Source of the DNA: an uncultured delta proteobacterium
GTDB taxonomy: Bacteria > Myxococcota_A > Polyangia > DRWM01 > JAAZOP01
Assembly: GCA_947085355.1 (NCBI GenBank)
Contig: CAMTWF010000096.1
Location: forward strand, 1-49,072
DNA length: 49,072 nt
Direction of reading: 5' to 3'
This document shows, one piece after another, positions 1-49,072 of the stretch. Positions within the stretch are counted from its first letter, which is position 1; every line of letters begins with the position of its first letter. Below the pieces are notes generated by a model. The model had not been told where the DNA came from. It made no database searches and saw only the letters and a program-made list of their open reading frames with translations. A program made the translations under genes and the position numbers.

Positions 1-34
1 AGGCGTTCATCGTCGCACGGCGCGACGATATTGG

Positions 35-98
35 TCACCGCAGAGCACGCAGAGAACACAGAGACCATTCTCTGCGCCCTCTGCGGTCTCTGCGGTGA
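35..98. repeat. Imperfect inverted repeat built from 9-bp (..CGCAGAG) subunits; REP-like/terminator-like
   Basis: TCACCGCAGAG-CACGCAGAG-AACACAGAG is mirrored by CTCTGCGCC-CTCTGCGGT-CTCTGCGGTGA; lies downstream of the minus-strand sulfite reductase gene. Confidence 0.75.
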
Positions 99-118
99 TT
101 CATCGTTTGGTTGCGGCG

Positions 119-158
119 CCTGCCTGCCCTGCCTGCCGGCAGGCAGGCGGCAGGCAGG
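119..158. repeat. 20-bp palindrome CCTGCCTGCCGGCAGGCAGG nested inside a second copy of itself
   Basis: 119-127 CCTGCCTGC + complete copy at 128-147 + 148-158 CGGCAGGCAGG. Confidence 0.85.
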
Positions 159-182
159 CCGCCGCGCTATGTGCCGAGTGTC

Positions 183-2543
183 CTACCCCTTTTTCCGCAC
201 CAGCAGCTTCCAGAACCGGCCGTCGGGGGCGAGGGAAAGCACGGAGTGGCCGTCCTTGGCGACGCTGTCCGGGACGTTGCGGCACCCCTCCGCGTTGAGG
301 ACGACGCCCAGCACCTGGCCGGGGCGCATCGAACCCAGGAGGAGCTTCGTCTTGACGTAGTTCAGCGGACACGCGACGGCCGACAGGTCGGCCTCGCGAT
401 CCGGCTCCGGCCCCGCGGGCGATGGAGGCGCCTCCGGAGCATCCACGGCAGGTACGGCCGGAGCCGGCGCCGCCGCCGGGGCGAACCGCAGCGAGTCGTC
501 CATGCCGTCGTAGAGCGCCCGCACGGCCCCGACCAGCGCCGCCACGTCGTCCGCGGATGCACCGAACGGCACGGAGCCGCCGTCCGATCGGATGCACCGC
601 CGCGCGGCATCGAGGAGCCCGCGGAAGCGGCCGTCAACGAAACCCGCATCGACGAAGTGCCCGGCGAACAGGTCGATCGCGTCGACCTCGTCGCGAGCCT
701 CCAGGCCCTGCGTGACGAGGAGCGCCCGCGCGGCGAGGACGGTCGCCTGCACGAGGCCGCCGTCCCGCACGGCGTCGCTCGCCGCGGCGAGGTCGACGTC
801 GATCATGTCGAACACGCCCGCGCCGCACTCGCCCGGGCCGCGCCCGGCCAGCGAGAACGGCGCGTCGGCGCCCCAGTCGAAGTACCAGGACGGGTCGTCC
901 TCGATCGGCGGCACGTCGCGCAGGCGCTCGGCGATGCGCGCCGCGATCCCGCGCCCTCCGGCCTCCAGGAACGCGCCGAACTCCGGGTGCTGCGCCGAGC
1001 CGCGGAAAGCCCGCAGGAACTCGACGAGGAACGCGGGCACGGCACGGGCCGGGATCGTGTCGCAAGCGACGGCGAAGGCCGTCGCCCCGTCGCCGAGCCG
1101 CCCGCCGAGGTGGATTGCGTAGTGCGGCGCCGGGCGGCCGTGGACGCGGCGGGCCGTGCCGGACAGGCCGACGTCGGCGACCGGGTGCCGGCCGCAGGCG
1201 TTCGGGCAGCCGCTGATGAAGATGTCGAGGCCGTCCCCGGGGGGCATGTCGAGGCCGTCGCGCGCCGCCCGGTCGACGATCGCCTTCGCCAGGCCGCGGG
1301 AGAGGCAGATCCCCAGCCGGCAGGTGGACGCGCCGGCGCACGCGACGATGTTCCCCGGCGGCGCGGCCCGCGGCCCGGCAAGCCCGCAATCGACCAGCGC
1401 GCGGTGAAGCCCCGGCAGCTCGTCGTCGCGGACCCACCGGAGCACGAGGTCCTGCCGCTGCGATCCGCGGACGCCACCCTCGCCGTGCGCTTCGACCACG
1501 TCCGCGAGTCTCTCCGCGGTGTCGGCCGGAATGTCGCCCAGCGCGAGCGGGATGCGGACCATGTGACGCCCGGCCTGCTTCTGCGGAACGACGCAGCGGT
1601 CGCGCCAGTCCGCGAACCCATCGGCGGGGGGCGCGACGGCGCGGGCGGCGCTCCCCGCCGCCGGCTCGGGCATCTCCAGGATCCGCGGGACGGGCGGCGA
1701 CTCGCGCCGGAGCCGGCCGAGTTCCTCTTCGTACAGGGTCCGGAAGCGGTCGATGCCGAGCCCCTCGACGAGAAAGCGGAGCCTGGCGCGATGCTAGTTG
1801 CGGCGGTTGCCGTTGCGGTCGAAGACGCGCTTGATCGCCTCGACCGCGAGATGCGCGCGGTCGGCGCGGACGAACGGATCGAGGATGTCGCCGATGCGGC
1901 CGTGGGCGCCCATCCCTCCGCCGGCGTACACGGCGAAGCCGCGCTCGCCGCCGCGCTCGGTCGCGACCAGCCCCGCGTCGTTGACCGCGGCGCCGACGCA
2001 GTCGCGGGTGCAGCCGGACACCGCAACCTTGAACTTGCGGGGGAGCCGCAGGCTCGCCGGATCGGCGACGAGGAACTCGGTCAGCGCCACGGCCCAGGGC
2101 GTGACGTCGAACGCCTCGCGGGCGCAGACGCCGGCGTCGACGCAGGCGGTGATGTTGCGCACCGTGTTGCCGCCGCCGCCCCTCGTGGACAACCCCGCCC
2201 GCGCCAGATCCTCCAGCGCGGGGTGGACGTCGTCGAGCCGGACTCGGTGGATCTGCACCTCCTGGCGCGTCGTCACGTGCAGGACGCCGTTCCCGCGGTT
2301 CCGCGACGCCGCCGCCAGCGCCCGCAGGTTCCCCGGCCGGATCACGCCCGCGGGGAACCGGACGCGAATCATGTACGTGCCGTCCTCGCGCTGCTCGTAG
2401 ATCCCCATCGGTACGCGGAAGACGCGGAACTCGGCGGCGGAGACCTCGCCGCGGCGGAACCGATCGACCTCCGCCCGGAACCGGGCGGCGTCCTCGGACG
2501 GCGGCGTCGGCGGCACGTAGCAGGCGGCGACCGGTTCCGTCAC
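183..2543 (-). pseudogene. sir: Nitrite/sulfite reductase (siroheme-4Fe4S) fused to a C-terminal TusA/SirA sulfur-carrier domain, interrupted by one in-frame TAG at 1794-1796
   Basis: ORFs 1794..2543 and 183..1673 are in the same frame and read continuously ...GNRRN*HRARLRFL.... Motifs: HVTTRQEVQIH; C-x5-C/C-x3-C twice (ACVDAGVC..SGCTRDC and ACAGASTC..SGCPNAC); C-terminal DLSAVACPLNYVKTKL (TusA-type CP motif). Confidence 0.85.
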
Positions 2544-2568
2544 GGCGTGTTCCCCGATTCCATGCGGG

Positions 2569-3570
2569 TCAGATCTTCGGGAGCCCCTCGTCGCCCAGCA
2601 CGTCGAGGAAGAACGTCGCGTACTTGAACCCGCCGTCCGGCGAGATCGCCACCGCCACGCCTTTCTCCTCGCCCGCGATGGCCGTCGCCGCGTGGACGAT
2701 CGCCCCGGTCGTAGGGCCGACGATCAGGCCTTCCTCGCGGAACAGGCGCTTCGTCATCGCGTATGCCGGCTCGTCGGCCACGCGAACGACGCGGTCGATG
2801 ACGCTCCGATCGAGGATCCCCGGCGGCTTCGACTCCTCCAGGTTCTTCATGCCCGGCAGTCTGTGCCCCTTGTTCGGTTCGACGGCGACCACGCGGATGC
2901 GCGGGTTCTTCTCCTTGAGGAACTTCCCGACTCCGGTGATCGTGCCGCACGTCCCGTACCCGGCGACGAAGACATCGATCCTGCCCTCGGTCTGGCGCCA
3001 TATCTCGGGCCCGGTCGTCTCGTAGTGCGCCCGCACGTTGTCCGGGTTCTCATACTGGTTCGGCATCGCGTATCGCTCGGCGCCGCCCTCGCTGTTGATG
3101 AACGAATGCGCCAGCGCAATCGCCCCGTCCTTCGGATGGTCCACCGGGCAAAGATCGTCCGGCGTGGCCCAGACCTCGGCGCCGAGCATCCGCAGGAGCG
3201 TCTTCTTCTCCTCGGGGACGCCGTCGGGGATCGTCACCGCGATGCGAAGGCCCATCTTGGCGGCGAGCGCCGCGAGGGCGATGCCGGTGTTGCCGGACGT
3301 CGGCTCGATGAGCGTCCTGTCGCCGATCTCGCCGCGGGCCTCCATGCCGCGCAGCAGGAAGAGTGCCGTGCGATCCTTGATCGAGCCGAACGGGTTGTAC
3401 CACTCGAGCTTGAGGTACAGATCGAGCGGCCCGGCCACCGCCCGACCCAGCCGGATCAGCGGCGTGGGGTTTTCGGGATTGGCGATAAGCTGCCGCACGT
3501 CATCGTAGCGCCGCAGCGACAGGTCGGGCGCCAACGGCCCGGCTTCCACGGGGGGTCTCTCGTCCGCCAC
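2569..3570 (-). CDS. cysK: PLP-dependent cysteine synthase family protein (CysK/CysM-like)
   Basis: KLEWYNPFGSIKDR (PLP lysine), EPTSGNTGIALA, NQYENPDN, GYGTCGT. Start moved to GTG 3570 after GGAGG. Confidence 0.88.
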   Translation of the reverse strand: MADERPPVEAGPLAPDLSLRRYDDVRQLIANPENPTPLIRLGRAVAGPLDLYLKLEWYNPFGSIKDRTALFLLRGMEARGEIGDRTLIEPTSGNTGIALAALAAKMGLRIAVTIPDGVPEEKKTLLRMLGAEVWATPDDLCPVDHPKDGAIALAHSFINSEGGAERYAMPNQYENPDNVRAHYETTGPEIWRQTEGRIDVFVAGYGTCGTITGVGKFLKEKNPRIRVVAVEPNKGHRLPGMKNLEESKPPGILDRSVIDRVVRVADEPAYAMTKRLFREEGLIVGPTTGAIVHAATAIAGEEKGVAVAISPDGGFKYATFFLDVLGDEGLPKI

Positions 3571-3600
3571 ATCGGCCTCCAGTTCCGCCCCCCGGTGCAC

Positions 3601-3629
3601 CACGTAGAACACGTGCCGCCGTTTGTCAA
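3601..3629 (-). promoter_or_regulatory. Putative sigma70 promoter for cysK-sir
   Basis: Minus strand TTGACA-N17-TACGTG, about 30 bp upstream of the GTG start. Confidence 0.5.
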
Positions 3630-3682
3630 AGACGATTCCGACGGGCTTGCGCGCATCGGGCGGCGTTGCTAGAGGGCTTCCC

Positions 3683-4399
3683 GTGGCGAGCGGGCGATCC
3701 GTCATCGATCCGGAGGAGTTCGCCGCGGCGACGGCGATCGATCGCGTTCGGCTGGTGGACGAGGCGTACGGCCCGGAGGCCCTCCTCATGACCAGCGTGC
3801 AGAAGCCGTCCTGCGTGCTGATGCACATGATCCACCGGCTGGGCTCGCGGATCGCGATCGCATTCGTCGACACGCAGTTCCACTTCCCGGAGACGCTCGC
3901 GCTTCGCGACGAATACGCCGCGCGCTACGGGCTCGCCATCGCGACATGGGTTCCGGACCTGACGCCCGCCGAGCAGCGGGCGAGGTTCGGGATCGACCTG
4001 TGGGCGTGCGTCGAGGGGCAGCCCCACTGCTGCCGCATGCGCAAGGAGGAGCCGGCCCTGCGGGCCGGCGCCGGGAAGCGGGCGACGATCAACGGGCTCA
4101 TGCGGGCCGAGGGCGGCAGGCGAGCGTCCATCGGACCCATCGGATTCGACCCGCGCACCGGCGCCGCCACGTACCATCCTCTACTGGACTGGACCTTCGA
4201 GGATCTTGACGCCTACATCCGGGAGCACGATCTGCCGGTGCACCCGCTCTACGAGAAGGGCTACCTCAGCATCGGCTGCGCGCCCTGCACGACCCCGGTC
4301 CTGCCGGGCGAGGATCGCCGCGCGGGCCGTTGGCGGCACCTGCGCGCGTGCAAGCCGCAGTACTGCAACATCAACTACAGCGACGGCGGCGGCATTTGA
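3683..4399 (+). CDS. cysH: Adenosine-5'-phosphosulfate (APS)/PAPS reductase, 4Fe-4S type
   Basis: FVDTQFHFPET, PHCCRMRKEEP (CC), HPLYEKGYLSIGCAPCT (CxxC), RAGRW. Start set at GTG 3683. Confidence 0.88.
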   Translation: MASGRSVIDPEEFAAATAIDRVRLVDEAYGPEALLMTSVQKPSCVLMHMIHRLGSRIAIAFVDTQFHFPETLALRDEYAARYGLAIATWVPDLTPAEQRARFGIDLWACVEGQPHCCRMRKEEPALRAGAGKRATINGLMRAEGGRRASIGPIGFDPRTGAATYHPLLDWTFEDLDAYIREHDLPVHPLYEKGYLSIGCAPCTTPVLPGEDRRAGRWRHLRACKPQYCNINYSDGGGI

Positions 4400-4438
4400 G
4401 GGCGGCCGGCGGCCGGCCGAGCCGCCGCCGGGCCCAGG

Positions 4439-4467
4439 TTGATCGGCCCGTACAGTCGCGCTAGGAT
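4439..4467 (+). promoter_or_regulatory. Putative sigma70 promoter for the kinase-PEGA operon
   Basis: TTGATC-N17-TAGGAT upstream of GTG 4541. Confidence 0.45.
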
Positions 4468-4540
4468 GCCCTCGGGTATGGTGAAGCCGCGCCGCGGAAG
4501 CTGGCGCGGCCGGCGGAGGCGGGCGAAAGAGGGCGGGAAC

Positions 4541-6133
4541 GTGAAGGAGCCGAGCAACCTGCGGGGGTACCGCCTCGAACGACCGCTGGGCACGGGCGGA
4601 ATGGGCTCGGTCTGGATCGGCGAGAAGATCGCGACCCACCAGAAGTTCGCCATCAAGTTCCTCAAGGAGGAGTACCTCGAGGACCAGACGTACGTGACCC
4701 GGTTCGAGCGGGAGGTGGCGGCGTTGCGGGCGATTCGCCATCCGCACGTCGTCAACATCTTCGACTGGTCGGTCCCGCGCGGCGATCCCGAGGCCAAGCC
4801 GTACGTGGTGATGGAACTCCTCGAGGGCGAGGGGCTCGACCGGCTGCTGCGGCGCATGCGCGTCCTGCCGCCGGCGCTCGCGGTCAACATCATGCTCCAG
4901 ATGCTCGACGGCCTCGCCGCGGCGCACGCCGTCGGCGTCATCCACCGCGACCTCGGGCCGTCCAACGTCCACCTGGTGCCGCAGCCGGGCGGCAAGCTCC
5001 TCGCGAAGGTCCTCGATTTCGGCCTCGCCAAGCCGATGGTGTCGCCGGATGAGAGCCAGGCCAACACGACCCAGAAGGGGACGTTGATGGGCAAGCCGGC
5101 CTACATCGCCCCCGAAATGTTCCTGCACAGGCCGCTCGACGCCCGCTCCGACATCTACGCCTGCGGCATGATCCTGTTCCGGATGCTCGCCGGCCGCCTC
5201 CCCTACAAGGAGAGCCAGGCGCAGATGCTCTGGATGGAGCGGTACGGGGAGCGTCAGAATCCGGTCGAGCGGCCGTCGGTTCGTTCCTTCGCGCCTTCGA
5301 TTCCCGAGAAGCTGTCCAACTGCGTCGCGCGGATGATCCGGTTGCGGCCCGAGGAGCGGTACCAGTCCGCGGAGGACGTGCAGATCGACCTCCTGGAGAT
5401 CGAGGACAGCGTCCTCGACCGGTCGAACTCCTCGGTGATGCCGCCTCCCGCGAGGCCGGAGGAAGGGACGCCGACGGTGGGGGCGGCCCCTCCGTACGAT
5501 CTCCCCGTCGATCTTGCGCCGAGCCGGCGAAGGCTCGGGTTGGCGGCTGCTGCCGGCGGCGGCCTGCTGGCGCTGGCGGCCGTGCTCTGGGCGACGGGGC
5601 TGTTCGGCGGCGGAGAAGACGCGGAGGACGGGAACCGGCCGGCCGGCCGCGCCGGCGGCGACGTGGCGGTCGACGTCGGGGCCGGCGCCCAGCGGCCGTT
5701 GGAGGGCGACGTCGCGGGCGCCGCGGAGCCGGCGGCGAAGGTCGAGCCCGGCCCCGGCGAGCCGGCGACGCATCCGTCACCGACGGCCCGGATCGAGATC
5801 GCCGCGCCGCGCACGGTGCTGGTCGTCGTCGTCGGCGCGCCGGAGGGCGCCGGAGTGTCGATAGGCGAAACCCGGCTCGGCGGCAGTCCGCCGCAGGCGC
5901 GGATCGCGTGGTCGGACCGGGTCGCCGAGGTGGTCGTGGAGGCCGACGGGTTCGAGCCGTTCCGCAAGCCGTTCCTTCCGACCGAGGACAGGGTGATCGA
6001 GGTGGAGATGCGGCCGGTTCGACGGGTCGGCAGGCCGCCGGGCCCGGGCACGCCCGGCCGTCCGCCGCGAGATCCCCGGCCCGGACCACCGACCAAGGGG
6101 TTGCCGGCCTTCGTGGAGGATCTGCCGTTTTGA
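4541..6133 (+). CDS. Membrane-anchored Hanks-type Ser/Thr protein kinase with C-terminal PEGA-like domain
   Basis: LGTGGMGSVW, AIKFL, HRDLGPSN, DFG, APE, DIYACG; hydrophobic segment LGLAAAAGGGLLALAAVLWA. Start GTG 4541 after GAGGG. Confidence 0.9.
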   Translation: MKEPSNLRGYRLERPLGTGGMGSVWIGEKIATHQKFAIKFLKEEYLEDQTYVTRFEREVAALRAIRHPHVVNIFDWSVPRGDPEAKPYVVMELLEGEGLDRLLRRMRVLPPALAVNIMLQMLDGLAAAHAVGVIHRDLGPSNVHLVPQPGGKLLAKVLDFGLAKPMVSPDESQANTTQKGTLMGKPAYIAPEMFLHRPLDARSDIYACGMILFRMLAGRLPYKESQAQMLWMERYGERQNPVERPSVRSFAPSIPEKLSNCVARMIRLRPEERYQSAEDVQIDLLEIEDSVLDRSNSSVMPPPARPEEGTPTVGAAPPYDLPVDLAPSRRRLGLAAAAGGGLLALAAVLWATGLFGGGEDAEDGNRPAGRAGGDVAVDVGAGAQRPLEGDVAGAAEPAAKVEPGPGEPATHPSPTARIEIAAPRTVLVVVVGAPEGAGVSIGETRLGGSPPQARIAWSDRVAEVVVEADGFEPFRKPFLPTEDRVIEVEMRPVRRVGRPPGPGTPGRPPRDPRPGPPTKGLPAFVEDLPF

Positions 6134-7335
6134 TGGTTCATCGAAATGATCCAAGCCGAGCTTGCTCCGTCCTGCCGCGCCGGATATCGGTCGCGGTCGT
6201 GATGCTGGCGGCCGTTGCCGTCGCGCCGTTGCGCCCCGGTCCCGCCGCGGGCCAGACCGCAGGGGCGGAGGTCGACGAGCGGACCCGGCAGATGGCCCGC
6301 GACCACTACCGCCGCGGCCGCCAGCTCTTCCAGCGCGACCGGCCCGCCGAGGCGCTCGCGGAGCTGGAGGCGTCCTACGCTCTGATGCCCCACTGGGCGA
6401 CATCGAACGGTTTGGCCTTGTGCGAGGAGAAGTTGGGGCGTTCCGATGCCGCGCTCCGGCTCTACGAACGCGCCGTACGCGAGGGAGGGGCCGAGATTCC
6501 CGCCGACCAGTTCGCGCAGATCCAGGACCGCATCGGCGCCTTGCGGCGCGAGTTGGGCGTCGCACGGTTGACCGTCATCAGCAGCCCGCCGGGCGCCGCG
6601 CTCGCCGTCAGCGGCATCGATGTCGGCCGGACCCCGTTCGACGGCGACGTGCTGGCGGGCTCGCACTCGATCGTGGTCCGGATGGAAGGTTACGAGCAGG
6701 TCGAGCGTTCCGTCGCGCTGGGAGCCGCGGAGGCCCGCACGGTGGAGATCGCGCTCGTGCCGGTCAGGACGGCGGCCCATGCGCCGCGCCCCGGCAGGCT
6801 CGACGTGACCTCGCGGCCGGCCGGCGCCGCCGTCTCCGTCGACGGCCGGCAGGTGGGGACGACCCCTCTGCGCGGGATCGATCTGGAGCCCGGCGAGCGT
6901 GCGATCCGCGTGGAGGCCGGGCCGGAAAGAACATGGGAGGACAGGGTCGCCGTGTCCGCCGGCTCGACCGTCCGCCTCGACGTGGCTCTTCCCGGCGAGG
7001 GGCTTCCGCAGGGCTGGTTCTGGGCCGTGGCGGGCACGGCCGCCGCCACGGCGGTCGGATCGCTGGCGGCCGGCGCCTACGCCTGGGGGCTCCAGAGCGA
7101 GTACGACGGCGCCGACCCCGCCAGGCAGGACGAGATCCGTCCCTCCGGCGAGGCGGCGATGATCGCCGGCGACGCTCTCCTGGGCGTGGCGGGGGCGGCG
7201 GCGATAGGGGCGCTCGTCCTCTTCTTCTTCACCGATTTCGGGGAATCCGAGCCGGCGGTCGACATCACCGTGGTGCCGACGCCGGAAGACGTGGCGCATG
7301 GGATTGCAGGCCTGCTGCCGACATCATCTCTGTAG
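6133..7335 (+). CDS. TPR + PEGA domain protein
   Basis: ATG overlaps the kinase TGA (TGATG). Signal-like N-terminus, ARDHYRRGRQLF TPR-like helices, two PEGA repeats (ISSPPGA..VGRTP; VTSRPAGA..VGTTP), hydrophobic C-terminal hairpin. Confidence 0.85.
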   Translation: MVHRNDPSRACSVLPRRISVAVVMLAAVAVAPLRPGPAAGQTAGAEVDERTRQMARDHYRRGRQLFQRDRPAEALAELEASYALMPHWATSNGLALCEEKLGRSDAALRLYERAVREGGAEIPADQFAQIQDRIGALRRELGVARLTVISSPPGAALAVSGIDVGRTPFDGDVLAGSHSIVVRMEGYEQVERSVALGAAEARTVEIALVPVRTAAHAPRPGRLDVTSRPAGAAVSVDGRQVGTTPLRGIDLEPGERAIRVEAGPERTWEDRVAVSAGSTVRLDVALPGEGLPQGWFWAVAGTAAATAVGSLAAGAYAWGLQSEYDGADPARQDEIRPSGEAAMIAGDALLGVAGAAAIGALVLFFFTDFGESEPAVDITVVPTPEDVAHGIAGLLPTSSL

Positions 7336-9370
7336 GACCGCCGCCGCCGGCGCCGTGCTGGCCCTTGCCGGCTGCCACGCGATCTTCGACTTCGACCCGC
7401 GCGACGGCGACGCGACCCACGACGCCGAGCACGCCGACGGGGAAGTCGATTCGCAACCGGACGACGGCGCGGGCGACGATCGTGCGGACGTGGACGACGC
7501 CATCGAGATCGACGCCGACGGCGAGGACGACGGCGGCGATATCGACGGCGAGGACGGCAACGGCGACATCGACGGCGAGGACGACGGCGAGACCGTGGAG
7601 GCGGAGGCGGGGCGTTGCGGCGACGGCACGGTCGATCCCGGCGAGGAGTGCGACAACGGGACGCTCAACAGCGACACCGAGCCAAACGCCTGCAGGATGA
7701 ACTGCCGCCGGGCGCACTGCGGCGACGGAGTCGTGGACGGCCGGGAGGAATGCGACAACGGCGGACTCAACAGCGACACCGCGCCCGACGCATGCAGGAC
7801 CGACTGCACGCCCGCCCGCTGCGGCGACGGAGTCACCGACTCGGGCGAGGCGTGCGACGATCGGAACTCCGACGACACCGACGCGTGCGTCGCCGGGTGC
7901 GCAGCCGCCCGCTGCGGCGACGGCTTCCGCTGGACGGGGCGCGAACAGTGCGACAACGGCACGCTCAACGGCGACACCGCCCCCGACGCATGCAGGACCG
8001 ATTGCCGGACCGCCCGCTGCGGCGACGGAGTCACCGACTCGGGCGAGGGATGCGACGACGGCAACCGCATCGACACCGACGAGTGCAGGAACGACTGCAC
8101 GCCCGCCGCGTGCGGAGACGGCGTGCCCGGCCCGGGCGAGGAGTGCGACGACGGCAACCGCCTCAACACCGATGCGTGCCTGAACACCTGCCGGCTGGCC
8201 ACGTGCGGCGACGGGTTCATCCGGACGGGAATCGAGACGTGCGACGGGGATCCGCCGCAATCGTGCGTGACGACGTGCATCACTTCGGGCACGCGCGCCT
8301 GCGTCGGTTGCAACTGGGCGCCCGAATGCGCGCCGCCGATCGAGTCGTGCAACGGCCGGGACGACGACTGCGACACCGCGTGCGACAACGGCTACGAGTG
8401 CTGCGCCGGCTCGCCGGCGAGCGCCTGCACGACGAACTGCGGGACGCCGGGGGTGCGATCGTGCTCCATCGGCTGCACCTTCGGCTTGTGCTGCGCGCCC
8501 GCCGAGGTGTGCGGCAACGGCTGCGACGACAACTGCAACGGAACCCCCGACGAGGGCTGTTCGGCCTGCGACACCTGCCCGGGCGCGACGGACATCGCGG
8601 CCGGAGGTCGCTTCACCGGGACGCTCGTCGCAGGCCCCGGGACCACCTCCGGCTCGTGCGGCGGCAACGGCGCCGAGGCCGCGCTTGCGTTCACCACCGG
8701 CGGGGTGCAGGATGTCTTCCTCTCGACGCACTTCTCGGCCTTCGACACCGTGCTCTACGTCCGCCGGTGCGGCTGCGACGGGGCCGAGGTCGCGTGCAAC
8801 GACGACGCGGACGGCCGGAACGGCTCCGTGCTGTTCCTGCGGGACCTCCCGGCCGGTACGTACAACGTATTCGTCGATGCCAAGACGGCCGCGGCCGGGG
8901 GCGCGTACCAGATCGACGCCTACCTCACGGCTCCGGGACCGACAGGCGACCGCTGCGGCGACCCGATCCTCATCGCGGCGGCCGGCGCGACTGGAAACAA
9001 CTGCGACATGGCGCACGACTACACCCCCGGTTGCGAGTGGGCCGACAGCGGCATGGCCTCCGAGGTCGTCTACTACTTCCTCGTCCCGGTCGCCGCGACG
9101 GCGACGTTCGAGACGTGCCTGTCGACATGGAACTGCCCGGCTCCCCCATGCGTCGACACGACTCTCTTCATCCGCAGTGTCTGCTCGAATGCGGGCGCCC
9201 AGGTCGTCTGCAACGACGACGCCTGCGGCTACAACCCGCCGGGCGCCAACCCGCCGATGTACTCGAGGATCACGACCGCGCTCACGCCCGGCATCTACTA
9301 CCTCTTCATGGACGCCTACCCCGGGACGTGGGCCTGCGGCGACTACAGGATAACGGTGACGGGCCTCTGA
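7298..9370 (+). CDS. Cys-rich repeat lipoprotein (Myxococcus Cys-rich/DUF4215-like CGDG..ECDDGN repeats) with two C-terminal PPC-like beta domains
   Basis: Lipobox LAGC, acidic linker, about 7 CGDG-x6-ECD(D/N)G repeats, FDTVLYVR..ACNDD domains, ends CGDYRITVTGL. Confidence 0.82.
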   Translation: MGLQACCRHHLCRTAAAGAVLALAGCHAIFDFDPRDGDATHDAEHADGEVDSQPDDGAGDDRADVDDAIEIDADGEDDGGDIDGEDGNGDIDGEDDGETVEAEAGRCGDGTVDPGEECDNGTLNSDTEPNACRMNCRRAHCGDGVVDGREECDNGGLNSDTAPDACRTDCTPARCGDGVTDSGEACDDRNSDDTDACVAGCAAARCGDGFRWTGREQCDNGTLNGDTAPDACRTDCRTARCGDGVTDSGEGCDDGNRIDTDECRNDCTPAACGDGVPGPGEECDDGNRLNTDACLNTCRLATCGDGFIRTGIETCDGDPPQSCVTTCITSGTRACVGCNWAPECAPPIESCNGRDDDCDTACDNGYECCAGSPASACTTNCGTPGVRSCSIGCTFGLCCAPAEVCGNGCDDNCNGTPDEGCSACDTCPGATDIAAGGRFTGTLVAGPGTTSGSCGGNGAEAALAFTTGGVQDVFLSTHFSAFDTVLYVRRCGCDGAEVACNDDADGRNGSVLFLRDLPAGTYNVFVDAKTAAAGGAYQIDAYLTAPGPTGDRCGDPILIAAAGATGNNCDMAHDYTPGCEWADSGMASEVVYYFLVPVAATATFETCLSTWNCPAPPCVDTTLFIRSVCSNAGAQVVCNDDACGYNPPGANPPMYSRITTALTPGIYYLFMDAYPGTWACGDYRITVTGL

Positions 9371-9441
9371 CGCGGGGCCGGAGGGGCCCTGTTCCCGTCG
9401 ACCGTCACGTGCTAGATTCGCGTCAGGAACGGGTGAGGTCG

Positions 9442-11337
9442 ATGAGGTCGCTTCCGCTTTGCGTCCGTGTCGTTCGCGCGGCCGTCTGCTGCGCGCCACC
9501 GCTCGCCGCGCTCGGCATCCTGTCGGGCTGCCATGCGCTGTTCGATTTCGGGCCGACGCACCGAGAGGTCGACGCTCCGGACACCGACGCCGAGGCCGAT
9601 GTTCCCCACGTGGAAGCCGACGCGGCCGAGGCCGACGACGCGGTCGACGTCCCCGACGACGGTGCGGACGAAACCGAACCGCAATGCGGCAACGACATTG
9701 TGGAGGGCTCGGAGGCGTGCGACGGCGATCCCCCCCGATTCTGCCTGACGACATGCTCCACCAACGGCGCCCAGACGTGCGTCGATTGCATCTGGCAGCC
9801 GTGCGAGGCGGTCGAGGAGTGCAACGGCGATGACGACGACTGCGACACCGTGTGCGACGACACCTTCGCCTGCTGCCGCGGCCGGGTCGAGTCGTGCACG
9901 ACCTCCTGCGGATCGATCGGATCGCGGTCCTGCAACGACAGGTGCTCCTGGGGTTTCTGTTCCCCGCCCCGCGAGGTCTGCAACGCCGTGGACGACGACT
10001 GCGACACCGTGTGCGACAACACCTACGAATGCTGCCGCGGCGCCACGGATCGTTGCGCGACCGGGTGCGGAACGAGCGGGAGCCGGACGTGCTCCGACGC
10101 CTGCACATGGGAACCCTGCCGGCCGCCTCCGGAGATCTGCGACGGCGTGGATCAGGACTGCGACACCGTGTGCGACAACGACTTCGACTGCTGCCGGTTG
10201 AGGAGCGAGCCTTGCGCGACTTCGTGCGGCTCGATCGGATCGCGCGTCTGCTCGGTTTCCTGCGCGTGGGGATCCTGCGCCCCGCCGATCGAGGCGTGCA
10301 ACGGCCGCGACGACGACTGCGACACCGTCTGCGACAACGGCTCGCCATGCTGTGCGAACGCCGCGATCTCCTGCACCACGGCCTGCGGCACGCCGGGGAC
10401 GCAAATCTGCTCGGCGGCCTGCTCCCTCCCCGCGCAGTGCTGCGCGCCCGCCGAGATCTGCGGCAACTCGTGTGACGACAACTGCGCCGGCGGGATCGAC
10501 GAGGGGTGCTGCCCGCCGTGCGCCGGCGCGACCGACGTGTCCGCCGGCGGCAGGTTCACCGGATTCCTCCTCCCAGGCGCCGGCACGACCGGCGGCGCGT
10601 GCGGAGGTGATGGTGCAGAAGCATTCTTCACCTTCACGACGACCACCGTCCGGGACATGTTCCTGACCACGCACTCGTCCTCGTTCGACACGGTCCTCTA
10701 CGTGCGCCGCTGCGCCTGCGACGGCGTCCAGGTCGCGTGCAACGACGACGCGGACGGCCTTCCGACATCCGTCCTGTCGCTCGGCGATCTGCCCGCCGGC
10801 GTCTACCACGTCTTCGTCGACGCCAAGGACGCCGCCGGCGGCGGCAGCTTCCGGCTCGACGCCTACTTCACCGAGCCGGCCGCGGCCGGCGACCGCTGCG
10901 GCAAGCCGATCCGGGTGACCACGGCCGGCGCCACCGGCAACTCGTGCGCCTTCAGCGCCGACTACACGCCGGTCGGGACTCCGGGCTGCCCGTTCGTCGG
11001 ATCCGGAGGCGCCAAGGATCTCGTCTACTACTTCGTGCTCGCGTCCCCTGCGACCGTGCGCTTCGAGACTTGCGCATCCGACGTGTACTGCCCGATCGTC
11101 GGAAGCTGCTTCGACACCACGCTCTACCTCCGCGAGGTCTGCACGTCCGACAGGCCGCAGCCGGCGTGCAACGACGATGTCTGCGGGTACGTCACGGGGG
11201 CGGGAGATCAGATCCAAAGCGACACGGGTCCCGTGACTCTCGGCGCCGGCCTCTACTACTTCTTCCTCGACGGCTACGACGACGGCAACCCCTGGTACAC
11301 CTGCGGCGACTACGTCCTGCGGGTCACGGGTCTCTGA
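9442..11337 (+). CDS. Paralogous Cys-rich lipoprotein (E.CN..DDDCD repeats + PPC-like domains)
   Basis: 3' part of ORF 7615..11337 from ATG 9442 (GAGG RBS); lipobox LSGC-HALFDF; four CN/D..DDDCDTVCD repeats; ends CGDYVLRVTGL like the upstream paralogue. Confidence 0.82.
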   Translation: MRSLPLCVRVVRAAVCCAPPLAALGILSGCHALFDFGPTHREVDAPDTDAEADVPHVEADAAEADDAVDVPDDGADETEPQCGNDIVEGSEACDGDPPRFCLTTCSTNGAQTCVDCIWQPCEAVEECNGDDDDCDTVCDDTFACCRGRVESCTTSCGSIGSRSCNDRCSWGFCSPPREVCNAVDDDCDTVCDNTYECCRGATDRCATGCGTSGSRTCSDACTWEPCRPPPEICDGVDQDCDTVCDNDFDCCRLRSEPCATSCGSIGSRVCSVSCAWGSCAPPIEACNGRDDDCDTVCDNGSPCCANAAISCTTACGTPGTQICSAACSLPAQCCAPAEICGNSCDDNCAGGIDEGCCPPCAGATDVSAGGRFTGFLLPGAGTTGGACGGDGAEAFFTFTTTTVRDMFLTTHSSSFDTVLYVRRCACDGVQVACNDDADGLPTSVLSLGDLPAGVYHVFVDAKDAAGGGSFRLDAYFTEPAAAGDRCGKPIRVTTAGATGNSCAFSADYTPVGTPGCPFVGSGGAKDLVYYFVLASPATVRFETCASDVYCPIVGSCFDTTLYLREVCTSDRPQPACNDDVCGYVTGAGDQIQSDTGPVTLGAGLYYFFLDGYDDGNPWYTCGDYVLRVTGL

Positions 11338-11426
11338 TGCGATCCCCTGAAAGGCCGCCGGGGCGACCGGCAATACCGGACGGGCTTGTGGTGGAACCGG
11401 AGCGGGCTCCGGGAGGAGGAATGGAC

Positions 11427-12953
11427 ATGAAGCGCTGCTTTTGGTTCGCGGTTCTGACGGCTGTCGGCGTGTCGGCCGGCGCGTGCGGCAAGAAGGCCGA
11501 AGGGGGCGCGGATGCCGCCGCGGCCCCCGTCGCGGGCAAACCCGCCGAGCGGGAGACGCCGGTCGCCCCGGGGGAGACGCAGGCGGCAATCGCCGGGACG
11601 GGGGGAGCCGTGATCCCCGAATCCGACGATCCGTGGCTGTCCTACGCCGATGGCAAGGTCCACGTGACCGACGAGGACGGCACGCGGGCGCTCGCCGAGG
11701 GTGATGCGCTCCTGCCCGGCGCCGTCGTCACGGTCGACCCGGACGCACGGGCGCAGATCGACTTCCCCGACGGATCCACCGTGGATCTCGACGAGATGAG
11801 CGAGATGCTGATCCAGACGGTGGAGGTGGCCGGCGGCCTGCGGCGGATCGAACTGTCGTTGCTCTCCGGCGCCGCGCGGGTGACGGCGCCCGCGACCGAG
11901 GAGGCCGGTTCCGTCTTCATTCTGTCGACCCCGGTCGGCATTACCGAGGTTCGGGGCACCGTGTTCGCCGTCAACCTGGGCGTCGACGCGGACGTCGCCA
12001 CGGTGGTCGTCTTCGACGGCGCCGTCCGGGTGCAGGCGGGCGAGCACGTCCAGGTCGTCTCGCCTCCGCCGGCCGGGCCTATCGTCGTCGAGATGCGGCC
12101 GGCGGCGCCGATAATCTTCATCGAGCGTCCCGAGGAGCCGCTGCGGTGGAACGTCTGGACCGACCGCCAGGCCGACACGCTCATCGTCAGGCACGGCATC
12201 GACATAGCGGCGCCGGAACCGGTGCGCGTCGCCGTGCTGGACCCCGGCGCGCACCCGCTGTGGGCGGTGCAGATCGGCGTTCGCCGCGCCCGGATCGCCG
12301 CCCGCATCGCCGTGCTCGCACCGCTGGTCGACACCGGGACGCTCGCGGTCAAGCCCGCGCCGAAGGACCGGTTCGAGGCGGCGTCGGCGGCGTGGCGCGT
12401 GCGGATCGCGCCGGGCGCGCTCGTCGTGGCCGAGGTGCGGAACCGACAGGCGGAGCGGTGGGCAGCGCGCGCGGAGGACCGGCGCGAGCGGCACGTGGCG
12501 CTGCGTGCGAGGCTCGTCGAGAACCGCGCCGCGCACCGCGCGTGGCGCGAGAAGCACCCGGGGCGCGGCCGGGGTCACGCCCACGGCCACGCGGCGCCGG
12601 GCCTGCCCCGGGTCGTCCCTCCCCCGGGGGCCGTCATCACGGGGCCGTCGATCACGGTAACGCCTCCGTCGGTCGAGGTGACTGCCCCGCTCCTGAGGAT
12701 CCCGGGCATCCGCATCGGCCCGGCCCGTTCCGGCGTCCACGAGGAGCCTTCCGTGCCTCCACCGGCGATCAACAGGGGCGGCAAGCCGCGCGGCGTCGCG
12801 CCGCCCCCACCTGCGATCGTCGCCCCCCCGCGGCCGGGCGGTGCGGCGCCGCCTCCTCCCGCGGTGATCGGCCCTGCGCGGCCGGGCGGCGCGGCGCCGC
12901 CTCCTCCCGCGGTGCGCGAGCAGCGTTCCAAGGGCCGCGGCGACCAGCGCTAG
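11427..12953 (+). CDS. FecR-domain lipoprotein with Pro-rich C-terminal tail
   Basis: GGAGGA RBS; MKRCFWFAVLTAVGVSAGAC lipobox; AQIDFPDGSTVDLDEMSE and TPVGITEVRGTVF FecR-type motifs; repeated RPGGAAPPPPAV. Confidence 0.78.
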   Translation: MKRCFWFAVLTAVGVSAGACGKKAEGGADAAAAPVAGKPAERETPVAPGETQAAIAGTGGAVIPESDDPWLSYADGKVHVTDEDGTRALAEGDALLPGAVVTVDPDARAQIDFPDGSTVDLDEMSEMLIQTVEVAGGLRRIELSLLSGAARVTAPATEEAGSVFILSTPVGITEVRGTVFAVNLGVDADVATVVVFDGAVRVQAGEHVQVVSPPPAGPIVVEMRPAAPIIFIERPEEPLRWNVWTDRQADTLIVRHGIDIAAPEPVRVAVLDPGAHPLWAVQIGVRRARIAARIAVLAPLVDTGTLAVKPAPKDRFEAASAAWRVRIAPGALVVAEVRNRQAERWAARAEDRRERHVALRARLVENRAAHRAWREKHPGRGRGHAHGHAAPGLPRVVPPPGAVITGPSITVTPPSVEVTAPLLRIPGIRIGPARSGVHEEPSVPPPAINRGGKPRGVAPPPPAIVAPPRPGGAAPPPPAVIGPARPGGAAPPPPAVREQRSKGRGDQR

Positions 12954-13234
12954 TCGGCAGTCGGCAATCATCCGTCAGCAGTCAGCTTCGAGGAATTGTT
13001 CCTCCTGAATGCTGATTGCTCCCTGGCGCTGTGGGATCACGCCACACCTCGAATACGTAGCGATCATCGGGGATTGACCGGTTCCTCGTCAGGCCGCTCT
13101 CCGGCGTCGGCCCGCGCTCTGCGGGATCCTCCACCACGTTCCGCGCCGAAGCGACCGGCGCATGAGACGCGACATGTCCCGAAAACGACGTGCTGTCGCC
13201 GGAATGGCCGCTTCCCGCGATGTCGTGCGGCACT

Positions 13235-13250
13235 TGGCCCGCTGCTTGCT
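13235..13250 (+). promoter_or_regulatory. Sigma54 (-24/-12) promoter
   Basis: TGGCCC-GCTGC-TTGCT matches TGGCAC-N5-TTGC(A/T), 70 bp upstream of ATG 13321. A TGTGG-N7-CCACA palindrome at 13030-13046 is a candidate enhancer site. Confidence 0.65.
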
Positions 13251-13320
13251 CTCGCACTGTGGCGAAAGGAAAAAGCGACCCGGAGGCCGGGGCGCCGAGG
13301 TCGCGAAGGAGGCAAGAGCC

Positions 13321-15150
13321 ATGACGACGGGAACCACGGAGAAGATCGCGACCACCCGAACCGAGCCGGCCAGGCCGTGCGTCTGGTGGGGAGCGGCCGT
13401 CGTGCCGCGCCGCGTGTGCGAGACGCGGCCGGAGGACTGCGCCGGCTGCCCTGTCGAGGGCGCGCTGGCCAGGGTGGCCACCCGCAAGCAGAAGGACTTC
13501 TTCCCGCGGGATTACTTCGACCAGTGCTCGGTACACGCCTGCGCCGTGCCGGACCGGCCGTGCCCGTACGCACCGCCCTGCATGGCGACCTGGTCGCGCA
13601 CGCCCCCGGCGGCCTCGCGCATCCTGTCGATGATGGGCGTCGGCACGCTGTCGCTGGGCGTGAACAGCTCGCTGGTGCAGCAGCTCTCGCGCCGCGTGGG
13701 CCTGCACGCCGACCTGGTCGCCCGCACGGGCGAGTTGCGCGCCGCCGGCAAACTGGCGCCTCGGGGCAAGCTGGGGCCCGGCGACCTGGGCCTGCGCACC
13801 GTGGAAGAGACGCTCTCCATGGTCGCCGCCGCGGCGTTCCTCGACTGCATGGACACGCTCGACCTGCCTGCCCTTGCCGAGGCGCTTTTCGTCGGCGGGC
13901 TCGGCCGCCACGGCATTCCCGGGTCGTTCTCCGAAGACCGGACCGGCGAGGAACTCTGGGACGCCTACCGGGCGACGCTCGGCCTGGCGATCCTCGACGT
14001 CGTTCCGATGCTCGAACCGCAACTGCTCGGCCAGGCGCAGGCCGTGATCGGTTCCATCCGTCACGAGAGCCTGGCGCTCGCGCTGGCCGGCCTGATCGTG
14101 CAGAGGTGCCTGCAGCCGATCACCGAGCGTCCGGTGAGGCTGGATGCGGGTGCGGTCGAGCGCGCCGCGACGCTCGTCGGCTTCGCGGGCCATCTGCTGG
14201 GCAGGACGTACGGCGACCTGGCGGTGACGCCGGCCGAGTTGGCCGCGGCGATCGTGATCGGCCGCTCGCGCCGGATCGTCTCCGACGGGGCGGCCGCAAG
14301 CGCCGGGCGCGTCCTGACCGACAACGTCCTCGCCGCGATCCGGTCGGCCCTTCCGGACGCCGCGCGCCTCATGCCGGCGCTCGCCGGAATCACCGCCTCG
14401 GCGTGCCGGGTCGAGCCGAACGAGCGCGCCGAACTCGCGGCCGCGGTGCGCCGGTCGTACCAGGAGCGGTTCCAGCGGGCCGGCGACTTGCGGACCGATG
14501 TCGTTTCCCTGCTGGGCCACCTCGGCGCCGACAACTTGGTGCGCGAGCCCGACCGCTTCGACGAAATGATCGGAGCGGAAAAGCCGGCGGCCGCGGCGGT
14601 CGAGCGCGACGGTGCGCTGCTCGGGTGCTCGATGCCCGCCGATCTGTTCTACTTCCGCGGCCACGCGTGGATCCGTCCCGAGGCGGCCGGTACGGTGAGG
14701 ATCGGCATCGACGATCTCGTGGCGCGCCTGGCGGGCGCCGTGGACTCGATCGGCATGCCGAAGACCGGGGCGCGCGTCCGCCAGGGCAAGCCGGTCGTGC
14801 GGCTCGGCCGCGCCGGGGAGACCGTCGATGTCCTGTCGCCGATCGACGGCGAGGTAGTGGCGGTCAACCGGGCCGTGGTCGACTCCCCCGGGTCGATGAC
14901 GACCGATCCCTACGGCGCCGGTTGGCTCGTCATGGTGCGACCGGTCGCGGCGGAGTCGAACCTGCCCCAGTTGATGTTCAGCGACGCGGCGATCGCGTGG
15001 CAGAAGGGCGAGGCGACAAGGCTGGCCGGGATGTTCCAGGGGACGGCCGGACCGACGGCAGCCGACGGCGCCACGCTCGCCCACGACCCCCTCGCGCGCA
15101 TCCCGGGCGTCAGGTGGTCGCGGGTCCTGCGGGAGTTCCTCAAGCCGTAG
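13321..15150 (+). CDS. Multidomain protein with Cys-rich N-terminus and C-terminal glycine-cleavage H-protein-like domain lacking the lipoyl lysine
   Basis: LFYFRGHAWIR..VRIGIDD..VLSPIDGEVVAVN..DPYGAGWL are GcvH-fold motifs; the ESVKA lipoylation motif is replaced by RLGRAGET. ATG 13321 follows GGAGG. Confidence 0.75.
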   Translation: MTTGTTEKIATTRTEPARPCVWWGAAVVPRRVCETRPEDCAGCPVEGALARVATRKQKDFFPRDYFDQCSVHACAVPDRPCPYAPPCMATWSRTPPAASRILSMMGVGTLSLGVNSSLVQQLSRRVGLHADLVARTGELRAAGKLAPRGKLGPGDLGLRTVEETLSMVAAAAFLDCMDTLDLPALAEALFVGGLGRHGIPGSFSEDRTGEELWDAYRATLGLAILDVVPMLEPQLLGQAQAVIGSIRHESLALALAGLIVQRCLQPITERPVRLDAGAVERAATLVGFAGHLLGRTYGDLAVTPAELAAAIVIGRSRRIVSDGAAASAGRVLTDNVLAAIRSALPDAARLMPALAGITASACRVEPNERAELAAAVRRSYQERFQRAGDLRTDVVSLLGHLGADNLVREPDRFDEMIGAEKPAAAAVERDGALLGCSMPADLFYFRGHAWIRPEAAGTVRIGIDDLVARLAGAVDSIGMPKTGARVRQGKPVVRLGRAGETVDVLSPIDGEVVAVNRAVVDSPGSMTTDPYGAGWLVMVRPVAAESNLPQLMFSDAAIAWQKGEATRLAGMFQGTAGPTAADGATLAHDPLARIPGVRWSRVLREFLKP

Positions 15151-15189
15151 GCGCCGGCCCGCGCCCGTCCCCTCCCCCGCCGCCGCGCC

Positions 15190-15762
15190 TCATCTGCCGC
15201 CGTTCCGCCGGATCCCGGCTGGCCGCGCGAGGCCGTCGGCCAGGGCGATCCGGCAGTACCCGCACGGTACGAACGACTTGGCGTCCACGTGGGCCACGTC
15301 GCTCGACGCCGCCATCACGCACTTCGGATCGTCGCAGTGGACCAGGTCGAACGTGTGACCCAGTTCATGAATGCCTTCCTTGACGGCGCGCGCCAGAAGA
15401 TGCGTCTTGTCCAGGCCGGCAGGGTTGGCCCCACCGGCCCCGAGGCGGTGGATCGACACGATCGCGCACCGCCCGCCCAGCATCGCCTCGCCGAAGACGT
15501 ACCTCATGATCGACGAACACAGATCGACGTTCGTCATGCCGAGGCGGCGGATCGCCGTGGACCGGCCCCGCGCGAGGTGATCGATCAGCGCCCTGGCGCT
15601 GTATTGGCCCCGTCCCGCATCGAAGGCGGCCGCGGGCAGGGCTTCCGGCCGCCCCGTCGTGCACGGGAGCCCGAACACGGTCGGGATTTGCGCCGCCAGC
15701 GCGGCCGGCAGCGCGGGATCCAAGGGCCCCAGCGGCACGATCTCGACATAGGCCGGATCCAC
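15190..15762 (-). CDS. Archaemetzincin-family (M54) Zn metalloprotease
   Basis: KEGIHELGHTFDLVHCDDPKCVM...CGYC; RGQYSA; YVFGEA. Confidence 0.9.
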   Translation of the reverse strand: MDPAYVEIVPLGPLDPALPAALAAQIPTVFGLPCTTGRPEALPAAAFDAGRGQYSARALIDHLARGRSTAIRRLGMTNVDLCSSIMRYVFGEAMLGGRCAIVSIHRLGAGGANPAGLDKTHLLARAVKEGIHELGHTFDLVHCDDPKCVMAASSDVAHVDAKSFVPCGYCRIALADGLARPAGIRRNGGR

Positions 15763-15778
15763 GTCGGACAGCTTTCGA

Positions 15779-17125
15779 TCACTTCCCCTGCGACAGGTCG
15801 TACTTCTTGATCTTGGCGTACAGGGTTCCGCGGTCTATTCCGAGCGCCTGGGCGGTGCGGCTGATGTTCCAATCGTACTGCTTCAGCTTGGTGGCGATGT
15901 AGGCGTTCTCGTGGGCGTCGAGCGTCTCGTCTATGGGCTCGATCGACACCCTCTGCAGCGCGATCGGCAGATCCCCGGGCAGGACGCGGCGCTCCTTGCC
16001 GACGACGACGGCTCGCTCGATGGCGTTCTCCAGCTCCCGCACGTTCCCGGGCCAGTCGTGGTTCGTCAGCAGTTCCATCGCCTCCGGGGAGATCGACGCC
16101 ACCTGCTTGTTCAGCCGCACCCGGAACTTCTCCAGGAAGTGCCGGGCAAGCGCGGGGATGTCCTCCCGCCGCTCGCGCAACGACGGCACGTGGATCTGGA
16201 TCACGTTCAGCCGGTAGTAGAGATCCATCCGGAACGTCCCCTCCGCCACGGCCTTCTCCAGATCCCGGTTGGTGGCCGACAGCACGCGGAAGTCCGCCTC
16301 CACGTCCCGCACGCCGCCCACGCGGCGGAACCGGCGCTCCTGGATCACCCGCAGCAGGTCGATCTGGAGCTTGGGGCTTGCGTCGCCGATCTCGTCGAGG
16401 AAGAGCGTCCCGCTCGCGGCAAGCTCGAACAGCCCCGGCTTCGGCGCGCCCGCGCCGGTGAATGCCCCCTTCTCGTGGCCGAACAGCTCGCTCTCGATCA
16501 GCGTCTCGGTGAGCGCCCCGAAGTTGACGGCGACGAAGGGCCCCTGGGACCGGGCGCTCTTCGAGTGGATCGCCCTGGCGACGAGTTCCTTGCCCGTGCC
16601 GCTTTCTCCCGTGATGAGCACGACCGAGTCGGTGGCGGCGACGTCGTCGACGAGGTCGAAGACCTTGCGGAGCGCCGCCGAATCGCCGGCGAGCAGCCCG
16701 ATCTCCGCGAACTTGCTCTCGCGGTGCTTCAGCAGTTCGTGCTCCCGGCGCAGCCGCCGGTGCTCCAGGATGCGCTTGACGAGCATCCCGATTTCCGCCG
16801 GGTCGAAGGGCTTGACCACGTAGTCCGTCGCGCCGAGCTTCATCGCCTCCACGGCCGACTCGATCGATCCGTACGCGGTCATCATCACGTTGGGGAGGTC
16901 GGGGTCGATCTTCCGCACCTCCTCCAGGACCTCCAGGCCGTTCATGCCCGGCATCTTGATGTCCACGATCATCACGTCGAACGACTGCGTCTTGATCAGT
17001 TCCAGCGCCGCCGCCCCGCACTCGGCCACCTCGACGTGGTGTCCGTCCCGGCGGAGCCATTCTCCCAGCGACACCCGGATCGCCAGTTCGTCGTCGACCA
17101 CCAGGATTCTCGTCTTCTTCCTCAT
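15779..17125 (-). CDS. Sigma54-dependent response regulator (NtrC/AtoC family)
   Basis: Receiver ILVVDDE..DIKMP, Walker A GESGTGKE, GAFTGA, LFLDEI, WPGNVREL, Fis-type HTH. Confidence 0.95.
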   Translation of the reverse strand: MRKKTRILVVDDELAIRVSLGEWLRRDGHHVEVAECGAAALELIKTQSFDVMIVDIKMPGMNGLEVLEEVRKIDPDLPNVMMTAYGSIESAVEAMKLGATDYVVKPFDPAEIGMLVKRILEHRRLRREHELLKHRESKFAEIGLLAGDSAALRKVFDLVDDVAATDSVVLITGESGTGKELVARAIHSKSARSQGPFVAVNFGALTETLIESELFGHEKGAFTGAGAPKPGLFELAASGTLFLDEIGDASPKLQIDLLRVIQERRFRRVGGVRDVEADFRVLSATNRDLEKAVAEGTFRMDLYYRLNVIQIHVPSLRERREDIPALARHFLEKFRVRLNKQVASISPEAMELLTNHDWPGNVRELENAIERAVVVGKERRVLPGDLPIALQRVSIEPIDETLDAHENAYIATKLKQYDWNISRTAQALGIDRGTLYAKIKKYDLSQGK

Positions 17126-19119
17126 TCGGCACCTCGTTCAGCGCCCCCAGCGGCGGCTCCAGCGCCGGAATCGGTCCCGGCCGCGACTGGAAGGTACACC
17201 CTGAACACGGTCCCCCGCCCGACTTCCGACTCCACCTCGATGTCGCCGCCGTGCTCGCGGACGATTCCGTAGGCGACCGACAACCCGAGTCCCAGGCCCT
17301 TCGACTCCTTCGTCGTGAAGAACGGATCGAAGATGCGGGACAGATTCTCCGGCGAGATCCCGACGCCCGCGTCGCCTATCTCGACCACGATCATCCGCCG
17401 TTCGGCCGAGAACGACGTGGAGATGCGCAGCGTGCCGCCGTCTGGCATCGCTTCCTGTGCGTTGATCACCATGTTCATCACGACCTGCTGGATCTTCCCC
17501 ACGTCCATCCGCATCCGCGGCAGGCCGGGGTCGAGACGCCGGACAACCGCGATGTCGCCGATCGCGAGCTGGTGCTCGACAATGGCGAGCGTCCTGGAGA
17601 GCAGCTCGTTGACGTCGAACTCGGCCAGCTCCAGCTTGCTCTGGCGCGAGAAGTCCAGCAGTCTGCCGACGATGCGGGAGCACCGGACCGTCTCGCTCTG
17701 GGCCAGATCGATGTGCGACCGGAACGACCCGATCTGGGCGAAATCGATCCGCTCCTCGTCGATCACCCTCCGCAGCAGCTTGAGCAGCGTGAGGATCCCG
17801 GACAGCGGGTTGTTGATCTCGTGCACCACGCCGGCGACGAGCCGGCCGAGCGACGCCAGGCGGTCGGTCTGCATCAGCACGGTACTGGTCTTCAACTCGG
17901 CGTGCTCCTTGAGTCGACGGTCCCGCTCCCGAATCGCCGCGGTCATCGCGTTGAACGCCCGTTCGAGCCGCCCGAACTCGTCGCTCGACCGCTCCGGCAC
18001 CTCGTACTCGAAGTTCCCCGTCGACACCGCCTGCGACGCCGCGACCAGGCGCCGGATCGGGCGCTGCACGCTGCGGGAGATCGCGTAGGCGATGGCCGCC
18101 GCCAGCAGGATGCCCCCCACCGTCACCACGAGGAACGCCACCTCCGTCCGACGGCGCATCTGGAGGAACTTCCCCTCGACCACGCCGACGTAAAGCACGC
18201 CCAGCACCTTCCCGTCGAGGTCCTCGATCGGCTGGTAGGCCGCCAGGTACCACGCGCTCGCCGCGAACGCGCGCCCCACCCACGGCCTGCCGCGATCGAG
18301 GACATCGGCCCCCACCTCGGCCTGGATCCGGCTCCCGATCGCCCTGCCTCCGCGGCCGTCCGGCACGTTCGTGGCCACGCGGACATCCCCGAGAAAGATC
18401 GTCGCCGTGCCGATGCTCCGCCCCTCGTACGTCTCGTCCCCGTACAGCGTGTCCCGGATGCGGTCGACCAGGTCGTCGTGCCGGTTGAGCAGCCTGCCGC
18501 CGATGAGCATGCCGAGCGGCCTGCCGTTCGGGTCCGCGATAGGCGCCGCCGCGCCGATCGCCATCCCCGATGTCTCCACCTTCCGGGTGGTAGGCTTGGC
18601 CATCGGCGTCTCCACAAGCTCGACACGCGCACTGTCGGTCAGCGCCGCGTCCTCCAGGGCCAGTTCCTCGGCCGGCACGACGAACGTACCGGCGCTGACG
18701 GCCCCGGTCGCCGCGGCGATGCGGAAAGCGGGGTGATTCGCCAGACTGTCACCGACGGCCGCCCCCTCGCGCGACCTGGCCAGCACGGTCCCCGCCATGT
18801 CGACCACGGCGAGCATGTCGAGCGCCTCCCGCTCCCGCACTTCCCGCAGGACCCGGGCCGCTCCGATCGCATCACGTAGGCGAAGCGCCTCGCGCAGCCG
18901 GTCCTGAAGCGCCGTGAGACGCACGCGGTCCGCCACGGCGGCGACTTCCGCGTCGTAGGCGTGCCGCGCCGTGCGGATGTCCCGCCCCACCCTGGCCTGC
19001 GCCTGCCGCACGAACGGTTCGCCGATCATCCACGCGCCGACGGCGGCGCCGACGCCGCCCATGGAGACGATGACGAACAGGAAGCTGCCGATCAGCTTGG
19101 TGCGGAACGAGATCTTCAT
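17122..19119 (-). CDS. Membrane sensor histidine kinase (Cache sensor, HAMP, HisKA, HATPase)
   Basis: Two TM segments, TATIFLGDVRVATNV Cache-type motif, HAMP DEFGRL, H-box HEINNP, FDPFFTTK, GLGLGL. Start could be 19173. Confidence 0.92.
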   Translation of the reverse strand: MKISFRTKLIGSFLFVIVSMGGVGAAVGAWMIGEPFVRQAQARVGRDIRTARHAYDAEVAAVADRVRLTALQDRLREALRLRDAIGAARVLREVREREALDMLAVVDMAGTVLARSREGAAVGDSLANHPAFRIAAATGAVSAGTFVVPAEELALEDAALTDSARVELVETPMAKPTTRKVETSGMAIGAAAPIADPNGRPLGMLIGGRLLNRHDDLVDRIRDTLYGDETYEGRSIGTATIFLGDVRVATNVPDGRGGRAIGSRIQAEVGADVLDRGRPWVGRAFAASAWYLAAYQPIEDLDGKVLGVLYVGVVEGKFLQMRRRTEVAFLVVTVGGILLAAAIAYAISRSVQRPIRRLVAASQAVSTGNFEYEVPERSSDEFGRLERAFNAMTAAIRERDRRLKEHAELKTSTVLMQTDRLASLGRLVAGVVHEINNPLSGILTLLKLLRRVIDEERIDFAQIGSFRSHIDLAQSETVRCSRIVGRLLDFSRQSKLELAEFDVNELLSRTLAIVEHQLAIGDIAVVRRLDPGLPRMRMDVGKIQQVVMNMVINAQEAMPDGGTLRISTSFSAERRMIVVEIGDAGVGISPENLSRIFDPFFTTKESKGLGLGLSVAYGIVREHGGDIEVESEVGRGTVFRVYLPVAAGTDSGAGAAAGGAERGAE

Positions 19120-19308
19120 CTGGCCGCCGACCGCCGGCCGCCCCCCATCGGCGGAACGGACCGCACGCATCATCGGCTCCCGCGTAGAACGCTGTCAACG
19201 CCGTCGCGCCCCGGTTCGCGCAGGCCGGCGGTGTTGCCTTCGGACGGCCGTTGGACGACTATCCGGGACGGATGCTCGGCTGGGGGAAGGCGTCCGGAGG
19301 GTTTGGCG

Positions 19309-20460
19309 TTGCCGAGGTTCGTGCTGGTTCCGAGCAATGCGCGCTGGGCGGACGGCGCCCGCGAGGCCCTGGCGCTCGGCTCGCTCGACTGCACTGCGGC
19401 GGAGTCGCCGGCCGAGGCGGCGGCCCAGGCGGTCGCCGGCGGAACGGTCGCGGTGATCGTGGACGCCGGTCATGCGTCGTTCGAGGGGGTTTTCGCCGCG
19501 GTCAGGGAGGAGAAGGGCGCCGAAGGCGTCGCGTTGCTGGCGGTGGTCCGCGACCCGATGCGCGATGCCGCCGATCTGGAGCGCGCCTTCCGGCTCGGCG
19601 CCGCCGACTACGTCGCCGCCGGGTTGATCCATCATATACGCCACAGGGCGGCCGCGCTCGCCCAGGGGGATCCGTGGGCCGGCGTGCGCGCGCCGGCGGG
19701 ACGCGCCGTCATCGCGGACGGGAACCGGGCGCGGCGCGCCGCCCTGGGACGAATCCTCCACCAGTGGGGATTCCATCTGGCCTTCGCCGAGAGCGAGGCG
19801 GACATGGACGCCCAGATTCGCGCCGGACAGCAGCCGCGGATCGTGCTGGCCGACGTCGATCTGCCGCCCGACGGCGCCCTCGCGGCGCTCGGCAGGCTCC
19901 GAGCCGCCAGGCACGGCGCGGGGACGCCGTGCCTGGTGCTGATCGATCCCGCGCGGATCGCCGCTGCCAGGACCGCCGTCAAGGACCTGGCGCCGGCGGC
20001 GATCTACGACCGTTCGGGCCCTCCGGAGAACGTCATCTTCGCCGTCAACGACCTCGTCCAGCCGCGCGGGCGCGACATGCGCCGCTCGCCCCGGCTGCTG
20101 TACGGCGCGCCGGTTTCGTTCAGCGTCGACGCGGCCTCCGAGCCGATCTGGGCCTACACGTACAACGTGAACCTGTCCGGTCTGTACGTGAGGACGCTCG
20201 TGCCGCCGCCTCTCAACACGGTCCTGCACGTCGAGTTCCGCCCGCCGTTCGGCGAGGGATTCGTCGCGATGGAGGCGCAGGTGATGTGGCGTAGGGCGCC
20301 CGGGTCGGACCCGAGCCTCATGTACCCGCCGGGCATGGGCGTGCGGTTCGTGCGCAGACCGCTGGCGGACGAAGCCGGTTTCTGCGCCGGCTACGCGGAG
20401 ATGCTGCGCGAGGCCGGCTTGCTCGATGTCCCGGCCGACGCCGCAGATCGCCCCACGTAG
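19309..20460 (+). CDS. Degenerate receiver-like domains + C-terminal PilZ domain
   Basis: AFRLGAADY and IVLADVDLP receiver-like segments; RRSPR..NVNLSGLYV..PGMGVRF PilZ signature. Start TTG after GGAGGG. Confidence 0.72.
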   Translation: MPRFVLVPSNARWADGAREALALGSLDCTAAESPAEAAAQAVAGGTVAVIVDAGHASFEGVFAAVREEKGAEGVALLAVVRDPMRDAADLERAFRLGAADYVAAGLIHHIRHRAAALAQGDPWAGVRAPAGRAVIADGNRARRAALGRILHQWGFHLAFAESEADMDAQIRAGQQPRIVLADVDLPPDGALAALGRLRAARHGAGTPCLVLIDPARIAAARTAVKDLAPAAIYDRSGPPENVIFAVNDLVQPRGRDMRRSPRLLYGAPVSFSVDAASEPIWAYTYNVNLSGLYVRTLVPPPLNTVLHVEFRPPFGEGFVAMEAQVMWRRAPGSDPSLMYPPGMGVRFVRRPLADEAGFCAGYAEMLREAGLLDVPADAADRPT

Positions 20461-20481
20461 CCGCCCCACGTAGCGCGCGAC

Positions 20482-21165
20482 CTAGCCCCTCGCTCCGAAG
20501 ATTGCCGTCCCGACCCGCACGATCGTGGCGCCCTCCTCCACGGCCGCCTCGTACGTGTCGCTCATCCCCATCGACAGATCCCGCTCGCCCGGGCCCAGAT
20601 CCAGCGATCGCGCCAGGTCGCGCAGCGCGATCAGGTGCGGACGCGCGGCCTCGGCATCGGCCGCCCACGGCGGGATCGACATGAGCCCGCGGAAGCGCAG
20701 GCGGCCGGACTCCCGCACGGCCCGGATCAGCGCCGGCACATCGGACGGGGCCGCGCCGGACTTCTGCTCCTCGCCGGCGACGTCGACCTGCACGAGTACG
20801 TCCAGCACGGCGTCGGTCTCCGCGAGCCTGCGCCGCAGCGCTTCGACCAGCCGCGGCGAGTCCACGGTCTGGAGCACGTCGACGCCGGGCACGAGCAGCT
20901 TGATCTTGTTCCGCTGCACGTGGCCGATCATGTGCCATCGGATCCCCGGGACGTCGGCCAGCGCGGCTCGCTTGACGGCCAGTTCCCGGGCGTAGTTCTC
21001 GCCGAACTCCGTCACGCCCGCGTCGAATGCCTCACGGACCTCGTCGGCGCTTCTCGTCTTGGAGACGGCGACAAGGCGGATCTCGCCCGGATCCCGTCCG
21101 CACCGCCGGGCCGCGGCGCGGATGGCGGCCCGTACCGCCTCGACCCGCTCCTTCAACTCCGACAT
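20482..21165 (-). CDS. yggS: PLP homeostasis protein YggS
   Basis: LVAVSKT, FGENY, WHMIGHVQRNK, LSMGMS, VRVGTAIFGAR. Confidence 0.95.
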   Translation of the reverse strand: MSELKERVEAVRAAIRAAARRCGRDPGEIRLVAVSKTRSADEVREAFDAGVTEFGENYARELAVKRAALADVPGIRWHMIGHVQRNKIKLLVPGVDVLQTVDSPRLVEALRRRLAETDAVLDVLVQVDVAGEEQKSGAAPSDVPALIRAVRESGRLRFRGLMSIPPWAADAEAARPHLIALRDLARSLDLGPGERDLSMGMSDTYEAAVEEGATIVRVGTAIFGARG

Positions 21166-21803
21166 ACCCACGACGGCTCCATCGACGACAGCGCCTCCCG
21201 TGCCCGCCGTTCGTCCAGGCCCGGAATCCCGAGGCGCCCGGCTCGTGCGAGGAACGCAAGCGCCGGGAAGCCGACCACGTTCCAGAACTCCCCGCGGATG
21301 CCCGCCACGAGCGTCGCGGCGGCTCCCTGAATCGCGTACGCCCCGGCCTTGTCGCTCCAGTCCCCCGCGTCGAGACATGCGGACACGTCGGCGGCCCCGG
21401 CACTCCCGAAGCGCACGTACGTCGTCTCGACGAATGCGTCGGCCTCGCGCGTCCCGCCCAGCACGCACACCCCCGTGAGCACGCGGTGCTCCCGCCCCAG
21501 CAGCATCCGGATCATCCGCTCGGCGTCCCGGCGGTCCGCGGGCTTGCCCAGGATCTCCCCGTCCGAGGCCACGATCGTATCGGCTCCGACCACGAACGGC
21601 GGCGCGCCGGCGAGCCCCAGGCGGACCGCCACGTCGGCGGCCTTCGCCCGCGCCAGCGCCAGCGCCACCGCCGCCGGCTCGCCGCCGTCCAGGTTCTCCT
21701 CCACCCGCGGAACGACGATCCCGAACGGCACGCCGAAAGCCCGGAAGATCGTTTGACGCCGCGGCGAGGCGGATGCCAGGATGAGCGGCGGCGCGGGGGG
21801 CAT
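21153..21803 (-). CDS. maf: Maf-family nucleotide pyrophosphatase
   Basis: LILASASPRR, GADTIV, ILGKP, DKAGAYAIQG, NVVGFP. Confidence 0.93.
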   Translation of the reverse strand: MPPAPPLILASASPRRQTIFRAFGVPFGIVVPRVEENLDGGEPAAVALALARAKAADVAVRLGLAGAPPFVVGADTIVASDGEILGKPADRRDAERMIRMLLGREHRVLTGVCVLGGTREADAFVETTYVRFGSAGAADVSACLDAGDWSDKAGAYAIQGAAATLVAGIRGEFWNVVGFPALAFLARAGRLGIPGLDERRAREALSSMEPSWVCRS

Positions 21804-21854
21804 GACGGCGGAAACGGTACCAGAATGCGACGGGTCGGTGGAACGGGAGCGTAC

Positions 21855-22733
21855 GTGGCGCCCCTGCTTCTCGAGAAGCCGTCCGAACTGCGGCGGCTGC
21901 TCGACGCCGAGCGCGCCGCCGGCCGGACGGTGGCGTTCGTGCCGACGATGGGGGCGCTGCACGAGGGGCACCTGTCGCTGGCGCGGCACGGCAGAGCCGC
22001 TTGCGACGTCGTCGTAGTCAGCATCTTCGTCAACCCGAGGCAGTTCGGCCCGGCCGAGGACATCGATCGGTACCCGAGAGACCTCGCGGGCGACATGGGC
22101 AAGCTGGCCGGAATCCCGGTGGACGTCGTCTTCGCGCCGCCGGTCGAGGCGATGTACCCGCCCGGATTCTCGACGACCGTTCGGGTGGCGGGCCTGGGCG
22201 ACGGCCTCTGCGGGGCCTCCAGGCCAGGACACTTCGACGGCGTGGCGACCGTGGTCGCCAAGCTGTTCTCGATGGTCGGCCCGTGCACGGCGGTCTTCGG
22301 TCGCAAGGACTACCAGCAGATCCGGGTGATCGAGCGGATGACGGCCGACCTCGGCCTGCCGATCGAGATCGTCGGGCTGCCGACGGTGCGCGAGCCCGAC
22401 GGCCTGGCGATGTCGTCCCGCAACGCGTACCTGGCGCCGGACGAACGCTCGCGCGCCGGCGCCCTGGTCGACGGATTGCGCGCGGCTGCGGCGGCGTTCG
22501 CCGGGGGAACCCGCGACGCGGACGCCGTCGGACGGCTCGTGCGCGAGCGGCTGGACGGTCGCGTGGACCGGGTGGACTACGTCTTCGTCGGCGATCCAAT
22601 CACCCTGCGAACGTGGGAGGGGACGATCCCGGACGACGGCGGCGTCCTCGTGGCGATCGCGGCGTGGGTCGGCAGCACCAGGCTCATCGACAACGCGGAA
22701 CTCGGAGTGGACATCCTGCCGCCGGCGTCATAG
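21855..22733 (+). CDS. panC: Pantoate--beta-alanine ligase
   Basis: FVPTMGALHEGHLSL, SIFVNPRQF, RPGHFDGV, FGRKDYQQ, DGLAMSSRN, RLIDN. Confidence 0.96.
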   Translation: MAPLLLEKPSELRRLLDAERAAGRTVAFVPTMGALHEGHLSLARHGRAACDVVVVSIFVNPRQFGPAEDIDRYPRDLAGDMGKLAGIPVDVVFAPPVEAMYPPGFSTTVRVAGLGDGLCGASRPGHFDGVATVVAKLFSMVGPCTAVFGRKDYQQIRVIERMTADLGLPIEIVGLPTVREPDGLAMSSRNAYLAPDERSRAGALVDGLRAAAAAFAGGTRDADAVGRLVRERLDGRVDRVDYVFVGDPITLRTWEGTIPDDGGVLVAIAAWVGSTRLIDNAELGVDILPPAS

Positions 22734-22751
22734 CGCGGCGGCGCCGCCGCG

Positions 22752-23156
22752 CTATGATGTCCCGCCGGTCCGCGAGCGCGCGTACGCCTCGCGGCCGGCG
22801 GCCACGATAGCCGCGACGACCTGCTCGGCCTGCTCCCTCGACTCCGGCCCGGCGCTGTCGGCGCACGTCAGCACGAGGCTCTCGATCAGGTCGAGGGCCG
22901 CCGCCACCTCGCCGTCCTCCCATCCGTCAACGCCGCGTTCCCCCGCCGTCCGCTCGGCCCATGCCGCGAACGGCCCGGTCTTGCGCGCCTCGACCGACTC
23001 CGCGAACGCCGAGACCATCGCCGCGGCGCGCGCCGACGCGTCCCCCGCACCACCACCGAACGCGGACCGGGGAACGCGACAGCCCGCCAGGTACCGCGCG
23101 ATCTCCTCGACGATCCACTCCCGCCGGTCGTCGACGATCTGCTCGATTCGCCTCAC
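22752..23156 (-). CDS. Hypothetical all-helical protein (weakly reminiscent of RsbR N-terminal globin-like domains)
   Basis: 134-aa ORF with GGAGGG RBS and normal composition; family similarity is an impression only. Confidence 0.55.
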   Translation of the reverse strand: MRRIEQIVDDRREWIVEEIARYLAGCRVPRSAFGGGAGDASARAAAMVSAFAESVEARKTGPFAAWAERTAGERGVDGWEDGEVAAALDLIESLVLTCADSAGPESREQAEQVVAAIVAAGREAYARSRTGGTS

Positions 23157-23243
23157 GCAACGCCCCTCCCGACGACATCGACTCTAGCACGACCCGAAAG
23201 CATCGGTCGAACGTCGCCGGCCGAGCGCGACGTGCGGGGTGCA

Positions 23244-23648
23244 TCAGCGATTCGCGCGGGGCTCCCCCGCCCGCGCAGCGGCCGGATCGGTCGCCGCGCG
23301 CAGCGCGGCCAGATGCGGGATCTGCTTCGCGCTCGACGGCGTCAGCAGGAGAAGGCACCGGAACGCCGCCCGATGATCGTCCTCGCGGGCCTCGGACGCC
23401 ACGTAGAGCTGGGCGACGAGGTCGCGCCACCGCAGCATCTCCCGCCGCAGGCCCGGCCGGTCGTTGACTTCGACCGTCAGGTCCACAAGGTTGAGCACGC
23501 GCTCGTAGCAGTTCCCCAGGCGCTCCCGGTCCTGGGGCCCGAACAGGCTGGCGGCGCGGTTCATCTCGTTGCCGATCATCAGGATCTGCCGGTCTAGCGG
23601 GAACGCCGCCCATTTCTCGGGGGCCATGGTCGAGTGTTGCGCGGGCAT
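23244..23648 (-). CDS. Hypothetical helical protein coupled to the DUF5674 gene
   Basis: MPAQHST..W..F....QILMIGNEMNRA..YERVLNLVDLT..LRREMLRWRD; starts 5 bp after the upstream stop. Confidence 0.7.
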   Translation of the reverse strand: MPAQHSTMAPEKWAAFPLDRQILMIGNEMNRAASLFGPQDRERLGNCYERVLNLVDLTVEVNDRPGLRREMLRWRDLVAQLYVASEAREDDHRAAFRCLLLLTPSSAKQIPHLAALRAATDPAAARAGEPRANR

Positions 23649-23653
23649 GTCCG

Positions 23654-24016
23654 TCAGAGCGCCTCCCCTTCGCCGATCAGCTCGAAGGTGATCTCGCGGA
23701 GGACGCGCCTCGCCTCCTCGTCCGCGATCTCCATGGATCGGTTTCCCCGGGACGGCCGGATGTTGATCAGCGCGGTGAATTCGATGCACGCGTCCTTCCC
23801 CCTGCCGGGGTAGTAGTTCGCGCCCCACAGGTCGGCCTGTCGACTGCCTCCGGCGAGGAGCAGTTGCTCGGCGTCGGCGTGCAGTTCCCCGCCGACGGCG
23901 GCGACCCTTCTCCGGACGTCCACGACGTACTTGACCATGTCGCCGAAGAAGCGATCGACCAGCCGCGCAAGCTCGGTCCGCTCGATCTTCCCCTCAACCA
24001 CGACGATATCTTCCAT
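23654..24016 (-). CDS. DUF5674 family protein
   Basis: [47 protein letters not shown], recognised as the DUF5674 pattern. Confidence 0.78.
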
Positions 24017-24156
24017 GCCGCCCGCTCCGTGAAGGCAACATATCACGCGCCGGAGGGTGCATTCGTGATTTGTGGGGGGCCAGCGTAGCCGTTCACGGCC
24101 CCGCCGGAAGCCGCGCCGCGCTCGACTGGGGCGCGGGGTTCTGGCATCCTGCCGCC

Positions 24157-25404
24157 ATGCCGGTCGTCGTCCAGAAGTACGGTGGTTCCTCGGTGGCCGA
24201 CATCGGGAAGGTGCGGCGCGTCGCCGAGGCGGTCGTGGCGCGCAAGCGGGCGGGCTGGGACGTCGCGGTCGTCGTCTCGGCCATGGGCAAGACGACCGAC
24301 CAGCTCATCGCGCTGGCCAAGGAGGTCTCCCCCTCGCCGCCCCGGCGCGAGCTGGACATGCTGCTGTCGACCGGCGAGCGGGTGACGATGGCGCTGCTCT
24401 CGATTGCGATCCAGGAGCTCGGCGAACGGGCGATCTCTTTCACCGGTTCGCAGGCGGGGATAACGACGAACGACAGGCACTCGGACGCCAGGATCATCGA
24501 GGTGCGGCCGTTCCGCGTGCAGGACGAGCTGGCGGCGGGTCGGATCGTCATCGTCGCCGGCTTCCAGGGCGTCTCGTACAAGCGCGAGGTCACGACGCTC
24601 GGCCGCGGCGGATCGGACACGACCGCGGTGGCCCTCGCCGCGGCGATCGGGGCGGCGTGCGAGATCTACTCGGACGTCGACGGCGTCTACTCGGCCGATC
24701 CGCGCGTGGCGCCCGGCGCGAGGCACCTGCCGGCGGTGGGGTACGAGGAGATGCAGGAGATGTCGGAGGCCGGCGCGAAGGTGCTGAACGCGCAGGCCGT
24801 CGAGTTCGCCAAGCGGGCGGGCATCGCGATCTTCGCGCGCGCCTCGTTCGGCGAGGGGCGCGAGACGGTGATCCGCAAGTTCGCTCCGGCCGAGCGGCGC
24901 GATCCGCGGGCCGTCGTGTCGTCCAGGAACATGGTCAGGGTGCGGCTCGTGGGCGGCGGCGCCGGGGCCCGCCTGGGCGACATCCTGGGGCTCGCCCGCG
25001 AGCACCAGATCCCGCTTCGCGAGGTGGCCTTCTCGTGTCCGCCGTCGGCGCCCGCGTGGTCTCGCGGGTCGTTCGTCGTGCCGCTCGAGAACGCCCCGGC
25101 GTATCCGCTCTTCCGGGAGTCCCTGCGGGGCCTGCTGGGCGACGCGGTCGAGTTCGACGAGAGGCTCGGCGCGGTCTCGGTGATCGGCGACGGGGTGACC
25201 CGGGACGCGCGGATCATGCTGGCGGCGCTCGACAGGGTGTCGAAGCTGGGCATCGAGCTGGAGGGGATATCGACGACGGCGTTCCGCGTGACGCTGCTGG
25301 TGCCTGCGGACGACGTCGAGCGGCTGGTCCGCGACCTGCACGCCGTTCTGATCGAGGCCGGCGAGCCGGTGCTCGACGGCGCGGGCGTCGGCTTGCGGGA
25401 ATAG
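24157..25404 (+). CDS. lysC: Aspartate kinase
   Basis: [42 protein letters not shown]; degenerate C-terminal ACT region. Confidence 0.95.
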
Positions 25405-25421
25405 CGCGCGGGGAGGCGGCG

Positions 25422-26792
25422 GTGGCGCACCACGTCCTGGTGATCGACGACGAGAAGAACATCCGGCGCACGCTGGAGATGGTCCTGTCCGGCGAGGGGT
25501 ACCGCGTCTCGACGGCGGCGACGGCGGAGGAGGGGCTGGAGGCCGTCGATCGCGAGGACGTGGACCTGGTGATCGTGGACGTGAAGCTGCCGGGGATGAG
25601 CGGCATCGACGCGCTGAAGCGGATTCGCGGGCGGCGGCCGGGCGAGCCGGCGATCCCGGTGCTCATGATCTCCGGGCACGCGACGGTGCGCGAGGCGGTC
25701 GATGCGGTGCGGCTGGGGGCCGTCGACTTCTTCGAGAAGCCGGTGGACCGCGACCGCGTGCTGATCTGCATCCGCAACTCGATCGAGCAGTCGCGGCTGG
25801 CCAGGGAGGTGGCGGACCTCCGGGCGCGCGTCGAGCCGCGCCTGGAGATGATCGGCTCTTCGCCGGCGATGGCGAGGCTCTTCGAGGAGGTCCGCAAGGT
25901 GGCCCCGACGAAGGGGCGCGTGCTGATAACCGGCGAGAGCGGCACGGGCAAGGAGCTGGTGGCGCGTGCGATCCACCGGCTGTCGCCGCGCGCCGCGGGT
26001 CCGTTCGTCAAGGTGAACTGCGCGGCGATCCCGGGAGAGCTGATCGAGAGCGAGTTGTTCGGGTACGAGCGCGGGGCGTTCACCGGCGCGCAGGGCCGGA
26101 AGCGCGGGCAGTTCGAACTGGCCGACGGGGGGACGCTGTTCCTGGACGAGATCGGCGACATGAGCGCCGCGGCGCAGGCCAAGGTCCTGCGCGCGCTCCA
26201 GTCCGGCGAGATCACGAGGGTCGGCGGCGAGTCGTCGCTCAGCGTCGACGTCCGCATCATCGCCGCCACGAACCGCGTCCTGGAGGAAGACGTGCGGTCG
26301 GGCAGGTTCCGCGAGGATCTCTACTTCCGCCTCGCCGTCGTGCCGATCCACTCGCCTCCCCTGCGGGACCACGTCGAGGACATCCCCGATCTGGTGCGCG
26401 CCTTCGTCGATCGGTTCTGCAACGAGAACGGGTTCAAGCGGAAGGCGGCCGAGCCGGAAGTGGTCCGGGCCCTCATGGCCTACCACTGGCCCGGCAACGT
26501 GCGGGAACTCAAGAACGTCGTCGAACGCATGGTGATCCTCTCGGAGTCGACGATACGGGCGGAGGACGTCCCGAAGGAGATCGGCGGTTCGATCCCGATC
26601 ACGACGGGGCCGTCGGGCTTCCGGCCCGGCGTGCCGTTGCGCGCGTTCCGGGAGCAGGCCGAGAAGGCGTACCTGACGGACGCGCTGGGCCACTACGAGT
26701 GGAACATCTCCCGCACCGCCCAGGCGCTCGACATCGAGCGGACCAACCTGCACAAGAAGATCCGAGCCTACGGGATCAAGAGGGAGGGATAG
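25422..26792 (+). CDS. Sigma54-dependent response regulator (NtrX/NtrC-like)
   Basis: VLVIDDE, MISGHAT, GESGTGKE, GAFTGA, LFLDEIGDM, WPGNVREL, HTH. GTG start after GGAGG. Confidence 0.94.
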   Translation: MAHHVLVIDDEKNIRRTLEMVLSGEGYRVSTAATAEEGLEAVDREDVDLVIVDVKLPGMSGIDALKRIRGRRPGEPAIPVLMISGHATVREAVDAVRLGAVDFFEKPVDRDRVLICIRNSIEQSRLAREVADLRARVEPRLEMIGSSPAMARLFEEVRKVAPTKGRVLITGESGTGKELVARAIHRLSPRAAGPFVKVNCAAIPGELIESELFGYERGAFTGAQGRKRGQFELADGGTLFLDEIGDMSAAAQAKVLRALQSGEITRVGGESSLSVDVRIIAATNRVLEEDVRSGRFREDLYFRLAVVPIHSPPLRDHVEDIPDLVRAFVDRFCNENGFKRKAAEPEVVRALMAYHWPGNVRELKNVVERMVILSESTIRAEDVPKEIGGSIPITTGPSGFRPGVPLRAFREQAEKAYLTDALGHYEWNISRTAQALDIERTNLHKKIRAYGIKREG

Positions 26793-26807
26793 CGGGGCTC
26801 GCGGATA

Positions 26808-27221
26808 TCAGGCCGTGGGCCTGTCCTCGGCCGGCGGTCGGCTGCCCACGATGCGGCGGAGGAGCTGCGACAGATCGTCGAGGCGGTACGGTTTCGGCAC
26901 GAATCCGGCCACCCCGATGTTGGTCAGGCCGATCTGGTGCTCGGTGAGGTGGTAGGCGGACGTGAGCAGGATCCGGACGTTCGGGAAGTCGGCGCGCATC
27001 CGACGAGCGAGTTCCAGACCGTTGACCCCCGGCATCATGACGTCGATCACGGCCACGTCGTAGGACGCGGCGGCGAGTTCCGCCAGGGCGCAGGAAGCGT
27101 CCGCCGCCTCGGCGATGATGAAGCCCTCCAGCCGCAGGCCCAGGGCCAGGCATCTGCGATGGTTCGGCTCGTCGTCGACGACCAGGACACGAATCGGCCT
27201 CTGGGACGAGGCGACGGACAT
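26808..27221 (-). CDS. Single-domain response regulator (CheY-like receiver)
   Basis: VLVVDDE..DVMMPGVNG..TSAY..PKP; start uncertain (27221 or 27236). Confidence 0.85.
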   Translation of the reverse strand: MSVASSQRPIRVLVVDDEPNHRRCLALGLRLEGFIIAEAADASCALAELAAASYDVAVIDVMMPGVNGLELARRMRADFPNVRILLTSAYHLTEHQIGLTNIGVAGFVPKPYRLDDLSQLLRRIVGSRPPAEDRPTA

Positions 27222-27309
27222 CGGCTGCGCATCCACGCCCGAGCCCACCCACCCCCGCGCCGCCGAAACATCCGGAGCGGCGACGTGGAACCGGCTCGAC
27301 CAGAAGCCA

Positions 27310-27325
27310 AGCAAGAACAGCGCCA
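27310..27325 (-). promoter_or_regulatory. Sigma54 (-24/-12) promoter for the receiver gene
   Basis: Minus strand TGGCGC-TGTTC-TTGCT. Confidence 0.65.
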
Positions 27326-27366
27326 CCGAAATTCGGGCTGAATGGCCCATGATTCCGCCGACACCC

Positions 27367-27416
27367 TGCAACATCGGCAGTCCAGCATTGAAACACGGCG
27401 CGTTCATGCATGAAAC
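27367..27416. promoter_or_regulatory. Three phased TG(C/A)AAC boxes at 22-bp period; candidate enhancer-binding-protein UAS
   Basis: TGCAAC 27367, TGAAAC 27389, TGAAAC 27411; the last forms the palindrome TTCA-TGCA-TGAA. Confidence 0.5.
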
Positions 27417-27450
27417 CGCAGCCGCTCACGCGCTCTCGCGCCTCGCGAAG

Positions 27451-28809
27451 CTACAGTTCGGAGATCCGGCCCAGGCCGAGCCGCTTCATCTTGCGCCAGA
27501 GCGTCGTGTTGGAGACGCCCAGGATCTCGGCGGCCTGGACGAGGTTGGACGAACCCTCGATGGCGGCGACGATCACCCGCCGCTCGGTCTCGGCGACGGC
27601 GTCGGCCAGGCTCTTGGTGGGCCCTGGCGGCGGCACGCTCGTCTCCTTGTGGACCTGGGTGTCCTCGAGTCGGACGACGCCGTCGGTGGCGAGCGCAACG
27701 CCCTGCTCGATGATGTTCTCCAACTCCCTGACGTTGCCGACGTAGTCGCGGGTCTTGAGGTATTCGAGGACGCCCGGGCCGAGTCGAGCGGTGCGGCCCA
27801 TGCGCTTCTGCGCGTTCTCCATGAAGCGGGCGACGAGGAGCGGGATGTCCTCGCGGCGATCCCGCAGGGGAAGCAGGTGGAAGCGGGCCACGTTGAGCCG
27901 GTAGTACAGCGCCTGGCGGAACCGGTGCTCCGAGATGGCGATGTCGAGGTCCTGGTTGGTGGCCGCGATGATCCGGACGTTGACCTTGATCGGCTTGTTG
28001 TCGCCGACGCGGCGGACTTCGCCTTCCTGGAGGGTCCGCAGGAGCTTGGCCTGGAACGAGAGGGACGTCTCGGCGATCTCGTCGAAGAAGAACGTCCCGC
28101 CGTCGGCCTCCTCGAAGAAGCCCTTGCGGGTCGAGATGGCTCCGGTGAACGACCCTCGCACGTGGCCGAACAGCTCGCTCTCGAGCAGCGTCTCGGCCAC
28201 GGCCGCGCAGTTGATCGGGACGAACGGGCGCGAGGCGCGCTTCGAGTTGGCGTGGATCGCCTTGGCGACCAGCTCCTTGCCCGTGCCGCTGGCGCCCGTG
28301 ATGAGGACCGTGGCGTCGGTCGGCGCGATCTTCACGATGCGGTCGAGCACGTCGTGGATGGCCCGCGACCGGCCGACGATGTTCTCGCACTTGTACTTGT
28401 CGCGGAACTCCTTCGACAGGAACGACACCTCCCCCAGCAGGTGCTTCCGTTCGAGCGCCCTGCCGACCCTCACGAGCAGCTCGCCGTCGCTGAACGGCTT
28501 CTGCAGGTAGTCGTTGGCCCCGAGGCGCATGGCGGCCACGGCGCTCTCCACCGTGCCGTACGCCGTCATCACGATCACCTCGGTCGACGGCGACGTCTCG
28601 CGGACGCGTCGCAGCACTTCCAGTCCGTCGACCCGCCCCATGCGCAGGTCGGTCAGGACCAGGTCGTAGCTCTCCGATGATGCCTTCTCGATCGCGCTCT
28701 CCCCGTCGGCCGCCTCGTCCACCGCGTGGCCGGCGCCGCCCAGCACCAGCATCAGGAACCGCCGGTGGTTGGCCTCGTCGTCGGCTACCAGGATCTTCCC
28801 GCCGTTCAT
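27451..28809 (-). CDS. Sigma54-dependent response regulator (GSFTGA variant)
   Basis: ILVADDE, DLRM, GASGTGKE, GSFTGA, FFFDEI, YVGNVREL, HTH. Confidence 0.93.
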   Translation of the reverse strand: MNGGKILVADDEANHRRFLMLVLGGAGHAVDEAADGESAIEKASSESYDLVLTDLRMGRVDGLEVLRRVRETSPSTEVIVMTAYGTVESAVAAMRLGANDYLQKPFSDGELLVRVGRALERKHLLGEVSFLSKEFRDKYKCENIVGRSRAIHDVLDRIVKIAPTDATVLITGASGTGKELVAKAIHANSKRASRPFVPINCAAVAETLLESELFGHVRGSFTGAISTRKGFFEEADGGTFFFDEIAETSLSFQAKLLRTLQEGEVRRVGDNKPIKVNVRIIAATNQDLDIAISEHRFRQALYYRLNVARFHLLPLRDRREDIPLLVARFMENAQKRMGRTARLGPGVLEYLKTRDYVGNVRELENIIEQGVALATDGVVRLEDTQVHKETSVPPPGPTKSLADAVAETERRVIVAAIEGSSNLVQAAEILGVSNTTLWRKMKRLGLGRISEL

Positions 28810-29810
28810 CTCGCACTCCCGCTCCGTATCCGCACCGCGACCGGCTCCCCGCGCACGGGCGCGTCCCAGACCGGCTGGGAAGCCCGCTCCGCGAGGTACG
28901 GATCGTACGTCGGCTCCACCCGGTACGTCCCCGGCTCGGCGAACGCCTCCGCCGGGCAGTACCGCCCCATCTCCACGCGCCGCACGTACCTGCCGCGGGC
29001 GCCGAGCCGCACGAGCAGGTCCGCGATCGGCCGGATGCGCCACGGCCCCATCCCGCACTCCCACTCGCCGGTCGGCCCGGCGACCCGGAAGCGGAACTGC
29101 GTCGGGTGGTCCACCAGCCTGACGGCCCGGCCCGCCACGTTGCGGACCGTCAGCACCAACCACAAGTCCGACCCGCGCGCCGCGTCGGCGTCGGCGCCCT
29201 CGACGGCGAACGCCGTCCCCTCGCCGTCCGCCGCCGCTCCGGACCGCGGGCCCGCCGGACCCAGCGCGACGGTCGCGGCCCCGGACAAGCCGGCGCCCTC
29301 GCCGACGACCCCGCCCAGCGACGGATCGACCAGCACCACGCGGTAGCGCACGACGGCCTCGGCCCGGGCGGCGTCCCCGGCGAACCGATCGAGCTTCTTC
29401 CAGCAGTGGTAGGACGGGTCGAGCTCCAGTATCGCGGCCCCCCCGGGCGGAATCACCGCCGCCCGGACGTCCCCGGCCTCGGCGAGCCCGATCGGATCGG
29501 GGCTCGGGCACGAAAGGCGCCGCCGGCCCGCCCGGAACTCGATGTCGGCGAGCCGCTGGTCGAGAGCGACGGCGACCGGGGAGGGACCGTCGTTCCGAAT
29601 CGAGACGCGCAGGCGCGGCGCCGCCGCGGGCCGCTCCACCGGTCCGACGGGCTCGACCGACATGGACAGCGCCGCGACGGGAGCCGTCGCGCCTGATGGA
29701 AGCGCGGCCGCGGGTCCGCCGCCGCCCGCACCGGCCCCCGCTGGCGCCAGGAAGCCGGCCGCCACCCATCCCAACCGCCACGAACCGATTCGATATCGAC
29801 GCACCATCAT
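28806..29810 (-). CDS. Hypothetical exported protein with two similar beta-rich domains
   Basis: Signal-like N-terminus; LRVSIRNDG.. and LVLTVRNVA.. internal similarity; stop overlaps the downstream ATG (ATGA). Confidence 0.6.
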   Translation of the reverse strand: MMVRRYRIGSWRLGWVAAGFLAPAGAGAGGGGPAAALPSGATAPVAALSMSVEPVGPVERPAAAPRLRVSIRNDGPSPVAVALDQRLADIEFRAGRRRLSCPSPDPIGLAEAGDVRAAVIPPGGAAILELDPSYHCWKKLDRFAGDAARAEAVVRYRVVLVDPSLGGVVGEGAGLSGAATVALGPAGPRSGAAADGEGTAFAVEGADADAARGSDLWLVLTVRNVAGRAVRLVDHPTQFRFRVAGPTGEWECGMGPWRIRPIADLLVRLGARGRYVRRVEMGRYCPAEAFAEPGTYRVEPTYDPYLAERASQPVWDAPVRGEPVAVRIRSGSAR

Positions 29811-29873
29811 GCGGTTCCCCCCGGTTTCCCCCGCGGGAGCCAGGCTGAACGAATCCGCGGACTGTCTAGCCTC

Positions 29874-30749
29874 TTACCATGTCGTTGGCAAGTCCCCCCG
29901 CTGGATCAGCGATGCGAGGTCCATGGTCACGGCCACCGAGACGTGCACCAGGCACCCGCACCAGATCGATTTCGTCCGCAGGGCGAGCGTCCCGAGGACG
30001 ATGCCGGCCACGATCGCCGCGTTCACTTCGAGGAACGGCTTGCCGAAGTGGATCATGCAGTAGGGGACGACCGCCGCGAAGATGGCGTACACGCCGAGCT
30101 GGCGCCGCAGCGATTGGAGCAGGAACCCGCGGAAGAAGAACTCCAGCGCCACGAACTGGCCCGCGTACAGGACCTCCCACGCCAGCAGCACGCGCCAGGT
30201 CCACTCCGATCGCGGCAGGCGCCGCAGGAACGGATAGTAGGTCTGGAAGTCCGCCGTGAACGAGACGGCCACGATCAGCGGCAGCACGGCGAGGAACAGC
30301 ACGACGTAGATCCACAGGTGCTCGCGGGCGCCGCGAAGCCGAAGCCCGTAGTCCGCAAGCCGTTCGCCGGGAATCAGCACGACCAGGAGGGCGGGCAGAA
30401 GCCCGTATCCCGCCATGCGCGCCGCGGCCCAGAACGCCAGACGGTGGAACTCCACCGTGCGCCGGTCCGCGACCAGCTCGGGGAAGAGCCGGTCGAACGT
30501 GTCGCGGCCGCCGAAATACTCCATGAGCGTCAGGAACACGGCGGCGGCGGTGAAGACGAGCAACGGCCGGTGCGATACCTCGACGGTCCCCGGCGAGCGG
30601 CGGCGCGGCTTGCGGCCGGGCCGCGGCGCGTCCCGTCGCTCGTCCCCGGCCTCCTGCTCGGCGACGCACTCGCGCTGGACCTCCCGCCACGTTTCGAGGA
30701 AGAACCTGCGCGGGTGCAGATCGGCCAGGCTACCGTGGAGCAGCGGCAT
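29874..30749 (-). CDS. CPBP (Abi/CAAX-like) intramembrane glutamic endopeptidase
   Basis: Multiple TM segments; LEFFFRG, CMIHFGKP, SIW...LVH motifs. Confidence 0.85.
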   Translation of the reverse strand: MPLLHGSLADLHPRRFFLETWREVQRECVAEQEAGDERRDAPRPGRKPRRRSPGTVEVSHRPLLVFTAAAVFLTLMEYFGGRDTFDRLFPELVADRRTVEFHRLAFWAAARMAGYGLLPALLVVLIPGERLADYGLRLRGAREHLWIYVVLFLAVLPLIVAVSFTADFQTYYPFLRRLPRSEWTWRVLLAWEVLYAGQFVALEFFFRGFLLQSLRRQLGVYAIFAAVVPYCMIHFGKPFLEVNAAIVAGIVLGTLALRTKSIWCGCLVHVSVAVTMDLASLIQRGDLPTTW

Positions 30750-30814
30750 GGCGGCGCCGATAGCAGCGATCCGCCGGCGCGGTCAAACGGCCGAACCGCG
30801 AACCGCGTCCGCCG

Positions 30815-30843
30815 TTGACCGTCCGGCGTCCGTCTGGTATCCG
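30815..30843 (+). promoter_or_regulatory. Putative sigma70 promoter for holA
   Basis: TTGACC-N17-TATCCG; a divergent TTGACC (30781-30786) points to the CPBP gene. Confidence 0.4.
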
Positions 30844-30870
30844 GCCTGCCGTCCGTTTCCGGAGGGTGCA

Positions 30871-31905
30871 TTGCAGCACGCCGCGCTGGCTTCCGCGATT
30901 CGCAAGGGCGAGGTCAAACCCGCATACCTGCTGTGCGACGCTCGACCTTTCGTGATCGATGCCGTGCTCGACGCCCTTCGCGAGGTCGTCGGGGCCGGCG
31001 GCGCCGGCGGGCTCGCGTGCGAGACGCTGTACGGCACGGAGACGACGGGCGAGAAGGTGCGCGCGGCCGCCCGCGAGGTGCCCATGCTGGCGCCCCGGCG
31101 CCTCATGATCGTCCGCGAGGCCGCCGCGCTTGCGAAGCGCAACGAGGACGTCGAATCGCTGCTCGCGTACCTGGACCGCCCGTCTCCCACGACGGTGCTG
31201 GCGCTGGTGGCGGCGGAGTTCGACCTGCGGACGAAGCTGGCGAAGCGGATCGAGCAGGTCGGGGCGGTGCTGCGTCCGGAGAAGGTCAACGCGGGCGGCG
31301 CGTTGCGGTTCGCCCGCGAGCACGGCCGGGCGCTGGGGATCGACGTCTCGACGGATGCCGCCGCCGCGCTGGTGGATCTGGCCGGCGACGACCTGGGGGC
31401 GATCCACGACGCCCTGTCGAAGCTGGCGCTTTCCGCTCGGCCCGGCCTGCCTGTCGAGGCGCAGGACGTGAACGATCTGGTGGCGCCGTCCCGCCGGCAT
31501 TCGGTCTTCGAGCTGGTCGACGCCTTCGCCGGGCGGGACGTCGGGGCGGCCATGGCGCTGGTCGCCGGCCTTGTGGAGCATGGCGAGGCGCCGCTGAAGG
31601 TGCTCGGCCTGCTTGCCCGCCAGATCCGCCTGCTGATCTACGCGAAGTCCGACCCGGAGCATCCGCGCGTGGCGGCGCTCCAGCCGTTCGTCCGCCGCAA
31701 GGTCCAGCAGCAGGCGTCGCGGTTCACGATGCGCGCCCTGGTCGGCGCGGTCGAAGCCGTCCAGCGCGCCGACCTGGCGCTCAAGTCGTCCGCCCGGGAA
31801 GACACGCTCGTCCTGGAGCAGCTCGTCCTGGAGGTGGCCCGCCCGGGGCCCCAGGCAGATGCCGGCGGGCGGCGCCGGGGCGCCGCGCGGTCGACGGGCC
31901 GCTAG
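30871..31905 (+). CDS. holA: DNA polymerase III delta subunit
   Basis: PAYLL, PMLAPRRLMIVR, YLDRPSPTTVL, SVFELVDA, ADLALKSS; convergent with rpsT, a common synteny. TTG start after GGAGGG. Confidence 0.88.
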   Translation: MQHAALASAIRKGEVKPAYLLCDARPFVIDAVLDALREVVGAGGAGGLACETLYGTETTGEKVRAAAREVPMLAPRRLMIVREAAALAKRNEDVESLLAYLDRPSPTTVLALVAAEFDLRTKLAKRIEQVGAVLRPEKVNAGGALRFAREHGRALGIDVSTDAAAALVDLAGDDLGAIHDALSKLALSARPGLPVEAQDVNDLVAPSRRHSVFELVDAFAGRDVGAAMALVAGLVEHGEAPLKVLGLLARQIRLLIYAKSDPEHPRVAALQPFVRRKVQQQASRFTMRALVGAVEAVQRADLALKSSAREDTLVLEQLVLEVARPGPQADAGGRRRGAARSTGR

Positions 31906-32165
31906 GCCCTCTTCTTCGCCGCGCGGGTGAGCCGCGAGATGAGGCGCGAAGTGGTGTTGCGGGTCATCACGCCCTTGGACCGCGCGCGGTCCAGGCTGCT
32001 GACGGCCGCCTCGAGGAGCTTGTCGACATCGGCGCCCGGTCCGGCCGCGACGGCGGCGCGGAGCTTTTTCACCGCGGTCCGCACCCCGGTCTTGACCGCC
32101 TTGTTCCTCGACCTGCGGCGCTCGCTCTGTCGCGCCCTCTTCTCCGCCTGCGGATGGTTGGCCAT
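31902..32165 (-). CDS. rpsT: 30S ribosomal protein S20
   Basis: MANHPQAEKRARQSERRRSRNK..LDRARSKGVM.RNTTSR..SRL. Confidence 0.95.
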   Translation of the reverse strand: MANHPQAEKRARQSERRRSRNKAVKTGVRTAVKKLRAAVAAGPGADVDKLLEAAVSSLDRARSKGVMTRNTTSRLISRLTRAAKKRA

Positions 32166-34262
32166 CTATTCCTCCTCTTCCTCGACCTTGCGGCCGCTCT
32201 CGGCGATCACCTTGTCCTGGAGCTGCGACGGCAGCTCGTCGTAGTGCGAGAACAACATCGTGAACGTCCCGCGCCCTCCGGTTATCGACCGCAGGTCGGG
32301 AGCGTACCTCAGCATCTCGGACATCGGCACGTTGGCCCTGATCACCTGGTTCTTCCCCTTCGTGTCCATGCCCAGGACGCGCCCGCGCCGCTGGTTGATG
32401 TCGCCCATCACGTCGCCCATGCACTCGTCGGGGCACATGATCTCGACCACCATGATCGGTTCGAGAATGGTCGGCCTGGCCTGCCTGGCCGCGGCCTTGA
32501 ACGCCTTGGATCCGGCCATCTGGAACGACATGTCGGACGAATCGACGTCGTGGTACTTGCCGTCGAACAGCGTGACCCTGAGATCGACGACCAGGTGTCC
32601 GGCCCGGATCCCCCGCTTCATCGCGGCGACGATCCCCTTCTCGACGGACGGTATCCATTGCCGCGGGATCGCGCCGCCGACGATGGCGTCCACGAACTCG
32701 AACCCGCCGCCGCGCGGCAACGGCTCCATGTTGACGTAGCAGACGGCGAACTGCCCGCGGCCTCCCGTCTGTTTCTTGTGCTTCCCCTCGACGTTGTCCA
32801 CCCGGCCCTTGATCGTCTCCCGGTACGGGATCTTCGGCGGCATCAGGTCGACCTCGACGCCGAACTTCCGCTTCAGCTTCTCGACCGCGACCTCGATGTG
32901 GGCCTGCCCCATCCCGGACAGGATCACCTCCTTGGCCTCCGTGTCGTGCGTGACCTGGAGCGTCGAATCCTCCTCGACGATGCGGGCCAGGGCCTGGCCG
33001 ATCTTGTCGTCGTCCGCCTTGGTGCGGGGCCTCAGGGCGAACCCGATCACCGGCACGACGGCCGGCAGCGGCGGGAAGACCACCTGGTCCTTCTCCTCGG
33101 CCAGCGAGTCGCCCGTCATCGTCGCCCTGAGCTTGGCGACGGCGACGATCTCGCCGGCCCCGGCCTCCGTCCCCGACTCCTGCTTCTTCCCCTGCGGCCT
33201 GAGGATCGCGTTGAACCGCTCGCGGGTGTCCCGGGTGACGTTGTAGAAGCCGGTCTCGGTCCGCAGCGCGCCCGACCAGACGCGCAGCAGCGTCATGCGG
33301 CCGGTGAACTGATCGACCACCGTCTTGAAGACCTGGCCGCAGAACGGAGCGGCCGCATCGGCCGCCCGGACGATCTCCTCGTCCTTGCCGGGACGCTTGA
33401 CGGCGATCGGCCTGCGATCCGCGGGCGAGGGGCAGCTCGATACGATGAGGTCCAGCAGCGGCTGGGCGCCGATGGCCGGCGTCGCGGAGCCGCAGAGGAC
33501 GGGCACCAGCGAGCCGGACAGAATCGCCTTGCGGAGTCCGGTCAGCGCCTCCTCCTCCGAGAGGGTTCCCTGGTCGAGGTATTTCTCCGTCAGGGCGTCA
33601 TCGCTGGCGGCGATGCCGTCGATCAGCTTCTCGCGCGCCTTGGCCGCCTGGTCGGCCAGATCCCCGGGGACGGCGACCTCCTGGAAGGCGGCGCTGCCGT
33701 CCCTGGCGAAACGGTAGGCCTTGCCGCCCAGCAGATCGACGACGCCCTCGAAGCGATCCTCGCGACCGATCGGGATCTGCACCGGCACGATCCTGTCGGA
33801 GAGGCTCTTGCGCAGGTCCGCGACCGCGGCGTCGAAATCGGCGCGCTCCCGATCCATCTTGTTGACGAACACGACGCGCGGCAGGGCGAGGTCCTCGGCG
33901 ATCGACCACGCCTTGTCGGCCTGCACCTGGACGCCGTCCACCGCCGACACGACGAGGATCGCGGCGTCCATGACGGTCATGCAGTTGTGCGTGTCGAGGA
34001 AGAAGTTGGCGTCCCCCGGCGTATCGAGGATCGTCACGCGCCGCTTGCGCCATTCGCAGCTCGCGATCCCCGTCGAGATGCTCGATCCCCGCTTGATCTC
34101 CTCCGGCTCGTGGTCGAACGTCGTCGTGCCGTCGGCCACCGTACCCAGCCGCCCGATCGCCTTGGCGGCGAAAAGCAGCATTTCCCCGACCGACGTCTTG
34201 CCGGCGCCCTGGTGGCCGACCAGCCCGACGTTGCGGATCGATGCGGTGTCGTACTTCCTCAT
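32166..34262 (-). CDS. fusA: Elongation factor G paralogue (EF-G2-like)
   Basis: GHQGAGKTS, DTPG, NKMD, GMGQAH, PYRETI, KKQTGGRGQF, YHDVDSS, LEPIM; divergent switch motifs RGSSI and DTPGD. Confidence 0.92.
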   Translation of the reverse strand: MRKYDTASIRNVGLVGHQGAGKTSVGEMLLFAAKAIGRLGTVADGTTTFDHEPEEIKRGSSISTGIASCEWRKRRVTILDTPGDANFFLDTHNCMTVMDAAILVVSAVDGVQVQADKAWSIAEDLALPRVVFVNKMDRERADFDAAVADLRKSLSDRIVPVQIPIGREDRFEGVVDLLGGKAYRFARDGSAAFQEVAVPGDLADQAAKAREKLIDGIAASDDALTEKYLDQGTLSEEEALTGLRKAILSGSLVPVLCGSATPAIGAQPLLDLIVSSCPSPADRRPIAVKRPGKDEEIVRAADAAAPFCGQVFKTVVDQFTGRMTLLRVWSGALRTETGFYNVTRDTRERFNAILRPQGKKQESGTEAGAGEIVAVAKLRATMTGDSLAEEKDQVVFPPLPAVVPVIGFALRPRTKADDDKIGQALARIVEEDSTLQVTHDTEAKEVILSGMGQAHIEVAVEKLKRKFGVEVDLMPPKIPYRETIKGRVDNVEGKHKKQTGGRGQFAVCYVNMEPLPRGGGFEFVDAIVGGAIPRQWIPSVEKGIVAAMKRGIRAGHLVVDLRVTLFDGKYHDVDSSDMSFQMAGSKAFKAAARQARPTILEPIMVVEIMCPDECMGDVMGDINQRRGRVLGMDTKGKNQVIRANVPMSEMLRYAPDLRSITGGRGTFTMLFSHYDELPSQLQDKVIAESGRKVEEEEE

Positions 34263-34315
34263 GACGGGTCCTTTCCCACGGCGCCCCGGCGCCGTCCCGG
34301 CGCCCCGAGCGTCGG

Positions 34316-34344
34316 ACGCTAGCGCGGGTCGCGCCGCCGGTCAA
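34316..34344 (-). promoter_or_regulatory. Putative sigma70 promoter for fusA-rpsT
   Basis: Minus strand TTGACC-N17-TAGCGT; identical hexamers recur at 40294-40322. Confidence 0.55.
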
Positions 34345-34361
34345 AGGGTTTCGGGCAGGGC

Positions 34362-34401
34362 GGGCGGGTGCATCCCCCCAACTGGGGGGATGCACCCGCC
34401 C
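34362..34401. repeat. Perfect 19-bp inverted repeat with a 2-nt spacer
   Basis: GGGCGGGTGCATCCCCCCA-AC-TGGGGGGATGCACCCGCCC, between divergent fusA and DUF1566 genes. Confidence 0.9.
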
Positions 34402-34506
34402 TTGACCATCGTTTCGGCGCTTCCTGGCGCGACCACGGATCGCGTGCTACGCAGCCGTTCGGGAGCCGGCGGGTCGGTTGCCGGGCCCCCGAAGGAGGTA
34501 GGACGA

Positions 34507-35058
34507 ATGCATGCAACGAAACAACGTTGGGGTCTCGGCTTGGCCGCGGCGTTCGCCGCCGTGGCGACGACATGGTGGGGGTGCGACGCCGCAGCGGACG
34601 ACGCCGGGGACGTCTGGTCCGACCCGTCCAGCGGGTTGATGTGGCAGGAGCCGCCCGCTGCCGAGGAGATGGCTTGGGACCGCGCGGTCCAATACTGCGA
34701 CAACCTGGTTCTCGGCGGGTTCGATGACTGGCGTCTGCCGACGATCGGCGAGCTGCGGTCGTTCATTCGCGGCTGTCCCGATACGATGACCGGCGGCTTG
34801 TGCGGCGTCACCGACCGCTGTCTGAACGGCGGATGCCGGACTTTCGGCTGCGACGGGTGCGGCCTCGGTGGGGGTCCGGGTTCACGCGGGTGCTACTGGG
34901 ATCCCCTCGTGACGGGCGTTTGCCACTTCTACTGGTCGTCGTCGTCGGTTTCCGGTTCGTCCTCCTATGCCTGGTTTGTGGCCTTCAACCTCGGCAACGT
35001 GCACGCCGGCGACAAGGTGTACGGCACCTATGTCCGCTGCATTCGTCGCGGACCGTGA
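34507..35058 (+). CDS. DUF1566/Lcl-domain (C-type lectin fold) lipoprotein; candidate DGR target 1
   Basis: GGAGG RBS; signal ending WWGC; DPSSGLMWQ, DDWRLPTIGELRS, YWSSS, AWFVAFNLG, YVRCIR. Confidence 0.88.
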   Translation: MHATKQRWGLGLAAAFAAVATTWWGCDAAADDAGDVWSDPSSGLMWQEPPAAEEMAWDRAVQYCDNLVLGGFDDWRLPTIGELRSFIRGCPDTMTGGLCGVTDRCLNGGCRTFGCDGCGLGGGPGSRGCYWDPLVTGVCHFYWSSSSVSGSSSYAWFVAFNLGNVHAGDKVYGTYVRCIRRGP

Positions 35059-35182
35059 TTTTCGGTCTTTGGTGCTTTGGCTCTTTGGTCCTTGTCACCT
35101 GCGCTGGGCGGCGATCGCCTTCGGGCCCGGTCCCGCCGATTCACGGTCGAGGCGCGGGGCGTCCGGCGGCACGCTTCTCCGG
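34615..35182 (+). repeat. 568-bp direct repeat, copy 1 (DUF1566 domain + 124 bp of 3' non-coding sequence)
   Basis: Colinear without indels with 38140-38707 (constant offset 3525). Confidence 0.92.
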
Positions 35183-35266
35183 CTCCGCGGCCGGTGCGTG
35201 CGGCGATGGGGGTGGTTGATGCGGTCGGGTTTCGTTCGGGAAGATTGGACGACCTCGTGCTAGACT

Positions 35267-35614
35267 GTGGCCGTGATGGAGACCCCGGCGCCGATCCCGA
35301 TCGATGACCCGGTCCTGGCCGAGATCGTTCGCCGGCTCGTGGGCCCCCTCCGCCCCGAGCGCGTCTACCTTTTCGGATCCAGGGCAAGGGACGACGTGAC
35401 GGAGGAGAGCGACTACGACATCCTCGTCGTCCTGCCGGGCTCCGGGGAAACGCCACGCCAGTTGACGGCCGACGCCCGCAACCTGCTGTGGGGCCTGGGT
35501 GTGCCGGTAGACGTCCTGCTGTGGACGCAGGGGGAATTCGACCGGCGCCTCTCGGTCATTGCCTCGCTCCCGGCGACGGTCGTTCGCGAGGGCAAGCTGC
35601 TCTATGCCGCCTGA
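35267..35614 (+). CDS. Minimal nucleotidyltransferase (MNT) antitoxin-type protein
   Basis: VYLFGSRARDD..SDYDILVV, VDVL, REGKLLYAA. Confidence 0.9.
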   Translation: MAVMETPAPIPIDDPVLAEIVRRLVGPLRPERVYLFGSRARDDVTEESDYDILVVLPGSGETPRQLTADARNLLWGLGVPVDVLLWTQGEFDRRLSVIASLPATVVREGKLLYAA

Positions 35615-36007
35615 ACTTCGGGACGAGGTCATCGAGTGGCTTTCCAAGGCACTTTCGACGCCGCCCAAGTGCTGACCGCGTCCACGCCGCGGCACACGGG
35701 GATCGCGTGCTTCCTGTGCCGGCAAGCGGCGGAGAAGGCGCTCAAGGCATTCCTGGTCTGGCGTCAGACGTCGTTCCGCCGGTCCCACGACCTGGACTAC
35801 CTGCTCAACCTCTGCGCCGCGGGCGCGCCGGAGTTCGAGGAGCTGCGAGCGGCGGCGCGTACGCTGACCACGTACGCCGCGGACTTCCGCTACCCGGGCC
35901 GCCGGGCGGACCCGCCGATCGATGAAACGCACGCGGCCATCCATTTGGCCGAGGCAGTCGTGACGTTCGTCGTCGAACGCTTGCCCGAGGAAGTCCGTCC
36001 CAGGTAG
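35604..36007 (+). pseudogene. HEPN-domain protein, frameshifted near its 5' end
   Basis: ATG 35604 overlapping the MNT stop gives MPPELRDEVIEWLSKA then hits TGA. The rest (DAAQVL..QAAEKALKA..SHDL..RYP) is in another frame; total length 404 nt is not a multiple of 3. Confidence 0.75.
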
Positions 36008-36096
36008 GCGGTGGCTTCGCGGGCCCGCAGGCAACCCGCGCGCCGGCGTCGTCCAGGATTCGTGGGGGGCCGAGCGGATGAGGGAGTTGGACCGAC

Positions 36097-37257
36097 ATGA
36101 TTGCCAGGATGCGTCTGACGGTGGTTCTCGTGCTGGTGGCGACGACCGCGAATGCGGCGGCGCAAGACCAGGGCGCGACGGCGGCCTCGCCGCAGCCCGA
36201 CGAGGAGGCGCGACGCGGGCAGGCGAGGCTGCACTTCGAGCGCGGCAACGGGCTGATGGACGTCGAGGACTGGGACGGCGCGATCCTGGAGTTCGAGCGG
36301 TCGCTGGAGCTGCACCCCACGCGCGCGGCGCTGTTCAACCTCGCCAACTGCCTCGAGGCCGTCCGCGCGTACCGCCACGCGATCGGCGCCTACGTGCGGT
36401 TCCTGCATGAGTATCGTGACGCGGCGAGACCGGAGGAACTCCAGCGCGTGGCGGAGCGATTGCAGCGGCTCAGGTCGCTCGTCGCCGAGATCGCCGTCAA
36501 CGTGAACGTCCCGGGGGCCGAGATCCTCGTGGACGGCGAGAGCGTCGGCACGGCGCCCCTGGTCGAGCCCGTGCAGGTGGGCCCCGGCCGGCACGCGTTC
36601 GAGGCGCGGGCCGAGGGCTACGCGACGGCGCAGCGCGTGGTCCCCGTCGCGTCGGGCGATCGCGTCACGATCGATCTGACCCTGACGGAGATCGCGCGGG
36701 TCGGCGGCCTGCGCGTCGAGGCGAACGTTCCGGGCGCCGAGGTATGGGTGGACGGCGCCTTGATGGGCGCGGCGCCCTACCGCGGCGAGATGGCCGAGGG
36801 GGAGCACGAGATCCGCGTTGCCGCGCCGGGGTATGCGGACCACGTGCAGACGATCTCCGTGGCGACGGGGGACGAGCGGATCGTCACGGTGACGCTGGCG
36901 GAGCCCGGGGGGACGCATCCGGCGTGGTTCTGGTCGATGGTGGGGCTCACGGGCGCCGCGGCCGTGGCGACCGCGGCGCTCGGCGCCGTCGTGCTGGTGA
37001 AGGACGACGACTACGCCAACGACCAGGGCCGCACGGTCGAGATGCAGGACGAGGGCAAGCGCCTCGTCATCGCGACCGACGTGTCCCTCGGCATCGCCGT
37101 CGCGTCCGCCATCGCGGCGACGGTGCTCGCCTTCACCACCGCCTGGGGCGGCGACGAGGAGGCAAGGCCGGCCGCTTCCACGCCCCGGGTTGACGTGGCC
37201 GGGTCCATCGGCGCCGCGGACGGCGGCGCCGCGGTGTTCCTGATCGGCCGGTTCTAG
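36097..37257 (+). CDS. TPR + PEGA domain protein
   Basis: Signal peptide, ARLHFERG..ALFNLANC TPR, two PEGA repeats (NVPGAEILVDG, NVPGAEVWVDG), WFW hydrophobic C-terminal hairpin; paralogue of 6133-7335. Confidence 0.87.
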   Translation: MIARMRLTVVLVLVATTANAAAQDQGATAASPQPDEEARRGQARLHFERGNGLMDVEDWDGAILEFERSLELHPTRAALFNLANCLEAVRAYRHAIGAYVRFLHEYRDAARPEELQRVAERLQRLRSLVAEIAVNVNVPGAEILVDGESVGTAPLVEPVQVGPGRHAFEARAEGYATAQRVVPVASGDRVTIDLTLTEIARVGGLRVEANVPGAEVWVDGALMGAAPYRGEMAEGEHEIRVAAPGYADHVQTISVATGDERIVTVTLAEPGGTHPAWFWSMVGLTGAAAVATAALGAVVLVKDDDYANDQGRTVEMQDEGKRLVIATDVSLGIAVASAIAATVLAFTTAWGGDEEARPAASTPRVDVAGSIGAADGGAAVFLIGRF

Positions 37258-37258
37258 C

Positions 37259-37290
37259 GATTTCGGATTTCGGATTTCGGATTTCGGATT
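37259..37290. repeat. Heptamer tandem repeat (GATTTCG)x4.5
   Basis: Directly visible between the PEGA stop and the RBS of the next gene. Confidence 0.92.
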
Positions 37291-37299
37291 GAGGGTGAG

Positions 37300-38583
37300 A
37301 TGATGGTGTTGGATCGCGGAGGTTGCGGAGCGTGCGGCCGGTGGCGACGGCGCCGGGCGTGGTCGGCGGTCGCGGCGGCCGTTGCGTTGGGCGGCTGCAG
37401 CCTGATGGGGCTGTTCGACGAAGAGCCGCCGGAGCCGCCGGAGGCGCCGTGCGAGCCGGGGGAGCGGCGCCCGGGTGTGTGCGGCGTCTGCGATGCGACC
37501 GCCGGCACGGAGGTCTGCGGCGCCGGCGGCGTCTGGGAACGGTACTGGTGCCCGCCGGATCCCGATGACGGGGACGGCGACGGCGCCGCCTCCACCGAGT
37601 GCCGTCCCGGCGTGCCGGTGGACTGCAACGACGGAAACCGCGAGATCCACCCCGGGGCGACCGAGACCTGCAACAACACCGATGACGACTGCAACGGCGA
37701 GACGGACGAGGACTTCGACTGCGCTCCAGGGCGTACGCAGCCCTGCATGGCGTGCGGCGTAGCCGCCGGCGAGCAGACGTGCGGGGCCGGGTGCACCTGG
37801 GAGCCGTGCGTGCCGGCGGCGGGGCAGGGGGTCTGCCTGATCGACGGGACCTGCAATGAGGATGGCGACCTCGATCCGGGAAACGCGTGCCGGTGGTGCG
37901 CGCCGGAGACGAGCGCGACCGCGTGGAGCGACGCACCGATCGGGACGGGATGCCCCGCGGACGCGCTGGCCTGCACACTGGATGGCGTCTGCGACGGGGC
38001 GGGGACCTGCACGCACCCACTTGCGCCGGGATTCTGCCTGATCGACGGGACCTGCCGGGCGGAGGGCGAGCGGGATCCGACCGACACGTGCCGGATCTGC
38101 GACTCGGCAAGCGTTCCGACCTCGTGGTCGCGCTTCTGCTGGATCGACCCGGGCAGCGGGTTGATGTGGCAGGATCCGCCCGCTGCCGATCTGATGGCTT
38201 GGGACCCCGCGGTCTCCTACTGCGCCGGCTTGGAGTATCTCGGGTTCGATGACTGGCGCCTGCCGACGATCGGCGAGCTGCGGTCGCTCATTCGCGGCTG
38301 TCCCGGCACGATGACCGGCGGCTCGTGCGGCGTCACCGACGCCTGTCTGGGCGCCGGATGCTGGACTTCCGGCTGCGACGGCTGCGGCGACGGTGCGGGT
38401 CCGGGTTCAGGCGGGTGCTACTGGGATCCCCTCGTGACGGGCTATTGCACCGTCTACTGGTCGTCGTCGTCCTACTCGGGCTCCTCCTCCCGCGCGTGGT
38501 ACGTCGCCTTCAACTACGGCCTCGTGCGCAACGCCGACAAGACGGACAGCTTCTATGTCCGCTGCATTCGTCGCGGACCGTGA
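37300..38583 (+). CDS. Cys-rich lipoprotein with C-terminal DUF1566/Lcl domain; candidate DGR target 2
   Basis: Lipobox LGGC; DCNDGNREIHPGATETCNNTDDDCNG metal-binding-type repeat; CLIDGTC repeats; DPGSGLMWQ..DDWRLPT..YWSSS..YVRCIR. Confidence 0.88.
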   Translation: MMVLDRGGCGACGRWRRRRAWSAVAAAVALGGCSLMGLFDEEPPEPPEAPCEPGERRPGVCGVCDATAGTEVCGAGGVWERYWCPPDPDDGDGDGAASTECRPGVPVDCNDGNREIHPGATETCNNTDDDCNGETDEDFDCAPGRTQPCMACGVAAGEQTCGAGCTWEPCVPAAGQGVCLIDGTCNEDGDLDPGNACRWCAPETSATAWSDAPIGTGCPADALACTLDGVCDGAGTCTHPLAPGFCLIDGTCRAEGERDPTDTCRICDSASVPTSWSRFCWIDPGSGLMWQDPPAADLMAWDPAVSYCAGLEYLGFDDWRLPTIGELRSLIRGCPGTMTGGSCGVTDACLGAGCWTSGCDGCGDGAGPGSGGCYWDPLVTGYCTVYWSSSSYSGSSSRAWYVAFNYGLVRNADKTDSFYVRCIRRGP

Positions 38584-38707
38584 TTTTCGGTCTTTGATCC
38601 TTTGGCTCTTTGGTCCTTGTCGCCTGCGCTGGGCGGCGAACGCCTTCGGGCCCGGTCCCGCCGATCCACGGTCGAGGCGCGGGGCGTCCGGCGGCGCGCT
38701 TCTCCGG
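38140..38707 (+). repeat. 568-bp direct repeat, copy 2
   Basis: Colinear with 34615-35182. Confidence 0.92.
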
Positions 38708-38861
38708 ATCGTAGCCGTTCATGCCCCGTTTCGTGGTCGTGGTCGACTACGCGGCCGAGCCGGAACCGGGCCGGCACGAACGCGAGCACCACCTGCGCGA
38801 ACCGGACGACGCGCGCAGCCTTTGTGGACCGCATCCAGCGGCCACGGAAGGCTCGACCCGC

Positions 38862-39404
38862 GCGATAGCCAGGCCCGCCGGCGCGATCGGAAGGCGCCGA
38901 AGCGCCTTGCCTACGCCCCGTCGGGCGTTCCGAAGGCGGTGGTGGAGCGATAGCCAAGCCATGCCGGCGCGATCGGAAGGCGCCGAAGCGCCTTGCCTAC
39001 GCCCCGTCGGGCGTTCCCAAGGCGGTGGTGGGGCGATAGCCAGGCCCTGCCGGCGCGATCGGAAGGCGCCGAATCGCCTTGCCTACGCCCCGTCGGGCGT
39101 TCCCAAGGCGGGCGGCGGGCGATATGAACGCCCGCACCGGGCCGATCGTGCGCGGAGGAATGCCTTCAACAGGCTCGCGGCCGCGTTCGCCTCGCCCCGT
39201 CGAGCGTTTCCAAGGCGGTGGTGGGGCGATAGCCTGCGACCTGCCGGCGCGATCGGAAGGCGCCGAATCGCCTTGTCTACGCTCCGTCGAGCGTTCCGAA
39301 GGCGGTGGTGGGCGATATGAACGCCCGCACCGGGCCCATCGTGCGCGGGGGAATGCCTTCAACAGGCTCGCGGCCGCGTTCGCCTCGCCCCGTCCGGGCG
39401 TTCG
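38862..39404. repeat. Composite tandem array A-A-A-B-A-B (units 85, 86, 86, 107, 86, ~93 bp)
   Basis: Units start GCGATA at 38862, 38947, 39033, 39119, 39226, 39312 and share the core CGCCCCGTCG(G/A)GCGTTCC(C/G)AAGGCGGTGGTGG (truncated in the last unit). Confidence 0.9.
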
Positions 39405-39428
39405 GGGGACCCGCGACCGGCCGAGGGG

Positions 39429-39869
39429 CTACCCTTCCTTGGGCTGGCGTGGGCCCTTGGCGAAGAAGTCCAGGACGGGCTTGAACATGGAGGCGATCTC
39501 GGGATCGTGCTTCATCTGGACCTTCACCTGATCGTTTACCTTGCGGATCTGCTCCCATGCCCCAGCGTCGAAGAGCAGGTTGCCCTGCTTGAGGATGCCC
39601 AGGACCACCTCGAGGTCCACGATGACCGTGTCGATCTCCTCGGCCCGCCGGCCGGCATCGCGGAGCGACTGAGGCGTCACGTCTCGGGGCGGCGTGAACT
39701 TGGCGCCGCCCTTCTCGATCACGTCCGCCGCCTGGTAGCACACCAAGCCGATGCCGCGCGGTGTCTTCGGGATCCGCGCCACCTCGGCGGGCGAGAGCTT
39801 CCCCGCCTGCTCCGGGGGCTTCAAGAAGTCGTCGAACAACACGCGGACGGTTCCGTGCTCGATCTCCAT
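39429..39869 (-). CDS. Hypothetical 146-aa predominantly helical protein
   Basis: Strong GGAGG RBS before ATG 39869; host-like codon usage; no recognisable catalytic motif. Confidence 0.8.
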   Translation of the reverse strand: MEIEHGTVRVLFDDFLKPPEQAGKLSPAEVARIPKTPRGIGLVCYQAADVIEKGGAKFTPPRDVTPQSLRDAGRRAEEIDTVIVDLEVVLGILKQGNLLFDAGAWEQIRKVNDQVKVQMKHDPEIASMFKPVLDFFAKGPRQPKEG

Positions 39870-39988
39870 CGTCGTGTCCTCCACTGCGCCATCCAGGCGC
39901 GATTGGAAGGTCCAGCCAACCCAGACCCTCACGAGTATCCAGCGCCGGAGTATCCGCAGACCGCGGTGGGAAATCAAGACCGACGCAA

Positions 39989-40282
39989 AACCGGGGTGCA
40001 TCGATGTCGGGAGGTGGGGGAGGCGAGCCGCCACAATTCGTGTGTGCCCCACATGACCCGCTGTTTGCGCGGCCGCCCTTCTCCGGGCGTAGGGGAGGGC
40101 GAGCGGGCGGCGTAGCCGTCCGCGAGTCCTCCCGCGAGCGCGTGGTGAACGTGCGGGAGGACTCGGCGGCGCTTCGCGCCGCCTCGCCCTCCCCTACAGG
40201 ACGAAAAAGGCGCGGCTGCGCGGAAATCCGTGTGCGGCTCGCCTCCACCACCTCCCGACATCGACTTGGATGCACCCCGGTT
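39989..40282. repeat. 294-bp nested imperfect palindrome (REPIN/MITE-like or structured RNA)
   Basis: Paired arms AACCGGGGTGCATC/GATGCACCCCGGTT, TCGATGTCGGGAGGTGG/CCACCTCCCGACATCGA, GGAGGCGAGCCGC/GCGGCTCGCCTCC, GTAGGGGAGGGCGAG/CTCGCCCTCCCCTAC, CGAGTCCTCCCGC/GCGGGAGGACTCG. Confidence 0.88.
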
Positions 40283-40293
40283 ACTCGCCGCGC

Positions 40294-40322
40294 TTGACCC
40301 TTCCGTGGGGCGGGCGTAGCGT
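40294..40322 (+). promoter_or_regulatory. Putative sigma70 promoter for the second kinase
   Basis: TTGACC-N17-TAGCGT, 30 bp upstream of ATG 40352. Confidence 0.55.
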
Positions 40323-40351
40323 ACGGCATCGAGTTTCCGGCGGGGATTCGC

Positions 40352-42001
40352 ATGAGCTGGGTCGGCCAGGTCGTAGACAACAAGTACAAGCTGATCCGGT
40401 TGCTCGGCGAGGGCGGGATGGGCGCGGTCTACGAGGCCGAGCACATCCTGATCCGCCGCCGCTGCGCCGTGAAGTTCCTTCACCCGGAGATCGCCCGGAA
40501 CCAGGACATCGTGCGGCGGTTCATCCAGGAGGCGCAGGCCGCCGCCGCGATCGGCCACAAGGGGATCATCGACATCTACGACGTCGGCACGACCCAGGGC
40601 GGCGCCACGTACATCGTGATGGAGTACCTCGACGGCGCAAGCCTGGCCGAACGGCTCGAAGGCGGCAAGAGGCTGGCCCCCGCCGCCGCCGCCGAGGTCG
40701 CCGTCCAGGCGCTCGGCGCCCTCGCCTTCGCCCACAAGCAGGGGATCGTCCACCGCGACATCAAGCCCGACAACCTCTTCCTCACGCAGCAACCCGGCCT
40801 CGCAACGGCGGTGAAGGTCCTCGACTTCGGCATCGCGCGCATGCGCGACCCGGCGGAGCCGCAAGGACGCATGACCGCCACCGGCGCGCTCCTCGGCACC
40901 CCGTACTACATGGCGCCCGAACAGGCCCGCGGAGTGACGGACGTCGACCACCGCATCGATATCTACGCGATGGGCGTCGTGCTGTACGAGGCGGTGACCG
41001 GCCGGGTGCCCTTCGAGGGCCAGAACGTCGCCCAGATCATGTTCAACGTGCTCACCACACCCCTCGTCCGGCCGCGGCAGATCGACCCGAGCATCCCGGA
41101 ACGGCTCGAGGCGGTGATCCTGAAGGCGATGGAGCGCGATCGCGACGTGCGGTACCAGAGCGCCGAGGACATGATCCGCGACCTGCTGCCGCTGCTCGAT
41201 GCGGAGGCCCGCGCACGCGCCGGCGTCGCGCTCAAGGACTCCGACGCGCTCCGGGCGCCCGCCGGCGGAACCGGCGGGTCGGACCCGCGGAAGACGGCCA
41301 CGCCCGCCGCGGCCGGTGACGACGCGCCCATCGATCTCCCGAGGGGTCGGCCGAAGGTCGCGATCGCCGCGGCGGTTGCCGGTGTCGCGATCGCGGCGGC
41401 GGCCGCGGCGCTCCTGGTCCTTGCGCCGTGGAAGGAGTCGGAACCGCGGGGCGCCGCGGCTCCGGCGGCGGCGGTGCAGGACGCGGCCGGCGTGCTCCCG
41501 CCGCCGGTGGTCGAGGCCGCGTCGCCGGACGCGCCTTTGCCGAGCGACGCGGTCGAGACCGCGACGGCCGAGGTGGGGCCGATCGCACAACCGGCGGGCG
41601 ACCCGGCCGTTGCGCCGCTGCCCGGGCCGGTCACGATCGCCGTCAAGGATCTCCCCGCGGGCGCGGTCGTCCTGTTCGGCGGCGTGGTGATGCCGGATGT
41701 GCCGTTCAAGGCGGCGCCGGGCGCGACTCCGATCGAACTCGAGATCCGCGTGCCGGGGTACGAGCCGTACAAGGCGGCGGTTACCCCCGACCGGGACACG
41801 GAGGTGACGCCCGCGTTCGAGCCGCTGCGAAGGACCGGCCGCCGGGGCGCTGGCACGACGCCTCCGGGCGCCGGGACGACGCCGGGAGAACAGACCGCCG
41901 CGACGCAGCCGCCCCGGCCGCCGGTGCAGGCCGGGCGTGACGCGGGCGCCGCCACCGTCCATGGTTCGCGGGGCACCGAACGGCTGGACGATTTCGAGTG
42001 A
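40352..42001 (+). CDS. Membrane-anchored Hanks-type Ser/Thr protein kinase
   Basis: LGEGGMGAVY, AVKFL, HRDIKPDN, DFG, GTPYYMAPE, DIYAMG; TM segment and PEGA-like tail. Confidence 0.94.
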   Translation: MSWVGQVVDNKYKLIRLLGEGGMGAVYEAEHILIRRRCAVKFLHPEIARNQDIVRRFIQEAQAAAAIGHKGIIDIYDVGTTQGGATYIVMEYLDGASLAERLEGGKRLAPAAAAEVAVQALGALAFAHKQGIVHRDIKPDNLFLTQQPGLATAVKVLDFGIARMRDPAEPQGRMTATGALLGTPYYMAPEQARGVTDVDHRIDIYAMGVVLYEAVTGRVPFEGQNVAQIMFNVLTTPLVRPRQIDPSIPERLEAVILKAMERDRDVRYQSAEDMIRDLLPLLDAEARARAGVALKDSDALRAPAGGTGGSDPRKTATPAAAGDDAPIDLPRGRPKVAIAAAVAGVAIAAAAAALLVLAPWKESEPRGAAAPAAAVQDAAGVLPPPVVEAASPDAPLPSDAVETATAEVGPIAQPAGDPAVAPLPGPVTIAVKDLPAGAVVLFGGVVMPDVPFKAAPGATPIELEIRVPGYEPYKAAVTPDRDTEVTPAFEPLRRTGRRGAGTTPPGAGTTPGEQTAATQPPRPPVQAGRDAGAATVHGSRGTERLDDFE

Positions 42002-42052
42002 CATGATGTCCGGGAGCCGTTTGGAGCCGTTTGGAGGAACGCGAGGAACGAC

Positions 42053-43411
42053 GTGCCGGTCGTAGCCAGGTGCCCCAACTGCCATGCTCCCGTCGATCGC
42101 GTGCCGGACGGAGGCTCCGGCAAGTGCCCGTACTGCGACGCCACGCTGCTCGCGACGAGGTACATGCCGGCGCCCGTGCTCCCGCCGCAGCCGCCGCAGC
42201 CGCCGCAGCCGCAGCCGCCGCCGCAGTTCCCGCCCCCGCCCGTCGTGCCCCAGCGCCACGGGAAGCACGCCGCGCTGGCATCCGTCCTGTCCGTGCTGCT
42301 GCTGAGCGGCGGCTCGGGCCTTGCCATCTACCTCAGCCAACGAGAGGCGCGGCAGGCGGCCGAGCGCGTCAGGGAGTCGATCGCCGCCGCCTTCGAGCCG
42401 TCGCCCGCCGGCGGCGTGACGTCCCGCGAGGAGGACGGCTGGGTCGTCGTGTCCCTGCCGGCTGCGACCGGCGCGGCGGGGCCGCGCGTGACGGCGGAAC
42501 TCCCGACCGGACAGGTGGCCGGTGGGATGCTCGAGGTCTCGATCGTCGGCGACCGGCCCTTCGTGATGTGCGCCGCGAAGCTCGTGACGCTGGACGGAAA
42601 ACCGCTGGGCGGCGCCGACGACGAAGCAGCGCTGGTCCAGTTCATGGCGGCCGTGCCGCCGGATCGGCTGAATCTCGTCCTGGACTGCGCCTCCCATCCG
42701 GTGGAGAGGACGGTTCGAGTGTGGTCGCGCGAGCCCCCGGTGCTCGCGCCCGGTAGCCCGGCGAGACTGACCATGCCGGCCGGCACGAAGTCGGCCACGG
42801 CCTTGGCGCCCGTGGAAACGCCGGGGCCGCACGTCGTGCACGTCGAGTGCGATGATGTGTTGACCGGGCTGAGCGTCGTCGGGCCGGACGGCCGCGTCGT
42901 CGCGGAGACGAGGGTCGGGGCGGGCGGAGTCGCAGACGTCGAGGCGGACCTTGCCGCCGGGAACAACACGGTCCGGTTGGTGCGACCGATCGCGGCGGGC
43001 GAGCCGATCGAGGCGACGGTGACGCTGGCCGGCGTCGCGTCCTCGCGGATCTCGATCGGCGACAGGGAGGTCGGGACGCTCTCGCGCACGGCGCCCCGCG
43101 CCCGCTTCGCCTTCGACGTGGAGGAGCCCCGGCGGGTCGAGGCGGTCGCGTCGTCGCAGGTCGCGGCGCTCTCCGTGGAGATCCGCGGCGCCGACGGCGT
43201 CCCCGTCGCCGCCGGGAGATCGCCGAGCAGCGGACGGGAAGCGAAAGCCTCGCCGCCCGAGCCGCTCGGGCCCGGCGCCTACCTGATCGTCGTCGGCTGC
43301 GAGGGCTGCGACCGGCCCAAGACGCCGTTCATGTTGAGATTGCGGGCGGCTGGAGAATCCGCGGGCAGCGGCGGCTCCCAGCCGGCCGGGGCTCGCCGGC
43401 GGCCGCGATAG
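42053..43411 (+). CDS. Hypothetical membrane protein: N-terminal Zn ribbon, Pro/Gln linker, TM helix, extracytoplasmic beta domains
   Basis: CPNC..CPYC, PPQPPQPPQP, hydrophobic ALASVLSVLLLSGGSGLAIYL, PPC-like LGPGAYLIVV. Confidence 0.7.
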   Translation: MPVVARCPNCHAPVDRVPDGGSGKCPYCDATLLATRYMPAPVLPPQPPQPPQPQPPPQFPPPPVVPQRHGKHAALASVLSVLLLSGGSGLAIYLSQREARQAAERVRESIAAAFEPSPAGGVTSREEDGWVVVSLPAATGAAGPRVTAELPTGQVAGGMLEVSIVGDRPFVMCAAKLVTLDGKPLGGADDEAALVQFMAAVPPDRLNLVLDCASHPVERTVRVWSREPPVLAPGSPARLTMPAGTKSATALAPVETPGPHVVHVECDDVLTGLSVVGPDGRVVAETRVGAGGVADVEADLAAGNNTVRLVRPIAAGEPIEATVTLAGVASSRISIGDREVGTLSRTAPRARFAFDVEEPRRVEAVASSQVAALSVEIRGADGVPVAAGRSPSSGREAKASPPEPLGPGAYLIVVGCEGCDRPKTPFMLRLRAAGESAGSGGSQPAGARRRPR

Positions 43412-43470
43412 CCTCGTGCCCGCCGGGGATCACCCGGCGGAGCGCCGACCACGACCACGAACCTGGGTGA

Positions 43471-45810
43471 CTACGAAATTCCGGGGGGCCGCACCGAGCG
43501 GCGCCTGCGCAGCACGGCAAGCAGCAACAGGATCGCCGGGAACGCGCCGCGGCCCGACGAGCGGCCGGACGTCCGGCAGCCGCAGCCGGAGCCGGAAGCC
43601 GATAGACCCTGACCGTCGGCCGCGACGTCGTCCTCCGGGGCATCGGCCCCGGCGTCGTCGTCCCCGGACGCCTCGGCCTCGTCGGCCTCGTCGGCGTCCG
43701 GATCGGCCCCGGCGTCGTCGTCCCCGGACGCCTCGGCGTCCTCGCCGCCGGCCTCGTCGCTCGCGTCCTCGCCGCCGTCGCCGCCGTCCTCCGGCGGGGG
43801 CGACCGGATCACGATCCCTTCGAGGCTCATGTACACGGCGTTCGGGTTGGTGTGCATGAAGGTGAAGTGGTAGGTGGTGCCGGGTTCGAGCGGCGGGTCG
43901 GTCCACGGCGCCAGGAGGATTCTCCACGGGGTTGGAGCCGCCGGGCTGCCGGTGTATCGGTGATCGTATCCGTCCAGGGTTATCGACCAGCCGCTCACCG
44001 TGAAGTGGATCGGCTGGTTCTTCCGCATGTACACCTCGTAGGCGCCGCTCGGCATCACGGTGAACGGGGAGGTCGTGAGCTGGACCCGCGTGGCGTCCGC
44101 AGGCGCCTCGATCTTGAACTGCACGCCCGCGTACATCCGGCTCAGCATGCCGCCCAGCTCGTCGAGCCCCATGCTGAAGGCGGCGGCGTTGCCGAGGCCG
44201 AGGTCGATGATCCGTTCGCATCCCACGAGACCGCGCTCCACGGCGATCCGCTCGACATGGGCGGCGTCGGCGGCCGTCAGGATCCCGTCCCCGACGAGCC
44301 GCGATGCCTGGGAGATCAGCGCGCGTCCGGCCTCGTCGAAGTCGGCGACGTCCGAGAGCGAGGCGAGTGCGTCGAAGACGAGCCTGTCGGTCTTGGGGGC
44401 GCCGATGGCGGTCCGGATCTCCCAGGTCGTGCCCGACCAGATCCTGCCGTCCATGTGGCTCTGGCCGCTGAGGCCCTGCGGGCACGTCGCCGTGTTGTCG
44501 GCGCTGCGGATCGCCATCTCGCCGCCGATCGTCCCCTCGCGCGCGGCGTACTCCCCGAGCGTCGGGTCGCCGGTGATCGTCACCGAGAAGTAGTCGGCGG
44601 TTCCCTCGTTGAGGCCTCCGGACGAGAAGTCGGGGCCGAGTTCGTCGGCGGTCCAGCCGATCAGCCCGGCGACGTCGTCAATCACGCCGTGCCCGAACTC
44701 GTGGTAGATGACGTCGGCGTCGTACGCGAAGTCGACCACGGAGCCCTGGCCGAGCACGACGTCGCCGCAGCGGTCGCGGTTGATGTCGCCGTAGAAGGCG
44801 TTCGCCACGGGCATGTTCACGGCCACCCGCATGGCGCGGGACGTCCCGCAGAGCCAGGTGAACCCGAGCGTCTCCTCGAAGAAGCGGTTCACCCGGTCGA
44901 TGTGGAAGTAGGCGTTCACCTCGGCGAACGCGTCGTCGGTCGCACCCTCCAGCGGCGGGTACAGGTAGTCGCCGTCCACGTCCGGCAGCGCCCTGCGCAC
45001 CAGCGTCCTGCACCTGGAATCGGAGCACGCCCACGCCGTCGCGAGTTCGCCGTCCAGCGCCGTCGTCGACGTCAGGCGCGGAAGATCGACCTCGACGTGG
45101 GCCGGCGCCACCTCCGGGTTGGGGTCGTAGATGTGGCCGCGGGCGGACACGAAGAGCCGGCGCGCGAACAGCGGGCGGCCGGTCGATGCGTCCTGGACGA
45201 CCTCGAACCGGTCCAGCGGCCCTCCGGTCTCCACGACCGCGACGTGGACGAACCTGGCGCCGGCGCCGTGCGCGAACACCGCCGGCTCCACCGACTCCAC
45301 GACGGCGCCCGGCGCCGCCGCGCGCAACGCCGCGGCCGCCTCGGACGCGGACAGCGCGAAGCCGCCGGCGATCGCGCCGACGCCCGCGAGCCCTCCCGCC
45401 GCCTGGCAGACGCGGCCGTCGCCGCCGGCCACCACGACGAGACCCCGTCCGATCACCGGAAGGCCTCCCGCCGTCTGGCGGAACCGGACCGCCGTCCAGC
45501 GCCCCAACGGCACGGTCCGCTCGACCCGGAGCGACCCGCGAGGATCGGCCACGCCCAGGATCGCCGACTCGCGCTCGATGAAGCGCCACGCCGCCGCCAC
45601 CGGATCGCCGCCCAGCGGCTCGCTCAGGAACCTCCCGAGGAACGACGCCCCCGCGCGGTCGGCCCGAAAACGCACCAGCACGCCGCCGCCGTACCTCGCC
45701 CGGAACGCGCCGGCGAGCGCCTCGGCCTGCGACGGCGTCACCGGCGCCGCGTTCGCCGCACCGGACATCCCCGACAGCGCCAGAGCCGCCAGAACCACCG
45801 TTGTCCTCAT
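43471..45810 (-). CDS. Secreted thermolysin/fungalysin-like (M4/M36) Zn metallopeptidase with MYXO-CTERM sorting signal
   Basis: Signal peptide, FTP-like propeptide (VRFRQTAGGLPV), ANAFY, VIYHEFGH, GLNEGTADYF, HMDG; acidic repeat linker; tail GSGCGC..AILLLLAVLRRRR. Confidence 0.85.
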   Translation of the reverse strand: MRTTVVLAALALSGMSGAANAAPVTPSQAEALAGAFRARYGGGVLVRFRADRAGASFLGRFLSEPLGGDPVAAAWRFIERESAILGVADPRGSLRVERTVPLGRWTAVRFRQTAGGLPVIGRGLVVVAGGDGRVCQAAGGLAGVGAIAGGFALSASEAAAALRAAAPGAVVESVEPAVFAHGAGARFVHVAVVETGGPLDRFEVVQDASTGRPLFARRLFVSARGHIYDPNPEVAPAHVEVDLPRLTSTTALDGELATAWACSDSRCRTLVRRALPDVDGDYLYPPLEGATDDAFAEVNAYFHIDRVNRFFEETLGFTWLCGTSRAMRVAVNMPVANAFYGDINRDRCGDVVLGQGSVVDFAYDADVIYHEFGHGVIDDVAGLIGWTADELGPDFSSGGLNEGTADYFSVTITGDPTLGEYAAREGTIGGEMAIRSADNTATCPQGLSGQSHMDGRIWSGTTWEIRTAIGAPKTDRLVFDALASLSDVADFDEAGRALISQASRLVGDGILTAADAAHVERIAVERGLVGCERIIDLGLGNAAAFSMGLDELGGMLSRMYAGVQFKIEAPADATRVQLTTSPFTVMPSGAYEVYMRKNQPIHFTVSGWSITLDGYDHRYTGSPAAPTPWRILLAPWTDPPLEPGTTYHFTFMHTNPNAVYMSLEGIVIRSPPPEDGGDGGEDASDEAGGEDAEASGDDDAGADPDADEADEAEASGDDDAGADAPEDDVAADGQGLSASGSGCGCRTSGRSSGRGAFPAILLLLAVLRRRRSVRPPGIS

Positions 45811-46047
45811 CGCATCGACCTCCCGCCGTGCCCGTGCCCGTGCCCGTCTCGCCCGTCCTTCGCACCATCTGGACAAGCATGGCGACGGCACGGGCACGGA
45901 GGATACGCGAGATTGGGGGGAATTGGCAGTACAAGACCTTGACATCGGCGCCGGACCGGTAGTAACCGTGTCCGGCGTACGAGTCGGGGGGTCAATCCAC
46001 GCAGGTCCGACGTATCGGGACGGACCGGAAGGAACAGGAAGGACGCC

Positions 46048-47811
46048 ATGGCACTCGATCCGACGAAGCATCCGGACTGGGAAATCGCAGAGGACTCGGA
46101 GAAGCGCATGAAGACGTGCCACCAGCTTGGCGAGGAGCTGGGGCTCGAACGCGACGAGCTGCTGCCGCAGGGCCACTACATCGCGAAGGTCGACTACGCC
46201 CGCGTGCTGTCGCGCCTCGGCAAGAAGCCCGATGCGAAGTACATCGACGTGACGGCGATCACGCCGACGCCGCTGGGCGAGGGGAAGAGCACTTCCTCGG
46301 TCGGGCTGATGCAGGGTCTCGGCAAGCGCGGCAAGCGCGTGGTCGGGGCGCTGCGGCAGCCCTCGGGCGGTCCGACGATGAACGTCAAGGGCAGCGCCGC
46401 GGGCGGCGGCCTCGCCCAGGTCATCCCGCTGACCCAGTTCAGCCTCGGCCTCACGGGCGACATCAACGCCATCATGAACGCGCACAACCTGGCGATGGTG
46501 GCGGTCACGGCGCGCCTGCAGCACGAGTTCAACCTCTCCGACAAGTTCCTCGCCTCGCGCGGCCTCAAACGGCTCGACATCGACCCGAGGGCCATGGAGA
46601 TGGGCTGGGTCATGGACTTCTGCGCGCAGGCGCTCCGGAACGTCACCATCGGCCTCGGCGGCGACATGGACGGCTTCATGATGAGGTCGTGGTTCCAGAT
46701 CGCCGTGTCGTCCGAGGTGATGGCGATCCTGGCGATCGCGAAGGACCTGAAGGACATGCGGCAGCGGATGGGCCGCATCATCGTCGCCCGCAACAAGAAG
46801 GGCGACCCCGTCACCACCGAGGACCTCGGCTGCGCCGGCGCCATGACCGCCTGGATGGTCGAGGCGCTCAACCCCAACCTGATGCAGACCATCGAGGGCC
46901 AGCCGTGCTTCATCCACGCCGGCCCGTTCGCCAACATCGCGATCGGCCAGTCGTCGATCATCTCCGACCGCATCGCGCTCAAGCTCGGCGACTACCACGT
47001 CACCGAGAGCGGCTTCGGGGCGGACATCGGCTTCGAGAAGTTCTGGAACCTCAAGTGCCGCTTCGGCGATCTCAAGCCGCACTGCGCCGTCGTCGTTGCG
47101 ACGATCAGGGCGCTCAAGGCCCACGGCGGCGGACCGCCCGTCCCGCCCGGCAAGCCGATGGATCCGGAGTACGCCCGCGAGCACGTCGACTGGGTCGAGA
47201 AGGGCGCCGTCAACCTGGTGCACCACATCCAGACCGTGCGGAAGGCCGGCATCAACCCGGTCGTGTGCATCAACTCGTTCCACACCGACACGAAGGCCGA
47301 GATCGCCGCCGTCAAGAAGCTGGCGGAAGCGGCCGGCGCGCGCGTCGCCGTCAGCGAACACTGGCTCAAGGGCGGCGACGGGGCGCTCGAATTCGCCGAC
47401 GCCGTCGTCGATGCCTGCAACGACAAGTCCGCGTTCAAGCTCCTGTACGAGCTCGACATGCCGCTGTCCAAGCGCATCGAGACGATCGTCCGCGAGGTCT
47501 ACGGCGGCGCAGGCGTGAGCTACACCGCCGACGCCGAGGCGAAGCTCAAGAGGCTCGAGGCCGATCCCAAGACCAAGACGCTCGGGACCTGCATGGTCAA
47601 GACGCACCTCAGCCTCAGCCACGACCCGACCGTCAAAGGCGCCCCGAAGGGGTGGACGCTTCCCGTCCGCGACATCCTCACCTACGAGGGCGCCGGGTTC
47701 GTCGTACCGGTGGCCGGCGCGATCAGCCTGATGCCCGGTACGAGCGCCTCGCCGGCATTCATGAAGGTGGACGTCGACGTCGAGACCGGCAGGGTCAGGG
47801 GGCTCTTCTGA
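46048..47811 (+). CDS. fhs: Formate--tetrahydrofolate ligase
   Basis: [63 protein letters not shown]. Confidence 0.97.
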
Positions 47812-48701
47812 TGGCGGCGCGCATCATCGACGGGAAGGTCATCGCCGAGGAGATCCGCAAGGAGATCGCCGCGGAGACGGCGGAGCTGAAGGCGAAGCAC
47901 GGAATCACCCCGGGCCTCGTCACGATCCTCGTCGGGGAAAACCCGGCGTCGGTCAGCTACGTCACGGCCAAGAACAAGACCGCCAAGGAGCTGGGATTCC
48001 ATTCGATCCAGGACAACCAGCCGGCCGATCTGTCCGAGCAGGCCCTGCTGGGCCTCCTGGCGAAGTACAACGAGGACCCGTCGATCCACGGGATCCTCGT
48101 GCAGTTGCCGCTCCCCAAGCACGTCAACGAGGAGAAGATCCTCTACGCGATCCGGCCCGACAAGGACGTGGATGCGTTCCATCCCGTCAACGTCGGCAAG
48201 CTGGTGAGCGGCAGCCCCGACTTCCTCCCTTGCACCCCGGCCGGCATCCAGCAGCTACTCGTCCGTTCCGGCACGAAGCTCGACGGCGCCGAAGTCGTCG
48301 TCGTCGGCAGGTCCAACATCGTCGGCAAGCCGATCGCGAACATCCTGCTGCAAAAGGCGAAGGGGGCCAACGCCACGGTGACGATCTGCCACACCGCGAC
48401 GCGCGACATGGCCGCGCACACCCGCCGCGCCGACGTCCTCGTGGTCGCCGCGGGCAAGCCCAAGGCGGTGACGGCCGACATGGTCAAGGACGGCGCCGTC
48501 GTCATCGATGTCGGCGTCAACCGCATCGGCATGACCGACAAGGGCAAGGCGATCCTCTGCGGCGACGTGGACTTCGACGCCGTCAAGGAGAAGGCCTCCG
48601 CGATCACCCCGGTCCCCGGCGGCGTCGGCCCGATGACGATCACGATGCTGATGCTCAACACGTTGAAGGCCGCGAAGCTGCGCGCGAGGCGTCCGGCGTA
48701 G
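47811..48701 (+). CDS. folD: Bifunctional methylene-THF dehydrogenase/cyclohydrolase
   Basis: IIDGK, YVTAK, GILVQLPLP, KDVD, PCTPAG, GRSNIVGKP, TPVPGGVGPMT; ATG overlaps the fhs TGA. Confidence 0.97.
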   Translation: MAARIIDGKVIAEEIRKEIAAETAELKAKHGITPGLVTILVGENPASVSYVTAKNKTAKELGFHSIQDNQPADLSEQALLGLLAKYNEDPSIHGILVQLPLPKHVNEEKILYAIRPDKDVDAFHPVNVGKLVSGSPDFLPCTPAGIQQLLVRSGTKLDGAEVVVVGRSNIVGKPIANILLQKAKGANATVTICHTATRDMAAHTRRADVLVVAAGKPKAVTADMVKDGAVVIDVGVNRIGMTDKGKAILCGDVDFDAVKEKASAITPVPGGVGPMTITMLMLNTLKAAKLRARRPA

Positions 48702-48737
48702 CGAGCCGCCGCCGGCGGCTGGGGGCTCGATTGACCG

Positions 48738-49072
48738 GTGTCCTCTTCGCGAACCGTCCGCTTTCTCCCCTCCGGCGTCGTCGTCGAGGCGGCCGACGGC
48801 GATAACCTGCTCGAAACGGCGCTGGGGGCGCACGCGCACGTCGACGCCGTGTGCGGCGGGGCGGGGGTGTGCGGCCGTTGCGTGGTCTTCGTGCGGGAGG
48901 GCGAGGTCGAGTGCGAGGATGCGGCGGTCCGGCCGGACTCGCCGGACCCGCAGGCGCGCCTTGCGTGCCGGTGCGCCGTTCGCGGCGACGTCGTGGTGGA
49001 ACTGCCTTCGCGGGCCGCGCCGGACGCCGCCGGGCCTCGACCGGCGCGCCCGCCGTCCGCGCGCCTCCGCCG
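48738..49072 (+). CDS. Partial CDS with N-terminal 2Fe-2S ferredoxin domain; probably an ASKHA/RACo-type corrinoid activation protein
   Basis: Not in the ORF track (runs off the window). Manual translation from GTG 48738: TVRFLPSG..NLLETA..VCGGAGVCGRC..RLACRCAVRGDVVVELP. RACo identity is inferred from the motif style and the fhs-folD context. Confidence 0.7.
   Translation, partial: MSSSRTVRFLPSGVVVEAADGDNLLETALGAHAHVDAVCGGAGVCGRCVVFVREGEVECEDAAVRPDSPDPQARLACRCAVRGDVVVELPSRAAPDAAGPRPARPPSARLR

What the first reader, a model, noticed from the sequence alone, without database searches (positions are those of the whole stretch)
34507..38707. Two DUF1566/Lcl lectin-fold genes with a DGR variable-region signature and no RT or template nearby: candidate remote DGR targets
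Seen: 34615-35182 and 38140-38707 align without indels. In the 13 codons at 34990-35028 vs 38515-38553, nine differ (ctc/tac, aac/ctc, cac/cgc, gcc/aac, ggc/gcc, gtg/acg, tac/gac, ggc/agc, acc/ttc). All nine are non-synonymous and keep the third base. They are followed by 43 identical nt spanning the stop codon. Established: DGRs mutate template adenines (typically AAC codons), giving NNC variation at the C-terminus of C-type-lectin-fold proteins, and DUF1566 is a known target class. Inference: both genes are diversified in trans by a DGR elsewhere in the genome, giving variable surface lipoproteins in a myxobacterium-like cell.
Basis: partly seen in the sequence, partly recalled or inferred. 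Interest (0 to 1): 0.9.

Follow-up and report, generated by a model that had tools for sequence, protein, structure and literature searches.

The report
Two lectin genes with DGR-written ends
Two neighbouring surface-lectin genes of an uncultured myxobacterium end in short stretches that carry the marks of a known targeted-mutation system (a diversity-generating retroelement), but the enzyme and template that write such stretches are not in the assembled genome.

Summary
34615-35184 and 38140-38709 align without indels. Nine of the 13 codons at 34990-35028 differ, all non-synonymously and all keeping the third base, and 43 identical bases follow.

It is more than chance. Relatives carry this lectin domain as a diversity-generating retroelement (DGR) target. 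G008 (same order) has target-VR-Avd-TR-RT on one contig. G001 (same family) has a decayed core between two targets. A/B differences fall on its AAC/AAT codons in 9 of 11 such codons against 2 of 20 others (p=1.3e-4).

The "remote target" reading is only partly supported. The 4.15-Mb, 90.6%-complete MAG holds no RT, no template repeat and no DGR-type Avd. None of five same-family MAGs has an intact DGR RT. Intact cores in three relatives do match variable regions on other contigs.

I am about 85% sure the ends were written by a DGR. Whether the core is unassembled (~0.40) or lost (~0.45) is open. This is a new member of a known kind, of moderate interest.

The parts
34507..35058 (+). Gene A, 183 aa: short signal/lipoprotein-like N-terminus followed by one Lcl_C (DUF1566) lectin-fold domain
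   Evidence: The ORF runs from the ATG at 34507 inside the open frame 33721-35058. Pfam Lcl_C E=6.4e-21, residues 38-180. AlphaFold2 model of residues 36-183: pLDDT 97.1. Best PDB match is the Legionella Lcl C-terminal domain 8q4e_A, followed by C-type lectin-like domains.
34940..35057 (+). Variable region of gene A (VR-A), with limits set by homology to the 118-nt VR/TR repeat of relative G008
   Evidence: Alignment with the VR/TR pairs of G008 and G001. A/B differences fall on the AAC/AAT codons of G001's template repeat.
35059..35184 (+). Conserved 3' flank of VR-A, with three CTTTGG-type repeats at 35067-35087 followed by a GC-rich foldable stretch
   Evidence: 119 of 126 bases are identical to the flank of gene B, and homology ends at about 35184. 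In this genome the triple repeat occurs only after the two VRs. The same repeats follow the VRs of G001, G004, G008 and G023 but not their template repeats. MFE fold -63.3 kcal/mol, not tested against shuffles.
37300..38583 (+). Gene B, up to 427 aa (start uncertain): lipoprotein-like N-terminus, Cys-rich region with a MopE-type motif, then the same Lcl_C domain
   Evidence: ORF. Pfam Lcl_C E=7.1e-21 (residues 282-424) and Cu-binding_MopE E=5.3e-10.
38465..38582 (+). Variable region of gene B (VR-B)
   Evidence: Same register as VR-A at offset 3525.
38584..38709 (+). Conserved 3' flank of VR-B, with CTTTGG-type repeats at 38592-38612
34945..34980 (+). 5' part of the VR where the two copies differ at 9 of 12 third codon positions (its counterpart is 38470-38505)
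   Evidence: pS 0.93 here, against 0.075 upstream and 0 downstream. Unexplained.

Best explanation
Genes A and B are paralogous, probably surface-exposed lectin-fold (Lcl_C/DUF1566) proteins. Their lectin domain plus 125-nt 3' flank was duplicated recently. The last ~39 codons of each are a variable region (VR) of a diversity-generating retroelement of the lineage seen intact in relative G008 and decayed in relative G001. The proposed mechanism follows established DGR biology and is inferred here, not shown. A template repeat (TR) RNA rich in AAC codons is copied by an error-prone reverse transcriptase that misreads adenines. The cDNA then replaces the VR. The scaffold bases stay constant, and the first two bases of the AAC-derived codons are rewritten. 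That gives two lectins with different binding surfaces. The writing core (Avd, TR, RT) is not in the assembled genome. Whether it sits in unassembled DNA and still acts in trans, or has been lost leaving frozen variants, is undecided; I put the two at about 0.40 and 0.45.
For: 1. Signature. In 34981-35055 there are 14 differences, all at codon positions 1 or 2 and none at position 3. pN is 0.25 and pS is 0.
2. Homology to proven VR/TR pairs. G008 contig C169 has a target gene with the same Cys-rich Lcl_C domain, then a VR, an Avd gene, a TR 98/118 identical to the VR, and an RT, all on one strand. G001's TR aligns without gaps to VR-A and VR-B.
3. Coincidence of sites. A/B differences fall on 9 of 11 AAC/AAT codons of G001's TR, against 2 of 20 other codons (p=1.3e-4). 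By base, 16 of 30 TR adenines differ, against 5 of 63 other bases (p=3e-6).
4. VR and TR ends. In G001 and G008 every VR ends GGACCGTGA and every TR ends GGAACGTGG. A and B have the VR form.
5. Flank repeats. The CTTTGG-type repeats after the stop codon follow the VRs of this lineage, including G008's remote VR on L158, but not its TRs. In this genome they occur only after A and B.
6. Action in trans occurs in this clade. The TRs of all three intact cores found match a VR on another contig. Mismatches at TR adenines: L138/L094 22 of 26; L105/L096 19 of 26; G008/L158 10 of 18.
7. Fold. The model has the Lcl/C-type-lectin fold. DUF1566 is a recognised DGR target class, about 14% of DGRs, exemplified by the Legionella lipoprotein LdtA (PMC5758913, passages read).
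Against: No defining DGR component was found in the window's own genome.
- RT: PF00078 gave 0 matches (1 candidate scored). An intact relative's DGR RT as query gave 0 candidates. tblastn with G008's RT halves gave nothing better than E=0.27, and with its Avd nothing better than E=0.19.
- TR: blastn of the VR region at E<=10 found only the two copies plus 19-nt GC-rich scraps. A scan of the 75 constant VR positions gave 75/75 at the two VRs and at most 45/75 elsewhere. No AAC-rich VR-like stretch exists.
- Without a TR, adenine specificity cannot be tested in this genome. Against the cross-genus TR of G001 only 17 of 27 (A) and 16 of 25 (B) mismatches are at adenines.
- The 5' third of the VR is not homogenised between the copies: 9 of 12 third positions differ. 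In G008's cis/L158 pair the last 38 codons have pS 0.
- Codon-clustered non-synonymous change also occurs upstream of any known TR reach: pN 0.156 against pS 0.075, with 13 codons changed at both positions 1 and 2. So a non-DGR process can produce part of this look.
- Contigs from two runs of one study carry VR-A letter for letter. This is weak, and one run may be the source sample.
Confidence: 0.85

Rival explanations
1. Sub-reading 1 of the best explanation: the DGR core is present in the organism but missing from the MAG, and both genes are live remote targets diversified in trans.
For: The MAG is fragmented: 380 contigs and 90.6% complete by markers. It is only 4.15 Mb, against 5.3-7.3 Mb for the five same-family MAGs. 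In relatives the DGR RTs often lie at contig ends or on short contigs: G050 C137:5-1435 and C144:2-250, G023 C225, and G008 on an 8.2-kb contig. The upstream domain (pS 0.075) and the flank (7/126) indicate a recent duplication, so the VR rewriting is recent too. Remote VRs matched by a TR occur in all three genomes with an intact core. The VR-type end and the CTTTGG flank are intact in both copies.
Against: No RT fragment, TR or DGR-type Avd appears on any of the 380 contigs, contig ends included. None of the five same-family MAGs (78-99% complete) has an intact DGR RT. Both VRs assembled cleanly inside a 49-kb contig. Contigs of runs X1 and X3 carry the same VR-A letters (weak, because contigs drop rare variants). 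The 5' third of the VR is not homogenised between the copies.
Confidence: 0.4
2. Sub-reading 2 of the best explanation: the core was lost or inactivated after it wrote both VRs. A and B are orphan, frozen DGR products that now evolve like ordinary genes.
For: There is no core component in the MAG. Same-family G001 shows the process in place. Between its two targets lie only an Avd start, an intact TR and an RT reduced to roughly residues 10-158 plus a short C-terminal piece, without the YVDD region. Its VRs carry 5 non-adenine mismatches each, of 21 and of 15. G003 and G004 hold VR-like ends but no DGR-type RT. G004 also has a stranded VR 3' fragment. Only 3 of 80 family loci have RT and Avd within 6 kb. 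Of the 8 relatives whose match covers the lectin-gene/VR part of the query, I count 3 (G006, G008, G023) with a DGR-type RT hit. G001 has only a fragment.
Against: Absence from an incomplete MAG does not show loss. The VR differences postdate a recent duplication (pS 0.075 upstream), so the loss would have to be very recent. No remnant of Avd, TR or RT lies near A or B, unlike in G001.
Confidence: 0.45
3. No DGR was ever involved. The two paralogues diverged by ordinary mutation under strong diversifying selection on ligand-contact residues, with recombination among lectin paralogues. The resemblance to a VR reflects shared ancestry of the domain only.
For: The whole domain, not only the VR, shows excess non-synonymous change: upstream dN/dS 2.2, with 13 codons changed at both positions 1 and 2. 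A/B-different columns are the family's generally variable columns: mean top-residue frequency 0.29, against 0.67 for identical columns. Adenine is not enriched among the upstream differing letters (0.19 against a background of 0.15). No TR or RT is present.
Against: The differing codons match the AAC/AAT codons of a relative's TR (p=1.3e-4). There are 0 third-position changes beside 14 first- and second-position changes in 25 codons. The VR-type end and the lineage-specific flank are shared with proven VRs. Adenine is 0.32 of the differing letters in the last 38 codons, against a background of 0.18. The upstream dN/dS excess is not significant on its own (Fisher p=0.09).
Confidence: 0.08

Closest known systems
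Legionella pneumophila DGR and its target LdtA (DUF1566 / 'category d', CLec2 variable regions)
   Same: The target is a DUF1566/Lcl_C-type domain with the variable stretch at the extreme C-terminus. LdtA is a surface lipoprotein whose diversified C-terminus is exposed (PMC5758913, passages read). A and B hit Lcl_C. Their model's best PDB match is the Legionella Lcl C-terminal domain 8q4e_A, with E=7.4e-4 and TM 0.53/0.59.
   Different: In this genome no RT, TR or Avd accompanies the genes. The domain carries a Cys-rich insert conserved in the Myxococcota subfamily. Identity to 8q4e_A is 19%.
Treponema denticola DGR with multiple remote targets, and the non-adjacent targets surveyed by Wu et al. 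2018
   Same: One core serves several target genes far from the RT. Wu et al. assign 73 non-adjacent targets to 45 of 372 DGRs, and 29 targets lying more than 100 kb away to 10 DGRs, with seven for Treponema (PMC5758913, passages read). The relatives here show the same layout across contigs.
   Different: Those targets were assigned because a TR in the same genome matched them with A-to-N differences. Here there is no TR to match. As far as I recall, the Treponema targets are of the FGE-sulfatase/CLec type rather than DUF1566; I did not check this.
The intact DGR of relative G008 (L069/L084) and the decayed one of G001 (L070), both uncultured Myxococcota by the record titles
   Same: Same lectin subfamily (53% identity to G008's target). 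Same VR register, same VR end, and the same CTTTGG-type repeats after the stop codon.
   Different: G008 has Avd, TR and RT directly after the VR. G001 keeps a TR and RT fragments. The window has an MNT/HEPN pair and a PEGA/TPR gene between A and B, and no core remnant.

Membership tests
Diversity-generating retroelement (whole system) | A DGR-clade reverse transcriptase encoded in the genome | tested here: not met
   PF00078: 0 matches in G000. Intact DGR RT of L138 as query: 0 candidates. tblastn with G008's RT halves: best E=0.27. The MAG is 90.6% complete, so absence from the organism is not shown.
Diversity-generating retroelement (whole system) | A template repeat that matches the variable region except at its adenines | tested here: not met
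   No third copy by blastn at E<=10. Masked scan of 75 constant positions: best non-self score 45/75. No AAC-rich VR-like stretch. Against a relative's TR, 17 of 27 and 16 of 25 mismatches are at adenines.
Diversity-generating retroelement (whole system) | An accessory gene (Avd-type) beside the TR and RT | tested here: not met
   Seven PF05635 matches in the genome, 5 above the cut-off. G008's Avd finds nothing better than E=0.19. None of the 5 is followed by an RT or an A-rich stretch; the highest A fraction per 100 nt is 0.25.
DGR target gene / variable region | Variable stretch at the C-terminal end of a C-type-lectin-fold domain, varying at codon positions 1 and 2 of AAC-derived codons | tested here: met
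   Lcl_C hits. Model pLDDT 97.1, with Lcl and C-type lectin matches. 14 differences at positions 1 and 2 and 0 at position 3 in 34981-35055. Differences coincide with the AAC/AAT codons of G001's TR, p=1.3e-4.
DGR target gene / variable region | Conserved 3' end of the VR (IMH-like) and a downstream recognition structure. The hairpin/cruciform requirement is recalled from the Bordetella phage literature and was not read here. | tested here: inconclusive
   The VR-type end GGACCGTGA is shared with the VRs of G001 and G008, while their TRs end GGAACGTGG. The CTTTGG repeats are specific to the VR flank. The flank folds at -63.3 kcal/mol, but I ran no shuffle control and found no covariation. No function has been tested.
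DGR target gene / variable region | Within-population variation confined to the VR | not testable with these tools
   Only Logan contigs of 4 runs of one study were available, and contigs drop rare variants. Protein A's 90% cluster has one member, and the nearest protein is 64% identical.
Lcl_C / DUF1566 (PF07603) | Match to the Pfam model above its gathering score | tested here: met
   75.3 and 75.1 bits against a cut-off of 34.9. The six-frame search of the genome gives the same two places plus a third gene on C23.

The most novel reading that the evidence does not exclude
A and B are live remote targets of a G008-type DGR whose core lies in unassembled DNA. The 125-nt flank with its three CTTTGG repeats follows the VRs of this lineage wherever they sit, never follows a TR, and is missing from the most degenerate remote VR I looked at (L157). 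On this reading it is the cis signal that lets the retroelement find targets in trans. The block 34945-34980, with saturated synonymous differences, would then record a retrohoming tract that overwrote one copy further 5' than the other.
Probability: 0.25. Interest if true: 0.65.

Novelty: new member of a known kind. Interest (0 to 1): 0.45.

Why it matters
DGR surveys start from the reverse transcriptase and look beside it. [quoted passage not shown] This locus shows that variable regions can be recognised from the target side, without RT or TR in view. The means are a paralogue comparison plus homology to a relative's template. In this Myxococcota lineage, VR-bearing lectin genes often stand without a neighbouring core: only 3 of 80 loci have RT and Avd within 6 kb. 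One relative shows a core decaying in place. If the genes are orphans, they show how a hypermutation system can leave a fixed repertoire of receptor variants. If they are live, the conserved flank is a concrete candidate for the signal that directs homing to distant targets. In either case the biology is that of a known system, and the function of the lectins is unknown.

Tried and rejected
Exact 24-nt search of metagenome contigs with the constant VR end: 0 hits. A protein-based scan of the same collection gave 4 distant loci (45-59% identity or less), none with RT or Avd.

Sequencing runs: 7 runs were listed, 4 of them from one study holding 36-88% of the sampled words, all kept as Logan contigs. 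I laid X1-X4 on 33900-38900 at >=90% likeness.
- The contigs are short and break at the stretches shared by A and B.
- Of the 41 listed other-letter places (53 more were not shown), none lies in 34990-35028 or 38515-38553. Only 38483 C>T lies in VR-B.
- Contigs drop rare variants, so this does not test DGR activity.
- My 90% threshold would also have excluded a TR-bearing contig.
- One X3 contig joins 35027 to 38553 across the 44 shared bases. I read that as a repeat path, not a deletion, because X3 covers the DNA in between.
- An X4 contig (38208-38421, 14 differences) differs at codons that also differ between A and B (38306, 38354, 38382, 38390). I could not tell whether it is another allele, a paralogue or another organism.

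I made no further attempt.

Upstream differences as DGR products of a longer TR: rejected as unsupported. The TRs of relatives span 118-136 nt. Adenine is not enriched among the upstream differing letters.

Third-position differences in 34945-34980 as adenine mutagenesis: rejected. None of the 18 letters is A.

PF05635 (Avd-like) genes of the MAG as hidden DGR cores: rejected.

G023: its two VR-like genes on C29 have no matching TR on the RT-bearing contig stretches I fetched. Left open.

Long-read genomes G061-G065: only G064 has a full DGR-type RT. The lectin copies of G061 and G062 are more distant (39-51% identity) and lack this VR end, and my tail-extraction script misread tandem domains. 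I draw nothing from them.

Rfam scan of 34000-40000: no match at E<=1. Promoter/terminator consensus scan of 34200-39000: none. The distal flank gave only short GC-rich scraps elsewhere in the genome.

Literature: searches, and passages read in PMC5758913 and PMC8144416. The words Myxococc and Deltaproteobacteria do not occur in the main text of either paper. No paper with 'orphan VR' or 'orphan target' was listed.


Full report
WHAT IS THERE. The window is contig C96 of a metagenome-assembled genome (MAG) of 4.15 Mb in 380 contigs, 90.6% complete by marker genes. Gene A (34507-35058, 183 aa) and gene B (37300-38583, up to 427 aa) lie on the plus strand, 3.5 kb apart. Both match Pfam Lcl_C/DUF1566 above its cut-off, and B also carries a MopE-type Cys-rich motif. 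Between them lie a nucleotidyltransferase/HEPN pair and a PEGA/TPR gene. Both N-termini read like lipoprotein signals. That is my reading by eye of the translations and was not tested.

THE OBSERVATION. From 34615 to about 35184 the two loci align at a fixed offset of 3525 without any indel.
All nine change the residue and all keep base 3.
- The 43 bases 35029-35071 are identical.
- Homology continues for 126 bases past the stop, with 7 differences, and then ends abruptly.
- By the Nei-Gojobori method the block falls into three parts:
  - Upstream domain (110 codons): pS 0.075, pN 0.156.
  - 34945-34980 (12 codons): pS 0.93.
  - 34981-35055 (25 codons): pS 0, pN 0.25.

WHY THESE ARE DGR VARIABLE REGIONS. 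A diversity-generating retroelement (DGR) copies a template repeat (TR) with an error-prone reverse transcriptase (RT) and writes the copy into a variable region (VR) of a target gene; Avd is its usual accessory protein. A DNA search of 60 relatives found the VR region in 12 of them (13 of 61 genomes counting the window's own).

In G008 (same order) the match lies about 1.6 kb from a reverse transcriptase. That contig carries, on one strand, the following parts:
- a 646-aa target ending in the same Cys-rich Lcl_C domain;
- a 118-nt VR;
- an Avd gene;
- a TR 98/118 identical to the VR;
- the RT.

In G001 (same family) two targets flank an Avd start, a TR and RT fragments.
- A and B differ at 9 of the 11 codons that are AAC or AAT in that TR, and at 2 of the 20 others (p=1.3e-4).
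- By base, 16 of 30 TR adenines differ, against 5 of 63 other bases (p=3e-6).
- The VRs of G001 and G008 end GGACCGTGA, as A and B do. Their TRs end GGAACGTGG.
- A high-confidence model (pLDDT 97.1) has the Lcl/C-type-lectin fold.

DUF1566-type domains are a recognised DGR target class (PMC5758913, passages read).

A LINEAGE-SPECIFIC FLANK. Directly after the stop codon both copies carry three CTTTGG-type repeats (35067-35087 and 38592-38612).
- In this genome that triple repeat occurs nowhere else.
- The same repeats follow the VRs of G001 (both), G004, G008 (the cis VR and the remote VR on L158) and G023 (both), but not the TRs.
- Among 81 C-terminal lectin domains in the 80 family loci, only 3 have them.
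- G008's most degenerate remote VR (L157, 9 of 23 mismatches at adenines) is not among the three.

This marks A and B as members of the G008/G001 DGR lineage. It suggests, but does not show, a cis role in target recognition.

IS THERE A CORE IN THIS GENOME? I found none. Each search below came back empty:
- PF00078.
- An intact relative's DGR RT as query.
- tblastn with G008's RT and Avd.
- blastn of the VR region at E<=10.
- An in-phase AAC/AAT scan.
- A masked scan of the 75 constant VR positions; the best non-self score was 45/75.

The five strong PF05635 genes are stand-alone, with nothing DGR-like behind them.

Among the five same-family MAGs (78-99% complete), only G001 gives a DGR-type RT hit, and it is a fragment lacking the catalytic YVDD region. 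G001's VRs have begun to drift from its TR: 5 non-adenine mismatches each, of 21 and of 15.

DO SUCH DGRS ACT IN TRANS? Yes, in relatives. Of 80 family loci fetched from public genomes (279 relatives found, nearly all titled Myxococcota, Myxococcales or Deltaproteobacteria MAGs), only 3 have RT and Avd within 6 kb. The TR of each of those three also matches a VR on another contig of the same genome. Mismatches at TR adenines are as follows:

| Core | Cis VR | Remote VR(s) |
|---|---|---|
| L138 | 21 of 21 | L094: 22 of 26 |
| L105 | 24 of 25 | L096: 19 of 26 |
| G008 | 14 of 20 | L158: 10 of 18; L157: 9 of 23 |

In those genomes the paired targets are old paralogues upstream (pS 0.43-0.72). 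Their last 38 codons are kept alike (pS 0-0.23).

HOW A AND B DIFFER FROM THAT PATTERN. Their upstream domain is young (pS 0.075), so the domain plus flank was copied recently and the VR differences are recent as well.

The upstream domain nevertheless has pN 0.156, and 13 codons are changed at both positions 1 and 2.
- These changes sit on the family's generally variable columns.
- They show no adenine enrichment.
- The overall dN/dS of 2.2 is not significant on its own (p=0.09).

I read this as fast, probably selected, change of surface residues, not as DGR action.

The block 34945-34980, where 9 of 12 third positions differ and none of the letters is A, is unexplained. One candidate reading is a retrohoming tract that reached further 5' in one copy than in the other. 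It is known from the Bordetella phage system that the 5' end of the transferred tract varies; I recall this and did not read it here.

ACTIVE OR ORPHAN? I cannot decide.
- For an unassembled, live core:
  - The MAG is small and fragmented.
  - DGR cores in relatives sit at contig ends.
  - The rewriting is recent.
- For loss:
  - No fragment of a core lies on any contig.
  - No intact DGR RT is found in the family, and one core is decaying in place.
  - Both VRs assembled cleanly, and contigs of two runs of one study give identical VR-A letters. This is weak, because contigs drop rare variants and one run may be the source sample.

Population data do not exist elsewhere. Protein A's 90% cluster has one member, and the nearest protein is 64% identical. 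Metagenome scans gave only distant relatives.

I put the readings at 0.40 (live), 0.45 (orphan) and 0.08 (never a DGR product).

VERDICT. The mechanism that wrote it is a known one, and the target class and the use of remote targets are known too. The claim that a DGR elsewhere in this genome diversifies the genes now is not shown. New here are the clade context, the standing of VR-bearing genes without a core, the flank repeats and the mosaic of synonymous divergence. Interest is moderate.

Noticed in passing
window 38877-39328: Five head-to-tail copies of an 86-nt GC-rich unit (62-95% identical to the first copy) lie directly downstream of gene B's flank, with a second 91-nt repeat pair interleaved at 39111-39201 and 39304-39394. 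There is no Rfam match.
   Followed up: no
window 37259-37291: A run of GATTTCG heptamers sits between the PEGA/TPR gene and gene B. Metagenome contigs pile up here (summed depth 1777-6077 against roughly 10-50 elsewhere) with many loose ends, so it is a simple repeat shared with many other sequences.
   Followed up: partly
window 35267-35614 and 35636-36007: A nucleotidyltransferase (NTP_transf_2) gene and a HEPN gene lie in tandem, the layout of MNT/HEPN toxin-antitoxin pairs. They sit between gene A's flank and the PEGA/TPR gene.
   Followed up: no
G000 contigs C152, C149, C348, C344, C193, C172, C14, C138 and others (positions): A dispersed repeat of AACGGC hexamers followed by GGGGAT units and a conserved ~35-nt tail appears among the 25 windows printed of the 26 that the AAC scan picked up. 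Several copies lie close to contig ends. It is not related to the VRs.
   Followed up: no
L069 (G008:C169) 5181-5298 against 5870-5987: G008's TR uses GAC more than AAC codons. Six of its 20 mismatches to the cis VR are at the G of GAC, with the VR showing T or C there. This departs from strict adenine specificity. It may mean that the TR has drifted or that the VR was written by an earlier TR.
   Followed up: partly
L070 (G001:C329) 2337-2993: A DGR core is decaying in place between two targets. The Avd is reduced to its first ten residues and fused to the TR. The TR is intact. The RT is reduced to an N-terminal part plus a short C-terminal piece, without the catalytic motif.
   Followed up: yes
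L072 (G004:C153) about 10777-10844: A stranded VR 3' end (about 68 nt, encoding the last ~20 residues and the stop) is preceded by a perfect GC-rich hairpin. It lies 2 kb from a full VR-bearing lectin gene, in a genome with no DGR-type RT hit.
   Followed up: no
window 38208-38421, as laid: A contig of run X4 differs from gene B at 14 places in 214 nt. The four listed places fall in codons that also differ between A and B, and two of the four show a third letter. It could be another allele or a paralogue; the contig sequence could not be read.
   Followed up: no
G000:C23:6409-6933 (minus strand): A third Lcl_C gene in the genome (47.3 bits; 38% identical to A). It lacks the VR-type end and the CTTTGG flank.
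   Followed up: partly
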